The notes below the pieces were generated by a model. That model was not told the origin of the DNA. It saw only the letters and a program-made list of their open reading frames with translations, and made no database searches. A stretch of 60,524 nt of DNA, filler included, from Theionarchaea archaeon (GTDB taxonomy: Archaea > Methanobacteriota_B > Thermococci > Methanofastidiosales > SZ-28-30): the NCBI GenBank assembly GCA_018992565.1. It is 5 parts of 5 records of this genome, joined end to end, with 100 filler letters (N's around TTAATTAATTAA, not from the genome) between each part and the next. Parts side by side here need not be neighbours in the genome. Positions count along the whole stretch, not along the records: positions 1 to 23,587 come from JACVGW010000039.1; 4 more parts are not named here. The stretch is one strand, 5' to 3'. Shown one piece after another: positions 1 through 60,524 of this stretch. Numbering within the stretch: position 1 is the stretch's first letter; each line of letters opens with the position of its first letter. Both the position numbers and the translations under genes were made by a program.

Positions 1-86
1 GCCCCTGCCGGGATTCGAACCCGGGTTTCAGGCTTACTCCGACTTTTCTCCGGAGGCCTGTGTCATATCCACTAGACGACAGGGGC
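1..86 (-). tRNA. tRNA-Arg(CCG) with 15-nt intron at 37/38 (intron 35..49)
   Basis: Reverse complement folds with GCCCCTG/CAGGGGC acceptor stem, CCGGG-TTCGAAT-CCCGG T-arm and CAGGC/GCCTG anticodon stem. BHB motif: CTCC/GGAG helix with GGA and TAA bulges. 3' end is at the window edge. Confidence 0.95.
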
Positions 87-90
87 ATTA

Positions 91-654
91 TCATGATTTT
101 ACCATTAACAACCCCAAGATATCTGACCTGCTTATAATCCCCACTGGTTTCCCAATTTCTTCAACAACCACTACGTTGTTCTCTTTCAACAAGGAGAATA
201 CAGATTCCAGACTCTCATTCTTGCTGACTGATGGCAGGGGGTCATCCATGACTTCATACACCCTCATTGTCCTGAACTTTTCCATCCTTCTGACATCAAT
301 TCTCTTTATCAAAGACTTCTCTATGACGCACCCCACTATTCTCTCTCTCCTGGTGACTGGTATCTGAGAAATATCATTCCGGCTCATCAATCGTATGGCG
401 TTCTCAACAACATCATTGGCATCAATAGATATGATAGGATAGACCATGACATCATATGCTTTCTTGAACCCTTCCTCCATGCTCTCTAGGGAATCCACAA
501 TTTTCTGATATGTTGAAAGCTTAGGATCCGCCTGTCCTGTCTCCAGTTTAGCAATGTACGCCTGTGATACACCCGCTTTCTCAGCTAGCTGTTCCTGAGT
601 AATACCCAATCTCTTACGCATCCGCTTCAACTCAGAGAGTTCTACATTCCTCAC
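91..654 (-). CDS. XRE-type HTH + CBS-pair transcriptional regulator
   Basis: N-terminal GITQEQLAEKAGVSQAYIAKLETG HTH followed by two CBS domains (ISQIPV, GIISRSDIL). Confidence 0.9.
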   Translation of the reverse strand: MRNVELSELKRMRKRLGITQEQLAEKAGVSQAYIAKLETGQADPKLSTYQKIVDSLESMEEGFKKAYDVMVYPIISIDANDVVENAIRLMSRNDISQIPVTRRERIVGCVIEKSLIKRIDVRRMEKFRTMRVYEVMDDPLPSVSKNESLESVFSLLKENNVVVVEEIGKPVGIISRSDILGLLMVKS

Positions 655-817
655 AGTTATGAAATTACGTAATATTATAAATATGTTTCGTTTCGTAGCC
701 GTTTAGCAGAGAACCATCTCTCGCAATTCTTCGTTTGTGGCTTCAACTATTCCTCCTAGTTATATTTTGACCGAAAGATATAAATAGTCCCCCTTTGAAA
801 CGAGAGGTGGTGATCCG

Positions 818-2014
818 GTGAATATCACTGTCGAATCGTTATCAAGGCTACCATTAGAAGAACAGGATATTGAAATTGTAGAGAGAAAGGGAATAGGACA
901 TCCAGACTCGATTTGTGACGGAATTGCTGAATCTGTCTCCCGATCTCTTTCTCGGTGCTACATTGAAGAGTGCGGCAGAATACTCCATCACAACACTGAT
1001 CAGGTGGAGCTGGTAGGAGGAAAGTCTAATCCGGTCTTCGGAGGAGGAGAAATCTTGCAGCCCATGTACCTGCTGCTGTCAGGCAGGGCTACCATGCACT
1101 TCAACGACGGAAAGCAGAGGACACTTCCTACCCATAGAATAGCAATTGAAGCAGCCAGACAGTACTTGGAAACAAATCTTCCTAATTGTGATGTGGATTC
1201 CCACATTACCATTGATTCCAGAATGGGTGAAGGGTCTGTGGATTTGAGAGAGAATTTTGAAGAGAACCAGGTCATACCTCGAGCTAATGATACCTCTTTT
1301 GGAGTGTCTTTTGCTCCTTTTACAGAGACGGAGAAACTGGTTTACAATGCAGAACGCTTCCTGAATTCCATCGACTTCAAGAAGAGATTCCCCATGCTGG
1401 GAGAGGACATAAAAATAATGGGACTTCGCATCAAGGATGAGATCCAGCTGACGGTTGCAGCTGCTTTTATTTCCTCTCGAGTGGATACACGTCAGGAATA
1501 CGAACGACTCAAGACAGAAATCAAGGAAGAGATCATTGATGAGTTTGATGAGCAATGCAACAGGAAGTTGAAAGTAGACATCAATACTGCAGACACTGGT
1601 CATTCGGCCTACCTGACTGTCACGGGGACTTCATCTGAGATGGGAGATGACGGCTCTGTGGGAAGAGGAAATAGAGCAAATGGGCTCATTACACCATACC
1701 GCCCCATGTCAATGGAAGCTACTGCAGGTAAGAATCCTGTTTCTCACGTAGGAAAGATATATAATCTGCTGGCCCGGAGAATTGCTGAAGAGGTGGCAGA
1801 GCTCGAGGAAATTGCCGAAGTCCAGATCTACTTGCTTTCACAGATTGGACATCCCATAAATGACCCTGCTGAAGCATGTGCTCGCTTGGTTACCAGGGAT
1901 CGCACACATACTGACGAGCTGGAATCTGAAATCAAGGAGATCATGAGCAGAAACATCAAGAATGTGACCCAGATTACCGATCTGGTAGTTGAGGGAAGCC
2001 TGGACGTATTCTAG
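818..2014 (+). CDS. mat: Archaeal S-adenosylmethionine synthetase
   Basis: [25 protein letters not shown] and [14 protein letters not shown] motifs. GGTGA SD precedes the GTG start. Confidence 0.97.
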
Positions 2015-2541
2015 ACCTTCTTCAGAAATGCATTCTCGACCATGTCCAGCAAAGCATACAAGTTCTGGTTAATTTGTGGTAGGTACCGCTCAGATATCAG
2101 CAGAAAGAGCATACCCGAGCCAATTGCAAGTCCTCCAGAGAAAACGTCGTGAGCAAGTACCCAGGGGACATTCTGTTCCAGGAGGTAGTAAACTGCACCT
2201 ATCCTTCCAATGTTTACCGTGACAACAGCGGCTGTACCTGCCACAGCGAAGATCACCCTTCGCTTTACCTCCGCTTTGGCGGCCACAATCATGCCAATGA
2301 AGAGTGCTGCGACTTCCACGGCTGTGCAATCGATGGAAATGTACAGGTATTCTATATAATAATGTCCGTTCTGCTCGTACCATGAGGCTTTCATTCCCAG
2401 CAGAGTCACAACCTGAGTCGTAATCTGGGAGGTGATCCTTTCCATGGGAAGAAGAGTGGCCACCACATATACCACGGCCGCACATACCCCAGCTCTCACC
2501 ACATACTGCACTGGCTCACTCCGAAACCTGCTCAATTCCAT
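2011..2541 (-). CDS. Exosortase/archaeosortase family transpeptidase
   Basis: Multi-TM protein with ISIDCTA (Cys), NIGRI (Arg) and AHD (His) in the spacing typical of the family. Start placed at MELSRF. Confidence 0.8.
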   Translation of the reverse strand: MELSRFRSEPVQYVVRAGVCAAVVYVVATLLPMERITSQITTQVVTLLGMKASWYEQNGHYYIEYLYISIDCTAVEVAALFIGMIVAAKAEVKRRVIFAVAGTAAVVTVNIGRIGAVYYLLEQNVPWVLAHDVFSGGLAIGSGMLFLLISERYLPQINQNLYALLDMVENAFLKKV

Positions 2542-3778
2542 CCTTGATCCTCTTTTCTTTATATTCTTCAATAATCGTCTTCAATTGCTTTTCCTTCTGT
2601 TTAGCTTCGACAATTTCCTGCGCCATTTTCCACTGATTGAACTCAGACTCGAAATCTTCCCTGGAGATAACGCCAAAATTGCCCAGGACTTTCAGAGGTA
2701 TCTCCCTCTCTGAGATGACTGGTATTTTTGCCCTGGTAAATTCCTCCTCTGCAAGATGGGACATTCTTTCCTTGCTGATGATAGCTCTTACTCCTTTCTC
2801 CATGAGTTCCCGCGCAGTGGTGGCTCCTCCTCCAGAGGGATCCTGAAGGTAGATAATGTCCCCTTCTTTTATGGTAAACCTGTCATCCAGCGCCCTTATC
2901 TCTTCCTTGGAAAACCGGGGCAGCACCTTGACTGGAAGTGCTTTCTGGGAATATTCCAGAGTTCTCATTTCTTTGAGGATTTCATTCTCCTGAGAGAGCA
3001 GTCTTGCTTTCTCTCTTTCTATTTTCAATTCCTCTCCCAATTTCTTGATGTGAGATTCCTTGCTCTTAATGGCCTGGGATTCCAGGACTTCCTTCCTGGA
3101 TTTGCGATCATACAGCCTGAGATTCTGCTGGGCATCTTCCAGCTGCTGGCGCAGATTCTGATTTTCCTGCTCAAGTTCTGTCCGATACTCTGTGAGGCGT
3201 TCCACTGTATGCGTCAGATCTGCCACCTTCTTCTGAAGCAACTCTGCAGAATGCTTCTGAGCAGGTTCTGGCTCTGCAGTAAGAGGTAGTTCTTGGGGAG
3301 GTGATTCAGGCTGTGAAATCTTCTCTTCTACCATTGAAATTGCTCTTTCCACCGGATATCCTCTCAAGACGAGAGATTTGATCATTTCCGAATGCTCTTC
3401 CATGTTTTTTTCATGCAGTCGGGCATCTATATTGTCGAACTTCGCCTTATGGTGCTCGAGGGCTTTCAAGGCGGCAGCCAGAGCATCTCTTTGATGAAAG
3501 TTCTTGAAATCGTAGTTCCTGGTCAATTCGTTTTTCTCATCTACGGATAGATCAGAAGGAGGTATGTGCAGTTTGCAGTCAAAAGAGTGGCACAATTTGT
3601 CTACTGTCTGGGGTGCCGGATTAACATCAGTGGCTATAATACAGGGCGATCCATATTCAGAAATGAAGCTGATAATGTCCTGGAGAGAGAAATTCTTTCC
3701 AGAATAAAGTGAGATAACTTCCCCTCCTAATGTGAGAACAGCAACTGCAGCTGTTGTTCCTGGATCAACTCCTGCCAC
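2516..3778 (-). CDS. DUF460 domain protein (RNase H-like N-terminus, coiled coil)
   Basis: GVDPGTTAAVAVL, IIATDV and HQRDALAAA motifs followed by a long coiled coil. Confidence 0.85.
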   Translation of the reverse strand: MAGVDPGTTAAVAVLTLGGEVISLYSGKNFSLQDIISFISEYGSPCIIATDVNPAPQTVDKLCHSFDCKLHIPPSDLSVDEKNELTRNYDFKNFHQRDALAAALKALEHHKAKFDNIDARLHEKNMEEHSEMIKSLVLRGYPVERAISMVEEKISQPESPPQELPLTAEPEPAQKHSAELLQKKVADLTHTVERLTEYRTELEQENQNLRQQLEDAQQNLRLYDRKSRKEVLESQAIKSKESHIKKLGEELKIEREKARLLSQENEILKEMRTLEYSQKALPVKVLPRFSKEEIRALDDRFTIKEGDIIYLQDPSGGGATTARELMEKGVRAIISKERMSHLAEEEFTRAKIPVISEREIPLKVLGNFGVISREDFESEFNQWKMAQEIVEAKQKEKQLKTIIEEYKEKRIKDGIEQVSE

Positions 3779-3973
3779 GATATATATTCAATCACCTAGT
3801 ATCAGGTTCATTGACAGTGCCCTGGAAATCTCATACGATATGCAGGGGTGTCAAGATTCCTTCTGGAATACGTACCTATATATGTAGTGATTTATGAATG
3901 TTTTCATTGCAATTACAGGAGACGGTCAGCTGAAGGATTACATTGGTTTTTGTTGCCATCTACCATCCTGTCT

Positions 3974-4322
3974 TCAGGTGAATGCAGATGCCAGCTTCAT
4001 CAATGCACTCATATCTCCTTCAATGCGAATTTTTCCCTGCATCATCGCCATCATGGCGTTAAGCTCCTTTTTCATGATACCATCAATCACATCCACAGTA
4101 GTATATACTGAAATGTCTGCTGAATCGTCTTTCTCCGGGAGCGGCTTCTTGTTCAGTTCCTCCACTGTGCCATCTTCGCCAACTTTAATGAGGTAGGCTT
4201 TCTCCACATCTTCCAGGCAGAGCTGAAACGTCTTCCTCTGTCCTTTGTTGGAATCTGCCATGCTGTTCAGCTTTTCTTTGAACTTCTCCATGAGAGAATC
4301 AGCATATTCTTCCTTATCCATT
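3974..4322 (-). CDS. SCP2 sterol/lipid-binding domain protein
   Basis: ADISV...LNAMMAMMQGKIRIEGDMSALMKL SCP2 signature. GGTGA SD precedes MDKEE (start approximate). Confidence 0.85.
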
Positions 4323-4639
4323 GGATCACCTTCTGATGTACCTTCAATGCATTCCATATATAAGGTTTCTCACTCATTACCCCTGCTGCTTACTGGAGAC
4401 CTGCCCATCGATGGAGGTCTCTCTTCTGGAAATCTTCAAGAAAAAAAAAGAAAGGAAGCTGGATCTCGGAACGGATTTACCTGACATGCTGGCCCGAGGC
4501 TCATGGGCCACCACAACCTATACCTTTATAATATTGGCGTATCTATCAATATTGCGGTCACGGATTCACGCACAATTTGACAACCAGTATAAACATAAGT
4601 CGGCCTATATATGGTAAAAATGCGTGGAAAGGATGAATC

Positions 4640-5737
4640 ATGGATTCGAGATTAAGAATCAATGAAAAAGAAGCCAGAATGCTGAACCTAATTGGCAGAG
4701 ATGCCAGTTTATCCCATGGGGAGATTGCGAAGATGGTACGGTACAGAAGAGTGACTACTGTTTCTAAAAAGCTAAAAAAGTTCAAGGAAAAGAATATTCT
4801 ACGAGGACCATACTATGATTTGAACCTCGCTGGCGTTGGTGAGAATCAGATCTACAATGTGTATTCCACGATATCTTTTGCTCCTGAAGACATTGACTTT
4901 ATCTTCCAGGTTCTCAAGGAGATTCCGGGGATCAGGTGGATATTTCCGTCTACCGATTTGGATAGGTTTTTTGCCTATTTCCAGGTCAATCACTACAAGC
5001 ACATTGGAGGGCTCTTGAAGGCACTTCATAGGAAGAGGTTAATACAGTACAGCCTCTTCTCCTCACGGTTTAAATGGTTGAAGAGAAATCCAGATTTCTT
5101 TGGTAGCTCGGTCTCCTCTTCGGAGAACTTGCTTGCAGATTGCAGATTGCCTGACATCTCATACCAGAAAGTTCCTCCGTCAACAAAGTGGAATGAAACA
5201 GACCTGACTGTTATGCAGTACCTGCAGGTTCAGTCCGACAGTCCGATGGAGATAGCCAGACAGGAGTACTCACAGCATAGAAACCTCTTAACCTACAACC
5301 AAATCAAGTACAGTATCCAGAAAATAAGAAACTACGGTATCATCGAATCAGTTGACTATCATATCGCCCCTCTGCCCCGGGAAAAGTGTTTTACTGTGCT
5401 TCTCCTATTATCAGCAGAGAAGAGAGGGACCATTCTGCGGATAATGGAGAATTTCGGGAAAGGGTGCAGACTTCACAAAACCTGCACGCTGGCGGGAAGA
5501 ACAGGGCTCATGTTCTTGTGGATCATGCCTGAGGCTGCCACGAACCTTCTGAGCACATTTGATGATATCGATGGACTGCGGTGCAGGATGTACTTCCTAC
5601 GGAGCCACGACAGTGCATATCTGTGCAGTTTTTCCTTTGAGTCTTCTACATTCAACACTGACGAACAGAGATGGGAGTATCCATATCACGAAACTCAGAA
5701 GAAGATAGAAGATCGGATAAAAAAAAGGGAAAGGTGA
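4640..5737 (+). CDS. wHTH/Lrp-AsnC-like transcriptional regulator, paralog A
   Basis: N-terminal HTH (DASLSHGEIAKMV...TVSKKLKKF) and a second HTH-like segment (ETDLTVMQYL). Clear paralog of 6081..7181. Confidence 0.7.
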   Translation: MDSRLRINEKEARMLNLIGRDASLSHGEIAKMVRYRRVTTVSKKLKKFKEKNILRGPYYDLNLAGVGENQIYNVYSTISFAPEDIDFIFQVLKEIPGIRWIFPSTDLDRFFAYFQVNHYKHIGGLLKALHRKRLIQYSLFSSRFKWLKRNPDFFGSSVSSSENLLADCRLPDISYQKVPPSTKWNETDLTVMQYLQVQSDSPMEIARQEYSQHRNLLTYNQIKYSIQKIRNYGIIESVDYHIAPLPREKCFTVLLLLSAEKRGTILRIMENFGKGCRLHKTCTLAGRTGLMFLWIMPEAATNLLSTFDDIDGLRCRMYFLRSHDSAYLCSFSFESSTFNTDEQRWEYPYHETQKKIEDRIKKRER

Positions 5738-5745
5738 GAAAATGA

Positions 5746-5940
5746 CTACTTCGGATGCTCAGGATCACTCCCGGGAACTGAGTTCGGAGTAATCGGTAGA
5801 TTGCCGCCTTCGTAGTCCACCACCCAACTGATGAGTGGTGCAGTCCCACCCGCATGTGAGGCAACTCCAAGTGATATCCCCCCAAGGGTGCCAATTGTCA
5901 AGAGGGCGATCAGCACCATTGCCATTCTTGCTGACTTCAT
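5746..5940 (-). CDS. Small secreted Pro/Gly-rich peptide (64 aa)
   Basis: GGAGGT SD before ATG 5940. MKSARM + hydrophobic stretch + ASHA looks like a signal peptide. C-terminus is PITPNSVPGSDPEHPK. Confidence 0.75.
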   Translation of the reverse strand: MKSARMAMVLIALLTIGTLGGISLGVASHAGGTAPLISWVVDYEGGNLPITPNSVPGSDPEHPK

Positions 5941-6080
5941 TCCATAACCTCCATTTCTGGTATAGGCAGGAAAAGATAAATACAAATATTTTTTCCTGAG
6001 GAGGATTTAAAAAGATGGACAGCCATGTATACAATCAAGGGGAGAAACTGGATTGAAATCCCATAAAGGAACGGTCAAAC

Positions 6081-7181
6081 ATGTTTATCAACAAGGATAT
6101 TGGAAATATTGATAAGATTATCCTGAACAAGCTGGGAAAAAACGCAGATACTCCTATTACTGACCTTCTCACAAGCACTCAGTACAGAAGGAAGTCTTCT
6201 GTCTATAACAGAATTCGATACCTGAGAAGTGAAAAGTATCTCTTCGGTCCTTACTTTGATATTAACTACAATGCTATTGGCACGAATAAGCTGTATTCAG
6301 TTTTTGTGTTTGCTCACTACGATCCTCTGTACAGGGCCCCTGTCCTTGAGGCCCTGAAGGAGATCAATTGCTGGACGATGATTTATCCAGTAAGGACTGC
6401 TGATGCCTATTTGGGTATTTACCGGTGCAACAACTGGAACTATATTGCCACTCTCATCGGCCTCATGGATCGATGGGGATGGCTGAAAGAATACAGTGTT
6501 CACAAGTCCGAGCATCGCTGGGTTTTGACCAACCCTGATTTTTTTGGCCGTTTTATACCTCCTCCTGACTACCAGGTTACCCGGAAAGGTGAGCTTCCTC
6601 ATTTCCAGTATGAAGATGTCGAACCATGTATCGAATATACTGAGATTGATCTCACTGTCTTGAAGTACGTGTCCAGGAAAACGTGCCGGCTGACAGAAAT
6701 GCGAGATCTTGAATATCGCTATCATGGTGTGCAACTGAAATATCATGATCTCAAGCGAAGCTTTGATAAGTTGAGAGACAGCAATGTCCTTCTTGAAAAG
6801 AACTTCATCATTCTCCCTCTCCCTCTGGATATGTCTTCTCTCTTCTTTCTGATTACGCAGGGAAAAAACTTTGGATCACATCTGGACACTATTGCCGGAT
6901 TTGGAGAAGGATTACGACTACACAAGACGCTTATTGTGGTAGGAAAAGAGATAATTTCCTATTTTTTGGCACATCCGCTGCTTGAAGGAAAAATTCTTGG
7001 AATAATTGAAAATAACCTGGACAGTGCCAAACTCTACGGAATAAAGACATATCCTTCACATGAATTATCAATGCAATCTTTGAATGATAATTATTTTGAT
7101 GTGGAAAGCCAGAGATGGGTTTTTCCTTATTCTGAGTTCAAAGAAGGGCTGAAAGAAATAAAAGAAAAAAGAGGAGAGTAG
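6081..7181 (+). CDS. wHTH/Lrp-AsnC-like transcriptional regulator, paralog B
   Basis: Shares GPYxDxN, NPDFFG, DLTVxxY, PLP, FGxGxRLHKT and QRWxxPY motifs with 4640..5737. Confidence 0.7.
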   Translation: MFINKDIGNIDKIILNKLGKNADTPITDLLTSTQYRRKSSVYNRIRYLRSEKYLFGPYFDINYNAIGTNKLYSVFVFAHYDPLYRAPVLEALKEINCWTMIYPVRTADAYLGIYRCNNWNYIATLIGLMDRWGWLKEYSVHKSEHRWVLTNPDFFGRFIPPPDYQVTRKGELPHFQYEDVEPCIEYTEIDLTVLKYVSRKTCRLTEMRDLEYRYHGVQLKYHDLKRSFDKLRDSNVLLEKNFIILPLPLDMSSLFFLITQGKNFGSHLDTIAGFGEGLRLHKTLIVVGKEIISYFLAHPLLEGKILGIIENNLDSAKLYGIKTYPSHELSMQSLNDNYFDVESQRWVFPYSEFKEGLKEIKEKRGE

Positions 7182-7212
7182 TGTGGAACCAGGTCTCTGC
7201 CGCTGATTGTTC

Positions 7213-7308
7213 TCATCCCGGGTAGGGGACGTCTCCAGGCACAGGCCCTCCACAGGGGGCTGCCCAGGGAGCTTCGATGACGAGAGAGGGTGTGTATGTC
7301 CAACCCAT
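7213..7308 (-). CDS. Unannotated 31-aa peptide MGWTYTPSLVIEAPWAAPCGGPVPGDVPYPG
   Basis: GAGGTGA SD 5 nt before ATG and a TTTTAAG TATA-like element near 7364-7371. Tail resembles the 5746..5940 peptide. Confidence 0.65.
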   Translation of the reverse strand: MGWTYTPSLVIEAPWAAPCGGPVPGDVPYPG

Positions 7309-7383
7309 TTGAATCACCTCGTCATCTTATTATCCTTTTGGACTACATTATAGATTTCGTTTGTCTTAAAAGGTGATTTATTG

Positions 7384-7420
7384 TCTCAATGCATGAGAAA
7401 GGCAGTCTCGAAATCTGAGA
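7384..7420. promoter_or_regulatory. Two tandem palindromic sites TCTC(A/G)-N5-TGAGA
   Basis: tctca-atgca-tgaga (7384-7398) and tctcg-aaatc-tgaga (7406-7420), 22-bp period, just upstream of the peptide gene's promoter. Confidence 0.5.
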
Positions 7421-8002
7421 ATCAAAGAAGAGCAGAAATATTACCAAAACCAAGAGAGTGGGTTCTAGCTATGCAGAACCTCTTCCGTTCTCTGTGAGTA
7501 CTAAGGATTGAAAGATTCTGTAATCTACTGGCCCAGTACTCAAGAGCAAGGTGATTCGGTACGCTACCGGGGAAGAAAGAATGGAAAATCAAAAAAGAGT
7601 GAAAAATTTGAGAGTGCTGATACCCATTCAATTGGGCTCAGAAAATGGGGTGCTCCGGCTCTTGTGCCTGGCTACTTCATGGTCGAGTCACCCATGCTAC
7701 AAGAAAGAGCTGCTTTCCTTGGAGGTCTCTGCCCTCATCTCATTCCTGTCAACCTGGATGAGAGCGCTCGTGTGTGATCGGCCGGCGGTCCTTCTACTGC
7801 GTAGGTAGCTGCCAGAAGCATTCATGTCCACAATGATGGCTCATAGACTTGAGGGATGTCAGCTCCAAGAGAAAGACAGATACGAGAATGGGGTCGTCCA
7901 CAGCCTCCGCATTCTACAGGGATTCCAGAAGTATTCTCGAGCTCTTCTGTGACTTTCTCAGGCTCCAGCCCCCTGCAACCAAGATAAGGTTCTGAACATC
8001 AG

Positions 8003-8374
8003 TTAGGGCTGCTTCCCCAGAAAGAAATCCACAATCTCCGTGGCGAATTGAGGAGCGAATTTGTGACTCGCCAGAATTCTCTTCATCTCACGTCCAAGAG
8101 AACCATCATCATCTGGAGAGTCTATTGTCTCCCCCATCTCCAGAAAGATGATATAGAATGCATGAATAACAGACGGAGCCATGATAGAATCCTTCCCCCC
8201 AAATCTCACTATGGGGCCTTTTAGATCCAGATCTGGGCTCTCTGTTTTTTCCACGAATTCCTCGAAGATTTCCCAGGCAATGTCAAAGTACAGTGCTTCT
8301 TCTGGGTACTTCTTTTTCATGTACTCCTTTGAGCTCCTGTATATCTCATCCTTGTATGGTATTTCCATGACCAT
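8003..8374 (-). CDS. Hypothetical acidic helical protein
   Basis: 123-aa ORF starting 3 nt after the stop of the wHTH-TPR gene, with a G-rich SD. Confidence 0.65.
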   Translation of the reverse strand: MVMEIPYKDEIYRSSKEYMKKKYPEEALYFDIAWEIFEEFVEKTESPDLDLKGPIVRFGGKDSIMAPSVIHAFYIIFLEMGETIDSPDDDGSLGREMKRILASHKFAPQFATEIVDFFLGKQP

Positions 8375-8377
8375 AGT

Positions 8378-9739
8378 CTAACCCCCCTGGGCAGTTCTTG
8401 ATTGCTCTAATAGAAATTCCGCCAGTTCTTTATAAGCTTTTTTGATCTCTTCTGTGGTCCCAAATTCCCTAGCCTTTCTATAGCAGCCTTCCAGATGTTC
8501 CTGCTTCTCTTTTCTATCGATCTCTCTGAGGTTATGTTCCACTTTTTGAATGTCAGGTGTATGCTCCAGCGTTTGATACATTTTCAGGCTTTCTTCCCAG
8601 AGCTCTCGTGCCATGGAGTAGTCCTCTTTCCGGGCATAACACAGCCCACAGTTGTACAGAGAAGAAGCACGCTTATACCCGTCATCCCCAGACAAAGCTG
8701 ATGCATTCTCAAAAGCCTGAAGTGCACCATCTATCTCATCATTCATGTAGAGGCAGGCTCCCAGGTCATTGAGGACATCTGACAGCAGCATAGTATCTCC
8801 CACGTTTTGCGCTATTTTGTGGCACTTTTTGTAGTATTCTTCAGCAACACCGTATCGTCGCAGTTTGAAGGCTATGTTTCCCAACCCCTTCAGGGCGTAT
8901 GCACGACCTCTGTTGTCTTCAACCTCCTCACACAGAGATTCCATGTGCAAGTACTCCCTTTCTGCATCCTCGAGGTTTCCTTTCAATTCTAGGATATTTG
9001 CCCTGGTGAAAAGAACCCAGGCCATCACCTTCTTGTCCAGACCAGCAGGTCCCGTTCTGAGAGAGTGAAGGAGTGCTTCTGTGTCCTGTTTTTCCTTTTC
9101 ATCCTGAATTTCATAGACTCTCTTAAGACATTCATCCCATTCCTCTGAGGTACGCAGTGTGTGCGTAGCTTCATCTTTTGCCATGCCAAAGACCTCCCTC
9201 CCCTTTTCTGACAGTTGATACGGGCTTTGTTCCTGATAGACTGTCTTCTTGTACTCAATATATCCTTTCATCCTCAGCTTCTGGAGATAACGATAGATAT
9301 TTGCCCTGGAAAGGCCTTTCTCGTCAGTAAGGGTTTTTTGAAGATAGTTCGAAATCTCTTCTGTTGTCACTGGTTGGTTGATTCCCACTGCGCAGATGAT
9401 GTGAAACATGAGTTCCCAGGGCTTCACTCGTAGTTCGCTGATTATTTCTTGGAGCTTCTCAAGGATTTCACCTTTCAACTCGTCAGGGACTGTTGCTGTT
9501 TTTCTTCTACTATCCCTAAACAGGTTCAGTCCTTTGTTGGTAATGGAATAGAACTTCTGGCCTTCTTTGCTCACCTTTCGCAGATATTCTCTCATGGTGA
9601 GCTTTTGCGAAGCGGAATCAGCACCTTTCCCAAACCCCGTGAGTTGTCGTTCCAGGATTCTCCTTTCTCTTGTCCGGGCAAAGTTGAGGATCTCAAACAT
9701 GAGTTCTGCCTCTTCTGCATTGCCATTATTTGCGCTCAT
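8378..9739 (-). CDS. Winged-helix + TPR repeat regulator
   Basis: wHTH (SRANIYRYLQKLRMKGYIE...YQLSEKG) preceded by a similar segment (FYSITNKG), then several TPRs (AYALKGLGNIAF, LNDLGACLY, LYNCGLCYAR). AGGAG SD precedes MSANN. Confidence 0.8.
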   Translation of the reverse strand: MSANNGNAEEAELMFEILNFARTRERRILERQLTGFGKGADSASQKLTMREYLRKVSKEGQKFYSITNKGLNLFRDSRRKTATVPDELKGEILEKLQEIISELRVKPWELMFHIICAVGINQPVTTEEISNYLQKTLTDEKGLSRANIYRYLQKLRMKGYIEYKKTVYQEQSPYQLSEKGREVFGMAKDEATHTLRTSEEWDECLKRVYEIQDEKEKQDTEALLHSLRTGPAGLDKKVMAWVLFTRANILELKGNLEDAEREYLHMESLCEEVEDNRGRAYALKGLGNIAFKLRRYGVAEEYYKKCHKIAQNVGDTMLLSDVLNDLGACLYMNDEIDGALQAFENASALSGDDGYKRASSLYNCGLCYARKEDYSMARELWEESLKMYQTLEHTPDIQKVEHNLREIDRKEKQEHLEGCYRKAREFGTTEEIKKAYKELAEFLLEQSRTAQGG

Positions 9740-10200
9740 ACTCCTGTATGTATTCAGCAGTCTAATATGGTTATTGGGATGTCGCAAAAAATGGGACGTT
9801 ATCATCCAGTTCAGTGGATGGAGATGCAGGGGTTGCAGCTTTCATATGTTGGTCTTCTGTCTTAATGATCGATTTGTGATTCTAATGATTGACATAACCT
9901 TGAGTTGATATAGGCTTTTATCTATGTCTCTAAGAATCTGATTGAGATTCTAAAAAAGATGCTCACAGTCTCATACGATCCTAGAAGTTCTTGAGATACT
10001 TACTTGATCCAAAGAAGGCTATCCTGGGTGATCTTAACTTTCATAAAAGGTATTAAAAGATCTTAAACATTTTCGAGGCTTACGTGGTGGCTATTCATAT
10101 TGGAGTGATACTATGAACAATGAAAGGCTTTTTATGGTTATTGATGGATGATTTTCTTGCGAATTTCCGGATAAGTACTAAACAAGAATATCCTCAACTC

Positions 10201-10251
10201 GGAGGGGGTTCTCCCCTTCAGAGGAGCCAGTGCATATGCATCTGGCTCCTC
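10201..10251. terminator. Two adjacent hairpins, possible terminator or structured 3' UTR
   Basis: ggagggg/ccccttc (10201-10219) and gaggagccag-tgcatatgca-t-ctggctcctc (10221-10251). Confidence 0.45.
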
Positions 10252-10483
10252 ATCTAGCTCCAGGTAAACCTGTCTGCGAATTAAGAGAGACAACATACTA
10301 CTTTTGTTCATGACAAGCCTTCACATGGTGGCTTAATAAAGATAAAGTGCAGCGCTGCCTTCATAGTCTTGTCTTTTGATCTCCTATGGCGCTGCAAATC
10401 ATGATAAAAGGTTTTGAATACTATAAAACTTCAATAAAGGGTTTGTTACTCATTGGAAAGCCTCGAACAATAAGAACCTTTTT

Positions 10484-11224
10484 ATGGCAGAAATACATAT
10501 CTCATCAATGAAAAAAGTCCCTGTGCTGGTACTGACGCTCTGCCTCTTGGCCATCTTACCCGCAACCTGTCCCCAGGAAGATGGACTCCCTGCAGGAAAA
10601 GAGCTGAGTATTCTGCTTTCGGCAACAGTAACTGATTACCAGGCCACATTGCAGGATTTTTTTTTCCAGCAAAGACTGCTCACTGCATCGTCTCTTGATT
10701 TGAAGTTGCACTTGTTGGAGACAAGGACAGACGAGCTGGCAGGGACTGCGATTCAACTGGACGAGTGCAGGATCTCTTTGATCCAGAGTCTGGAGGACGG
10801 GAACATCACAGCGGAGCAGTTTGCAGTTGAGATGCATAGACTGGCTGATGAGATTCTCATTCTGGCCCGTTCCCTCCATGGGCTTGGCCAGACTATTTCA
10901 AATATTGCGATGAATGTGTCAGCTCAGCAGGCTTTCCCCATCATAGAGAAGTTTAATGCTGCAGCCAGGTTCCTGTCAGAAATGGGAGCCAGGATGTCTC
11001 TGGCCATGAATCAGCACGGACTTGGTTCGTTTTCTGCTCCTGAAATTCCTCAATTGTCGGGGCCAATGAGCGAATCAGGAGGCAAAGAGGAAGGATCAGA
11101 GTCAGAAGGTTCAGGGAAATCAGGAGGCAAAGAGGAAGGATCAGAGTCAGAAGGTTCAGGGAAATCAGGAGGCAAAGAGGAAGGATCAGGAAAGCACAAA
11201 GGAAAAAAATCCCTTTTCTTGTAA
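10484..11224 (+). CDS. Secreted helical protein (DUF7096-like) with low-complexity tail
   Basis: Signal peptide MKKVPVLVLTLCLLAIL (alternative start ~10508). GKELS...LEDGNITAEQFAVEM resembles the haloarchaeal DUF7096 family. Confidence 0.6.
   Translation: MAEIHISSMKKVPVLVLTLCLLAILPATCPQEDGLPAGKELSILLSATVTDYQATLQDFFFQQRLLTASSLDLKLHLLETRTDELAGTAIQLDECRISLIQSLEDGNITAEQFAVEMHRLADEILILARSLHGLGQTISNIAMNVSAQQAFPIIEKFNAAARFLSEMGARMSLAMNQHGLGSFSAPEIPQLSGPMSESGGKEEGSESEGSGKSGGKEEGSESEGSGKSGGKEEGSGKHKGKKSLFL
11073..11189 (+). repeat. 45-bp in-frame tandem repeat, about 2.6 copies (SGGKEEGSESEGSGK)
   Basis: aatcaggaggcaaagaggaaggatcagagtcagaaggttcaggga at 11073 and 11118, with a partial copy at 11163. 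Confidence 0.95.
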
Positions 11225-11328
11225 CTACAGAAATTATGCGAATTCTGCCAGTTCACTTCCTCCCGGCATATTCTTTTCTTAGGCTTCATGAGAAAAACAC
11301 TTAAAGGGCACATCCGTATCTAATCAAG

Positions 11329-12246
11329 ATGACAAGAATTCCAGGCGCTTGCTTAGTGGGAGTGGTCCTTATGCTGCTGATGTCCAATGTGGCAACTTAT
11401 TCCTCTGAAATCACCACCATTACAATTCTGCTTGACTCTGCAGGTTCAGCATTGTGGACAGTGGAGGATAGATTTATACTTGCCACGGAAGAAGAGGAAG
11501 AGCTTTTCGAGGAATTTCAGAAAGATGAAGCACTGAAGGAAGAGAAACTCAATGAATTTAAGGAAAAAATGAGCATGCTACTGGAAAGAATCAAGTATGC
11601 TACGAAGCGATCCATGAACATGAGCAATTTCGAAATCTTTATGGGGAAAGAGGTCAGTGTCACAAATACATATGGAGTCATCCTGTTCAGGTTTACGTGG
11701 GATGAATTTGCAGTTGCGCAGGATGGTCAGCTTATCGTTGGAGACGTTTTTGAGGGTGGTTATTATATCTCCATGAATGAACTCCTGGTGGTTCAGTTTC
11801 CAGAGTCTTATCGCCTGGTGACAGCAACTCCATCCCCCGACCATCAGAAGGAGACCATGCTCATCTGGGAAGGGCCAATGAATTTTGCTGATGGTCATCC
11901 CGCGGTGGTGGTGGAGAAACAGAGAAGCTCAATTGCAGATGGAAAGTGGCTCATACCTGTCCTGGCGGCGATTCTGCTCTCTGTGGGTATTATGGCGCTG
12001 AGATCAAGAAAACATCCTGCAGAATCGGTCACTTATTCTCCGTACGTTGATGATAGGAAGCTCATTATTGACGTTGTACGGCAGCATGGAGGAAAAATAC
12101 CCCAGAAGGAACTGCCTGATTTGACTGGATTTTCCAAAGCCAAAATATCAATTCTTCTGAAAGAGCTCAAGAAGGAAGGGATCATCAGGAAGACATTTAG
12201 GGGAAGAGAAAATGAGATCGTGCTGGTCGACAGAGAATCTGACTGA
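11329..12246 (+). CDS. Membrane-anchored transcription factor (DUF7345-like ectodomain, TM helix, C-terminal wHTH)
   Basis: Signal peptide, FTWDEFA...VGDVF...PSPD ectodomain, TM helix, then GGKIPQKELPDLTGFSKAKISILLKELKKEGII...GREN HTH. Confidence 0.8.
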   Translation: MTRIPGACLVGVVLMLLMSNVATYSSEITTITILLDSAGSALWTVEDRFILATEEEEELFEEFQKDEALKEEKLNEFKEKMSMLLERIKYATKRSMNMSNFEIFMGKEVSVTNTYGVILFRFTWDEFAVAQDGQLIVGDVFEGGYYISMNELLVVQFPESYRLVTATPSPDHQKETMLIWEGPMNFADGHPAVVVEKQRSSIADGKWLIPVLAAILLSVGIMALRSRKHPAESVTYSPYVDDRKLIIDVVRQHGGKIPQKELPDLTGFSKAKISILLKELKKEGIIRKTFRGRENEIVLVDRESD

Positions 12247-12504
12247 CTAACCTGTCATCCCGGAGATAACCTACCTTCAATTGGAAGAATTTGAGGGATA
12301 TGGGAACAGGATGAGCTTCTGCGTTTTGAATTTTCGTGATTGCAACAGGATTTGGGTTTTCTATGATTTTGAATTGTATTGAAAAATCCTAAACGTTTAT
12401 AATTCTCTATAAAGGATTTTACCTGATCTGAAACAAAATGAACAATAAAAGGGTTTTTATAGTGCAATAGGGCAGATAACAAAAATGTAAAGGAGGTGAA
12501 AGAA

Positions 12505-13647
12505 ATGAAGAAGATTGCAGCCGGAATCTTAGTGATATGCCTTCTCCTTTCTGTTTCTGGAGTCTTTGCAGCATCCCCTGAAAGGGTTATTATTGTATTC
12601 CATGATAGCCCTGACGTCAACCTGGTGGGACAGTATGGACAGGTACACAAGACGTTCCATCTGATACCTGCAGTGGTAGCTACTTTGCCAGACCAGGCAA
12701 TGAAAGCCTTATCTAAGAACCCTCACGTCAAGTATATCCAGCCAGACTATGTCACACAGTACGTTGCGCCCTTGCAGATGAGTATATCTGCTGAGCCTTT
12801 GGCTCAAGTACTGCCTTGGGGAGTGGACCGGATTGATGCGGAACTGGCCTGGAGTACCTCTACGGGAGCTGGTGTAAAGGTAGCCATTGTGGACACAGGA
12901 ATTGACAGGGATCACCCTGACCTGGTGGCAAATATCAAAGGCGGATTTAATGCCATTGCACCCAGGGGACGATACAAGGATCCCAGTGACTTTGATGATG
13001 ACCACGGCCATGGTACACATTGTGCAGGCATTGTGGCAGCAGTGAACAACGACATTGGAGTGGTAGGAGTTGCTCCCGATGCATGGCTCTACGGTGTCAA
13101 AGTGTTGAGCAAGAGTGGAACTGGCCAGACCAGTGACTGCATTGAGGGCATCCAGTGGTGTGCAGACAACGGGATGGATGTTATATCCATGAGCTGGGGT
13201 TCCTCGACATATGATCAAGCTCTCAATGACGCCTGTCAGGCCGCCTGGGATGCAGGATGTGTCCTGGTATCCTCTGCAGGAAACAGTGGTGTTGAAACTC
13301 CAGACGGGTACCCTTCAGCATACTCTTCAGTCATGGCTATATCTGCCACTGATTCCAGTGACAACATTGCCTCATGGAGCAACTACGGAGATGAGATTGA
13401 ACTCGGGGCCCCTGGTGTGTCAGTATATTCAACCTACATGGGCGGTGAATATGCTACCATGTCTGGTACGTCTATGGCATGCCCCCATGTATCAGGTGTG
13501 GCAGCCCTCGTTCTGGCAGCTCATCCAGCCTACAGCAACCAGCAGGTCAGGCAAACCTTGTGGAATACAGCAGAAGACATAGGTGCACCCGGCTGGGACA
13601 TCTACTTCGGGTACGGGCTGGTAGACGCTCAAGCAGCAGTAGTCTAA
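12505..13647 (+). CDS. Secreted subtilisin-like S8 serine protease with I9 propeptide
   Basis: Catalytic motifs VDTGID, HGTHCAG and GTSMACPH. AGGAGGTGA SD upstream and T-rich terminator at about 13661-13684. Confidence 0.97.
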   Translation: MKKIAAGILVICLLLSVSGVFAASPERVIIVFHDSPDVNLVGQYGQVHKTFHLIPAVVATLPDQAMKALSKNPHVKYIQPDYVTQYVAPLQMSISAEPLAQVLPWGVDRIDAELAWSTSTGAGVKVAIVDTGIDRDHPDLVANIKGGFNAIAPRGRYKDPSDFDDDHGHGTHCAGIVAAVNNDIGVVGVAPDAWLYGVKVLSKSGTGQTSDCIEGIQWCADNGMDVISMSWGSSTYDQALNDACQAAWDAGCVLVSSAGNSGVETPDGYPSAYSSVMAISATDSSDNIASWSNYGDEIELGAPGVSVYSTYMGGEYATMSGTSMACPHVSGVAALVLAAHPAYSNQQVRQTLWNTAEDIGAPGWDIYFGYGLVDAQAAVV

Positions 13648-13932
13648 TCCAGTAATGCTATCTTTTTCTTTTTCCCTTTTTTTGAAAGAGGCAGGAATGA
13701 TCCCCATTTTCTTCTGCAGTGTCTCTATCTGCAGAGTCTACCAGTTATCTCTTTGTTTGGTGGACAATTTGGCCAGGAGCAGGCAGTGACAGGGTCTGGA
13801 GTAATTCTGGTCTCAGCAATTCACTAATGATAGTCCTGAGGGAGAGTCTCTATTGCCACCTCGAAACCGGGACCGGGTATTCTCTTCCACTCACGAGTGA
13901 ACAGATCAGGCTGACAGAAGGTCTGGCCTCCA

Positions 13933-14127
13933 CTACTCGTCAAGAATGAAAAGCTCTTCAATGGTAGTGTTCAGTGCTTTCGCAACATGGTAAGCCAACC
14001 TGAGAGAAGGGTTATACTTCCCCTTCTCCAGAAATAAGATAGTCTCTCTTCGTACGCCTACTTTCTGGGCAAGCTCCTCCTGAGTCATGTTGTATCGTGC
14101 TCTGAATTCTTTTATTCTGGTATTCAT
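13933..14127 (-). CDS. XRE-family HTH regulator
   Basis: [36 protein letters not shown] overlap with the upstream gene. Confidence 0.92.
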
Positions 14128-14453
14128 CTGTTTCCCATCCTTATGTAGTAGAACAAAGACAGAATGCATACCAGCAGACTCCCTCCATACAGAAGAGCAA
14201 GTGCAGCACCCAGTAATCCCGTGTTCCCAGTCAAATAGATATAAGCCAGAAATGCTGCCCCTGAAAACATCGTATACATGAAAGCATTTCGAGCTGCCTT
14301 TCCCACAAACATCTCCAGCATTTCATCGTTTTCTCTGTACAAGGAGAAGTAGGAAAGAAACCCCAGTGAGCATAAGAAGGCAGGTTTTCCTTCGACGAGA
14401 AACAGAAGACTCAGGAGAGACAAGAATCCAAGATACCACATTGCATTCTTCAT
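14124..14453 (-). CDS. DUF3796-like membrane protein
   Basis: N-terminal YLGFLSLL and DEM...KAARNAF motif. Confidence 0.7.
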
Positions 14454-14875
14454 GCTCCCACCTGCACATCCCCTTTTCTGTTGAAATACCAGTATGCAAT
14501 GAAATATGTCCCTGCCATGACAAACACTGAAAGCGAAAGAGCTATCACCACATCCATAGTGACTAGTGTAAGGTTGGCAAAAATGAGTGCAGTCATGAAC
14601 AAGATGCCCACACGGAAAGAATGAGCCATGGCGTGAGCAATCAGCCTTTCCAGTCGTTCATCAGTCTTAGGGACATCTCTTTTTCTATTCTGGCGATAGT
14701 GTCGTATCATCTGAATATCAGCGAGCAGCACCAGGACTACGCATGTGACCAGCGTCGACCTGAAGACAGTATTCCCCCACCAGTCAAGTGACATGGAACC
14801 TACAAAGGTCGCCACTGCTATCACTGCGACGACAACCAGCATCGGCCACATGGGTTCAGGTTCTTCTCCCATCAT
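14450..14875 (-). CDS. DUF2178-like membrane protein
   Basis: Four TM helices with a central DER...A...S motif. Confidence 0.7.
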   Translation of the reverse strand: MMGEEPEPMWPMLVVVAVIAVATFVGSMSLDWWGNTVFRSTLVTCVVLVLLADIQMIRHYRQNRKRDVPKTDERLERLIAHAMAHSFRVGILFMTALIFANLTLVTMDVVIALSLSVFVMAGTYFIAYWYFNRKGDVQVGA

Positions 14876-14968
14876 ATCACCTCTCCACGATTTCTACATT
14901 TCTTGGAGATCTGGAAGGAAGCATATCCTGCAGGGTTCTCTTCCCTTCATAAGAGTTCCCCAGGCATT

Positions 14969-15028
14969 TGTTGGATTTTTCTAACTTATTGTTATTTATT
15001 TCTAACATAATGTTAAATTTATTTAACG
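14969..15028. promoter_or_regulatory. Three phased palindromic operators TGTT(A/G)-N8-TAAC
   Basis: 18-mers at 14969, 14990 and 15011 (21-bp period), directly downstream of a minus-strand TTTATATA at about 15031-15038. Confidence 0.75.
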
Positions 15029-15096
15029 TGTATATAAAGGTTTCGGTCAACAATCTTCAAAAACAGCATGTGAGGTTCCTACCATTGTAGGTAAGA

Positions 15097-16050
15097 TCAT
15101 AGAGGCAGGAGCATTTTCAGGTTTCGTGGAATGATGTCCAGGAGAACTTCCATTTCAAAATGCGTCAGCTTTTCTGCAGTTTCAGAAGGAAGTTCTTCAA
15201 GGAGAAAGCCTTCAAGCAGCAATGCGGTCTCGTCTTCGGAAAATACAGGACCTTCTTCCACCCAGTTTGTCGCCTTCCTGTTCTCCGGGCAGACATACTG
15301 GCACTGCATGCAGCCCACAAGGCAGTTGTGCCATGAAGGATCAACCCATTGCGGAAAGGGCACAGCACTGGGCTTTTCATTGTGCAGAGTCAGGCATCGT
15401 TCCGCATTGATGAGAAAACGTTCTGAGGTGATTGCATGAGTGGGACACTTCTTCAGGCACGCAGAGCACTTCTGGCATGATTCCATCATGTGTATGTCAT
15501 GCCAGCTGCCGGTGCCTTGTAGATCAGAAAAGAAAACCAGAGGAATGTAGAAGCTTCCCATCTCTGAAAAGTATGTGATGTTGTTCCTCCCGTAGGCTGC
15601 CAACCCACTGTGGACAGCTACCAGTTTCTCAGGAACAGAAGCCTCAAGAAACGTGTATTTCGTGTGAGTAACCTCACTGAGCAACTTCTTTACTGTGCGA
15701 CGAGTCCGGGTCTCGGAGAGGTACGTGGGAGGTATGGTTACAGGGATTTTCTTTCCCTTCCAGCAGAAAACAACACGGGTCATTGGTTGAGGAGCTGCAA
15801 TTACTACGAGAGATACGGCCTCCGGAAGCTCACGAGGAGGTCCAAAAGTGAATCGGCTAATATACTTCTGATAGATTTCTTCAGCAATGGCGCCTCTCCT
15901 GTAGTGGTCTTCCAGTTCCTTTTTCATGTCCTCAAGATGGTCAACAGAAATAATGCGTCCTTCATAGTGGTGCTTTCTTACTTGAGTGAGCAGTCCCTGT
16001 TCCTCATGGTCAGACATATGCTTTACTCTGGGGGATGTGCATATAAGCAT
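15097..16050 (-). CDS. QueG/reductive-dehalogenase-like 4Fe-4S dicluster protein
   Basis: AVHSGLAAYGRNN, CQKCSACLKKCP and RCLT...GCMQCQYVCPEN. True start may be ~16017. Confidence 0.8.
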   Translation of the reverse strand: MLICTSPRVKHMSDHEEQGLLTQVRKHHYEGRIISVDHLEDMKKELEDHYRRGAIAEEIYQKYISRFTFGPPRELPEAVSLVVIAAPQPMTRVVFCWKGKKIPVTIPPTYLSETRTRRTVKKLLSEVTHTKYTFLEASVPEKLVAVHSGLAAYGRNNITYFSEMGSFYIPLVFFSDLQGTGSWHDIHMMESCQKCSACLKKCPTHAITSERFLINAERCLTLHNEKPSAVPFPQWVDPSWHNCLVGCMQCQYVCPENRKATNWVEEGPVFSEDETALLLEGFLLEELPSETAEKLTHFEMEVLLDIIPRNLKMLLPL

Positions 16051-16226
16051 TCTGCAGATGTGATGATTCCCCCGTTATTTAATTGATAGGGTCCTTGAAC
16101 TCTCAGAGCGTATAGGAGAAATGATATCATCTGGCTGGAATGTTACAGTCTATTCTCCAAGACTCTTGAAATGTTCTTTCTGAAGACGAGGAATGGAAAT
16201 CAGGGAAAAAGAAAAGAAAAGGGAAC

Positions 16227-16577
16227 CTAGAGTCCTTTCCTGATAGTATCTAATCGTTCCTTTGCCTCAGAAATCTGTAGCATGTTCCAAAGTTCTTCCA
16301 GAAAGCCGCAAGGATAGTCTGTGCAGTGTGCGCAGGTCAGAACCCCTTTTTCAGATCCACATGTTCTCACTTTGCACATTGTGCAGTGCTTGAACTGCTC
16401 ACCCTCACTGGTGCATCCATCGCAGTTGATCTCATCAGCTTCTACGCTCCATTCAGGGCTTGACCACTGTTCAGCAGTTTTTTCCCGCAGTTCGTCGTTA
16501 TTCGTTCTCTTGGCTATAAAAGCAGGGCATTCATTGCAGACAAGTCCACAAAAAGCTATCATATCTTCTTCTGCCAT
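16227..16577 (-). CDS. DUF3795 Cys-rich protein
   Basis: AFCGLVCNECP, CDGC and CAHCTDYPC motifs. Confidence 0.85.
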   Translation of the reverse strand: MAEEDMIAFCGLVCNECPAFIAKRTNNDELREKTAEQWSSPEWSVEADEINCDGCTSEGEQFKHCTMCKVRTCGSEKGVLTCAHCTDYPCGFLEELWNMLQISEAKERLDTIRKGL

Positions 16578-16832
16578 TTAGACACCTCTTCAGTATAAAC
16601 TGCTCCTCGAATCATACCATTTGGCTCGGCCAGAAATCTTTCCCAGAGGTATGTTGATTGCAGGGATAAAAACTTTTGGATTGGTCTTCAGAGAACCTGG
16701 AGTGATTAGACTTTGGTTGCAGGTTTGCATTACTTTGAGATTTTTGTTGCTCAGGTCAGGTTCTTTCAAAGAATTTCATTTTGGGTTCTGTCGGTGTGCG
16801 TCATTAGACTCTCAGTAATTTGAATAGGTGAA

Positions 16833-17792
16833 TTGAGGGAGCGTATGATGGTCAAAGTCTTTGTTGCAGAAGATGAGTATTTCTATGCTGCAGCAAGCAG
16901 CGTGGACTGCCTTGATTGGCAGGGTACTGTCTTATGGGAAACTCCCGCCCTGGGGAGTACCTCCATAATGGTGCTTGAAGATGGAATTTTCACCAAGACG
17001 TACTCCTCAGAAAAGGATATTGCTGGTGTTGCATTTCTCAGTTTAGAAGGTGAAGTAATGTGGCAGAAAGACCTGGGTGCTTTTTCATCAGATGCCATAG
17101 GAGGGTCCAGTGACCTTTTGGTCGTCGGGGCTTCTGGTACATTATGGGCATTCTCAAGGACAGGAGAGGCCATATGGGGATACAAACACTCAATAGGAAT
17201 TAACCAGGTTGTGGTGGCTCCCGATAGTTCATGTATCATATTCACCGATTATAACTATGCTATCAACTGTGTATCGCAGAACATGCTACTGTGGTCATCT
17301 GCTCCCGGAGATGTATACTTCGGAGATAGTGGTCGCAATGTGAGAATTGCCCCTGACAGCTCCTATGTGGTATATGGATCCAAGAAAGGGGGGTCGTCCC
17401 TGGTAGTAGCCACATTAACAGGAGAGGAATTGTGGTCATTCCCTGTAAAAGAATACCTTTGTTCAGCAGAAATTACTCGTGATAGCGAGTATATCGTTGC
17501 AGGTGCTTATAATCATGTGTACAAGTTAAGACGTGATGGAACTCTCGTATGGGACAAGAGGATTCCAGGAAACATTGATTATCTGGCTCTTACACCTGAA
17601 GCCGATTACATTGCTGTGGGGAGTACTGGACTACCTTCTACCTTTTATCTGCTGGACGAGACGGGCACTGCTCCATGGGCAGTCAACAGCCTTGACACAA
17701 TCTGGGCAGTGACTATCAGCCCGGATGGCAAACATGTAGCCTTCAGCAATCGCCTTCATCGGCTTTACATACTCACTAATCCTCCAGAATAG
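16833..17792 (+). CDS. WD40/PQQ-like beta-propeller protein, possibly 5'-degenerate
   Basis: Repeated GxxxW blades (QGTVLW, EGEVMW, TGEAIW, TGEELW, DGTLVW). No in-frame signal peptide. Confidence 0.75.
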   Translation: MRERMMVKVFVAEDEYFYAAASSVDCLDWQGTVLWETPALGSTSIMVLEDGIFTKTYSSEKDIAGVAFLSLEGEVMWQKDLGAFSSDAIGGSSDLLVVGASGTLWAFSRTGEAIWGYKHSIGINQVVVAPDSSCIIFTDYNYAINCVSQNMLLWSSAPGDVYFGDSGRNVRIAPDSSYVVYGSKKGGSSLVVATLTGEELWSFPVKEYLCSAEITRDSEYIVAGAYNHVYKLRRDGTLVWDKRIPGNIDYLALTPEADYIAVGSTGLPSTFYLLDETGTAPWAVNSLDTIWAVTISPDGKHVAFSNRLHRLYILTNPPE

Positions 17793-18003
17793 ACAATCGA
17801 TATCAGAGAATGATCTGTGGCTACACATTATATGCTCTTAGTGACAATAGTGTCTATTTTGCAAACGTCCATCTAAATGGTACGATTTATTTCTTTCCTA
17901 GAGGGCAGGGAGCTATGGAGAACTCACATATCCGATTCACTCAAATACAGGATGCTTATTTCAGATCATGGCCACTTTTGTCCCGATCAACAGACAGAAT
18001 CTA

Positions 18004-19026
18004 TCAATACCTCCTTTGAACTCTGGGATACCCCTCAAAAGGAGTCCTGGGTTCCAGACTAACCCATTCACCTTCTCTATCTAGCCGAGAGAGCGACCGC
18101 AAGAGATCGAATGTCACCCATTTGGTAGCTTGTGGATTTTCATAGTCCCATAGCCCATATTCGTCCTGTAGCCCTTTGATGAATGCAACGAGATCGCCGA
18201 CTCGCTGATCTTCCAGGGTTGCGCCAACTCTCCAGCACAAATCCAGGACAAGTCCCAGATCAAACCGGGCAAAAAACGTTAGAAACCCACGAGCAGGTTC
18301 CACTCCCACCATTCGTGCCGTTTCAAGCCCCAGGACATGTCGATCACGGGTCTCGCGGGCCAGAAGCAAATCCAGTGCCCGGCGAGCCTGTTCACTACGC
18401 CGGTACTCAGGATGTAAAGACAGACACTGCAGAGCACCTGTGGTATTTGATCTACATCCAAACCGGGAATGAGGCAGCGCACGGTACCCTGCCCTGTACC
18501 CGTAAGACCCTTCAGCACTGACCCTGCTGGGCCAGGCTCCATCAGGTAGTCGATGTTTTAACAACCAGGCATACGCCTTTTCCGCCCTGAGATCTGTAGC
18601 ATACCCGCAAAATGCTAACCCTCTCAAAGGAAGTGCAGTCTGCAACGGTGTCACCACAGAACTTTTCGATTTTGAACCACCAGGAGGCGGCCAGGACCCA
18701 TCAGCTCTTTGTAGTGAAAAAATGAATTCGACACCTCTCTTAACAGCAGGATGTGAAGGGTCAATTCCCATGTACCCTAATCTCGTTAGGGCCTGTGCCG
18801 TATTCAGCAACTGCGTACCTAGAGTGAGCCCTGCTGACTCTGTGGTCTTCCAGGAGCCATTGGAACCCTGCAACCTTAACAAATTCACTATGAGCGGGTC
18901 TTTCTCCCTCAAGTCAGCCAGCTCACAAACCTCTTCATCACTTTCAGGTCGGCCCAGGAGCTCACGCAGCACCAAGTATCTAAGAGAAGGTGAAGGGCTG
19001 GATAGTAAGAGAGGGACCCAGGTCAT
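18004..19026 (-). CDS. Prenyltransferase/squalene-cyclase-like alpha/alpha-barrel repeat protein
   Basis: QW-type repeats QGSNGSW, QRADGSW, RLPDGAW and QDEYGLW. Confidence 0.7.
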   Translation of the reverse strand: MTWVPLLLSSPSPSLRYLVLRELLGRPESDEEVCELADLREKDPLIVNLLRLQGSNGSWKTTESAGLTLGTQLLNTAQALTRLGYMGIDPSHPAVKRGVEFIFSLQRADGSWPPPGGSKSKSSVVTPLQTALPLRGLAFCGYATDLRAEKAYAWLLKHRLPDGAWPSRVSAEGSYGYRAGYRALPHSRFGCRSNTTGALQCLSLHPEYRRSEQARRALDLLLARETRDRHVLGLETARMVGVEPARGFLTFFARFDLGLVLDLCWRVGATLEDQRVGDLVAFIKGLQDEYGLWDYENPQATKWVTFDLLRSLSRLDREGEWVSLEPRTPFEGYPRVQRRY

Positions 19027-22000
19027 GTGATCCCCTCCAGTACCTCTTTCACATAGTGTGCAGTGATGCCACCTGCTAAACAGAAGTCTTCAGGTGTGCC
19101 TTCATTCACCACCATTCCTCCTTCAGGTCCACCCCCTGGACCCAATTCGATCAACCAGTCACATGATGCCAGTACATGCGGATTATGCTCAATGACAACT
19201 ACAGTATGGCCAGCTTCCACTAAATGCTGCAATACTTCAATCAACCTACTGACATCCTCCATATGCTGGCCAACAGTGGGTTCATCCAGTATGTATAAAG
19301 AACCCTGAGGTGTTCTCCCACACAATTCTCTGGCAACCTTAAGTCTCTGAGCTTCTCCTCCAGATAGGCTATACCCTGGCTGGTGTAACACCAAATATCC
19401 CAGTCCAACCTGCTGAGCTGCTTTCAGCAAGCGGGCAATCCTCTCATGGTTCTCAAATAAAGGATACACTTCATCAATCGTGAGATTACATAATGCCGGG
19501 AGTGTCAATCCCTTGATCTTCACATCCCATGCTTCAGGTGAATATCCTGTCCCATTACATGCATCACAGGGGGAATACACATTTGGTAAGAATCCCATGT
19601 CCATTCGTATAGTACCCCTCCCGTTACAGACNNNNNNNNNNNNNNNNNNNNNNNNNNNNNNNNNNNNNNNNNNNNNNNNNNNNNNNNNNNNNNNNNNNNN
19701 NNNNNNNNNNNNNNNNNNNNNNNNNNNNNNNCTCCCAATGGTATATGAACATCAATATTCTTGAGGTTATGCTGGCGTGCGCCGCGAATATGCATCCAGT
19801 TTCTGGGTGATCTTCTCTTTCCAGGGTGTATCGTACACTCTCCCCGCAGCCACTTCCCTGTTACAGTTTCTGCCCGGGCAATATCTGATACCGAGCCTTC
19901 AGCCACAATATGCCCGCCCTCTACTCCAGCACCGGGACCTATGTCGATAATGTGGTCTGCCTTTCTAATGATCACGGGGTCATGTTCAACCACAATGACG
20001 GTATTCCCTTCATCTCGAAGTTCCTTCAGGGCACCAACCAGGGCATTCACCTCTGACGGGTGCAGTCCACGGGAGGGTTCATCCAGGAGGACTGTTAATG
20101 AGGTTAATTTACTTCCCAGGACTCCAGCTAACGTTACCCGCTCAGCCTCTCCCGCAGAGAGGGAAGCTGAAACCCTGTTCAAGTGCAAGTATCCCAGCCC
20201 CACCTGCACCAGGAACGTGAGTCTCCTCGTGCAAGTATCCAGACTGGACCTGACTGTCCGGGATGCAGGTTCTGTTATCGTGTTCATGAGTTCTGCCAAT
20301 GCAGTTAGAGGCATCTCAGTGAGTTCATGAATGGTGTGCCCCTGTAAGGTGACTGCCAGAAACTCTGGCCGCAGCCTTCCCCCCTTACAGTGAGGGCACA
20401 CCACAGCCTCTGTGTATGTTCCACCTACATCCCAGTCACGAATCCAGCCGAAAAATCCAGGGAACCTATGCTTGCGTACAGAGGATTGGCCTTTTCTGTT
20501 TACAAAAGTCACTGTCAAGGGCTCGGGATCGCCGAAAAGAAATGCATGCTGCGCTTTTTCACTCATCTGGTTCCAAGGAGTAGACTGTGGGTCAAAGTCA
20601 TATCTTTCAGCCAGGGCCTGGACCATGTAGTATCCTGAATTGAAGGGTTTACACAGGAATCCCTTGGGGAAAAACCCTGGCGAGTACATAGCCCCCCTGC
20701 AAATGGGATTATCTGGATTCACAATTAATTTCTGTGGGTTGGGCTTCTGTATGGTGCCCACCCCCTGGCAGGTGGGACATGCTGAGAACCAGTTGGAAAA
20801 TAAGAAGGCACTGGATTTTTCAATGGGAGCTGCAGCTCCGCACTGGGGGCATTTCCAGGTGGTGGTCCGATTCATTGAAGAGCCGCACTCCATGCACGTT
20901 CTCTCCCCCAGAACCGAGAGTAGTACTGTGAGATGGTGCAGAATCTCAGTATCAGATCCCACGGTGGCGCGTCTATTGAATTCACGGGGTCCTGCCCTAA
21001 CAGATACAGCTACTCCAAGCCCTTTGACCGATTTCACAGGAGCTTCAGGACCTTCTTTAACGGATTGCCTTTCATACATGGACAGACTTTCCAGGAATCG
21101 CCTTCTGGCTTCAGCTTCCAGGACATCTGTGATTAGAGAGGATTTACCCGATCCCGATACCCCCGTAATGACGGTAAAGACATTCTTTGGTATGGTGACA
21201 GTCACAGACTTTAAATTGTGTGCAGAAGCCTCAGTAATGATGATATCTCTTGATATGTCGGGCGGTGGGTGAGCAGAAGGAGTTGTAGGTTCTAATTCTG
21301 TTTGAAGTGCTCTGGCTGTCAGTGAACGCTCTTCTGATAACAGATCGTCAGGTGGCCCTGCAAAGAGCAGTTCTCCTCCCTTGGGTCCAGCTCCAGGTCC
21401 CAGGTCAATAATCCAATCGGCTGCGCGCATAATATCTGTATTGTGCTCAATTACCACGACCGTTCCGCCAGCACGGACTAACCGATCCAGGACTACGAGT
21501 AGTCCAGATATGTCTTTGGGGTGCAGCCCTGTGGAGGGTTCATCCAGTATCAATAGCTTTCTGGACAAGGATTTGCTGCCCAGGTACTTGGCTAATTTGA
21601 CCCGCTGTGCCTCACCACCTGATAGCGTGGGAGAGGGCTGCCCTAACGACAGATATCCTAATCCGACATCTCGCAAGGCCTCCAGAATGCGTTTTGCCTG
21701 GGTTCTTTGTGTTGCTGAAAGGGCTTTATGAGTGAGTAAGGGACGTGCCTCGTCAATAGTCAATTTATAAAAATCAGCAATAGTCAGGCTCTTATCGCCA
21801 AAATCCACTTTTCTGCTGAGTACTTCCTCTGAGAATCGGTTTCCTTCACATCTCTCACAGGTGATCCAGGTAGAGGGGAGGTACCGCATCTTGACTTCTA
21901 CTGCCCCCATCCCCTTACAGAGGGGACACCTTCCTTCAGGGCGATTGAAGGAGAAGTGGGAAGGTGACAATTTTGTGGCGCGGGAGTAGAGTTCACGGAT

Positions 22001-23587
22001 TATGTCGGAGAGCTTGGTGTAGGTGGCAGGATTGGATCGTGGATTTCTGCCTATGGGACTCTGGTCAACTACTACAGGGGTGAGGGGAGGTCCCTCGACC
22101 TTCTCACATCCTTGAGGGTTCTTTTTTCGGAGAGAAGGTTCTAGAACGTCAATAAAGGTACTCTTTCCTGAACCTGAAATACCAGTGACTACTGTGAGCC
22201 TGCTCAAAGGTATGGGTACATCAATATCTCTTAGGTTTCGAAGGCATGCTTTTCTAATTGTCAAGAATTTTGTGGGTTTTGTGCGGTGCCTGGGTAGGGC
22301 CACCCTTTCTCGAAAGCTGAAATACTGCCCCGTGGGTGTATCTGCCCCCCATAATTCTTCCAGGGATCCCGCGAAGACGATTTTGCCTCCCTGGATACCT
22401 GCGCCAGGCCCTAAGTCAATGGCATAGTCTGCGTGGGCAGCTGCCATTCTGTCATGTTCTACAAAGATGACGGGGCCTGAGAGTTCTCTGAAGGCAGGCA
22501 CCAATCTTTGAACATCGTAGGGGTGCTGCCCAATAGTGGGTTCATCCAGAATATGCAGCATGTCTTCGAGTCTGCTGGTTAAGGCAACTGCCAGGCGTAT
22601 GCGTTGAGCTTCTCCTCTGGATACGGTGGGTGAGGATCTGTCTAGGGTTATGTATCCTAATCCTACCGTCCGGAGAGCCTGCAACCTGGTTACAATTTCT
22701 GTGTGAAGGCGATGGGAAGTATCCGGGAATTCATTGTCTTCAAAGAGGGTGTGGGTTTCATCTACTGATAGAGCCAGGAGCTCTGGTAGTCTGAGCCCCT
22801 TCCATTTTACAGCAGCTGCCTGTGGGTGTAACCCTGTGTTCAAGCATGATGTACAACCTTCACCCTGGCAGTGGGGGCATGCTGTGTGGAAATGCTTTGG
22901 TTCCACAGGATGAAACCAGTAACCACAGTTCACACAGACAGGAGCACGGGATAAGATCTCCTCTTTCTCAGGAGAACGGATGATAATGGCAGTTGAACCC
23001 AGTGCAAATGCTTTCTTAACAGCGTCACGGGCCTGTGTGGCTCTGAGGTCTCCCGATAGTGAAGCTATTTCGATCTCAATAGTGTGAGGGGTTTGAGCAT
23101 TGAGGGTTCCTGGTGTCCAGGGAAAGCTGTCCACAATGACGCGATTACCGAATTCATCAGTCAGCAATTGGAGTAATGTTTTATGACTCCCTTGGACATT
23201 GTGAAGTAAAGGGGCAACCACAGTGACAGGCGACTCTCTTGCTTTCTTCAGTAGGATATCCATGATTTCATCTTCAGTCAAAATGGATAATTCGGTTCCA
23301 CATTGAGGGCAGTACTGATTTCCAAAATGACTGTACAATAGCCTGAGAAAGGGATGTAATCCTGAGGCAGTGGCCAACGTGGAAAGGGGATTCCGATTCA
23401 GTAAATTCTGACCCACAGCAATGGCAGGACCCAACCCAGATATGGTTTCAACAGAAGCTGGAATCAATTTGATTGAGGAACCTAATGAAAAGATTTCCAA
23501 AAATCTGCGGCGGGCTTCATGGTAAATGGTATCGAACACGAGTGAGGATTTACCTGAGCCCGAAACACCAGTGACTACTGTCAGTCT
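19023..23587 (-). CDS. uvrA: Double-length UvrA-like ABC ATPase (5'-truncated, 100-N gap inside)
   Basis: Walker A motifs GVSGSGKS (23545-23570, upstream of the track ORF start), GISGSGKS and GVSGSGKS, with a fourth expected in the gap. Four signature/Walker B sets (VSRGE, LSGGE, LSAGE, LSGGE + LDEP) and several Zn fingers. Confidence 0.88.
19632..19731. other. Scaffold gap (100 N)
   Basis: N run. Confidence 1.
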
Positions 23588-23687
23588 NNNNNNNNNNNNN
23601 NNNNNNNNNNNNNNNNNNNNNNNNNNNNNNNTTAATTAATTAANNNNNNNNNNNNNNNNNNNNNNNNNNNNNNNNNNNNNNNNNNNN
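23588..23687. other. Artificial contig linker
   Basis: N-flanked TTAATTAATTAA six-frame stop linker. Confidence 1.
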
Positions 23688-23700
23688 CTGGCAGAGTGAT

Positions 23701-24345
23701 ATGATCTCCAAGCTGGACTTTGAAGGAATTTCCTTCATTGGTGTGTATGGATTGTGCACAGATACAATTACTCTCATCCGACCCGATCTGGGAAAGAAGC
23801 TGGCCACCGTGGAGCAAGTGCTGAATACACCTGTGCTTGAGACTACTATTGGAAAGTCATACCTCATAGGCGTTTTTGCTGCAGGGAATTCCACCTGTGT
23901 GGTGGTACCCTATTTTGCAGAGGATGCGGAAACAGAATCTCTCAGAGAGCATGTGACCTGTGCAGTGTATCCTGAAAAGTACACAGCACTGGGGAACCTG
24001 ATGCTGGCCAACGACAAGGCCTGCATTGTGAGCCCAGTCCTGGATCCAAAATTCTTTCAGGATGCTCTTGGAACCGAAGTAGTCAGGGCACAGCTGGGTG
24101 AGTTTTTGACGGTGGGCAGTGTAGGGGTGGTGACCAATAGGGCAGGAATCCTCCACCCGCAACTGTCTGATGAAGATATAGAATTTGTGGAGGACGTGCT
24201 GCAGATTTCCTGTGAACGGGCTACTGCCAACAGAGGGGTGGGATATCTCAAGTTGTGCCTGTTGGCTAATTCACATGGCATTTTGGCAGGAAGGGAAACA
24301 ACAGGGCCTGAATTGGTCCGGATTGAAGATATTCTGGAGGGTTGA
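23701..24345 (+). CDS. eif6: Translation initiation factor 6 (aIF-6)
   Basis: IGVY, GNLMLANDKA, TVGS...TNRAGILHP, TANRG and TTGPELVRIED motifs. Confidence 0.95.
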   Translation: MISKLDFEGISFIGVYGLCTDTITLIRPDLGKKLATVEQVLNTPVLETTIGKSYLIGVFAAGNSTCVVVPYFAEDAETESLREHVTCAVYPEKYTALGNLMLANDKACIVSPVLDPKFFQDALGTEVVRAQLGEFLTVGSVGVVTNRAGILHPQLSDEDIEFVEDVLQISCERATANRGVGYLKLCLLANSHGILAGRETTGPELVRIEDILEG

Positions 24346-24650
24346 ATATGTCAGAAAAGTCTGAATCCAAGAGTGCATCAAAATCAAAGAAACCAAAAGA
24401 ACTGAAAAAACCTGGAAATGCAGAAAAGGTGAAGCAGAAGAAATCACCTGCAAAGGGAAAAGAAAGAAAGATGAAAACCTTTACTGTTACAGGTAATTTT
24501 GTCATGGGAAGTTCGCTGCAGAAATTCCAGAAGAGTGTTAGTGCCCGGGGTGAGAAAAGAGCCCGGGAGAAGATATTTCAGGACCTGGGATCCAAACACA
24601 GAGTGAGACGTTCCCGGGTGTTGATTGACAAGGTGGAGGAGGCAAAATGA
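24342..24650 (+). CDS. rpl18a: 50S ribosomal protein L18Ae/LX with Lys-rich N-terminal extension
   Basis: MKTFTVTG...REKIFQDLGSKHRVRRSRVLI, in the conserved position between aIF-6 and prefoldin alpha. Confidence 0.9.
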   Translation: MNMSEKSESKSASKSKKPKELKKPGNAEKVKQKKSPAKGKERKMKTFTVTGNFVMGSSLQKFQKSVSARGEKRAREKIFQDLGSKHRVRRSRVLIDKVEEAK

Positions 24651-25090
24651 CAGACGAGAAGAAAGGAGTAACCTTGCAGGAGATGAATGAGCAGGAACTG
24701 GCTCTCAATATCCAGGTTCTCCAGGAGCAAGGCAGGATACTGGCGTCCAATGTAGAGCGGCTATCAATCTACCTGCAGGAGCTTGCAACCTCCAGAGCAA
24801 CATTAGAAGGAATGCAGAGCCTGAAAAAAGGAGATGAAATTCTGGTCCCCATCGGAGCATCCAGTTTCATCAGGGCACGCATCGATGACACAGAAAAGGT
24901 TATTGTGGGTGTGGGTTCCAATGTCTCTGTTGACAAGACACTGGATGATGCAGCTACCAGCATGCAGGAAAGAATCGACCTGGTGGAATCCAGGATCAGA
25001 GAAAGTCAGGACGCTTATGTAAAGGTGGCTCAAAAACTGGACGTTCTAACAGCAGAGGCACAGAAGCGCGTGCAGTCTATTTCCCAGTAG
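24647..25090 (+). CDS. pfdA: Prefoldin alpha subunit
   Basis: EILVPIGASSFIRA...KVIVGVGS hairpins between coiled coils. Confidence 0.95.
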   Translation: MTDEKKGVTLQEMNEQELALNIQVLQEQGRILASNVERLSIYLQELATSRATLEGMQSLKKGDEILVPIGASSFIRARIDDTEKVIVGVGSNVSVDKTLDDAATSMQERIDLVESRIRESQDAYVKVAQKLDVLTAEAQKRVQSISQ

Positions 25091-25151
25091 TACTGCTTTG
25101 AACCATGCTGAGTCGGCCAGGAATCAATACGGATTGCTATGAAGTGAATCT

Positions 25152-26036
25152 ATGTTTGACAGTCTGAGGAAAAAACTGGACACGTTTGTTCAAAAGACCA
25201 TTTCTGAAAAGGATCTGGACAGCGTGTTGTGGGAATTGGAGGTCTCACTCCTGGAAAGCGATGTTTCCATGAAGGCTTCTGAGAAGATGATTGAGACTTT
25301 GAAATCGGAACTGGTAGGATCAAAAGTAGGGTTGACAGAGAGGAAAAAGAATATTATTCAGGATGCTTTGAAAAATGCAGTTACACAGGTTTTGAATGCA
25401 GATTCTGTGGACCTGGAAGCCTTAATTAAGGAAAAAAACCGGAAAGATGGCCCTCTGGTCATACTGTTTGTGGGGTTCAATGGTACAGGGAAAACCACCA
25501 CTATTGCGAAGCTTGCCCACATTCTGAAGCAGAAGCATAGCGTAGTCATTGCAGCCTCAGACACCTTCAGGGCAGGGTCCCAGGAACAACTGGAAAAACA
25601 TGCAGAAAGAGTGGGAGTCAGAGTTGTCAAGCATGGATATGGTGCAGATCCTGCAGCAGTGGCATTTGATGCAATTAAACATGCCAGAGCAAAAGACGTG
25701 GATGTGGTGCTGATTGATACTGCTGGAAGAGCAGAGACAAACAAGAACCTCATGGAACAGATGAAGAAGATTAAACGAGTGACTAGCCCTGATCTGACCA
25801 TTTTTGTTGGTGATGCTCTGGCAGGAAATGCAGCAGTGGAACAGGCAGAGAAGTTTGGAGAAGTGGGCATTGATGCCAGCATATTGACCAAGATTGATGC
25901 AGATGCCAGGGGTGGGGCCGCTCTTTCCATCAGCTACATTACAGGACGACCTATTATCTATGTGGGAAATGGACAAGAATACGATGATTTGCAGCCCTTT
26001 AACTCGGAGTGGCTGCTGGATAGGTTGGTTTCATAG
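25152..26036 (+). CDS. ftsY: SRP receptor FtsY
   Basis: GFNGTGKTTTIAKLA, DTFRAG, DTAGR and TKIDADARGG motifs. Confidence 0.97.
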   Translation: MFDSLRKKLDTFVQKTISEKDLDSVLWELEVSLLESDVSMKASEKMIETLKSELVGSKVGLTERKKNIIQDALKNAVTQVLNADSVDLEALIKEKNRKDGPLVILFVGFNGTGKTTTIAKLAHILKQKHSVVIAASDTFRAGSQEQLEKHAERVGVRVVKHGYGADPAAVAFDAIKHARAKDVDVVLIDTAGRAETNKNLMEQMKKIKRVTSPDLTIFVGDALAGNAAVEQAEKFGEVGIDASILTKIDADARGGAALSISYITGRPIIYVGNGQEYDDLQPFNSEWLLDRLVS

Positions 26037-26188
26037 GCCGGAAGAATCGATTGATAGAGGTGGGTTTCATGATGCAAGAAAGATTCAGCAGGGAGGGATT
26101 GTAATCTCCCCGAATTTTGATGTAGTAAGTAGAGCACAAAGTATAAATACGTGGGGATTGAAAAAGTCACATACTCGAGGTGTGCTTC

Positions 26189-27364
26189 ATGGATTTCCCT
26201 GATGGAGAAATTCTACAGCGGCTGGATGCAAGAGAACTAGATTTGGCAGAAGTAATAAAGTCCCTTCAGGACAGGGAATTTACCGGAGTTCTCAAGTATT
26301 TTGGTGACAAAGTAGGCAACATCCTCTTTATCAGAGGAGAAATAGTCGCCATGACCTATGGGAACACTGCTGGAGACCAGGTAGGAGATATCCTCCTGGA
26401 AGAGACGGCCAAAGGAGGAAGGGCGGAAGTTCACCAGCTCCCTCCTCAGACTGCGCGATCCGCGCTCCGGTACTATATCGATGTTCTAGGGCACCCCATC
26501 GCTATCTGGAAGCTGGAGGATGCCCGTCGGGAAGTCATGAGGCGTGCTGGGATAAATGAGCCTGATGTGGCTACCCTGGAGCAGATGCTGGAATCTGAAG
26601 GAGTAGCACATCTCCTCAAGCGATCTGCACCAGAGATAATCGCAGCAAAGAAGGAAGTCACCTGTGGATGGGACGCTGTGGGGCTGATGGACCAGTACCC
26701 TGTTCCTCCCAACGCGCATATGAACATTCTGGTAATGGGAGGACCGAACCCATATAAGCAGCTGTGGTGCCAGCAATTTATCTATGGAGAACTGGTAAAG
26801 GGGTTGGGAGCTGTTTACTTCAATTTCAATACTACTCCAGATGATATTCGAATGAACTTGGTGCGGCTGGGAATGGACATTGAGAAATTCGAAGAGGAAG
26901 GCAAGTTCTTTTTTGTGGATTGTTTCCCATGGCGATTGAAAAAGTCTCCAGAAAAGTTTCATGCAGCCATTGACAAATCATCGCTTCTGGATTTTGGATT
27001 GGCACTGTCAGAGGCTTCAAAAGAAATAGATGCTCCTTCAAGTGTGGTAGTGTTTGATTCTCTGAGCAACCTGATGATTTATTTTGACCCGGATCAGGTC
27101 ATCAAATTTGCCGTCAATCAGGGCTCAAAATTGAAAGAGATGGAATGGACTGGACTGTATATCGTGGAAGAAGGAGTAAATGATACCAAGATTGAGAATT
27201 CATTGAGGTTCTTGCTGGATGGTGTATTTGTTATCGAGACTACCAGGAAGAAGTATCTGGGTGAGTTCAAAATCGAATGGATTCGGGGAATTGTGGACAA
27301 GCCCACAGCTTATTACTTTGATGTTTCCAAGAAAGGACTGGGCCTTATTTCAAAGAAAGGTTGA
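26189..27364 (+). CDS. DUF2226-like domain fused to a KaiC/RAD55-like domain with degenerate P-loop
   Basis: FTGVLK...GNILFIRGEIV and REVMRRAGINEPD, then ILVMGGPNPYK, FFFVDCF, VVVFDSLS and LDGVF. Confidence 0.7.
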   Translation: MDFPDGEILQRLDARELDLAEVIKSLQDREFTGVLKYFGDKVGNILFIRGEIVAMTYGNTAGDQVGDILLEETAKGGRAEVHQLPPQTARSALRYYIDVLGHPIAIWKLEDARREVMRRAGINEPDVATLEQMLESEGVAHLLKRSAPEIIAAKKEVTCGWDAVGLMDQYPVPPNAHMNILVMGGPNPYKQLWCQQFIYGELVKGLGAVYFNFNTTPDDIRMNLVRLGMDIEKFEEEGKFFFVDCFPWRLKKSPEKFHAAIDKSSLLDFGLALSEASKEIDAPSSVVVFDSLSNLMIYFDPDQVIKFAVNQGSKLKEMEWTGLYIVEEGVNDTKIENSLRFLLDGVFVIETTRKKYLGEFKIEWIRGIVDKPTAYYFDVSKKGLGLISKKG

Positions 27365-27382
27365 ATCTTTTCCTGACAGATG

Positions 27383-27805
27383 TCAAATGTCCAGCACGCA
27401 CTGGAAGAAGAGTAATTCGTCTTTTTTTCCACTTTTGAGGCCAAAATAGGTAGCAGCCTTGACTTCGGTTTTGATCTCGTGTTTTTCCTGGCTGAGATAT
27501 TCTCCCCTTGCAGTTCCTGAAAGATGCAGCCCTTCCCTCTTCTTGATGTGAACAGTGAAATCTGAGAAAATCATCTCTGTAATGTCTCTCTGTGCCAGCA
27601 GTTCATTCAGCCACTGTACAAACAGTGATTCATAATCCTCTGCAGCAGCTTCTACCTTGATTTCCTCCCGGGGAGTGACCCCATCCAGGTTGACCATCAC
27701 TGAGAACATGGCTCGGGCACCATTTTCAAACGCTTCCTCTATGGTTTTTCCCCAGGACCTGATTCCCACATCAGCTTCATGATCCAGAAGTTCAAACTCT
27801 TTCAT
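27383..27805 (-). CDS. Archease
   Basis: FELLDHEADVG, EVKAATY and C-terminal VLDI. Confidence 0.95.
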   Translation of the reverse strand: MKEFELLDHEADVGIRSWGKTIEEAFENGARAMFSVMVNLDGVTPREEIKVEAAAEDYESLFVQWLNELLAQRDITEMIFSDFTVHIKKREGLHLSGTARGEYLSQEKHEIKTEVKAATYFGLKSGKKDELLFFQCVLDI

Positions 27806-27888
27806 AGTCCAACCAATGCACTTCATAAGAAAAACCTTTCCAGTAGAAAACCGGTTGTTATTTATAGGTACTGTGATGTGCACTCATT

Positions 27889-28926
27889 ATGAGAAAGGTG
27901 TTCGTGGTATTCCTGGCACTCATTCTGGTGGCAGGTGCGGGAGTTGCCCAACACTCTCGTGCTTTTGACCCTTCAATTACAGTTGATACGTGGCCCTACA
28001 AGTACTCCATGGCCTTCACTGTCACCTGTGATGATGTCTCTTCAGGATACCCTCTGGAGTATTTACAGGAAATCCATGCCCTTCTCACTTCATATCATGT
28101 GAAGGCAACTTTCTTCGTGATACCTTACCATGGGGAATGGGATTTGATAACAGAATCTCCACAACTCATCCAGGAACTCCACGAACTCATGAGAGAAGGA
28201 CATGAAATTGGTCTTCATGGGTACGCTCATTACCAGAACGAGTTTGTATGCGACCCTGAAAGCCAGCGGGACCTGCTAAACAAAGCACTGGATATAATGG
28301 ATGAAGCAGGAATTACAGTGAGAGGATTCAGAGCACCCTGTCTTCGGTGCACTGAAGAAACCACCTTCATACTGAAAGAGTACGGATTTGTGTACGATTC
28401 CAGTATGTTTGGGGAGAGTGGAGAACCTGTATCTGATGGCCCCCTGCCCAGGCTCCCTTCAGGGCATGAATACACCTGGTATCTGTCTCAGGAGGAGTAC
28501 AATGAGAAGTTGAGCCTTGCTCAAAGCGAGGCAGAGGAAAAATACAGGGAGAGAACAGTGTTTTCTGTAGTGATGCACATGAAAGCAGTAAACGAAGGCG
28601 AGGGCATTGACCTGCTGAATGAACTTCTGTCTTTTGTCACTGCGAGGGATGTATGGAGCTGTACCTTGCTGGAACTGGTGGAATGGGAAGAAGCCATACA
28701 TAGTGTCAGGTGGGATTCAAAAAAGACGCTAACTGGAGGAGAAATCACTTTCTATAATGTTCCTGAAGGGCTATCATTGACAATTGTACTTCCTTCGTAC
28801 TATGCACCTGACTTTCTCAGTGATGACATTGCCATGACCTGCAATACAGATGACGATACCTGTGAAGTAGTTGTATGCTTTGAAAAGTCGTTTGACGAGG
28901 TGGCCCTGCCTTTTACTTTCGGATAA
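27889..28926 (+). CDS. Secreted polysaccharide deacetylase (NodB-like)
   Basis: Signal peptide, TCDD, ATFFVIP, HEIGLHGYAH, GFRAP and YDSS motifs. Confidence 0.88.
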   Translation: MRKVFVVFLALILVAGAGVAQHSRAFDPSITVDTWPYKYSMAFTVTCDDVSSGYPLEYLQEIHALLTSYHVKATFFVIPYHGEWDLITESPQLIQELHELMREGHEIGLHGYAHYQNEFVCDPESQRDLLNKALDIMDEAGITVRGFRAPCLRCTEETTFILKEYGFVYDSSMFGESGEPVSDGPLPRLPSGHEYTWYLSQEEYNEKLSLAQSEAEEKYRERTVFSVVMHMKAVNEGEGIDLLNELLSFVTARDVWSCTLLELVEWEEAIHSVRWDSKKTLTGGEITFYNVPEGLSLTIVLPSYYAPDFLSDDIAMTCNTDDDTCEVVVCFEKSFDEVALPFTFG

Positions 28927-29135
28927 AGTTGATGCAGTCTGGCAATGAACTAATAAAATACATACAGGGTCCTCGAGTCTCGACTCTGCATACATCTGTC
29001 TGAGGGTTCTAGAGAAAATTCCTGTCATGAACGGCAGAGGGTGACATAGAAATGGAATGGGAAATAACCCAAGACAAAAATATTTAAGGATAGAATCATC
29101 GAGGAAATGCAGGAACAGCAGGAAGGAGATCTAAA

Positions 29136-29627
29136 ATGCAACCTGGAGCAATTTATGAGGAAAAGATTCTATCGAAAGGGATATCGATCGTACTTATCTC
29201 CATTGCTGGACTTATGCTCTTCTTAACAGTATATCAGGGTCTGGTGAAACCGCTTGGCTCAGAACCTGCTCCCAATTGGTTTTATATGATACTGTTTCTC
29301 CTGTTTTCGGGACTTGCTTTTGTCTTTGGCAGACTGACCATACGGATGACACCCTCTTCTATTTCTGTGGGGTATGGACCACTTGGACAAAGCATTAGCT
29401 GGGACAATATTGAGGACTGCTTTCTGGATGAGACCTCAACAGCAAGATATGGAGGTGCAGGTGTACGGGTGACAAGAATTGACAGCAATTGGAGGATAAT
29501 ATACAATGTTATAGAGAGTCCCCGAGTCGGTCTCTCGCTCAAGGAGGGGAGGTTCAAAGAGGTAGTGTTTTCCACGAGGCACCCCGATGATGTGATGAAG
29601 ACCATCAAGGAGTGGGCGTCCATATGA
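29136..29627 (+). CDS. Two-TM membrane protein with PH-like C-terminal domain
   Basis: GGAG SD, two TM helices, ISWDNI...YGGAGVR...FSTRHPD. Confidence 0.7.
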   Translation: MQPGAIYEEKILSKGISIVLISIAGLMLFLTVYQGLVKPLGSEPAPNWFYMILFLLFSGLAFVFGRLTIRMTPSSISVGYGPLGQSISWDNIEDCFLDETSTARYGGAGVRVTRIDSNWRIIYNVIESPRVGLSLKEGRFKEVVFSTRHPDDVMKTIKEWASI

Positions 29628-29893
29628 AGCGAATAAGCCCTTTGTTGATGATTGTGCACTGCTGGCTCATTTCTTTTGCTTTGGGATGCCTATTGAAAAT
29701 GCCTGATCCAGAACCTGTGTGAACGTATCAGGGTTTGATGAGGTTCTCTTTTGAGCTTATGGGCACCCCGGATTCTCATATTATATGTAGAACCTGGTAT
29801 GCTGGTCTATCCTGCCAGAAGATGAGGTTCTGTGGATTGCAGTGGATTGTAAATTAGTTTCTGAATTATCCACCGTAAACCGAATCCACACAT

Positions 29894-32254
29894 TCATCTA
29901 CGGAAGGCTACCATTACAATGGTGAAAGCACCTGCATAGATGAGGACCCCGGCCAGGAAGGCATAGGAAAATCCAAATGAAAAGGCTAGTATCATGCCAA
30001 TGATGCTCCCCATGACTGAACCTCCTCCATTTACAGCATACATCCAGATAACATCTTTTTCTACTTCTTTGGACACAATCCTCAGTCCCAGTGGGAAGGG
30101 CATTCCCATGAGCAAGTAGAGGGGAGACAACAGGAGAACACTGTACACCACTTTGGTGGGAATAGGATTGGGCATGAGGTAGTAGATGAGAGGAGACAAC
30201 CCCACAACGTACACCAGAGCTACCAGTAGCAGCAATGCCAACACTCTCTTTACCATTTTCCTTTCATCAGAGAATCGCCCTGTGATGAAGCTTCCTAGGC
30301 CGGAAAACACCAGCATGGAAAACAAGATCACCTGGAAGGCATAAGCCGGCTGCCCGAGGAACAAGGATAACCTCTGTATAGACACTGCCTGGATGAGCAC
30401 GTATCCAATCCCCAGCAACACAAAATATCCAATAAATGGCATCGTAATCCCGCTCTCGAATTTCAACCGTCGTTCCACGCTTACTGGCAGCACCAGGAAC
30501 AGCACAGTGAGGGCGAAGAACCCTTCCAGCATGGAGCTCAAGAAGGAGGGTGCACCCTTGTCTGTGTGATAGAAATAGGGATGATCATCAGTGGTGGGTG
30601 AAACATCTCTATTCTCTGGGACGAGATCGAGGTAGGATTCCAGGTCTATACCATTGTAGAATGGCGCATACACACACTCAAATCTGAAAACGTCAGCTTC
30701 TGCGCTGTTGGTGGCAACATAGTAGTTTCTTATGAGTGCTTCCGCCTGGGCCGCCTGTTCCAGAGTAGCATGAACAGTCTGTTCGTCGAGAGAGTTCTTG
30801 AAGATGAAGGTGTAGTCAGTCTGCCTGTAGAGGTTGGCATATCCGGAAGACATGACATGTCTGAAAATCATCATGTGTTGTTCAGGAGAGACCCCCTCTC
30901 TCTTTAATGCTTCTCTGGTGGTTGAAAATTGCCTTAGAAGCCGATAGCTAACTCCATTATCGGCGTCAAGTGCATTGTAATCATCCATGAGACTGGTTAC
31001 CAGTATCACAGCCATCCCGCGATCTGTGAGGTGGTTCCAGTAGTCCTGATTGGCCTCCACTGTGTAGACATACGTATCGGAAAAGGTCTGCACAATCGAA
31101 GAGGGAAGAATCAGAGCATCTGAGCCCAGGACTCCATTCTCGATGAGATCAAACCTTCTGTTGCAACGGTTGACATAAGTACGTCCATCTTCTACAACAT
31201 ACGTGACTTCTGGTTTCGAATAAATATCTCCAGACACATCCTTGAACACCGACAGCATCATATCCATGATGACGGGATTGATTTCCGCCCCCACAATATC
31301 AGAAGAGCCCGCCTGCATTGCCATGGCCAGTTCTACCCCTCCTCCTGATCCAATGGCAAGCACAGATTCGGGCTTTTCAAAAAACATGAAATACCTGATG
31401 TCAGTTTCATTACCTGAAAAGGGTTCATGTGATTTCAAAACAGTAACAGGATACGACCCATTGACAATGAACTGGATCTTGCCCCAGGGAAATTGAACAA
31501 CATCCACTCTGGAAGTGGGACTCCACAGGGTATACAGCACGTCAGATCCCTGTTCAACGTACGTGGCCAGGGGTTTCTTGGGAACAGGTTCCAGGTGATC
31601 TCTCATGGAGAAAGCACCTCCCAGGAGAGCCAGTACTATCACCATGAGACCCACCGTTCTTCTGGAAGGTCTCTTGAAAAACACTGATGACACCAGAGCC
31701 ACGCCACTGCAGAATATGATGACTCCCTCCACATATAAGGCAGGTACCAACAGTGAAACCAGAAAAGAGCCTGCAGCTGCTCCAATAAGATCACCAAAAT
31801 AAATATAGGAGATTTCACGCTTTGAAGCAGTGGGATAATTCAGAGCAGAGCTCAATACAATACCCGCAAAAAAGAAAGGGACTGCAGGGAGAAGGGAAAA
31901 ATACAACAAGAATATCACACTATCAGAAGAGAGCAACTCCAGATGGGTGAGGGAAAGCTGCTCAAAGAAGTCTGTCTTGCTTGCATATGAAATGGCAGCC
32001 AGGCTAATTATCATAAATATGCTGAATAACAGCGCTGCATACGACAATAATGTAAAATATTCTTTTTTCCTGGAGAGAAAATATCCAAGAATGCCGCCTA
32101 CCCCCAATCCAAACATGGCAATAGACACGATAAGATATGAGACATTAGTCCAGAACATAAACCCGAATTGATACGATAGAGATACTTCAAAGCACAGGCT
32201 GCTCAAAGAAAGGAGGAACACACCTGCAATGAATATTGATAACCGTCTATCCAT
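29894..32254 (-). CDS. Polytopic membrane protein with central spermidine-synthase-like SAM-binding domain
   Basis: IYFGDLIGAAAG, VLAIGSGGG, AEINP, EDGRTY, PTTDDHPYF and GMPFPLGL motifs. Confidence 0.82.
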   Translation of the reverse strand: MDRRLSIFIAGVFLLSLSSLCFEVSLSYQFGFMFWTNVSYLIVSIAMFGLGVGGILGYFLSRKKEYFTLLSYAALLFSIFMIISLAAISYASKTDFFEQLSLTHLELLSSDSVIFLLYFSLLPAVPFFFAGIVLSSALNYPTASKREISYIYFGDLIGAAAGSFLVSLLVPALYVEGVIIFCSGVALVSSVFFKRPSRRTVGLMVIVLALLGGAFSMRDHLEPVPKKPLATYVEQGSDVLYTLWSPTSRVDVVQFPWGKIQFIVNGSYPVTVLKSHEPFSGNETDIRYFMFFEKPESVLAIGSGGGVELAMAMQAGSSDIVGAEINPVIMDMMLSVFKDVSGDIYSKPEVTYVVEDGRTYVNRCNRRFDLIENGVLGSDALILPSSIVQTFSDTYVYTVEANQDYWNHLTDRGMAVILVTSLMDDYNALDADNGVSYRLLRQFSTTREALKREGVSPEQHMMIFRHVMSSGYANLYRQTDYTFIFKNSLDEQTVHATLEQAAQAEALIRNYYVATNSAEADVFRFECVYAPFYNGIDLESYLDLVPENRDVSPTTDDHPYFYHTDKGAPSFLSSMLEGFFALTVLFLVLPVSVERRLKFESGITMPFIGYFVLLGIGYVLIQAVSIQRLSLFLGQPAYAFQVILFSMLVFSGLGSFITGRFSDERKMVKRVLALLLLVALVYVVGLSPLIYYLMPNPIPTKVVYSVLLLSPLYLLMGMPFPLGLRIVSKEVEKDVIWMYAVNGGGSVMGSIIGMILAFSFGFSYAFLAGVLIYAGAFTIVMVAFRR

Positions 32255-32393
32255 GGGATTGAATTCAAGACTCCTTTATAAAGTTAGCCTCTTGCATGAG
32301 ACTGGAATTGCCCTGATGCAATACTCCTGGAAAAACCCGTGGTAATACCTCCTTGGACAAAAATGGAACTGATGAAAAAAGAGAAAAGAAGGG

Positions 32394-33365
32394 CTAGTTC
32401 GCCGGAGTACACACGTTAGTGACATCAATAATCCAGGTACCAGTGTAAGAACCCACTTCTTGTGGATCAGGTACAGCACCACCGAAAGTCAGTATCCTGG
32501 TACTACTGCTGGAATAGCCGAGAATCCCCGCATCTGGACTTCCTGCTTCATCTACATCTCTGTAATCATCATAGATGACTTGAGCTCCTGCGCTCAAAAC
32601 AGTCTGAACCGAGCTTTCATCTTCCACAAAGAATTGTCCCACCGGAATGGTATAGGTACCTGATGTCAGGCTGGCTCCTGTGACTGAGATATCAACTTCT
32701 CCATTTGAGACCATATTGATTACATTGTCACTGGCAACTGTGAGAGCTGCTCCTGGATCCATATTTCCGAAGTCAATAGTATTACTCTGGACTGCAAATG
32801 ACAGGAACTTGTTCACCGTAGCATCACCCTGTGCACTACTGACAGTGGGATTTGCAGAGTCAGTGACCTCAATATGATAGTGCCAGTAGTTCGTAGAGGT
32901 AGGCCGGGCAATCCCTGAAACCTGCCAATTGAGGTCGAAGGTGACATCCTTGTTATTTGGAGCAATGGTGACACTGCTGGTGGAAATATAGCTGCTGGCG
33001 ACATTTGCTGTCCAGGTTGCAGGATTGGTGAAATCAGCAACTGCTGGATTTGTCCCCGGGCTGGGATTGGTCCATGTCCAGGTGTAGTAGTTTCTGCCAT
33101 TTCCTGAACTGTCCGCGCCGTAATGGAGCTTGATTACAATGGTCTGAATGTCTGCAAGTTTGTTGCTGTCACTTACGGTGGCGTTGATGGTGTACTGTAC
33201 TTCAGGATCGATTATTAGCGGTCCCACCGTGTTGTTTGTTACTTCAGGGGCTTTGTTGTTGACTGTGACTGAAATATTCACATTTTCAGAGTCTGCTGCC
33301 ACGTTCTGTATGCTGAGTACGGCAACACCAATTATCGCAATAGCAATGAGTTTTCTTCTGTTCAT
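32394..33365 (-). CDS. Secreted beta-rich cell-surface protein
   Basis: AGGTGA SD, signal peptide MNRRKLIAIAIIGVAVLSIQNVAA, Thr/Ser/Asn-rich, ends GSYTGTWIIDV. Own TATA and T-rich terminator. Confidence 0.8.
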   Translation of the reverse strand: MNRRKLIAIAIIGVAVLSIQNVAADSENVNISVTVNNKAPEVTNNTVGPLIIDPEVQYTINATVSDSNKLADIQTIVIKLHYGADSSGNGRNYYTWTWTNPSPGTNPAVADFTNPATWTANVASSYISTSSVTIAPNNKDVTFDLNWQVSGIARPTSTNYWHYHIEVTDSANPTVSSAQGDATVNKFLSFAVQSNTIDFGNMDPGAALTVASDNVINMVSNGEVDISVTGASLTSGTYTIPVGQFFVEDESSVQTVLSAGAQVIYDDYRDVDEAGSPDAGILGYSSSSTRILTFGGAVPDPQEVGSYTGTWIIDVTNVCTPAN

Positions 33366-33836
33366 CTGATCACCTATCTTACCTATCTCTTGATTATGAT
33401 ATATAAAGTTATTTATGAAAATTCCCACTTTTAAGGTATTTTGTGAGAAGATGTGTGATGAAATGACTGTATGTGTGATTGAGTATGATTTTTTACCTGA
33501 CTTCGATTGTATCATGCGATTTTCAGGAATATTCTAAGATTGTGGACTGATCCTATCCTAATTTCTGGATCCAACGTGTGTTCATGATGGGAATGTATTC
33601 GAGCATGTGGACATACCTTATTTGGCTTTAGAGCCCCTCCAAAGAAAAGCTTTGGAGCCATGGATCGTACCAGGGGCTTTCACCGGGTTGCAGCAGAGGA
33701 GATCGCTTTCAAGAAACCTAAAATTCCCATGTCGATACTGCTGTAGACAAGTGGAATTTGTCGCATGCTGCTTTTTCTCATTCTCGCTGGTCAATCCTTC
33801 CAAAAAGCTTTTAAGCCTTGTCCGTGTACGAGGTTC

Positions 33837-34055
33837 ATGCCAGAGAAACCGTTAGATCTTATTCATGGAAATCTCGACAACAAGATATCAGTACAGCTCA
33901 AGGATGGAAGAGAGATTATAGGTGTCCTTGCAGGATATGACCTAGACTTTAACCTGACAATAGACAAAGCCACGCTAGTGGACCAAGAGGGAAGGAAGGG
34001 TCTTGGAAAAATCGTGCTGAGGCACAATAACGTGGTGTCTATAAAGCCGTTCTAG
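33837..34055 (+). CDS. Sm/Lsm family RNA-binding protein
   Basis: KPLDLI...VQLKDGREIIGVLAGYDLDFNL...VLRHNNV. Leaderless, 28 nt after TTTTAAG. Confidence 0.9.
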   Translation: MPEKPLDLIHGNLDNKISVQLKDGREIIGVLAGYDLDFNLTIDKATLVDQEGRKGLGKIVLRHNNVVSIKPF

Positions 34056-34557
34056 GGTCCTCTTGGTATGTTCCCTGGTATCCTTGCTGGGCCTTATCAG
34101 ACATTTTTATGAAGAATAACTGAAGCAAGCGCGCATTGTGCTGCAAGGAAATGCCATGAGGGTTGTACACCACAAGCAGTGAGATACTCACTCCGTGAAA
34201 TCCTGCATCCCACACTGCGCTCTCTATGGTAGCACCTGACCGCAGGAGAGACGAACGTGGCCTGCCCAGAGCCACCATGTCATGAGGAATTGTCACAATT
34301 TCATTGAAGGTTACCTTGTAACACCCTGAAGGGAGGGTAACCCAGTCGTTAACGAAAGGAATCTCTTCTGTGGAAGGTAGAACCCTCTCTTGATTGGTGA
34401 AATCAATGAACCCCTTATCGGTAAATTTTTCTACCCGCTTCAGAGTCAGATCAATCCCATTCGGAGTCAATTGCAAGGAGAGGTCCTGGATATGCGAAAG
34501 CATTCCCTTTTCAACCAACTGACTGAGAGCACTATCATTCAAGATCATAACCTTCAT
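34039..34557 (-). CDS. Archaeal dUTPase / dCTP-deaminase family protein
   Basis: PNGIDL, PRSSLLRSG, VWDAGFHG and YQGTYQ motifs. Confidence 0.9.
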   Translation of the reverse strand: MKVMILNDSALSQLVEKGMLSHIQDLSLQLTPNGIDLTLKRVEKFTDKGFIDFTNQERVLPSTEEIPFVNDWVTLPSGCYKVTFNEIVTIPHDMVALGRPRSSLLRSGATIESAVWDAGFHGVSISLLVVYNPHGISLQHNARLLQLFFIKMSDKAQQGYQGTYQEDPRTAL

Positions 34558-34589
34558 GTATCAGTACGACTTTAAATGACTTGCGAGCG

Positions 34590-35817
34590 TCACTCTTCCT
34601 TTCTTATGAGAACAATGACGAGGAGTACCATCAGTCCTCCCATGAGAAGGACGTACGTGGTGGAGATTATTTGGATTGGAAGGGAGCAGCAGTAGATATC
34701 CAAGTTCTCATTTCTTTCATCTTCCCACACCACAATATTCCCAAAAACGTCAGGGTGTTTCTGGGAGAGAGCGTTCACAGATATAGGGAATTCCTCCAGT
34801 TCTCCCAGATCATAGCCGTAAATATCTGCATTCTTATTTCGATAGTCCTCCCACACGATGGTACTGCCGTACAACGTGGGGCAATGCTTCACTGAGAGTG
34901 ATTCAATTCGTGTCTTCCTCCCCGTCTTCAGATCAATCCAGTAGACTCTCCCCAAGTTCTCCCACACAACGATAGTATTCCATGCTGAAAGGGTATCATT
35001 AGAAAGCCCTTCGTCTGCTATTCTGAACTGATGGTGCGTTTCAAGGTTCATCCCCTGAATGTCTCCATTCGATTTCCCATGGGCTTCCCACACCACAATT
35101 CCTTCCCCTATTGCTGGATTAATCTCATAATCCTCACTATCTGTAATCTGTATATATCTACCTGTAGAGAAATCATAACCACGGATGTTCCGTCCTTTCT
35201 GCTGGGCTTCTTCCCATACCACCACTGTCCCGCAAAGTGCTGGATTCTCACAGAGAGTACCGGCAGCAGTCAGACACGTTGTCTCCCCTGTAGAGAGGTT
35301 ATGTGATACAATGTGCCAGCTGTCTGGTGCTTCANNNNNNNNNNNNNNNNNNNNNNNNNNNNNNNNNNNNNNNNNNNNNNNNNNNNNNNNNNNNNNNNNN
35401 NNNNNNNNNNNNNNNNNNNNNNNNNNNNNNNNNNAGTGCTGGATTCTCACAGAGAGTACCGGCAGCAGTCAGACACGTTGTCTCCCCTGTAGAGAGGTTA
35501 TGTGATACAATGTGCCAGCTGTCTGGTGCTTCAGCCTCAACCCATACCACAATGTCCCCATAGATGTCAGGACTGAATTCAGGGAAGGAGCTGCTGGTTA
35601 TCTGGAATTCCTCCTTTGTGGACAAATTGTAACCGTATATGTCCTCGTTCCCGTTTCTTTCGTCAGTCCACACCACCAGATCCCCGCAGACTGCAGGCTG
35701 TGTCTGATCAGCTGGATGTGTGGTGACCTGGACTTCATGTGTGTCCAGCAGACTGCCAACCAGTACCAGTAAGAGCAAATATCCCAGGAGGAATACTCTG
35801 TTCGATTTTGCTGTCAT
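34590..35817 (-). CDS. Surface protein with Methanosarcina-type beta-propeller repeats and C-terminal TM anchor (split by assembly gap)
   Basis: Repeats PAxxGxxVVWxDxRNGNxDIYGY. The 99 bp 35236-35334 are duplicated at 35435-35533 across the gap, so this is one gene. Confidence 0.85.
35335..35434. other. Scaffold gap with 99-bp overlap duplication
   Basis: N run flanked by identical 99-mers. Confidence 0.97.
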
Positions 35818-35908
35818 TCATGGCTCTCCGTTAGCGCGTGTCACATGGCCTCACAACTGACCGATACATCATGCTATTCAACCAATATAAGTGTTGTGTT
35901 GATCTTTA

Positions 35909-37291
35909 CTATAATCCGTTCTCCTTCGAGGGATTATCCTGGCCATGAATTTCACAGATATCAGAGATGGCGGCTGGAGCTCCCAGCACAAGCCTTCCAT
36001 ACTCACCATCAAAACCAGGGGGATAGAACCCGAAATGGTCTTCACAGACACTGAGAAGAGCATCCAGCACCTGTGGATTGATTCCCTTCAGCGTCTCTCT
36101 GAAGGTGTCCTTGTTCATGAACCAGAGCTCGCATTCAGACTCAACTTTTTCCACTATGGTTCGATATTCTCTGAGCACTTTCTTTGCGGTGACAGAGTGC
36201 ATGTTCATTCCTCTTGCTATGATTTCAACCAGAGGAATCATGCTCGTAAATTTCCTGGGCTTCTCAGTCCTGTACGCCTCAATATTCTTCATGATACTTG
36301 TCATATCGTGTGTGCCAATGGTTACATCATGTTCTTCTCTCTCCGGCAGGTTCTCTCCAGACTGCTGCATGTGAAGCGCAATCACCCGCTCAAAGACTCC
36401 TCCCGTCAGGGTCTTGGAGCAGATAGGACATACATGGTCATGGGGTATGTGTTCGGGTGAAAAGAAGCAGTATTGTCCGTTGTGACCCTTTCTATTACCC
36501 CTGTGCCCGGTGAGAAAATAACGGCCTTCCGCAGGATTGAACTCAGCGGTGCGTACCACATTGTTCTTCCTGATAGCTGTGACAAGATGGGGAAAAGTCA
36601 ATCTAGGCAGCTCAAAGGTAGTGAATTCCCTTCCCATGCGGTGCAGATGGTGGGAGTGTGCGTCACTGTTGGATATCCAGGTTCTTGACTCCAATTCAGG
36701 AATCAGATGCAGCAGTGTGGGATCTGCGCTCAGCCCAGTTTCCACCGCAGAAATACTCTCAGCAAAGTCTCCAAAAAATTCACTGAAATAGGTAATAGGG
36801 CAATTCGATCCATATATGCCGTCTGGGGTCAATACGTGTGCAGGAATTATCTCTACATCAGGATCAATATCTTCCAGAATGTGTAGCCGGTGCGAAACAT
36901 CCTCTGGATTCTCGCATACAATGAATGGTCTCCCAATAGTGTTTTTTACTCCCCATTCCTGCAATTTCCTGCAGAAAACATCTATTGCATTAAATGATGG
37001 GAAAAGCAGCACTGTGTGAACTGACTTTCTCCTGTGATCTATCCTGGAGGTTATGATGACCTCAGTCTGGAGTACAAAGGATGTTGGTCTTTCTCTAAAG
37101 GAAAATATCCCATTTTCTGTCTCTTTCAGGTTCTTCTTCAGATAGTCCAGCCACCGGGGATGCAGACAGTCTCCTGTTCCTACCACATTTATACCCTTCA
37201 GCGACATCATGTCATCAATCCTGGCAAAGGAGATCTTGCCTACACCGCCTGCATAACCAGAGTGAGCATGAAGATCTGCATTAACCTGCAT
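35909..37291 (-). CDS. Endonuclease Q family (PHP domain + Zn ribbon)
   Basis: ADLHAHS, GTGDCLHPRW, GRP, IPAHVLTP, ETGLSAD, SNSDAHS, GRE, GRYFLTGH, CPIC and PGFDGEYG motifs. Confidence 0.88.
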   Translation of the reverse strand: MQVNADLHAHSGYAGGVGKISFARIDDMMSLKGINVVGTGDCLHPRWLDYLKKNLKETENGIFSFRERPTSFVLQTEVIITSRIDHRRKSVHTVLLFPSFNAIDVFCRKLQEWGVKNTIGRPFIVCENPEDVSHRLHILEDIDPDVEIIPAHVLTPDGIYGSNCPITYFSEFFGDFAESISAVETGLSADPTLLHLIPELESRTWISNSDAHSHHLHRMGREFTTFELPRLTFPHLVTAIRKNNVVRTAEFNPAEGRYFLTGHRGNRKGHNGQYCFFSPEHIPHDHVCPICSKTLTGGVFERVIALHMQQSGENLPEREEHDVTIGTHDMTSIMKNIEAYRTEKPRKFTSMIPLVEIIARGMNMHSVTAKKVLREYRTIVEKVESECELWFMNKDTFRETLKGINPQVLDALLSVCEDHFGFYPPGFDGEYGRLVLGAPAAISDICEIHGQDNPSKENGL

Positions 37292-37367
37292 GCACCCTGT
37301 TTGAGTGTTGTTACTTAAAGGTTCACCAGGTGGCAATGGCTGTATTGGTACTAATGTACTGGTGTCC

Positions 37368-38897
37368 CTACATTTTCAGCTTCGCCTTGTACTTGAACTG
37401 CTTCTCGTACAGTCTCCTGACCTTTTCCAGTGAATCAACGTCTTCTAGTGACTTATCGTCTCTAATTCTCTTGATGCGGGCAAACCGCAGTGCATATCCC
37501 GATGGATAGGTAGGGCTCTTCTGGATTTCATTAAAAGCAACTTCAACCACCACTTCTGGTCTGACATAGACAGTGTACATATCTTCTTCCAGCTTCAGGG
37601 CCAGAAGAGTTTCCGTGATGTTTTGAAACTGTGAATCTGTCAGCCCCTTGAAGGTCTTACCAATGACAGCCCCTTCTCTGGTGGCCAGGTGATAGTTGCT
37701 CAACCAGCCTTTTCGCCTCCCATGACCCCATTCTGCAGCCTTTATTACCAGATCCAGGGTCTCTGTGGGCTTGATCTTCAACCAGCCTTTATCCCGCTTT
37801 CCCGGCACGTACGTGCTGTTCAAGTCTTTGGCCATCAACCCCTCATGTCCTGCCTGCAGTGCCTCAGATAGGAACTCTTCAGCTTCCAGCCTGTCCTCTG
37901 TTATCAGCCTCTGAACCAGAAATGGCCCGGCAACCTCAGACAGACGTGCTGTCCTCTCCAGGTAGGTCTTGTCCATGAGGGGTTCTCCTTCAAGATAAAG
38001 GAGGTCAAAAATGTACAGCCTCAGGGGTACCTCTTCTGCTGAGGGTTCAACATCATGGATTCTCCTGAACCGTCTCAACAATTCCTGGAACGGGAGAGGT
38101 TTCCCCTTTCTCTCCGCTACCACCTCACCTTCAGTGACGCTCTCCGGGAAGTCTCTAACGAGCTGCACAATATCTGGAATTGATTCTGTGACCTCAGTTA
38201 GCCGTCTGGAGAAAATTCTCACTTTCTGTGCATTCGTATGGATCTGGATTCTGGCACCATCAAGTTTGTATTCCAGGGCCATTTTTTGTGTGATATCCTG
38301 TATGTCGCCCATCTGGGCAAGCATAGGCTTTATAGGATTGAATAGCTTTATCTGTGTAGGGAGATCCCTATGGGTGAGAGCACGGAGAGCAGTCTCCCCA
38401 AGGTCACCCAGTAAGGCGTGTGAACGCTTTACTGAGTCTGGGGACAATTTTGCAGCCTTTGCTATAGCTTCCAGGACAATACCTTCACTGGCTCCAATTC
38501 GCATCTCTCCAAAGAAGTTCTTGAGAATGTAGGCTCTTTCCTGATCTGAAGCCTGGCCCAGCAGACTTGAGACAATCCTTTCTTTTTTCTTCCTCTGGGA
38601 AGCTTTTGCTATTTCCTGAAACCTGGTGTACACATCAGTGATGGACAGTGGGTTCCAGAAGAGCGGCTGCTGCTGTGATTTCATTGCATTCTGGATAGTC
38701 TTCCAGCTGACGTCTAATGTCGTGCTGGAGGATTCTGGAAATACCTGACCTGTGATCAAGAGGACGGAGTAGGCTATCTCATCTGGGGGGACGCTCTGCA
38801 GGAATTCTGATAGGAGATGGATTTTCCTGAGCTTCTTACGTGTGGAACCCACCTGCTCACAGACATGGGCCAGTTCTGAGAATTGCACTATAACCAC
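37368..38897 (-). CDS. lig: ATP-dependent DNA ligase
   Basis: KPMLA, EYKLDGARIQ, EGLMAK, WLKIK and ALRFARI motifs. Confidence 0.96.
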   Translation of the reverse strand: MVIVQFSELAHVCEQVGSTRKKLRKIHLLSEFLQSVPPDEIAYSVLLITGQVFPESSSTTLDVSWKTIQNAMKSQQQPLFWNPLSITDVYTRFQEIAKASQRKKKERIVSSLLGQASDQERAYILKNFFGEMRIGASEGIVLEAIAKAAKLSPDSVKRSHALLGDLGETALRALTHRDLPTQIKLFNPIKPMLAQMGDIQDITQKMALEYKLDGARIQIHTNAQKVRIFSRRLTEVTESIPDIVQLVRDFPESVTEGEVVAERKGKPLPFQELLRRFRRIHDVEPSAEEVPLRLYIFDLLYLEGEPLMDKTYLERTARLSEVAGPFLVQRLITEDRLEAEEFLSEALQAGHEGLMAKDLNSTYVPGKRDKGWLKIKPTETLDLVIKAAEWGHGRRKGWLSNYHLATREGAVIGKTFKGLTDSQFQNITETLLALKLEEDMYTVYVRPEVVVEVAFNEIQKSPTYPSGYALRFARIKRIRDDKSLEDVDSLEKVRRLYEKQFKYKAKLKM

Positions 38898-39892
38898 CTC
38901 TCCAGCGAGCCACTGTTGAAGCCACGCATCCGGGTGACAAGGGTGGTTATGGTCTTTTCACTGAACCTCCGTTGTCTCAAGAAGTAACGAAGGTTGTCCT
39001 CCTGGAGGGGCGAGTATTTCAGAGAATAGGTAGTAGTGACCTCTGGGTTCAAGAATATCTCCCTGATTTCATTGTAGGAGGGGGCAACCTTCTCCTGAAT
39101 CTCAGGGGGGAGGCACTCCAGAGTTTCATACTTTCTCAAGAGGTTCAAGGCGGTCTTGGGACCAATGCCTTTGATACCTGCCGTAAAGTCATTCCCCATG
39201 AGAATTGACATATCTATCAATTGCCCTCGTGTAATGTTCAGATGATCTAAAAAATCCTTCAGAGTGATAATCTCTGGCTTATATCTCCTGGAATATCCTT
39301 TTGAGGGCAGGTATTCCTGTCCTTGGATAGTCACATAGCGAACCTGTCTTCTCGCTCCAAAGAGTAGGGTATCATAGTCTCTACTGGCTGCAGCGAAGAT
39401 ATCTCTTGTCATGTATGCTGCCTGAGCCTCTGCCTCTGAGGGAGCCTGCACCCAGGGGATGCCCATGTATGTCAGCAGTTGCTGTGCATCTCGTACCATG
39501 TCTTTTGTGAGCCTGGAAGTCATGGTGGACTTTGAATAGGCTGTGGCAAAGTCACTTTTCTTGAGTGCTTCTTCCCATTCTATTCGTGCCTTTTCCTTAA
39601 TGTCTCTCCTCTTCTGAAGTTCTATTGACTTGAGGGCAGGTGGGGTTCCATCAAAGACATATACCAGATTGATGTGGTAATCACAGAGCAATCGTGTTGC
39701 TCTGAAGGCTAACCCATGCAGATGGGAAGTAATGTTGCCTCTCCCATCGGCCAGGGGCACACCTCCCTGGGTCCTGATAAGAGCAAGAAACTGGTACAGC
39801 ACATTGTTGGCATCAAAAGCCAGCATTTTCCCTGAGAGCTGTGATAAATCTACTACTCTCTTTGTGATGATTGGAGTTAGGTTGACTCCCAT
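38888..39892 (-). CDS. fen: Flap endonuclease 1
   Basis: MGV, YQFL..IR, ITSHL, VFDG, APSEAEAQAA, DYDTLLFG and GIGPKTA, with PIP-like tail SGSLERWL. Confidence 0.95.
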   Translation of the reverse strand: MGVNLTPIITKRVVDLSQLSGKMLAFDANNVLYQFLALIRTQGGVPLADGRGNITSHLHGLAFRATRLLCDYHINLVYVFDGTPPALKSIELQKRRDIKEKARIEWEEALKKSDFATAYSKSTMTSRLTKDMVRDAQQLLTYMGIPWVQAPSEAEAQAAYMTRDIFAAASRDYDTLLFGARRQVRYVTIQGQEYLPSKGYSRRYKPEIITLKDFLDHLNITRGQLIDMSILMGNDFTAGIKGIGPKTALNLLRKYETLECLPPEIQEKVAPSYNEIREIFLNPEVTTTYSLKYSPLQEDNLRYFLRQRRFSEKTITTLVTRMRGFNSGSLERWL

Positions 39893-39948
39893 GTCTCTCC
39901 ACAGGAGAGAGTGTATAAAGGGGTTTCCACTCGTGGAGTACCTGGATG

Positions 39949-41040
39949 TCAGAGGGTATCAACGCTATATGCCAGCTCTTCAATAATGGCTGTGAGGATC
40001 TCAGCCAATTTCTCCCCCACGCCCTGAAGTGTTCTCAAATCCTCAATTTCACGAATATCTTTATTCAGATCGTCTACCAGCCAGGCAGCTTTCCTGTATG
40101 GCCATGCTTTCTGTGGAGATTCCAGTTCAAATCGATACACCTGATCATACAACTTTTCCGCCACTCTCTGATTGAAATTCAGACAATAGCGGGGGATCCG
40201 ATCTTTCAACCCATGGCGCTCTATGATGTCGATGGCTTTTCGTGAAATGTCTGCAAAGTACTTGTGACTGTCAGAGCCATAGAGCGTCTCATAGGTAGAG
40301 ACGAGCCACGGAAACTTGGTTCTCAACAACTTGAAATATCGCTCCCTTACATTATCTTCCAGCGTCAGTCCACCCACCAGCACAAAGGTAGCCCCGTGTG
40401 CTTTTGCTGCTCTGATCACATCTTCCATCAGCTCAGGTGAATCGGTAATAGAGGGGAGAAGCGGCATCAGGTTCGCCCCTGTAAGAATACCAGCTTCTGA
40501 AATCTCTTTCATTGCCTTCAATCGGTTTTCCGGAGAAGGAGCCCCTGGCTCAAAGAGACCTGACAGCTCCTGATCAATGGTGGAAAAACTGAATGAAACA
40601 CAGGCCCATGTCCTCTCATTGATCTCCTTCAGAATATCTACATCTCTGACTACCAAATCTGACTTTTCAATGAGATGTACTGGAAACTCAGAGTCTCTTA
40701 TGACTTCCAGTATTTTCCTGGACAGTCCAAATCTCCTCTCGGCAGGCTGATAGTCGCCTGTGGCAATTATGCCCTTTCTTGCCGTCCTGAGCTCTTTCTG
40801 CATCAAGTGAGCAGCATTCCGTTTGACTCTTATAATTCGGGAAAAATCCTCAGGTGCATCTGTGTGGAGATACTTGTCCTGTCTTGCATAACAATACTCA
40901 CAGGCATGCTCACATCCAACATAGGGATGAGCAGAATATGTGTTCCAGAACCAGGAATCTGCGTGCCTGTATTTGTTGAGGATTTTTCTTGCGTCATACA
41001 CAACGTATGGTGATCCTCCATCCAGAGTGGTCTGTCTCAT
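39949..41040 (-). CDS. SPL/Rv2578c-like radical SAM protein with C-terminal PolX-type HhH domain
   Basis: PYVGCEHACEYCYA, DYQPAE and FEPGAPSPENRL, with C-terminal YRKAA...LQGVGEKLAE. Confidence 0.85.
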   Translation of the reverse strand: MRQTTLDGGSPYVVYDARKILNKYRHADSWFWNTYSAHPYVGCEHACEYCYARQDKYLHTDAPEDFSRIIRVKRNAAHLMQKELRTARKGIIATGDYQPAERRFGLSRKILEVIRDSEFPVHLIEKSDLVVRDVDILKEINERTWACVSFSFSTIDQELSGLFEPGAPSPENRLKAMKEISEAGILTGANLMPLLPSITDSPELMEDVIRAAKAHGATFVLVGGLTLEDNVRERYFKLLRTKFPWLVSTYETLYGSDSHKYFADISRKAIDIIERHGLKDRIPRYCLNFNQRVAEKLYDQVYRFELESPQKAWPYRKAAWLVDDLNKDIREIEDLRTLQGVGEKLAEILTAIIEELAYSVDTL

Positions 41041-41582
41041 TTGGTTAGGGCAGCCCTGGCATCGTCTGCAGCCTTGAATCCCACTTCCAGCGCTTTCTTG
41101 TTGAGATCAATTGTCCGGGGAGGAACACTGTCGAACACTGCTTTCTGCATGGCTTCCTCCGTGACAACACTCGTCAGCCTGGTCAGGCTTCCCAGCATGA
41201 TAATATTGGCCACAATTTTCCGTCCCAGATCTTCGGCTAAAGCAGTGAATTCAATCCGTATGGGATCAAATTTCCCCGTGTCAATGACCAGAGAAGGGTC
41301 AACTATAATGGTGGCGTCTTTCTTCAAGTCATCGGTGTACTTGTCGAAGGCAGGCTGACTCATGGCCACCAGAATATCTGCCTCCATGACACCTGGAAAG
41401 GCAATGGGTTCATCTGAGATTATCACTTCAGATCTGGATGCACCGCCTCGAGCTTCGGGACCGTAGGACTGAGTCTGAACCGAGTAGTAATCAGAATACA
41501 CAGAAGCAGCCTTTCCCAGGATCATACCAGCCAGCACGATACCCTGACCGCCAAATCCACACACACGAATTTCTTTCCTCAT
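41037..41582 (-). CDS. korC: 2-oxoacid:ferredoxin oxidoreductase gamma subunit
   Basis: GFGGQG, QSYGPEARGGAS and ANIIMLG motifs. Confidence 0.92.
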   Translation of the reverse strand: MRKEIRVCGFGGQGIVLAGMILGKAASVYSDYYSVQTQSYGPEARGGASRSEVIISDEPIAFPGVMEADILVAMSQPAFDKYTDDLKKDATIIVDPSLVIDTGKFDPIRIEFTALAEDLGRKIVANIIMLGSLTRLTSVVTEEAMQKAVFDSVPPRTIDLNKKALEVGFKAADDARAALTK

Positions 41583-42424
41583 GATTTCATCCTCTCCACC
41601 AGTGATTTCCATTCATCCATGAATTCTGGTTTTTCAATGTCAACAAACTCTCCAATTGTGATCTTCTTTCTGGCCTTCTCTTTTTCTTCTTCTGTACCAT
41701 ATTTCATAATTCGATCATATTCCTCAACCAGAATCACATTCTGCTTATACCAGTTCCACATGGACTCTATGTCTCGCAACTTGTTGTACCGTCCGTAGGC
41801 TGTTGGACAGGGGGATAATATTTCAATAAAGGCAAACCCTTTTCTCTTGAGACCCTTTTCGATGGATTTAATGGGTCTGTAAGGATGGGTGACAGACCAC
41901 CTGGCCACATAGGGTGCACCTGCTGCCACTGCCAGCAGTGACATGTCAAACGGATGCTCCACATTTCCATAAGGTGTAGTCGTAGTGTTAGCAAACCGGG
42001 GTGTTGTGGGAGCTACTTGACCTCCTGTCATTCCGTATGTGAAGTTGTTGACAGAAACGACAGTGACGTTTATGTTCCGTCTGATAGCATGAATAAAATG
42101 GTTTCCTCCAATCCCCACACAGTCCCCGTCTCCTGTAAACACTACGATGTCGAGATCAGGGTTGGCGGCGTGGACACCTGTTGCAAAAGCCAGTGCTCGC
42201 CCATGAGTTGTGTGAAGGCCATCTGCTTTCACATATCCAGGCAATCGCGAAGAGCAGCCAATGCCGCTGACAAAAATGGTTTTTGTGATGTCTAACCCCA
42301 CATTGTCAATAGCCTGTATGGTGTAGTGGAGTACGTTCCCGATTCCACATCCTGTGCAGAATATGGTGGGAAACATGGCTTCCCTGAGATATTTCTCTTT
42401 GAGCTCAAGTGTGTTGGTTAACAT
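41579..42424 (-). CDS. korB: 2-oxoacid:ferredoxin oxidoreductase beta subunit
   Basis: FCTGCG, SGIGCS, HTTHGR, TPP motif GDGD...NN, YGMTGGQ and PCPT. Confidence 0.93.
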   Translation of the reverse strand: MLTNTLELKEKYLREAMFPTIFCTGCGIGNVLHYTIQAIDNVGLDITKTIFVSGIGCSSRLPGYVKADGLHTTHGRALAFATGVHAANPDLDIVVFTGDGDCVGIGGNHFIHAIRRNINVTVVSVNNFTYGMTGGQVAPTTPRFANTTTTPYGNVEHPFDMSLLAVAAGAPYVARWSVTHPYRPIKSIEKGLKRKGFAFIEILSPCPTAYGRYNKLRDIESMWNWYKQNVILVEEYDRIMKYGTEEEKEKARKKITIGEFVDIEKPEFMDEWKSLVERMKS

Positions 42425-42559
42425 ACAGTGAGGATTTTTTCACATTGATTTATAAAGGTTTTGTCTGGCAGTTGAAGAATCCTGCAATCTTGAAGTTCAT
42501 AAGTGAAGAAAAGATTAATCTGTAGGGGGTCTGATGAAGGATTCTTGAGTAATAACCTA

Positions 42560-42982
42560 CTACAATCGTAACTGATGGGTACTCCGTGGATTGTCCAGGT
42601 ATGACTTGGCAGCTTCAAGCACACTTCTGGTATTGTTGAAGGTTATCTGATCCCTTGCCTTCTCATATGAAAGCCAGGCATAGTCTGTGTGCTCCCAACT
42701 GATAGTGACATCCTTTGTTTTTGACCTGGCCAAAAAATAGGTGACAGTCTTGTACACTAGTTTTTCATCTCTCTTGTAGAAGTAGTCGATTTCCTTTTCG
42801 AAATCTGTAAATTCCACATTTCTCAGTCCAGTTTCTTCTTCAATCTCTCTGGTTGCTGTCTCAATCCTCGTTTCTCCCCTTTCTCTGTTTCCCTTTGGGA
42901 ATCCCCAATGTCCCGATTCGTAGTGAAGGAGGAGAAACTCACTGTTGAAATAGATGACTGCTCCACACGACTCCTCTCTCAT
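42560..42982 (-). CDS. NUDIX hydrolase (Ap4A hydrolase-like)
   Basis: HWGFPKG...ETATREIEEETG Nudix box and SWEH. Confidence 0.9.
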   Translation of the reverse strand: MREESCGAVIYFNSEFLLLHYESGHWGFPKGNRERGETRIETATREIEEETGLRNVEFTDFEKEIDYFYKRDEKLVYKTVTYFLARSKTKDVTISWEHTDYAWLSYEKARDQITFNNTRSVLEAAKSYLDNPRSTHQLRL

Positions 42983-43060
42983 GAGATTTCACCTGCTCTG
43001 GCTTTTCCGTACACACTTATGAGTCACATCCAAAAAAAAGGAAAAAGAGATTACTGAGGA

Positions 43061-44722
43061 TTATTTCTGTTTTTTCAGTTCTTCTTCCACCAGAGTTCTC
43101 CTGAGGACTTTGCCCACAATGGTCTTGGGCAGCGCAGTACGGAATTCTACTTCTTTGGGAACCTTGTACTTGGCAAGGTTTTCTTTGCAGAAGCTGATAA
43201 TCTCTTCCATTGTGGCGGTTTCTCCCTCTTTTAGCACAATGTAGGCCTTCACCGTCTCCCCACGGTACTCATCTGGGATACCAGCTACTGCAGCTTCCTT
43301 GATCTTGGGATGTTCAAACAGTACTTCTTCAATATCTCTTGGATAGATGTTGAATCCTGACGCTATGATCATGTCCTTTTTCCGATCCACGATATAGAAG
43401 TATCCATCTTCATCAACTTTTGATATATCACCTGTATACAACCAGCCGTCTCTGAGGGTTTGGGCAGTCTCGTCAGGCATATTCCAGTATCCTTTCATCA
43501 CCTGGGGACCCTTTATGCACAATTCTCCAACTTCGTTCAATCCCAATATCTTGTCTCCTTTTTCCACATCTACAATCTTGCAATCAGTATCAGGGAAGGG
43601 TATTCCGATGCTGCCTTCTTTAACCAGTCCCTCCAGGGGATTGGAGTGGGTCACGGGCGAGGATTCGGTGAGTCCGTATCCTTCTCTGAGTTTTCCTCCC
43701 GTCAGCCGTTCAAACATTTGCAGGACTTCCAGGGGGAGAGGTGCTGCCCCACTGATGCAGTATTTTATTGACGATAAATCATATTTTGAGACATTGGGGT
43801 CATTGTTAATTGCAATGTACATGGTGGGAACTCCAGGGAATAGGGTGGGTTTTTGCTTTTGAATTAAGGAAAGGACTTCTTTTGTTTCCCAGCGGGGCAC
43901 AAGAATCATGCTGGATGCGATATAGACGGGGAAGTTCATGGATACTGTCATGCCGAAGGAATGGAAGAAAGGAAGGACTGCAAGGAGCCGCTCTTTTCCT
44001 ACTTCAACCTCAGGGAACCAGTTCTTACACTGGATAGCATTGGCCACGAGGTTCCTGTGGGTGAGCATGACTCCCTTAGACACACCTGTAGTGCCGCCAG
44101 TGTACTGAAGAAGGGCAACTTCGTCAGGGTCCACTTTCACTGAGGGAGGGGTATCTCCTTTTTTCATCACATCCTGGAATGGGATGGCATCAGGTGCAAC
44201 CTTGGCAATATCCTTCTTCTTAGCAAGAGGGTACAAAAGGTTCACAGGGAAGGGCAGGTACTCTTTCAAACTGGATACAATCACGCGTTTGAGGCCTGTC
44301 TTATCTTGTATGTTTCTTACTTTTGGGTACAACATCTCAAGGTCCAGGGTTATCATGGTCTCAGCGCCTGAATCATCCACCTGGTACTTGATCTCGCGCT
44401 CAACGTAGAGGGGATTGTTCTGGACAACCACTGCCCCTACTTTTAAAGCTGCATACAAGGCAATCACAGATTGAGGGCAGTTCGGGAAGAACAAGGCCAC
44501 TCTATCTCCCTTTTTTATTCCCAGCTTGGAAAGACCACAGGCAAATTTGTTGACTTGAAGAGCAAGTTCTTTATAGGTCAGTTTTGCTCCCATGAAAACC
44601 GTAGCTACTGTGTCTGGGAAGTTCTTTGCAGAATCGTCCAGGAATTTGTACAAGGGGATGTCAGGGTAGTCGATAGTCTGAGGTACTTTTTTGGGGTAGT
44701 GCTTCAGCCATATTTTTTCCAT
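43061..44722 (-). CDS. Long-chain fatty acid-CoA ligase
   Basis: QYTGGTTGVSKG, EGYGLTE, TGD, DRKKD and LPKT.VGK motifs. Confidence 0.95.
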   Translation of the reverse strand: MEKIWLKHYPKKVPQTIDYPDIPLYKFLDDSAKNFPDTVATVFMGAKLTYKELALQVNKFACGLSKLGIKKGDRVALFFPNCPQSVIALYAALKVGAVVVQNNPLYVEREIKYQVDDSGAETMITLDLEMLYPKVRNIQDKTGLKRVIVSSLKEYLPFPVNLLYPLAKKKDIAKVAPDAIPFQDVMKKGDTPPSVKVDPDEVALLQYTGGTTGVSKGVMLTHRNLVANAIQCKNWFPEVEVGKERLLAVLPFFHSFGMTVSMNFPVYIASSMILVPRWETKEVLSLIQKQKPTLFPGVPTMYIAINNDPNVSKYDLSSIKYCISGAAPLPLEVLQMFERLTGGKLREGYGLTESSPVTHSNPLEGLVKEGSIGIPFPDTDCKIVDVEKGDKILGLNEVGELCIKGPQVMKGYWNMPDETAQTLRDGWLYTGDISKVDEDGYFYIVDRKKDMIIASGFNIYPRDIEEVLFEHPKIKEAAVAGIPDEYRGETVKAYIVLKEGETATMEEIISFCKENLAKYKVPKEVEFRTALPKTIVGKVLRRTLVEEELKKQK

Positions 44723-45253
44723 AAATGTTCCTCCTGTTAGAAGAAAAGGTGTCTTTTCAATTATTTAAGGTTTGCTATTACAGTAAGTAGGTTTGCACGT
44801 GTTGCATGTGAAACGAAGTAATCATTACTAAGGAGAAGCTAGAAATACAGTGTTTGACATACCAAACGATGCGCCGCGTGGCTCGGTAATCATATTACCC
44901 TAAGACAGCTCTTCTACTTTCAGAATTTGAATGTACCAAAAATATTATGGCTCAAAGCACCTTTAGAAATCCGTGTGCGTGAATATGTTCAACAGTCAAA
45001 GTCGGCAGGTATTCCTTTTCTCATACACGCAGGTTGCACAATACACAGTAATGCCAAAACCACAACCCTGCTTCCACTGATACATTCCTCTGAGGTTCGA
45101 CATTGAGACTATGAACATGTCAACTTGATCATCGTCATTCACGCTTCCAAAGCCGAGATTTTCAGTAGAAGTTCCTGCAGTACTCTTTTTTTTCCTTGTG
45201 GTTGATCTGGGCATGCATTGATAAGACGATGCTGGCTGAGCTATTCTAAACAT

Positions 45254-45640
45254 TCACTTCGGGTAAATATAGGTATCCTGATCAGATTTCTTGGAAACAG
45301 GAATCATCTTATTCTTTCCATGACAGACAGGACACTCCAGGTATTTCCATTCGTACCACTTGTCCTCCTTCTTAGTCACTCCATGAGGAGAAAAGGCACT
45401 CTTCAGAGCAGAAATTTCAAATTCCTGTCCGCATACTGGGCACTTGAATAGTACACCTCCCTCCTGCCGCACCACAAGTGCAATGATGCCAACCATAGAA
45501 ACACCGAGAATAATAAACCATAGGTACCAATACGCAGTGAAGAAAAGCACTGATGATACTGTTACAATCCCGATAAATATGACAATGACAATGATAGAGT
45601 CTTTCCATTCCTTCTTGGTTACTTCTTTATATTCTTTCAT
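45254..45640 (-). CDS. Small membrane protein with Zn ribbon
   Basis: Two TM helices followed by FKCPVCG...YLECPVC. Confidence 0.75.
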   Translation of the reverse strand: MKEYKEVTKKEWKDSIIVIVIFIGIVTVSSVLFFTAYWYLWFIILGVSMVGIIALVVRQEGGVLFKCPVCGQEFEISALKSAFSPHGVTKKEDKWYEWKYLECPVCHGKNKMIPVSKKSDQDTYIYPK

Positions 45641-45689
45641 GAGCACTGTTTGTTCTAGTGTTGAAAAAGGTTTGCATCTCTATTTCTGG

Positions 45690-46196
45690 CTACTGATTAC
45701 TCCAAAAGTGAGTCTCACTACGCAAACAGAAGGATTTTCCATCGACAGCTCTGGATACAGCGAGAATCCCATTCAGATGATCATATTCATGCTGGATTAG
45801 TTCTGACATATCCCCGCTATATTCAACATGTTGTTTCTTCCACTCCGGATCGAAGAAGGTAACCTTACAGTGGCAATACCTCTTGACCTTCACCAAGAGA
45901 TCTGGGAAACTCATGCAGTCATCCCATAGTACCATTGTGGCTGTGTCTTTGAACTCGAGTACAGGGTTGATGAGAACCAGAGGTTCTCCCACATGCATGT
46001 ATAATAATCGTTTGTCTACCCCAATCTGAGGAGCAGCAATAGCCCTTCCTGCTTTGTGAATCTTCTTGAAATCCATGAGTGTATCATGGAGATCCCTGAC
46101 AACGGACATCACCATGTCAGATTCGTCCTTCTCTACCTTTTTGCACACTGTGTACAAGAAAGGATTTCCCAAGAGCAATATTTTTCTTACTGCCAT
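45690..46196 (-). CDS. def: Peptide deformylase-like protein with divergent motifs
   Basis: GRAIAAPQIG, INP, DDCMS (for EGCLS) and QHEYDHLNG. Confidence 0.88.
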   Translation of the reverse strand: MAVRKILLLGNPFLYTVCKKVEKDESDMVMSVVRDLHDTLMDFKKIHKAGRAIAAPQIGVDKRLLYMHVGEPLVLINPVLEFKDTATMVLWDDCMSFPDLLVKVKRYCHCKVTFFDPEWKKQHVEYSGDMSELIQHEYDHLNGILAVSRAVDGKSFCLRSETHFWSNQ

Positions 46197-46573
46197 GCTT
46201 ATACCTCACCCTCTTTTTTCTTGAGAAACATTAAAACGTTTCTATTCATCATGGATAACTTGCATCTTTTCCTGCTTCCTAGAAAGGTGAATTATGGGTT
46301 TATTTCACTTTAAATGTATCAAATAATTCTATTTCGAGCAGAAAGATCAAAAATCAACTTTTTAAAAAAAAGGCACAAATGTACAATTTAAAGTAAAATA
46401 AAAGCAAAAACGGGCATAGATAAGCAGAATAGAAAAGTTTATATACTACCTATCACACAAATACATTTGTAGATTGGATTAAGAGCGATAAGGAGATAGA
46501 AGCTCAAGTAAACTCTCATTCCAATCGACATTCACTAAACAAAGCCAAAAATAACCTTAAAGGAGGTAACAAA

Positions 46574-46624
46574 ATGGGAAAGTCAAAAGGAAAGAAGAAA
46601 GGCGAAGACAAGAAGAAGAAGTAA
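46574..46624 (+). CDS. Unannotated 16-aa Lys-rich microprotein MGKSKGKKKGEDKKKK
   Basis: AAGGAGGT SD, upstream BRE/TATA (gaaaag-tttatata, 46432-46445), and hairpin plus T-tract downstream. Confidence 0.55.
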   Translation: MGKSKGKKKGEDKKKK

Positions 46625-46630
46625 TACCAG

Positions 46631-46661
46631 TGCACTAGCGATGCCCGTCTAGTGTATTTTT
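46631..46661 (+). terminator. Hairpin + T-tract
   Basis: tgcactag...ctagtgta followed by ttttt. Confidence 0.55.
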
Positions 46662-46800
46662 GGCTTTTGAACCATTTTTTATTTCTTTCTTGTTCGAATT
46701 CTTCCACTCATTTCTTCATTCCTCTATATTTTTTCATTGTGGTTTCTCTGAATCCGGAGCTGTTTTCGTTCTCTATCCATTCAAGTACTCAAAGAAGGGA

Positions 46801-47244
46801 TCAGTCACTTCTTTTCTCCAAAATGGTCAATGCACTGGCCAGGAGTATAAGCACTCCTCCAAAAATCGTGAATGTATTAATTGCTTCTCCCAGAACCAGG
46901 TATCCGTAAATCACACCGGAGATGGCTTCCATCATCATAATCACCCCTGCATGGACGATTGGCACATACTTGACTGATCTATAAAAGATACCCATACCCA
47001 CAACCATGGGGATGAGCGCGAACAATACCAGCAGTATGCCGGTTTCCACTGAAACAGAGAAAGAAAATCCTGTAATCAGAGTATCATGTGTGACTGCCCT
47101 GGAAAGGAATCCAAACCCTACAGTAAAGAGGGATCTGAATACATAGAACCAGAAGATACTCACCAGAAAGTGTCTCGGCTTCAGCGAGAGGGACTTGATC
47201 ATGATGAATTCCACAGAGAGCAATATCCCTGCAGCAAGAGCAAT
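46801..47244 (-). CDS. EamA/DMT transporter, C-terminal part (truncated)
   Basis: AGVIMMMEAISGVIYGYLVLGE...GGVLIL motif. Confidence 0.85.
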   Translation of the reverse strand: MALAAGILLSVEFIMIKSLSLKPRHFLVSIFWFYVFRSLFTVGFGFLSRAVTHDTLITGFSFSVSVETGILLVLFALIPMVVGMGIFYRSVKYVPIVHAGVIMMMEAISGVIYGYLVLGEAINTFTIFGGVLILLASALTILEKRSD

Positions 47245-47344
47245 NNNNNNNNNNNNNNNNNNNNNNNNNNNNNNNNNNNNNNNNNNNNTTAATTAATTAA
47301 NNNNNNNNNNNNNNNNNNNNNNNNNNNNNNNNNNNNNNNNNNNN
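47245..47344. other. Artificial contig linker
   Basis: N-TTAATTAATTAA-N. Confidence 1.
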
Positions 47345-48567
47345 TCTGCTTTCTCCAATATCATCTGCTCATCAACACCTAAGAACCTGCGATTTTCCAT
47401 GATAACCTTCCCATTGCAGATTACCGTATCCACATTCCCACTCTGCAATGCATACACCATATTAGACGTAAAATCATGATAAGGAACAGCATTTGGCTTT
47501 TTCACATCAACCAACACCAGATCAGCCAGATACCCCTCTGCAACAACCCCTGCCTTCAACCCCAGAGATTCAGCACCATTAACCGTTCCCATCCGCAACA
47601 CATCCCCAGCAGTCACAGCAGTAGGATCACCCGTGTGGACCTTGTGCAACAATGCACAGACCTTCATGACCTCAATCATATCCAGGCTGTTATTTGAAGC
47701 AGCCCCATCCGTAGCCAGAGAAACAGTAATCCCTTTCTTCACCATGTCAGGTAACCGCATAACCCCTGCAGCAATCTTCATGTTAGATACTGGATTATGA
47801 GAAACCTTCACCTGTCTCTCAGCAAACATATCCAGCTCCTCATCATTCAGCCACACACAGTGAGCGGCCAAAAACCTCTCGTCCAGAAACCCTCCTTCAT
47901 GCAAAAATTCCACTGGTGTCATCCCTTTCTGTTCTATAAACTCCCTGACTTCCCTCTCCGTCTCACTGACATGCGTGTGGAAGATCAAATCATGTTTCCT
48001 CGCAACCTCCAGACACTTGTGAAACGTCTCTTCAGAGCACGTGTACAATGCATGGGGAGCCATTACCGGGACCACCAGATCACTTTTCCCCCTAGCCTCT
48101 TCTATAAACTTCACTGCAGTCTCAAAAGGATTTTCTGACTCAGGTGAAGGAAAATCAAAAATACCTGATCCCAGATACCCCCTCATGCCGATTTCCTCTA
48201 CTGCCCGTGCAACATCTCTGCAAAAAAAGTACATATCAACAAAACACGTCGTCCCGGATTTCACCATCTCCATTGCGCCCAGTAAACTCCCGTAGTATGC
48301 AGCTTCTCCTGTCAGTCCCTTCTCCGCCGGCCACACCTTCGTTTCCAGCCATTCCTGTAAAGGTAGATCATCGCCATACCCCCGCAGCAAGGTCATGGCC
48401 AGATGCGTATGCGTATTAACTAGTCCCGGTATCACCAGATACCCTGTACCATCTATGACAATGTCAGAACGATCCTTTTCCTCTCCTACTGATTCAATGA
48501 ATTTCCCTTCCGTGGTGACATTCCCCACAGAACCATCTAGAAACGTGACATTCTCAAGTAAGATCAT
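47345..48567 (-). CDS. MTA/SAH deaminase-like amidohydrolase (3'-truncated)
   Basis: PGLVNTHTH, PHALYTC, HTHVSET, AAHCV and TDGAASNN motifs. Confidence 0.92.
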
Positions 48568-48577
48568 GACAGTTCTT

Positions 48578-48677
48578 NNNNNNNNNNNNNNNNNNNNNNN
48601 NNNNNNNNNNNNNNNNNNNNNNNNNNNNNNNNNNNNNNNNNNNNNNNNNNNNNNNNNNNNNNNNNNNNNNNNNNNNN
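48578..48677. other. Scaffold gap (100 N)
   Basis: N run. Confidence 1.
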
Positions 48678-48803
48678 GCGATGAACGCGTTCCACAAGGA
48701 GTATCTCAAGATCTGGATCCCAAACCAACAGGAGAGCTACAGCTGCAGTTGCACCCTGATCCTCATCACGTTCATGCTGGCCAATGAATAGATTCTCTTT
48801 CAC
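48678..48803 (-). CDS. N-terminal fragment of a probable CoA-pyrophosphatase-type NUDIX hydrolase
   Basis: AAVALLL...LEILLVER runs into the gap. Confidence 0.5.
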
Positions 48804-48848
48804 TGTACTGCTGGTTGGACGTCTCTCCTTCTTAAATCCTGCGGATAG

Positions 48849-49931
48849 TCACTGATCCTCAATGGCTGTAATGGTTTTCATGAGGGCTTCCATGACTGTT
48901 GAGACCTGTGATCTCTTGTCTGGAGGGAAGACCACAGGAGTACCTTCGCCATCGTAGGGGGAGCCACCAGCCTCCATGAGAAGATCCTGGATTTCAGGGC
49001 AGAGAAAGCTGGGTGTACTGACCTCCAGCCGATACTGAAACCGTCCGCAGCGGGTTACTGCAAAGGTCACTTCATGATGAGACCTGAAGATTCGCGACAG
49101 CAGAGTATAACCCCTCTCCGTAGGAGAATAGTCACTTTCCATACTCTGGACAATCCCTGTTTTCAGAAAATATGTCAAGGCAACTTCAATCTCCGAAGGA
49201 GAAGCATCCAGATACCCTGTCAGCTCGTAGAGAGAAATAGGAGTCCCCTTCCAGTGAGCAGGTCCACTTGTCAGTGAAAAAAGCGTTCGTAAGACAGTTT
49301 TCCTCCATGGCGTGAAATCCACTTCCACCACAGGATGGACAATTATCCATGCCCATGGTGTTTTTGAGGATTTCTGGCTTATTTTTTCTCCTATCTTCTG
49401 AAGAACTGCTGCACAGTCTCCCGTCCCACAGACAGCTTCAGGCAGAGCTGACATGAGACCTTTCAGGCAACGAGAAGCTCCTTCGAGCTGGAACTTTCCG
49501 GTGCGCCTCATCACAGGGGCCCTGCGAAGCCCTGAAGAGATGGCAGCCTTTCTCAGTTGAAGAGGTTGAAAATCCGTGCGGTAAACGTCCAGGTTGATGA
49601 ATCCTTTTCTGCAGTGTATGCTGCCTGCCAGCAGCGAGTGTTGCTCACTGATACGGTGGCAAATATCGCTCCATAATGCCGTACCTATGTCCAAACTGAC
49701 ATATGTATCCTCTCCGGGAATGTAACGTATTGTGGAATAGTCGCGCTGCCTGTCAAATTCCTCTTTAATATCTTTTTTTGTATACCCCTTATTGTGAAGA
49801 ATGGTTATCAAATCCTGCCTGGAACAGGGAGAATTCCCAGTGATATGGTCTTTGATCTCCAAATCCAGCAGGGTGAAGTATCCAGTCTCAAAAAAGGATG
49901 AAACCACTCTTTTCGTATTTTCCGAAGACAC
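48849..49931 (-). CDS. Hypothetical protein with wHTH-like segment
   Basis: 360-aa ORF with GGTG SD and ISLYELTGYLDASPSEIEVALTYFLKTGIV...YSPTERG. Confidence 0.6.
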   Translation of the reverse strand: MSSENTKRVVSSFFETGYFTLLDLEIKDHITGNSPCSRQDLITILHNKGYTKKDIKEEFDRQRDYSTIRYIPGEDTYVSLDIGTALWSDICHRISEQHSLLAGSIHCRKGFINLDVYRTDFQPLQLRKAAISSGLRRAPVMRRTGKFQLEGASRCLKGLMSALPEAVCGTGDCAAVLQKIGEKISQKSSKTPWAWIIVHPVVEVDFTPWRKTVLRTLFSLTSGPAHWKGTPISLYELTGYLDASPSEIEVALTYFLKTGIVQSMESDYSPTERGYTLLSRIFRSHHEVTFAVTRCGRFQYRLEVSTPSFLCPEIQDLLMEAGGSPYDGEGTPVVFPPDKRSQVSTVMEALMKTITAIEDQ

Positions 49932-50089
49932 ACATTACACCTTCCTACTGCAAATACTCCATGTAAGCAACGGAGTCAAGAAATATAAGGCTTTCCTAAG
50001 AATGCCAGTACAGGTCCAGGGTGGGGATGACGGATGGGGAACTGCATAGATGCGTGAGGGTTTATATCCCTGGTGTCCCAGAAGCATTC

Positions 50090-50842
50090 ATGTCAGCTCG
50101 AGTTGTTGTTGAAAAAGGAACTACCAGAAAGTGGTATGGGCGGTGCACTGAGTTCCCGGGGACTATTGCATGGGGCGAGAGTAAGGACAGGCTTCTCGCA
50201 GAACTGGAAAAGGAGTTGACCTATCACATATCCTGGTTACGTCACCACAAAGAACAGGTGCCTGCCTTTGAGAGGACGACTCTCACCCTTGATGAGGAGA
50301 TGCATAATATCTGTGAGCTTGGAGAATCAGGTGGTGAAGTGGCATTCTTCCAGTGGGACAGAAATCCCGTGACACCTGAGGACATGCAGTACTTTTTCAG
50401 GCTGATGGCCTACAATAGAGAAGACCTTCTCACAGTTGCAGAGAACCTTTCTGACGATCAGCTCGCCATAAAACCGGAGGGGAAACTGCGCACCATCACC
50501 GATATTCTACACCATATCTGCAATGCTGAAGAATTCTACCTGTCCCGATTGGGTCCAGACGCAGATGCACTCTACCAGAGACACGCCGGACTGCCCATCA
50601 CCACTGTTGATGCACTGCCCATCTTTCAGAGACTCCGCGTCGTGAGATCGGCATGCTGCAGAACACTGGAAGATATGATTCCTGGTAGGGGAAGTTCAAT
50701 ATTCACACGAGAAGAATATACAGAGCACCCTGATGAGAAATGGACAGCTCACAAGGTCATGAGGCGGTTTCTTGAACATGAAAGAGAACACATTTACAAC
50801 ATTCAGGAATATCTGGGTGAGCCTCTCAGGACGATACGTTAG
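50090..50842 (+). CDS. HicB-like N-domain + DinB-family protein
   Basis: EFPGTIAWGES, TITDILHHICNAE and RRFLEHEREH. Leaderless ATG 29 nt after TTTATA. Confidence 0.8.
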   Translation: MSARVVVEKGTTRKWYGRCTEFPGTIAWGESKDRLLAELEKELTYHISWLRHHKEQVPAFERTTLTLDEEMHNICELGESGGEVAFFQWDRNPVTPEDMQYFFRLMAYNREDLLTVAENLSDDQLAIKPEGKLRTITDILHHICNAEEFYLSRLGPDADALYQRHAGLPITTVDALPIFQRLRVVRSACCRTLEDMIPGRGSSIFTREEYTEHPDEKWTAHKVMRRFLEHEREHIYNIQEYLGEPLRTIR

Positions 50843-51053
50843 TGGGAGAATCAAGATTCCTTGGAAATGGAATAAGAGACCTCACAGAGCACCAGGAGGA
50901 ATAGGCAGTCAACTTGAATAGCAGGAACAGCCTGATCCAGAAAGGCTGTGAATCAACCCTCTTGATGTATGACCATGAACATCTTCTGGGGAATAGACAC
51001 ATTCCAGGCTTGTTTAAAAAGAAAGAAAAAATAGAGAATTCCAGATTGCGGGG

Positions 51054-51128
51054 TTATGCTAGTTCCATAAATCCACCTGTGGACGCAACACACGTAGCAT
51101 CCAGGTAGTCTTCAACTCGGGGTTCCAT
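51054..51128 (-). CDS. Unannotated 24-aa peptide MEPRVEDYLDATCVASTGGFMELA
   Basis: AAAGGAGGTG SD, CGAAA-TATTTATAAA promoter (~51173-51187) and T-rich terminator (~51016-51031). Confidence 0.7.
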   Translation of the reverse strand: MEPRVEDYLDATCVASTGGFMELA

Positions 51129-51432
51129 TTTCTGCACCTCCTTTCGATTATGTAAGTATATCAGTACTATTGTTTATAAATATTTCGAATCGTCGATAAT
51201 TATCCAGTCAGGCCTCTGAGAGAAGAGTATAAATAGCCGGAAAAATCTGACACCATGAGTGGACTTGTGACCACTGTGTTCCTGCACTTTTGCCTATCTA
51301 GTATAGGATACCTGTACAGGTTACCTCTTAAAAATGCCCCAAACTCTTAAGTAGTCACACTCCCTTAAATATACTGTAATGACACCGGAAAGGTTCATAT
51401 TCCTGTAATCCACAAGAATGAGGAGGATAACC

Positions 51433-51657
51433 ATGACTACTGTAAGAGTGAATTGTGCGGGGGAAACGTGCCCCGTTCCATTAGTTGAAACCCGAAAGGC
51501 AATCCGGAAAGCAGTATCAGGGGATATTGTTGAAGTTACCGGGACGCATCCTGCATCCAAGAGGGAGATACCCATGGCAGTAGAAGCCCAGGGACACCAG
51601 GTGCTTGAGGTCAAAGACGAGGGAGATACCTGGACTATTGTAATAAAGGTGAAATAG
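51433..51657 (+). CDS. tusA: TusA family sulfur carrier
   Basis: GETCPVP motif and GAGGAGG SD. Confidence 0.92.
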   Translation: MTTVRVNCAGETCPVPLVETRKAIRKAVSGDIVEVTGTHPASKREIPMAVEAQGHQVLEVKDEGDTWTIVIKVK

Positions 51658-51668
51658 AAGGTGATTTC

Positions 51669-51766
51669 ATGAATAAAGCAACGCTAGTTGTCCACAGCGG
51701 AGACCTGGATAAGGTGTACAGTGCGTTAATTATTGGAAATGGCGCCCTGGCCATGGGCATGGATGT
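51669..51766 (+). CDS. DsrE2-family protein, N-terminal fragment
   Basis: MNKATLVVHSGDLDKVYSALIIGNGALAMGMDV, directly downstream of tusA. Confidence 0.85.
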
Positions 51767-51866
51767 NNNNNNNNNNNNNNNNNNNNNNNNNNNNNNNNNN
51801 NNNNNNNNNNTTAATTAATTAANNNNNNNNNNNNNNNNNNNNNNNNNNNNNNNNNNNNNNNNNNNN
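51767..51866. other. Artificial contig linker
   Basis: N-TTAATTAATTAA-N. Confidence 1.
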
Positions 51867-52984
51867 TTGATGGCAGTCTCAATGTTCTGATAGCAGAATG
51901 GACAGGCGGAAACCAGGGTATCAACTCCTGTGGATTCAGCTTCCCTCACCCGTTCTGCTGCAGATTCGGTGGCCCAATCCAGGAATGCTGTTCTCACGCC
52001 ACCGCCTGCACCGCAACACCATGAGTCCACACCATGTCTCTTCATTTCCACCAGTTCTACACCTGGAATTGCCTTCAGCACGTTGCGAGGGGCTTCTGTC
52101 ACCTCGTTGTGCTTTCCCAGATGACAGGGGTCATGGTAGGTCACCCGCAAATCAACTTCTTTGGTGAATTCCAGATTGCCTTCCTTGATCAACCGATCCA
52201 GGTACTGGACAGTATGTAGGACTTCAGGCTTCAGCTCTGCAATTTCAGGATAGTCCTGGGATATCGTCTTGAAACATCCTGCACATGAGGTAACAATAGT
52301 ATCAATGCCCAGGTTGTTGAAGGATTTTATATTGTCCTCTGCCAGTCCCAGGCCAATCTCCCGTTCACCCATCCTCAGCAAGGTAGAACCACAACAGCGC
52401 TCATCCTTTCCCAGAATGCCGAACTTTATCCCTGCTTTGCTGAAGATTCTCGCCGTATTCTCTGCCAGTATCTTGAGGTTAGGATCATACGAGGCTGTGC
52501 ATCCCACGTAGTACAGGACGTCTCCTCCTTTCTTGATATCAGGTACGTCCACATCAAGCTTCCGCGCCCACCGAGCGCGTCCTGACCTGGGCTGCTGCCA
52601 GGGATTGTCATAGTTCTTAATCGAAGTGACCAATGGCTTGTGAGCGGGGAGACTTCCCAGCCCTTTCTCCACCAGCCGGGCGCGCATGGCTTCATAAATA
52701 TCTACAGTTGGTATGTCATTCTCGCACTGCACCTTGCAATTGCCACAGCAGGAGCACTTGTACAGGATGTCTGCCAGCTCATCATCAAGCTCCAAGTTCC
52801 CATCCAGGTATGCCCTGATAATCTGCATTCTGCCTGAACCGTAGAACGCTTCCCACTCGAACTTCTTACCTGCAGGACATCCTTCCGGGAATCCTTTTTC
52901 AGGTTCATCTGTCCAGGTTGACTGGCAGAACTTGCAGTGTATACACGTGTACACATATGGAGCAAAGTCCTCTATCTGTTTCAT
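51867..52984 (-). CDS. HdrD/GlpC-like Fe-S oxidoreductase with two CCG domains (3'-truncated)
   Basis: CIHCKFC, CSCCGNC...C, ERCCG, YHDPCHL, WCCGAGGG and ACPFC motifs. Confidence 0.92.
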
Positions 52985-54480
52985 GGGTATCCCTCCAGGA
53001 AATTCATGTTCAGACTCCCCGGATGCATGATTCCATTGGGATCAAGCAGCTTCTTGAACTTCACCAGCATGTTGTAGTAATCAGGTGCTCTCTCGTACAT
53101 CATGGGAGCATGAACGAGCTTCCTGGGGCGGTAATTCAGCCATCCTCTGTCTAGGAAGATTTCTGAGGTAGCCTTGTCAAATTCATTGACTGCTTTCACT
53201 GATTCAGGATCCTGGGCACTGTAGCACACAATGGGCATGCCAATACAGTCTCTTCCATTCTTGATGGATGCTACCCAGTAGATGGGATCGAACCCGTACT
53301 TGGGCATTTCGTCTTCACAGATTTGACAGAACTCGGCTGTGTCTTTCCAGGGTAAGTACCAAGTAATGAACAAGAATCCACCGCCTTTCTTGCTGGTCCT
53401 CTCATACGATGCATAGGGGATGGCAATCTTGTTGGGTTTCTTCAGTCGCGTCGCCTTTGCCTTGGGATGAATAGGCAGTATTTCTGCTTTGGCTCCCTTG
53501 TTTCGCCATTCTTCTACGATTTCCTTTATAGTCTGCTTTTGTTCTTGTAGTTCAGGCTCAGTTTTTGCCCAGATTTCAAAGTTCATCATGTAATTGGGAA
53601 CGTAGTATTTCTTCTGTCTCCATGCATCAATGTCCAGCAGTCCCTGCTTTTCGAGTTCTTCCCTCTGCCTGACACCAGGTACCAGCCACCAGGGACCCCC
53701 CTGAACCATGACACCAATCTCCTGTTTTAATATGTCAAGTGAGATATCCTGCAGCTCTTGGGCTGTCTCGAATCCAAGAAGCTCCAGGTCGATGTAGGGC
53801 ATGTGTGGAACTATCTGTGTGGCCAATTTGGTAATGACACCCATGGTCCCCTGAGCTCCCAGGAAGAGCCCCGTCATATCAGGTCCAATACCCCATCGGT
53901 AGAAAGGCTTGGCTCCTGGCAAGGCCCACGACCCGGTCTTGAGAACTTCACCAGTGGGCAGGACCACCTCCAACCCCAGACACAGGTCCGCCTGTGGTCC
54001 GTATTTGCTGGTGACCACAGAGAACCCTCTATCCAGCGTATTTCCTACAACACTTCCTTCAGAGGGGGCTCCGTCAGGTATCGGAGGTACCCACTCAGGG
54101 TAGTGCTCTCTGAAGTAACCCCAAATCTGGCCATTGGTGACACCCGGCTCCACCACCATGTACCTGGAGTCAAGGTCTACCTCAATGATCTTGTCCATCC
54201 TGGACAGGTCAAGCAATATCCCCCCAGGAATAGTAGGGGTGGCAGTACCACCAGATAACCCCTTGGACTGGGGGGTTACCGGTATTTTATGTTCATTAGC
54301 ATATTTGAGGATTTCCTGAATTTCTTCCACAGATTCCGGCCGAATGATGACATCTGCAGTCTCAGAATCAATATCCATAATAGATTTTGCAATATAACTA
54401 ACTCTGATAGGTTTTGAAGTGGTTACAAAGTCTTCTCCAACTATGGTTTTCAGTACATTAACGTGCTTTTCCTCTATCAT
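52981..54480 (-). CDS. FAD-linked oxidoreductase (GlcD/VAO family)
   Basis: RPESVEEI, LDLSRMDKI, GLEVVLPTGE, GAQGTMGVIT and LDPNGIMHPG motifs. Confidence 0.9.
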   Translation of the reverse strand: MIEEKHVNVLKTIVGEDFVTTSKPIRVSYIAKSIMDIDSETADVIIRPESVEEIQEILKYANEHKIPVTPQSKGLSGGTATPTIPGGILLDLSRMDKIIEVDLDSRYMVVEPGVTNGQIWGYFREHYPEWVPPIPDGAPSEGSVVGNTLDRGFSVVTSKYGPQADLCLGLEVVLPTGEVLKTGSWALPGAKPFYRWGIGPDMTGLFLGAQGTMGVITKLATQIVPHMPYIDLELLGFETAQELQDISLDILKQEIGVMVQGGPWWLVPGVRQREELEKQGLLDIDAWRQKKYYVPNYMMNFEIWAKTEPELQEQKQTIKEIVEEWRNKGAKAEILPIHPKAKATRLKKPNKIAIPYASYERTSKKGGGFLFITWYLPWKDTAEFCQICEDEMPKYGFDPIYWVASIKNGRDCIGMPIVCYSAQDPESVKAVNEFDKATSEIFLDRGWLNYRPRKLVHAPMMYERAPDYYNMLVKFKKLLDPNGIMHPGSLNMNFLEGYP

Positions 54481-54558
54481 AGATCCACCTCCCTCAGACT
54501 TCTAGAGAATGTTTATAAATGTTTGTGAAGGTTCTCGAAAAAGAGGAAGAAGGCAAGA

Positions 54559-54807
54559 GTGGAGAAGAGGGGAGCATATTTATATGGCGGAGACCTAATT
54601 CATTCTATGCCTGAAGACGAGAAAGTAGCCCTTGAAATTTCTATTGTCAAGAAACGAAAATACATCACCTCTACCCACAGTATCAATATTGATCATATGA
54701 CAGAGGAGGAAGTGGATGAATTCTCCCGGATTCTGTATGACAAGGCAGTCATGCTCTTGATAAACTACTATCCGCAGGGACAGGTGAAGAAAGGGGAATC
54801 TAAATGA
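54559..54807 (+). CDS. Small hypothetical protein
   Basis: ORF overlapping the start of the downstream hydrolase. Start may be ~54607. Confidence 0.5.
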   Translation: MEKRGAYLYGGDLIHSMPEDEKVALEISIVKKRKYITSTHSINIDHMTEEEVDEFSRILYDKAVMLLINYYPQGQVKKGESK

Positions 54808-55574
54808 GAGTTGGGTTTTTCCAGATGGAGCCACAACTCCTGAATACGGAGTATAATGTGAACAAAGCATTGAGCTGCGTGGAGAGAATAGATGCAGACG
54901 TGGTGGTGCTCCCTGAACTCTTTCATTCCGGTTACGCCTTTCAGAGTATGGAGGAAGTCCAGAAGGTTGCAGAGCCAATTCCAGGGTACACCACAGAGAA
55001 GCTGCAGGAAGCATCAACTGACAGGAACATTGTTATTGTGGCAGGAATCTGCGAGAAGTACAAGAATAGGTTCTATAATTCTGCAGTATATATTGAAGGC
55101 GATATCCTTAGGGTGTACCGGAAAATCCATCTCTTTCTTGATGAAAAGAAATTCTTTCAGCCGGGAAGTGAATTTCTGGTGGTCAATTCTATTGGTGTGA
55201 TGGTGTGTTTCGACTATTTCTTTCCGGAGTCTGCCCGTACGCTGATGTTACAGGGTGCCAGACTGATTGCTCACCCTTCAAACTTGATTCTGCCATACTG
55301 CCCGGATGCTATGGCTTTGCGCTCTCTTGAAAACCGCGTCTTTTCTGTAACCTGCAACCGTGTGGGTGAGGAGCGGGGGCTGCATTTCATTGGACAGTCA
55401 CAAATCGTAGATTCAAAGGGGAACGTTCTGTATCGGGCGGGAGTGATGGAGGAAGTAGCTGTTCGGGAGATTGTGTTGGAAGAAGCTGATAACAAGTTTA
55501 TCACATCCAGGAACAACCTGCTGGAAGACAGGAATCCTGCTGCATACAAAGTGATAACTGAACAGAAGAAATAG
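54804..55574 (+). CDS. Carbon-nitrogen hydrolase (nitrilase superfamily)
   Basis: E-K-C triad in LPEL, YRKIHL and VCFDYFFPE. Confidence 0.93.
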   Translation: MRVGFFQMEPQLLNTEYNVNKALSCVERIDADVVVLPELFHSGYAFQSMEEVQKVAEPIPGYTTEKLQEASTDRNIVIVAGICEKYKNRFYNSAVYIEGDILRVYRKIHLFLDEKKFFQPGSEFLVVNSIGVMVCFDYFFPESARTLMLQGARLIAHPSNLILPYCPDAMALRSLENRVFSVTCNRVGEERGLHFIGQSQIVDSKGNVLYRAGVMEEVAVREIVLEEADNKFITSRNNLLEDRNPAAYKVITEQKK

Positions 55575-56095
55575 AAAGCTGATTCTGCCAGACGGGGTGG
55601 TCACATGTCACCGCTCGTTACGCAAGAAAACACATGTAGGAATCCCTTTCAATGCTGAGATGTGATCTGAAAAAGAGATCCCCTGTTCTTTCTAATTTTG
55701 TACCTCGTTGCTGGAAAGGGCAGCACATATTCTTCTGTATTGGCATTCAATGTATCATTTTCAATTCAGTGCATGTAGACTATTCTGTACTCGTTCACAG
55801 ACTTGAACCTTTTGGATCTTGTGAGTCAGATATGAAAACTCACGAGGGAGTGTATTGCAATGATATGGACAAGCCTGGGAATTGTGTCAGTGTATGATGG
55901 CCTATCGGCCAGCAGAAGTGGCAGGGTGTTGGGGGCTTCTCATGCAGACAGAGTATCTATGTATTGTGTTTGGCGGGCTGTACGTGGAGCAGAATTTTAG
56001 AGGGTGATGTAACTGAAACTCCAGACAATATGTCTCTTGAACAGTCTGAAGGCACAGGAAAAGGCTTATAAGCAGTAAGGATGGTATGATGATAG

Positions 56096-56214
56096 GCGGG
56101 GGTTGCCGAGACTGGTCAAAGGCGCTGGACTTAAGATCACAGAAAAAGGGTTTAAGCCTTTGATAAGAAATCCAGTTCAGAAGTGATGCGTGGGTTCAAA
56201 TCCCATCCCCCGCA
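56096..56214 (+). tRNA. tRNA-Leu(TAA) with 34-nt intron (56136..56169)
   Basis: GCGGGGG/CCCCCGC acceptor stem, CTGGA/TCCAG anticodon stem, long variable arm, GTTCAAATC T-loop. BHB motif CTTA/TAAG with AGA and AAA bulges. Confidence 0.95.
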
Positions 56215-56314
56215 NNNNNNNNNNNNNNNNNNNNNNNNNNNNNNNNNNNNNNNNNNNNTTAATTAATTAANNNNNNNNNNNNNNNNNNNNNNNNNNNNNN
56301 NNNNNNNNNNNNNN
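56215..56314. other. Artificial contig linker
   Basis: N-TTAATTAATTAA-N. Confidence 1.
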
Positions 56315-56532
56315 TGATCAAGTACTCTATCAAGAAGAAAAAGCCAATGTCTATCGAAAAGGCAAGCTATGATGCCAAATTGCGGAGAGGATTCACATTA
56401 ATTGAGAAAAGAAGCTACGTCAGGTCCAACCTTCCCCTCGTGGGAGATCTCTATCTAGGTCTCACGAAAAGGGCCAACACACGAGTAGTAAGCCAGATAG
56501 AAAAAATAAAGTCTCTCCAGGATGTATACTGA
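56315..56532 (+). CDS. Probable 3' fragment of an unknown protein
   Basis: Frame open from the contig edge to TGA 56532. No motif recognised. Confidence 0.4.
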
Positions 56533-56550
56533 TACTCCGTAGTATTCTCG

Positions 56551-57729
56551 ATGCGCCATGACACCCTGCAGGAGCTGATTCCAGAGATCAAAAAGCCTTT
56601 TAAAATCCCCCTCTCTAGTGATGCTATGGACTTTCATGTACAGCTCAGTACACTCAAGACTGAAGTAGAAGAACGAATTGCCTCATTTCTGGATGCAAAG
56701 AAAGATAGTCCCATATTAAGAGGACTTTACGAGGACATTAGAAGCCAGGTTCTAAAAGGGGGAAAGAGGTTAAGACCCATTCTCATGATTCAGACCTATG
56801 CAGGGTTCAAAGAGAAGGATCAATCAATACTCACTGCCTGTCTTTCCTGTGAATTTGTGCATTCTGCTTCTTTGATACTGGATGATGCAATGGATGAAGA
56901 CATTCTGAGACACGGAAAGAAGACATTCAACGCTATCTATGCAGACAAGATTTTCGATTCTATGGACTTCTCTTTTCAGAAATACGGGAGAGGTTCCTCC
57001 TGGATTCAGAAAGAGGGGCTTTTTGATCTGTTATATATGCAGAGAGCGTTGTCACGGTATTCGTATGCTATGTCTTCCCTGGCCTCAAATTTGCTGTACT
57101 CCCTCTCAGAAAAGTGTCTCAGCGAAGCAGGATTTGATAAGCAGGTCACATTGAGGGCTCTGGTTCTCCACAATGAGATGTTCAGGCAGCTCAATGAGGG
57201 GCAACTCTTGGATATGTTCATGGAGAAGAGGCAGTGTATTGAACAGGACTACCTGACCATGATTGACAAGAAGTCTGGACTGCTCTTTGCCTTCCCCATG
57301 CGGATTGCAGCCATTCTGGCGGGCAGTGATACTCCTGCCCTGGATTCATACAGCTTCCCGATGGCCAGGGGATTCCAGATACATGATGATATTCTGGGCA
57401 CTTTTGGAGGAGAAAAAACAGGAAAACCTTCTGATTCTGATATCAAGAAAGGGAAGAGGACTCTTCTGGTAATCAAGGCATTGAGAGAAGCTACAGAGGA
57501 ACAGAGGGAGATTATGGATGTAGCTCTGGGAAAGGCTGATGCTACGGAGGAAGAAGTGGACAGCGTGAGAACGATTCTCAGAGACACCAAAGCACTGGAA
57601 TATTGCCAGGAAAAAGCACGCAGCTTTACAGAACAGGCCAAGAAAGCACTGGATACTATTCCCTTGAAGGCAGAACAAAAAGCGTTTTTGCAAAATCTAG
57701 CTGATTTCGTTGTGGAAAGAGAGTTCTAA
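56551..57729 (+). CDS. Polyprenyl diphosphate (GGPP-type) synthase
   Basis: GGKRLRP, LILDDAMDEDILRHG, GQLLD, FQIHDD and DIKKGK motifs. Start may be ~56626. Confidence 0.93.
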   Translation: MRHDTLQELIPEIKKPFKIPLSSDAMDFHVQLSTLKTEVEERIASFLDAKKDSPILRGLYEDIRSQVLKGGKRLRPILMIQTYAGFKEKDQSILTACLSCEFVHSASLILDDAMDEDILRHGKKTFNAIYADKIFDSMDFSFQKYGRGSSWIQKEGLFDLLYMQRALSRYSYAMSSLASNLLYSLSEKCLSEAGFDKQVTLRALVLHNEMFRQLNEGQLLDMFMEKRQCIEQDYLTMIDKKSGLLFAFPMRIAAILAGSDTPALDSYSFPMARGFQIHDDILGTFGGEKTGKPSDSDIKKGKRTLLVIKALREATEEQREIMDVALGKADATEEEVDSVRTILRDTKALEYCQEKARSFTEQAKKALDTIPLKAEQKAFLQNLADFVVEREF

Positions 57730-57764
57730 TCAAAAATACTATCCAGAGACTACTGCCGCCACCG

Positions 57765-58319
57765 TCACTTCCACAGGCTGGCCCTATCTTCAATTCCTCT
57801 TTTCTTCTTCAACTCTTCCAGGAACTTGTACACTGTCGCATGCATACACCCCTGCAATAGCATATCCACTGCTCTCTTGGCATCTGCTACGTCTCCAAAC
57901 TCACCCAGAATCGACACAGTCCTCCCGTACACACTAACGTACGTCCCTGTCATGTTCTCAACAATCTTCCGGGTCATCCCACTCTTTCCAATAATCCTGC
58001 CTCTTACTCTTCGTAGCGAATTCTCAGATTTCCCGAAATAGTCTTCAAGATCAATAACCTCCAGCGTGGTATCATCGTCCAGGAGGCGCAGTGCCTTCCG
58101 GGGTGAGAATCCTCTGGCAATAGCTTTGATGATATCTCTCCCCTTCCAAACAGCAAGAGGGTCCTCTGTCTCTTCTTCGCTGTATATGTGAACCTCGCCC
58201 GTCTCTGTGTCAATATCAAGGTTGACTTTAAGCCGTTCTTCGACTTTCCGTCTTGTTTCCCCATCTTTCCCAATGACAACCCCAATTCTGGCTTGCGGGA
58301 CTCTCACATATTCTTCCAT
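57765..58319 (-). CDS. KH-domain pre-rRNA processing protein (Dim2/Krr1-like)
   Basis: RIGVVIGKDG, AIARGFSP and GRIIGKSG motifs. Confidence 0.93.
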   Translation of the reverse strand: MEEYVRVPQARIGVVIGKDGETRRKVEERLKVNLDIDTETGEVHIYSEEETEDPLAVWKGRDIIKAIARGFSPRKALRLLDDDTTLEVIDLEDYFGKSENSLRRVRGRIIGKSGMTRKIVENMTGTYVSVYGRTVSILGEFGDVADAKRAVDMLLQGCMHATVYKFLEELKKKRGIEDRASLWK

Positions 58320-59032
58320 TCTCTCACCTCTTTCAAGAGGTTCTCAGTCTCGGGAACATCACAATACTTGGAGAAGAAGTGCCGCACATTCTCTAGATCC
58401 CTCAGCAGGAATTCTTCAGCTCGAGGATCATCCAGTATTGCTGCCTGTGCGAAATCAATAAAGTATAGTGTATCATACACCAGGATATTGTACTCACTGA
58501 GATCAGCGTGTACAATCCCCTCACCATACATGGTCTTAACTGCATTCATAACAACTTCGAAATCTTTTTCTGGGTCTTCAGGTCCAGTATCTTTCAAGAG
58601 AGGGTATGGAAGTCCATTCTTCCCCAGAAACTCCATAACTACTACATTGTTGTAAACAACAAAGGGTTCAGGCAGCCTTATTTTGGGAAATAGTGTTTTT
58701 AGAGTAGAAAATTCCCGTTGCGCCCACAAGTTCACCACTTTCCTGGGATTTTTAGTAACATGGCGATACCTCGGATCAGAAATCAAGTACGACCACTTGG
58801 TCCTGAATTCTGAAGTGGCTACCCGATAGATTTTAATGGCAATCTCCCTGTTGTCCTCGTTTACACCATGAAACACATTAGCTTCCTTGCCTGTGGATAC
58901 GGCTCCGTGAACCTCATCTATATACCCCTTGTTAATCAGAGTGTACAGAGTAAGCAAAGTAGAGCGGTCAAATACTTCCTTGTATATTTTGAACGCTTCC
59001 TGCCCTTTTTTCAGCCTTTTTTCTTCTGCCAC
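58304..59032 (-). CDS. rio1: RIO1 family kinase
   Basis: STGKEANVF, HADLSEYNIL and IDFAQA motifs. Confidence 0.95.
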   Translation of the reverse strand: MAEEKRLKKGQEAFKIYKEVFDRSTLLTLYTLINKGYIDEVHGAVSTGKEANVFHGVNEDNREIAIKIYRVATSEFRTKWSYLISDPRYRHVTKNPRKVVNLWAQREFSTLKTLFPKIRLPEPFVVYNNVVVMEFLGKNGLPYPLLKDTGPEDPEKDFEVVMNAVKTMYGEGIVHADLSEYNILVYDTLYFIDFAQAAILDDPRAEEFLLRDLENVRHFFSKYCDVPETENLLKEVREWKNM

Positions 59033-59044
59033 ATAACCACCAGG

Positions 59045-59350
59045 TCACAGACGAATCTTCTTTTTCTTTTCCAGCCATTGCGCCTGGGCTCTCGAATATC
59101 GATAAATAATGTCTCCTCGTTCTTCCTCTGCAAGCTCCCAGGGCTTTACCAGGACAATGTTGTTTACGCGTATCCACAGCCGGTTTCGAAACCGCCCCGG
59201 GATTCTGCATAGCCGCACCTTTCCATCGGTGCATTTCACAGTCATTTTACCGTAGCCCATCATCTGGACTACCTTACCAATGACTTCAATTCCCTTGGGG
59301 AGTCTGATCCTGCCAATCTGTTCAGATTCCGATTGTTGGTTTTTTGCCAG
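59045..59350 (-). CDS. eif1a: Translation initiation factor aIF-1A (probable CTG start)
   Basis: RIRLPKG.EVIGKVVQMMG...CTDGKVRLCRIPGR...WI...GDIIYRY. GAGGTGA SD lies 4 nt before CTG 59350. Confidence 0.93.
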   Translation of the reverse strand: MAKNQQSESEQIGRIRLPKGIEVIGKVVQMMGYGKMTVKCTDGKVRLCRIPGRFRNRLWIRVNNIVLVKPWELAEEERGDIIYRYSRAQAQWLEKKKKIRL

Positions 59351-59354
59351 ATTC

Positions 59355-60437
59355 TCACCTCGTTACAGTCTGTTCTCTGAACACCTCTAGGTATTCAGGA
59401 TGGTCTTCAAAATACTTTCTGCAGGGGGCAATCAGGGAGTTAAGCTCCGCCGATACTTTGTTTTTTAGATCCTGTGGGTGCAGGTTGTTCTCTGCAAAAT
59501 CCTTCTTCAATTCCTCATACTGCCAGTAGGTCACATCTCCCCCGAACTTTGAAGGACGCTCAATGGTGAATTCTCGTTCCCTGCCTCTGAAGAGTATGTG
59601 ATCCACAATCTCCATGATGGGGTTTCCCTCTACCTCTCCTGCAGGGCAATATGCCTTCCGTATCTTCTCTTTCAGCTCTTTCTCCGAATCATGGGCAAAG
59701 ATGCAGGTTTCTGGATGTGATTTGGCCATCTTGGATGAAATCTCCTGGTCAATTGTCTCATCATCGTCAAATCCACCCATTTTAATGGGACCCTGCAATC
59801 CTGCCAGCAGATGATAGTGGACAGCCACTGGTTTAGGGAGCCCCAGTTTTGGTCCAACATCCCTGGCAAGCATATGCGCTTTTCTCTGGTCCATTCCCGA
59901 ACAGGCAATGTCCAGCTCCATCTGATAAATATCAGATACCTGCATTGCAGGATACAAATACTGGGCAGCTTCCTGCAATTCAGCCTCCTTCCTGCCCATA
60001 ATGGTGAGGCAGCGGGTAATCCTGGCCACAGTAGATTCCTTCAGCACTCTGATGATCCTTCCCCAGTAGTCAGAGTCATCAACAAATTCGCTGCTCCATA
60101 CAAACTCGACTGTCTCAGGGACTCCAAGAGACAGCCATACCTTCTGGAAATACTCGCCTACCTTTCGAATAGCCTCCAGATCTCCCCCCATCTTGTTGTT
60201 AATCCACGCATGCCATTCGGCCAGGAACAGCTTGAATTTTATCCCAGCGTCCATGAGATCCTTGGTTTTCAGTGCAGCTTCCACTCCCGTTCCCAGGTGG
60301 GCCTTTCCTGAGGGTTCGAACCCTTGATAAGCCACAGGATGTTCCTTTGTCTCTAACAGGCTACGTAGCTCATTCCGAGTCACGATTTCTTCTGCAGGTT
60401 TTCTGCAAATCAGGTCGAGTCTTTCTTCTATATCCAT
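59355..60437 (-). CDS. tyrS: Tyrosyl-tRNA synthetase
   Basis: YQGFEPSG.AHLG, YPAMQVSD, GMDQRK, KMAKS and LHPQDLK motifs. Confidence 0.96.
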   Translation of the reverse strand: MDIEERLDLICRKPAEEIVTRNELRSLLETKEHPVAYQGFEPSGKAHLGTGVEAALKTKDLMDAGIKFKLFLAEWHAWINNKMGGDLEAIRKVGEYFQKVWLSLGVPETVEFVWSSEFVDDSDYWGRIIRVLKESTVARITRCLTIMGRKEAELQEAAQYLYPAMQVSDIYQMELDIACSGMDQRKAHMLARDVGPKLGLPKPVAVHYHLLAGLQGPIKMGGFDDDETIDQEISSKMAKSHPETCIFAHDSEKELKEKIRKAYCPAGEVEGNPIMEIVDHILFRGREREFTIERPSKFGGDVTYWQYEELKKDFAENNLHPQDLKNKVSAELNSLIAPCRKYFEDHPEYLEVFREQTVTR

Positions 60438-60524
60438 GATATCACATCCAGTAGGCGTATTCCTGAAAGAAAAGGATACGGTACCAGTTTCCAACTTTTA
60501 CTTTTATATCTTTTGGTCTTTTCA

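Follow-up and report, generated by a model that had tools for sequence, protein, structure and literature searches.

What does a locus encode when two related regulator genes each run head-on into a tiny gene? In the window, the whole stretch of 60,524 nucleotides (filler included) analysed here from a Theionarchaea archaeon, two such regulator-peptide cassettes are found:

4640-5737, plus strand: Reg1, 365 aa, a one-chain tandem Lrp/AsnC-like regulator with two wHTH+RAM modules, as judged from its ORF, an AF2 model, profile matches and structure matches

5746-5940, minus strand: Pep1, a 64-aa pre-peptide: a hydrophobic N-terminus as putative signal or anchor, a middle part that varies, and an acidic tail rich in Pro in which DPEHP occurs

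6081-7181, plus strand: Reg2, 366 aa, a Reg1 paralogue with a tandem architecture as in Reg1

7213-7308, minus strand: Pep2, 31 aa, with no export signal, a Pro/Gly-rich C-terminal tail and a Shine-Dalgarno (SD) site of the GAGGTGAT type

The sequence-only reading of this locus described two paralogous regulators of about 365 aa, each followed convergently, after gaps of 8 and 31 nt, by a small gene with a strong SD site, and each of these elements is in place. Reg1 and Reg2 align as paralogues over 353 residues (27% identity, E 2e-51). Pep1 starts at an ATG at 5940 with GGAGG 7 nt before it and stops at 5746, 8 nt from the Reg1 stop, while the ATG of Pep2 at 7308 is preceded by its GAGGTGAT-type site and its stop at 7213 lies 31 nt from that of Reg2. 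With this convergent orientation, regulator and peptide have no common promoter. The host of these cassettes is an uncultured sediment archaeon.

The AF2 model of Reg1 (pLDDT 93.9) displays wHTH+RAM twice in the chain, and on the basis of such modelling we confidently assign to Reg1 and Reg2 two Lrp/AsnC modules each, winged helix plus RAM. The Reg1 profile matches PH1519/LrpA (E 3e-6, residues 6-130), and many Lrp regulators match the regulator model with a Foldseek probability of 1.0 and a VIA Z of ~8 over residues 6-153. The AF2, profile and Foldseek results all agree with the module that defines Lrp/AsnC proteins, an N-terminal wHTH and then a beta-alpha-beta-beta-alpha-beta RAM; the usual layout, one ~150-aa module per chain that works as a dimer or higher oligomer, is not followed, as the 365-aa chain holds two. 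The earlier proposal of Lrp-like regulators with RAM domains is thus supported. Neither regulator reaches a curated Pfam or NCBIfam cut-off; the sub-threshold matches are HTH_Crp_2 (17.5 bits, cut-off 27), HTH_24 (14.4, cut-off 21.9) and LrpA (18.2, cut-off 250), and Reg2 has no Pfam match at all. Roughly ten tandem-Lrp paralogues are found per genome.

Are the small ORFs genes, or chance open frames in 3' regions? They are very short, and Pep2-type peptides are at the size limit of gene callers. Against chance, frame, length, SD site and tail are kept where the regulators are only 64-68% identical. Codon-level conservation had been set beforehand as a test of the small ORFs, and a strong synonymous excess is observed: in the final 12 codons, four orthologue pairs together show 12 synonymous changes and a single non-synonymous one (pS 0.34, pN 0.009), and the remaining peptide codons give pS 0.39 and pN 0.15. 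Control frames have pN ~ pS, and in four of the five every tested gene is interrupted by stops; the antisense frame rc1, the fifth, has 0-1 stops and retains the codon-position pattern, so that alone it does not discriminate. Further, pN/pS is below 1 for 28/28 pairs within the Pep1 family (range 0.27-0.76), for which a protein database search returned 23 members of 58-75 aa, all confined to one archaeal clade. A contig from an RNA library (metatranscriptome) matches Pep1 exactly (5732-5941, depth 23, 0 differences) and another covers the start of Reg1 (4577-4797); no contig of the two small RNA runs lies on Pep2, Reg2 or most of Reg1, which has no bearing on expression. A search of the protein Atlas with Pep1 gave no match above the bar, and an Rfam scan of 4000-10000 gave a single sub-threshold snoRNA-like match. 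Pep1 and Pep2 are real genes under purifying selection, and the C-terminal tail is the most constrained part of the peptides; that they are chance frames is barely credible.

The two peptide types differ in their N-termini. The N-terminal 17-mer of Pep1 has a Kyte-Doolittle (KD) hydropathy of 2.2, in agreement with the signal-type N-terminus read from the sequence, and the 17-mer is hydrophobic in 23/23 family members (KD >= 2.08). All 23 are also acidic (D+E 4-11 versus K+R 0-2), and DPEHP is invariant in the family tail. The N-terminal hydrophobicity of Pep2 is low (KD 0.74) and none of the 14 peptides in the Pep2-like set reaches KD 1.6, so that no export signal is seen. Pep2 family lengths are 26-58 aa, and the Pep2-like profile finds seven small members (26-47 aa) among 1.84 billion representatives. 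A Pep2 orthologue follows each of the eight Reg2 orthologues, which are 64-86% identical to one another; in the sister species the Pep2 tail is identical to the one here, its codon changes being all synonymous. The tails of both peptides read as originally quoted, but the claim that they share one tail fares less well: aligning the Pep1 family with the Pep2-like family by hhalign gives E 0.056 over only 11 columns, a likeness that is not significant and would suit chance frames, and homology of the two families is therefore only suggested. A loose regular expression for the tail yields 22 matches over the whole genome, mostly noise, and misses Pep2.

The tail is duplicated in three independent precursors (L065 Pep2, P0074 and P0080), and many peptide cores contain Cys, Ser or Thr. 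A variable front before a conserved and sometimes duplicated core would also fit a RiPP-like system, with the small ORFs as precursors and the tandem Lrp-like protein, instead of being a regulator, binding or modifying them, compare the Lrp-fold enzymes NirDL/AhbAB. Indeed, NirDL is the only solved protein that covers the whole regulator chain and is the top structural match of the Reg1 model (Z 15.4 over 289 aligned residues; Foldseek E 2e-10, rmsd 5.5 A, TM ~0.5), ahead of the next matches at Z ~8-9 and of single Lrp regulators at Z ~8. The identity to NirDL is only 11-14%, however, Pfam offers just two weak HTH models, and the sequence profiles match true Lrp regulators. The roughly ten paralogues per genome also suit regulators better, no one residue class (Cys, for instance) recurs in all cores, and in the contexts examined no gene beside the precursor is conserved except that of the regulator, neither a RiPP maturase nor a further enzyme. 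We regard a RiPP-like system as very unlikely.

The association of peptide and regulator was followed across an ML tree of 51 regulator rows, to which peptide labels were assigned by hand from ORF listings, relatives sharing labels. Pep2 maps to one clade of eight rows, the Reg2 orthologues (support 100/100), Pep2-like peptides to a clade of five (95/86) and Pep1 to a clade (100/99) of ten rows and an eleventh whose downstream sequence is missing; a 26-aa peptide type falls on two rows from another family of the order (99/94). Each peptide type is confined to one regulator clade and the two are co-inherited. This supports the earlier view of the cassettes as having been duplicated and then diverged as units. 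The prediction that homologous regulators have neighbouring peptides holds within the three peptide clades, where every regulator with downstream sequence keeps its peptide; with this and the codon-level conservation, the conditions set beforehand for refutation are not borne out. In the wider family about half of the rows (24/51) are without such a peptide, including a well-supported sister orthogroup within the peptide-bearing clade (0/6).

The cassette, a regulator with its convergent peptide, is present at two further places in the host genome and also in both other species, hence in all three species of the genus, as well as in metagenome contigs; such recurrence goes far beyond chance. 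Peptide orthologues occur in five further distinct metagenome modules, and the cassette is probably also present in a second family of the order. Cassette neighbours include a DUF460 protein, an SCP2 protein, a wHTH+TPR protein and a subtilase, among others. Across the contexts examined, regulator and peptide are the sole constants of the neighbourhood.

What could this linkage mean? Two control regions bear on the question:

5941-6080, no strand assigned: divergent control region shared by Pep1 and Reg2; its invariant blocks include a TATA-like A/T box and an inverted repeat rich in AT (5967-5978 / 5987-5998)

7309-7430, minus strand: Pep2 promoter and candidate operator region, with related palindromic sites at 7383-7399 and 7405-7421 and a TATA-like box

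An alignment of the 140-nt Pep1/Reg2 region from seven genomes has a mean column identity of 78% and an invariant block of 18-19 nt, and the arms of its inverted repeat are 12 nt long and 92% complementary. Upstream of Pep2, the palindromic 17-mers at 7383-7399 and 7405-7421 stand in direct repeat, 22 bp apart, and comparison with the sister species shows ~110 nt of high conservation, in contrast to the remainder of 7400-8000. In 5/8 Pep2 orthologues, perfect TCAGA-N-TCTGA palindromes are placed near -90, and palindromic candidate operator pairs are found upstream of Pep2-type genes; conserved candidate operators are thus present there. The spacer of these palindromes measures 1 nt or 5 nt, and a pattern spaced by 2 nt has no relevant match in the window.

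The conserved 140 nt separate Pep1 from Reg2, a divergent pair of the classical kind. This arrangement, together with the candidate operators upstream of Pep2 genes, would also fit plain local regulation, in which the tandem-Lrp protein controls or is co-regulated with the small genes and the peptides never touch it. The small products would then have other places of action: they might be acidic peptides, exposed at the surface or secreted, that bind metals or surfaces, or they might act on other cells. The acidic Pep1 tail with its His, Asp and Glu residues is consistent with such roles, and the RAM ligands of the matched structures are amino acids. Left unexplained are the tie of each peptide type to one regulator clade through several duplications, the constancy in the neighbourhood of the regulator-peptide pair and not of any effector gene, and how Pep2-type peptides would act outside while having no export signal. 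We consider plain local regulation somewhat unlikely. The divergent promoter also qualifies the cognate pairing put forward in the sequence-only reading: peptide type does track regulator clade, but because Pep1 is also divergent from Reg2 across a strongly conserved shared promoter region, Reg1-Pep1 is not the sole possible pairing.

The reading we prefer, tentatively and with somewhat less than even confidence, is that regulator and peptide of each cassette are cognate and form a feedback module. The regulator would be a one-chain, pseudo-dimeric transcription factor of Lrp/AsnC type with the palindromic operators in front of the peptide gene as its binding sites. This gene would yield a pre-peptide whose working part is its conserved C-terminal end, about ten residues rich in Pro, Gly and Asp. 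The peptide, or its tail if released by a putative processing step, might feed back on the regulator by way of the RAM domains, so that each regulator-peptide pair has a private loop. The N-terminal hydrophobic segment of Pep1 would take it into or through the membrane, with the tail facing outside if it is exported; lacking a segment of this kind, Pep2-type peptides would act within the cell, barring an unknown exporter.

This feedback module is favoured by the evidence that the small genes are real (SD sites, family members, pN/pS and the RNA contig on Pep1), by the constraint on the tail and its duplication in three precursors, and by the way in which peptide types follow tandem-Lrp clades in the tree. 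The Lrp-like regulator with its RAM domains, the candidate operator pairs upstream of Pep2-type genes and the conserved Pep1/Reg2 region also agree with it. Several observations weigh against it. Among the matched solved structures there is no peptide-bound Lrp, all RAM ligands being single amino acids. The top whole-chain structural match is an enzyme, NirDL, and the regulators fall below every curated Pfam and NCBIfam threshold. As regulator and peptide have no common promoter, their linkage could mean plain regulation of a neighbour or co-transfer, and the peptide is missing from the 24/51 wider-family rows, including the 0/6 orthogroup. Finally, the three Pep2-type genes here are the same three that adjoin paralogues of a wHTH+TPR protein, which could themselves be the operator binders. 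One of these lies in the window together with its constant partner:

8003-8374, minus strand: 123-aa protein that belongs to no known family and always accompanies the wHTH+TPR gene

8378-9805, minus strand: wHTH+TPR protein of 475 aa, encoded co-directionally with Pep2 and ~1.07 kb upstream, with Pfam matches to TPR_12, TPR_2 and TPR_1 and to HTH_34 (PadR-like)

A homologue of the 123-aa protein, which has no match in Pfam or NCBIfam, adjoins 7/7 wHTH+TPR genes examined, either upstream or downstream. The claim of a non-TPR scaffold overlooks the wHTH+TPR protein, which is beside all three Pep2-type cassettes of the host genome and is a possible alternative peptide receptor. Cell-to-cell signalling in the style of RRNPP systems would have a released and exported tail sensed in its TPR groove, with the tandem-Lrp protein as a second regulator. 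The three paralogues each adjoin a Pep2-type cassette and are co-directional with its peptide gene, and in the sister species a wHTH+TPR gene is likewise beside every Pep2-type cassette. The TPR domain models well and resembles the peptide-binding TPRs of LGN and KLC, its nearest folds, with Rap at rank 43; the conserved, sometimes duplicated C-terminal tail would fit a processed signal; and the host genome encodes Opp-type binding proteins.

The distribution of the wHTH+TPR protein argues against its being the receptor. All three cassettes examined in the third species keep regulator and peptide with no adjoining wHTH+TPR gene, an observation that favours the feedback module, and the sole wHTH+TPR gene of that species is away from any cassette. 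None of 15 metagenome loci has a homologue at E 1e-5, and the family is restricted to the genus except for one weak match and missing elsewhere in the class, whereas peptide and tandem-Lrp regulator are more widely spread. Moreover, Pep2 is preceded by a conserved promoter of its own and parted from the TPR operon by ~700 nt with little conservation, Pep2-type peptides have no export signal, and no Peptidase_C39 exporter was found in the host genome (88% complete). The structural matches are to generic TPRs, and a PDB sequence search with the wHTH+TPR profile returned, besides LGN, only TPR proteins that are generic or designed. We think it quite unlikely that the wHTH+TPR protein is the receptor of an RRNPP-style system.

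The sequence-only reading went further and saw archaeal receptor-pheromone pairs. In a diversifying set of such pairs, the tandem Lrp would sense the released C-terminal decapeptide of its neighbouring pre-peptide, Pep1 would be exported by its signal segment and Pep2-type peptides would leave by an unknown route. We judge such pairs to be unlikely, and cell-to-cell signalling by the cassettes in any form has a comparably low probability. If true, it would be the first peptide-based cell-to-cell signalling in Archaea, sensed by a tandem Lrp/AsnC protein instead of a TPR protein. As far as the sequences indicate, the regulator-peptide pairing may be a new kind of circuit, possibly a signalling one, and the printed sources that could be consulted in part gave no description of cassettes of this kind. 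Double-Lrp and tiny peptide genes that have stayed together through several duplications are a concrete, testable candidate, which could stand for a new class of RAM ligand, a new way in which small proteins control transcription in archaea, or peptide signalling among them. On a modest reading, two families of real genes encoding fewer than 70 aa are added to a clade known only from metagenomes. The candidate operators and the proposed cognate pairs do not require a culture of the organism, as both can be made synthetically and then assayed.

Among archaeal transcription factors, those of the Lrp/AsnC type are the most common. As a family they bind DNA sequence-specifically under the influence of a small effector at the RAM domain; for the tandem-Lrp regulators, the conserved palindromic sites before the peptide genes would be an indirect sign of such binding. 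Reg1 and Reg2 have in common with PH1519/FL11, Pyrococcus LrpA and Sulfolobus ST1022 the winged helix plus RAM module, and Lrp/AsnC regulators resemble the tandem-Lrp proteins in being archaeal and in having many paralogues per genome. Unlike them, the regulators described here place two modules in one 365-aa chain, a predicted built-in dimer, and reach no curated family threshold. In the matched structures, Lrp/AsnC proteins have free amino acids as ligands; within the portions of the literature that our search reached, no partner peptide gene is described for the family. NirDL and the AhbA-AhbB siroheme decarboxylase likewise have two Lrp-like modules in tandem as one unit. NirDL is an enzyme of haem d1/haem synthesis, and no tetrapyrrole or haem-pathway genes were found in the cassette neighbourhoods examined.

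Peptide communication is well described in Gram-positive bacteria. RRNPP systems of Firmicutes and phages (Rap-Phr, NprR-NprX, PlcR-PapR, AimR-AimP, Rgg-SHP) resemble the cassettes in that a tiny ORF adjoins the regulator gene, the conserved C-terminal part is the likely active piece, and many diverged pairs occur per genome. RRNPP propeptides carry an export signal; Pep1 has an export-type N-terminal segment, as do 23/23 members of its family, against 0/14 in the Pep2-like set, and Pep2-type peptides would resemble SHP and ComS in having none. The mature RRNPP signal is cut from the C-terminal part and re-imported by an oligopeptide permease, a scheme with which the constrained, sometimes duplicated tail and the Opp-type binding proteins would be consistent. 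The cassettes differ from RRNPP systems in that the constant partner of the peptide has an Lrp fold and not the TPR domain of RRNPP receptors, the genes are convergent and the host is archaeal. The wHTH+TPR neighbour, which adjoins cassettes in only two of the three species, has a winged helix and not an XRE-type HTH, with no specific structural link to Rap or Rgg. A full-text literature search, covering its sources in part, found no archaeal RRNPP or peptide quorum sensing like these cassettes. The remaining comparison is with small-protein modulators encoded beside their targets, a general class for which the sources seen in part gave no example paired with an Lrp-type regulator. Here, as in that class, a conserved peptide of fewer than 70 aa is co-inherited with one neighbour.

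The two cassettes, each a regulator with a convergent peptide gene, lie within positions 1-23587, which form one contig and are the only part of the stretch contiguous with them; N runs at 19632-19731, 23588-23687 and further on join several contigs. The source genome, placed among the Theionarchaea/Methanofastidiosia by named homologues, comprises 2.8 Mb in 154 contigs and is 88% complete. The features considered here are:

4640-5737: Reg1, 365 aa
ATG at 5940, strand opposite Reg1: Pep1, 64-aa ORF, start after GGAGG, stop 8 nt past Reg1
6081-7181: Reg2, 366 aa
ATG at 7308, strand opposite Reg2: Pep2, 31-aa ORF, start after a GAGGTGAT-type site, stop 31 nt past Reg2
8003-8374 (-): 123-aa protein of no known family, companion of the wHTH+TPR gene
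8378-9805 (-): wHTH+TPR protein, 475 aa

The sequence-only reading had described two paralogous regulators of about 365 aa, each followed by a convergent small gene with an SD site at gaps of 8 and 31 nt. Both descriptions are borne out, Reg1 and Reg2 being paralogues of 365 and 366 aa with 27% identity (E 2e-51), and the peptide tails had been quoted correctly. A subtilase (Peptidase_S8, E 3e-67) is encoded at 12496-13647 (+), 2.7 kb past the wHTH+TPR gene.

The same convergent 31-32-aa ORF with an SD site occurs at two further regulator paralogues of the source genome. All four peptides are present in the sister species with identical tails, and the third species retains diverged versions of Pep1 and Pep2 along with one further cassette. 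Among 15 loci from a metagenome scan, seven carry the complete Reg1-Pep1-Reg2-Pep2 module (L058, L059, L061, L062, L063, L065 and L066); since L058/L059 and L062/L063 are near-identical pairs, these represent five distinct modules. One locus stops before the peptide position could be judged, and a separate regulator orthogroup among these loci sits among housekeeping genes and lacks a peptide gene.

Codon-level conservation of the small ORFs is upheld, with pN/pS below 1 in 28 of 28 pairs of Pep1 orthologues (0.27-0.76). Between the source genome and the sister species, differences in the peptide genes fall mostly at third codon positions. Within their final 12 codons, the four peptides together show 12 synonymous changes and 1 non-synonymous change (pS 0.34, pN 0.009), compared with pS 0.39 and pN 0.15 outside this stretch. 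Control frames show no synonymous bias, apart from the antisense frame rc1, which shares third codon positions; four of the five contain stops in every tested gene, and rc1 contains 0-1. The Pep1 profile retrieves 23 proteins (58-75 aa), every one annotated as "hypothetical" and belonging to this archaeal clade; the profile of Pep2-like peptides (26-58 aa, without export signal) has nine matches in 1.84 billion representatives, of which seven are family members of 26-47 aa. That the small ORFs are chance open frames is effectively excluded.

The Pep1 ORF is covered by a metatranscriptome contig at 5732-5941 (210 nt, depth 23, zero differences), and a contig from a second run spans the Reg1 start. 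These lend weak support to expression of Pep1 and Reg1, because RNA-library contigs give no strand, ends or level and such libraries can hold DNA. A further RNA-library contig (depth 3.2) maps to 7709-7884, an interval with no conserved ORF and no Rfam family; it belongs to the spacer separating Pep2 from the 123-aa gene, where conservation is poor.

Curated family libraries return only sub-threshold HTH matches for Reg1 and Reg2. The proposed Lrp-like nature of the regulators is nonetheless supported by a profile of 40 homologues that matches PH1519 and LrpA, both archaeal Lrp regulators (E 3e-6, residues 6-130), and by an AlphaFold model with a winged helix and RAM domain twice per chain (pLDDT 93.9, pTM 0.90). 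In structural searches only NirDL, an enzyme with two fused Lrp folds, matches the whole chain (Foldseek E 2e-10; by VIA, Z 15.4 with 289 residues aligned and rmsd 5.5), and either half of the model resembles many single Lrp/AsnC regulators (Z about 8). Profile, model and structural matches together indicate that the regulators are one-chain pseudo-dimers of the Lrp/AsnC fold. Sequence evidence leans towards a regulatory function; given the NirDL precedent, tandem-Lrp proteins may instead have an enzymatic or scaffold role. A modified-peptide system built on an Lrp-fold enzyme appears highly improbable. The source genome encodes about ten members of this family, which occurs in 10 of 34 genomes of the order (E 1e-10). 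A 5.8-billion-protein collection holds 52, all named ones from the Theionarchaea/Methanofastidiosia clade.

In a maximum-likelihood tree of 51 regulator rows, in which peptide labels were assigned by hand and relatives share labels, every peptide type is confined to one regulator clade: Pep1 (10 rows plus one without downstream DNA, support 100/99), Pep2 (8 rows, 100/100), Pep2-like (5 rows, 95/86) and a 26-aa type from another family of the order (2 rows, 99/94). The tree bears out that regulator and peptide were inherited together as the cassettes duplicated and diverged; it is not evidence of co-evolution.

Small exported proteins follow two peptide-less regulator paralogues of the source genome: a protein of 120 aa carrying a signal peptide and rich in Cys at its C-terminus (L006:1673-2035 (+), contig C111), and a membrane protein of 251 aa in which a Pro/Thr/His hexapeptide is repeated (L007, about 2190-2945 (-), contig C32). 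In the order's family with smaller genomes, two regulator genes lie in tandem, and downstream of the second is a co-oriented gene for a conserved 52-63-aa protein (L015:2687-2878 (+), L016 and L018; genomes G001-G003); with four Cys pairs, this protein resembles a zinc ribbon.

All 23 Pep1 members have a hydrophobic 17-mer in the N-terminal part (KD 2.08-2.91) and are otherwise acidic and Pro/Gly-rich, whereas all 14 Pep2-like peptides lack a segment of this kind (highest KD 1.45). Both families combine a variable front with conservation of the last ~ten residues, often preceded by one or two glycines, and the Pep1 tail contains an invariant five-residue motif. Three precursors from different lineages (L065:5071-5244 (-), P0074 and P0080) carry the tail unit twice in tandem, as expected if the tail is the working piece of the peptide. 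Alignment between the families is confined to the tail (E 0.056), and their common origin is unproven. An ORF with a Pep2-like tail and no regulator beside it (L054:4949-5107 (+), genome G033, contig C26), flanked by methyltransferase-like and acyl-CoA-dehydrogenase-like genes, may be a peptide gene that is orphaned or in decay.

The region upstream of Pep2 contains two related palindromic 17-mers at a distance of 22 bp, and five of eight Pep2 orthologues have perfect TCAGA-N-TCTGA palindromes near -90, frequently followed by another site after about 21 bp. A looser TCTCA-N5-TGAGA-type pattern has 16 genome sites against about 9 expected. Three of the 16 lie upstream of the three Pep2-type genes; the pattern was derived from two of these, so only the third is an independent match. 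The divergent 140-nt Pep1/Reg2 intergenic region is conserved in seven genomes, with an 18-19-nt invariant block. Both regions are putative sites of some binding protein. Tentatively, the cassettes are best read as cognate modules, in which the pseudo-dimeric Lrp-type factor would control transcription of the adjacent peptide gene and probably sense the tail of its product. It seems somewhat unlikely that the cassettes reflect no more than local regulation of a small peptide that is secreted or membrane-bound.

The pairs had also been placed on a non-TPR scaffold. The Lrp-like regulators agree with this, but the wHTH+TPR protein and its 123-aa companion nearby had been overlooked. Their genes form a constant pair whose order swaps among paralogues. 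In the source genome, each of the three paralogues adjoins a different one of the three Pep2-type cassettes and runs in the direction of its peptide gene, and the three pairs of the sister species are similarly placed. This layout is RRNPP-like and would fit a circuit in which the wHTH+TPR protein is the receptor. However, the third species has a single such pair, located away from its cassettes; no homologue is found in any of the 15 metagenome loci at E 1e-5; and the family, present in 4 of 133 genomes, is missing elsewhere in the class. Pep2 moreover has its own promoter: high conservation covers about 110 nt upstream and does not extend into the other 600 nt leading to the TPR operon. The TPR model (pLDDT 65 overall, good in the repeat region only) resembles generic peptide-binding TPRs (LGN, KLC), with Rap at rank 43. 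We consider this circuit very unlikely. Upstream of one metagenome module (L066:6-1264), a diverged TPR protein with a homologue of the companion (122 aa) hints that the pair-cassette association is older than the genus.

No archaeal regulator-peptide system of this kind appears in the titles and abstract openings of full-text literature on RRNPP or peptide quorum sensing in archaea, and in PMC12700828 the passages that contain "archaea" are reference-list entries. The same holds, at the level of titles and abstract openings, for literature on Theionarchaea, on fused AsnC/RAM-domain archaeal proteins, and on archaeal small proteins, pheromones and signal peptides. In the 88%-complete source genome no Peptidase_C39 exporter was found and several Opp-type binding proteins are encoded, which is only permissive for peptide export and uptake. 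True cell-to-cell signalling, on either the tandem-Lrp or the wHTH+TPR scaffold, is distinctly unlikely. Among known systems, the precursors with repeated tails compare with multi-copy pheromone precursors, and the peptides without an export signal with SHP/ComS.
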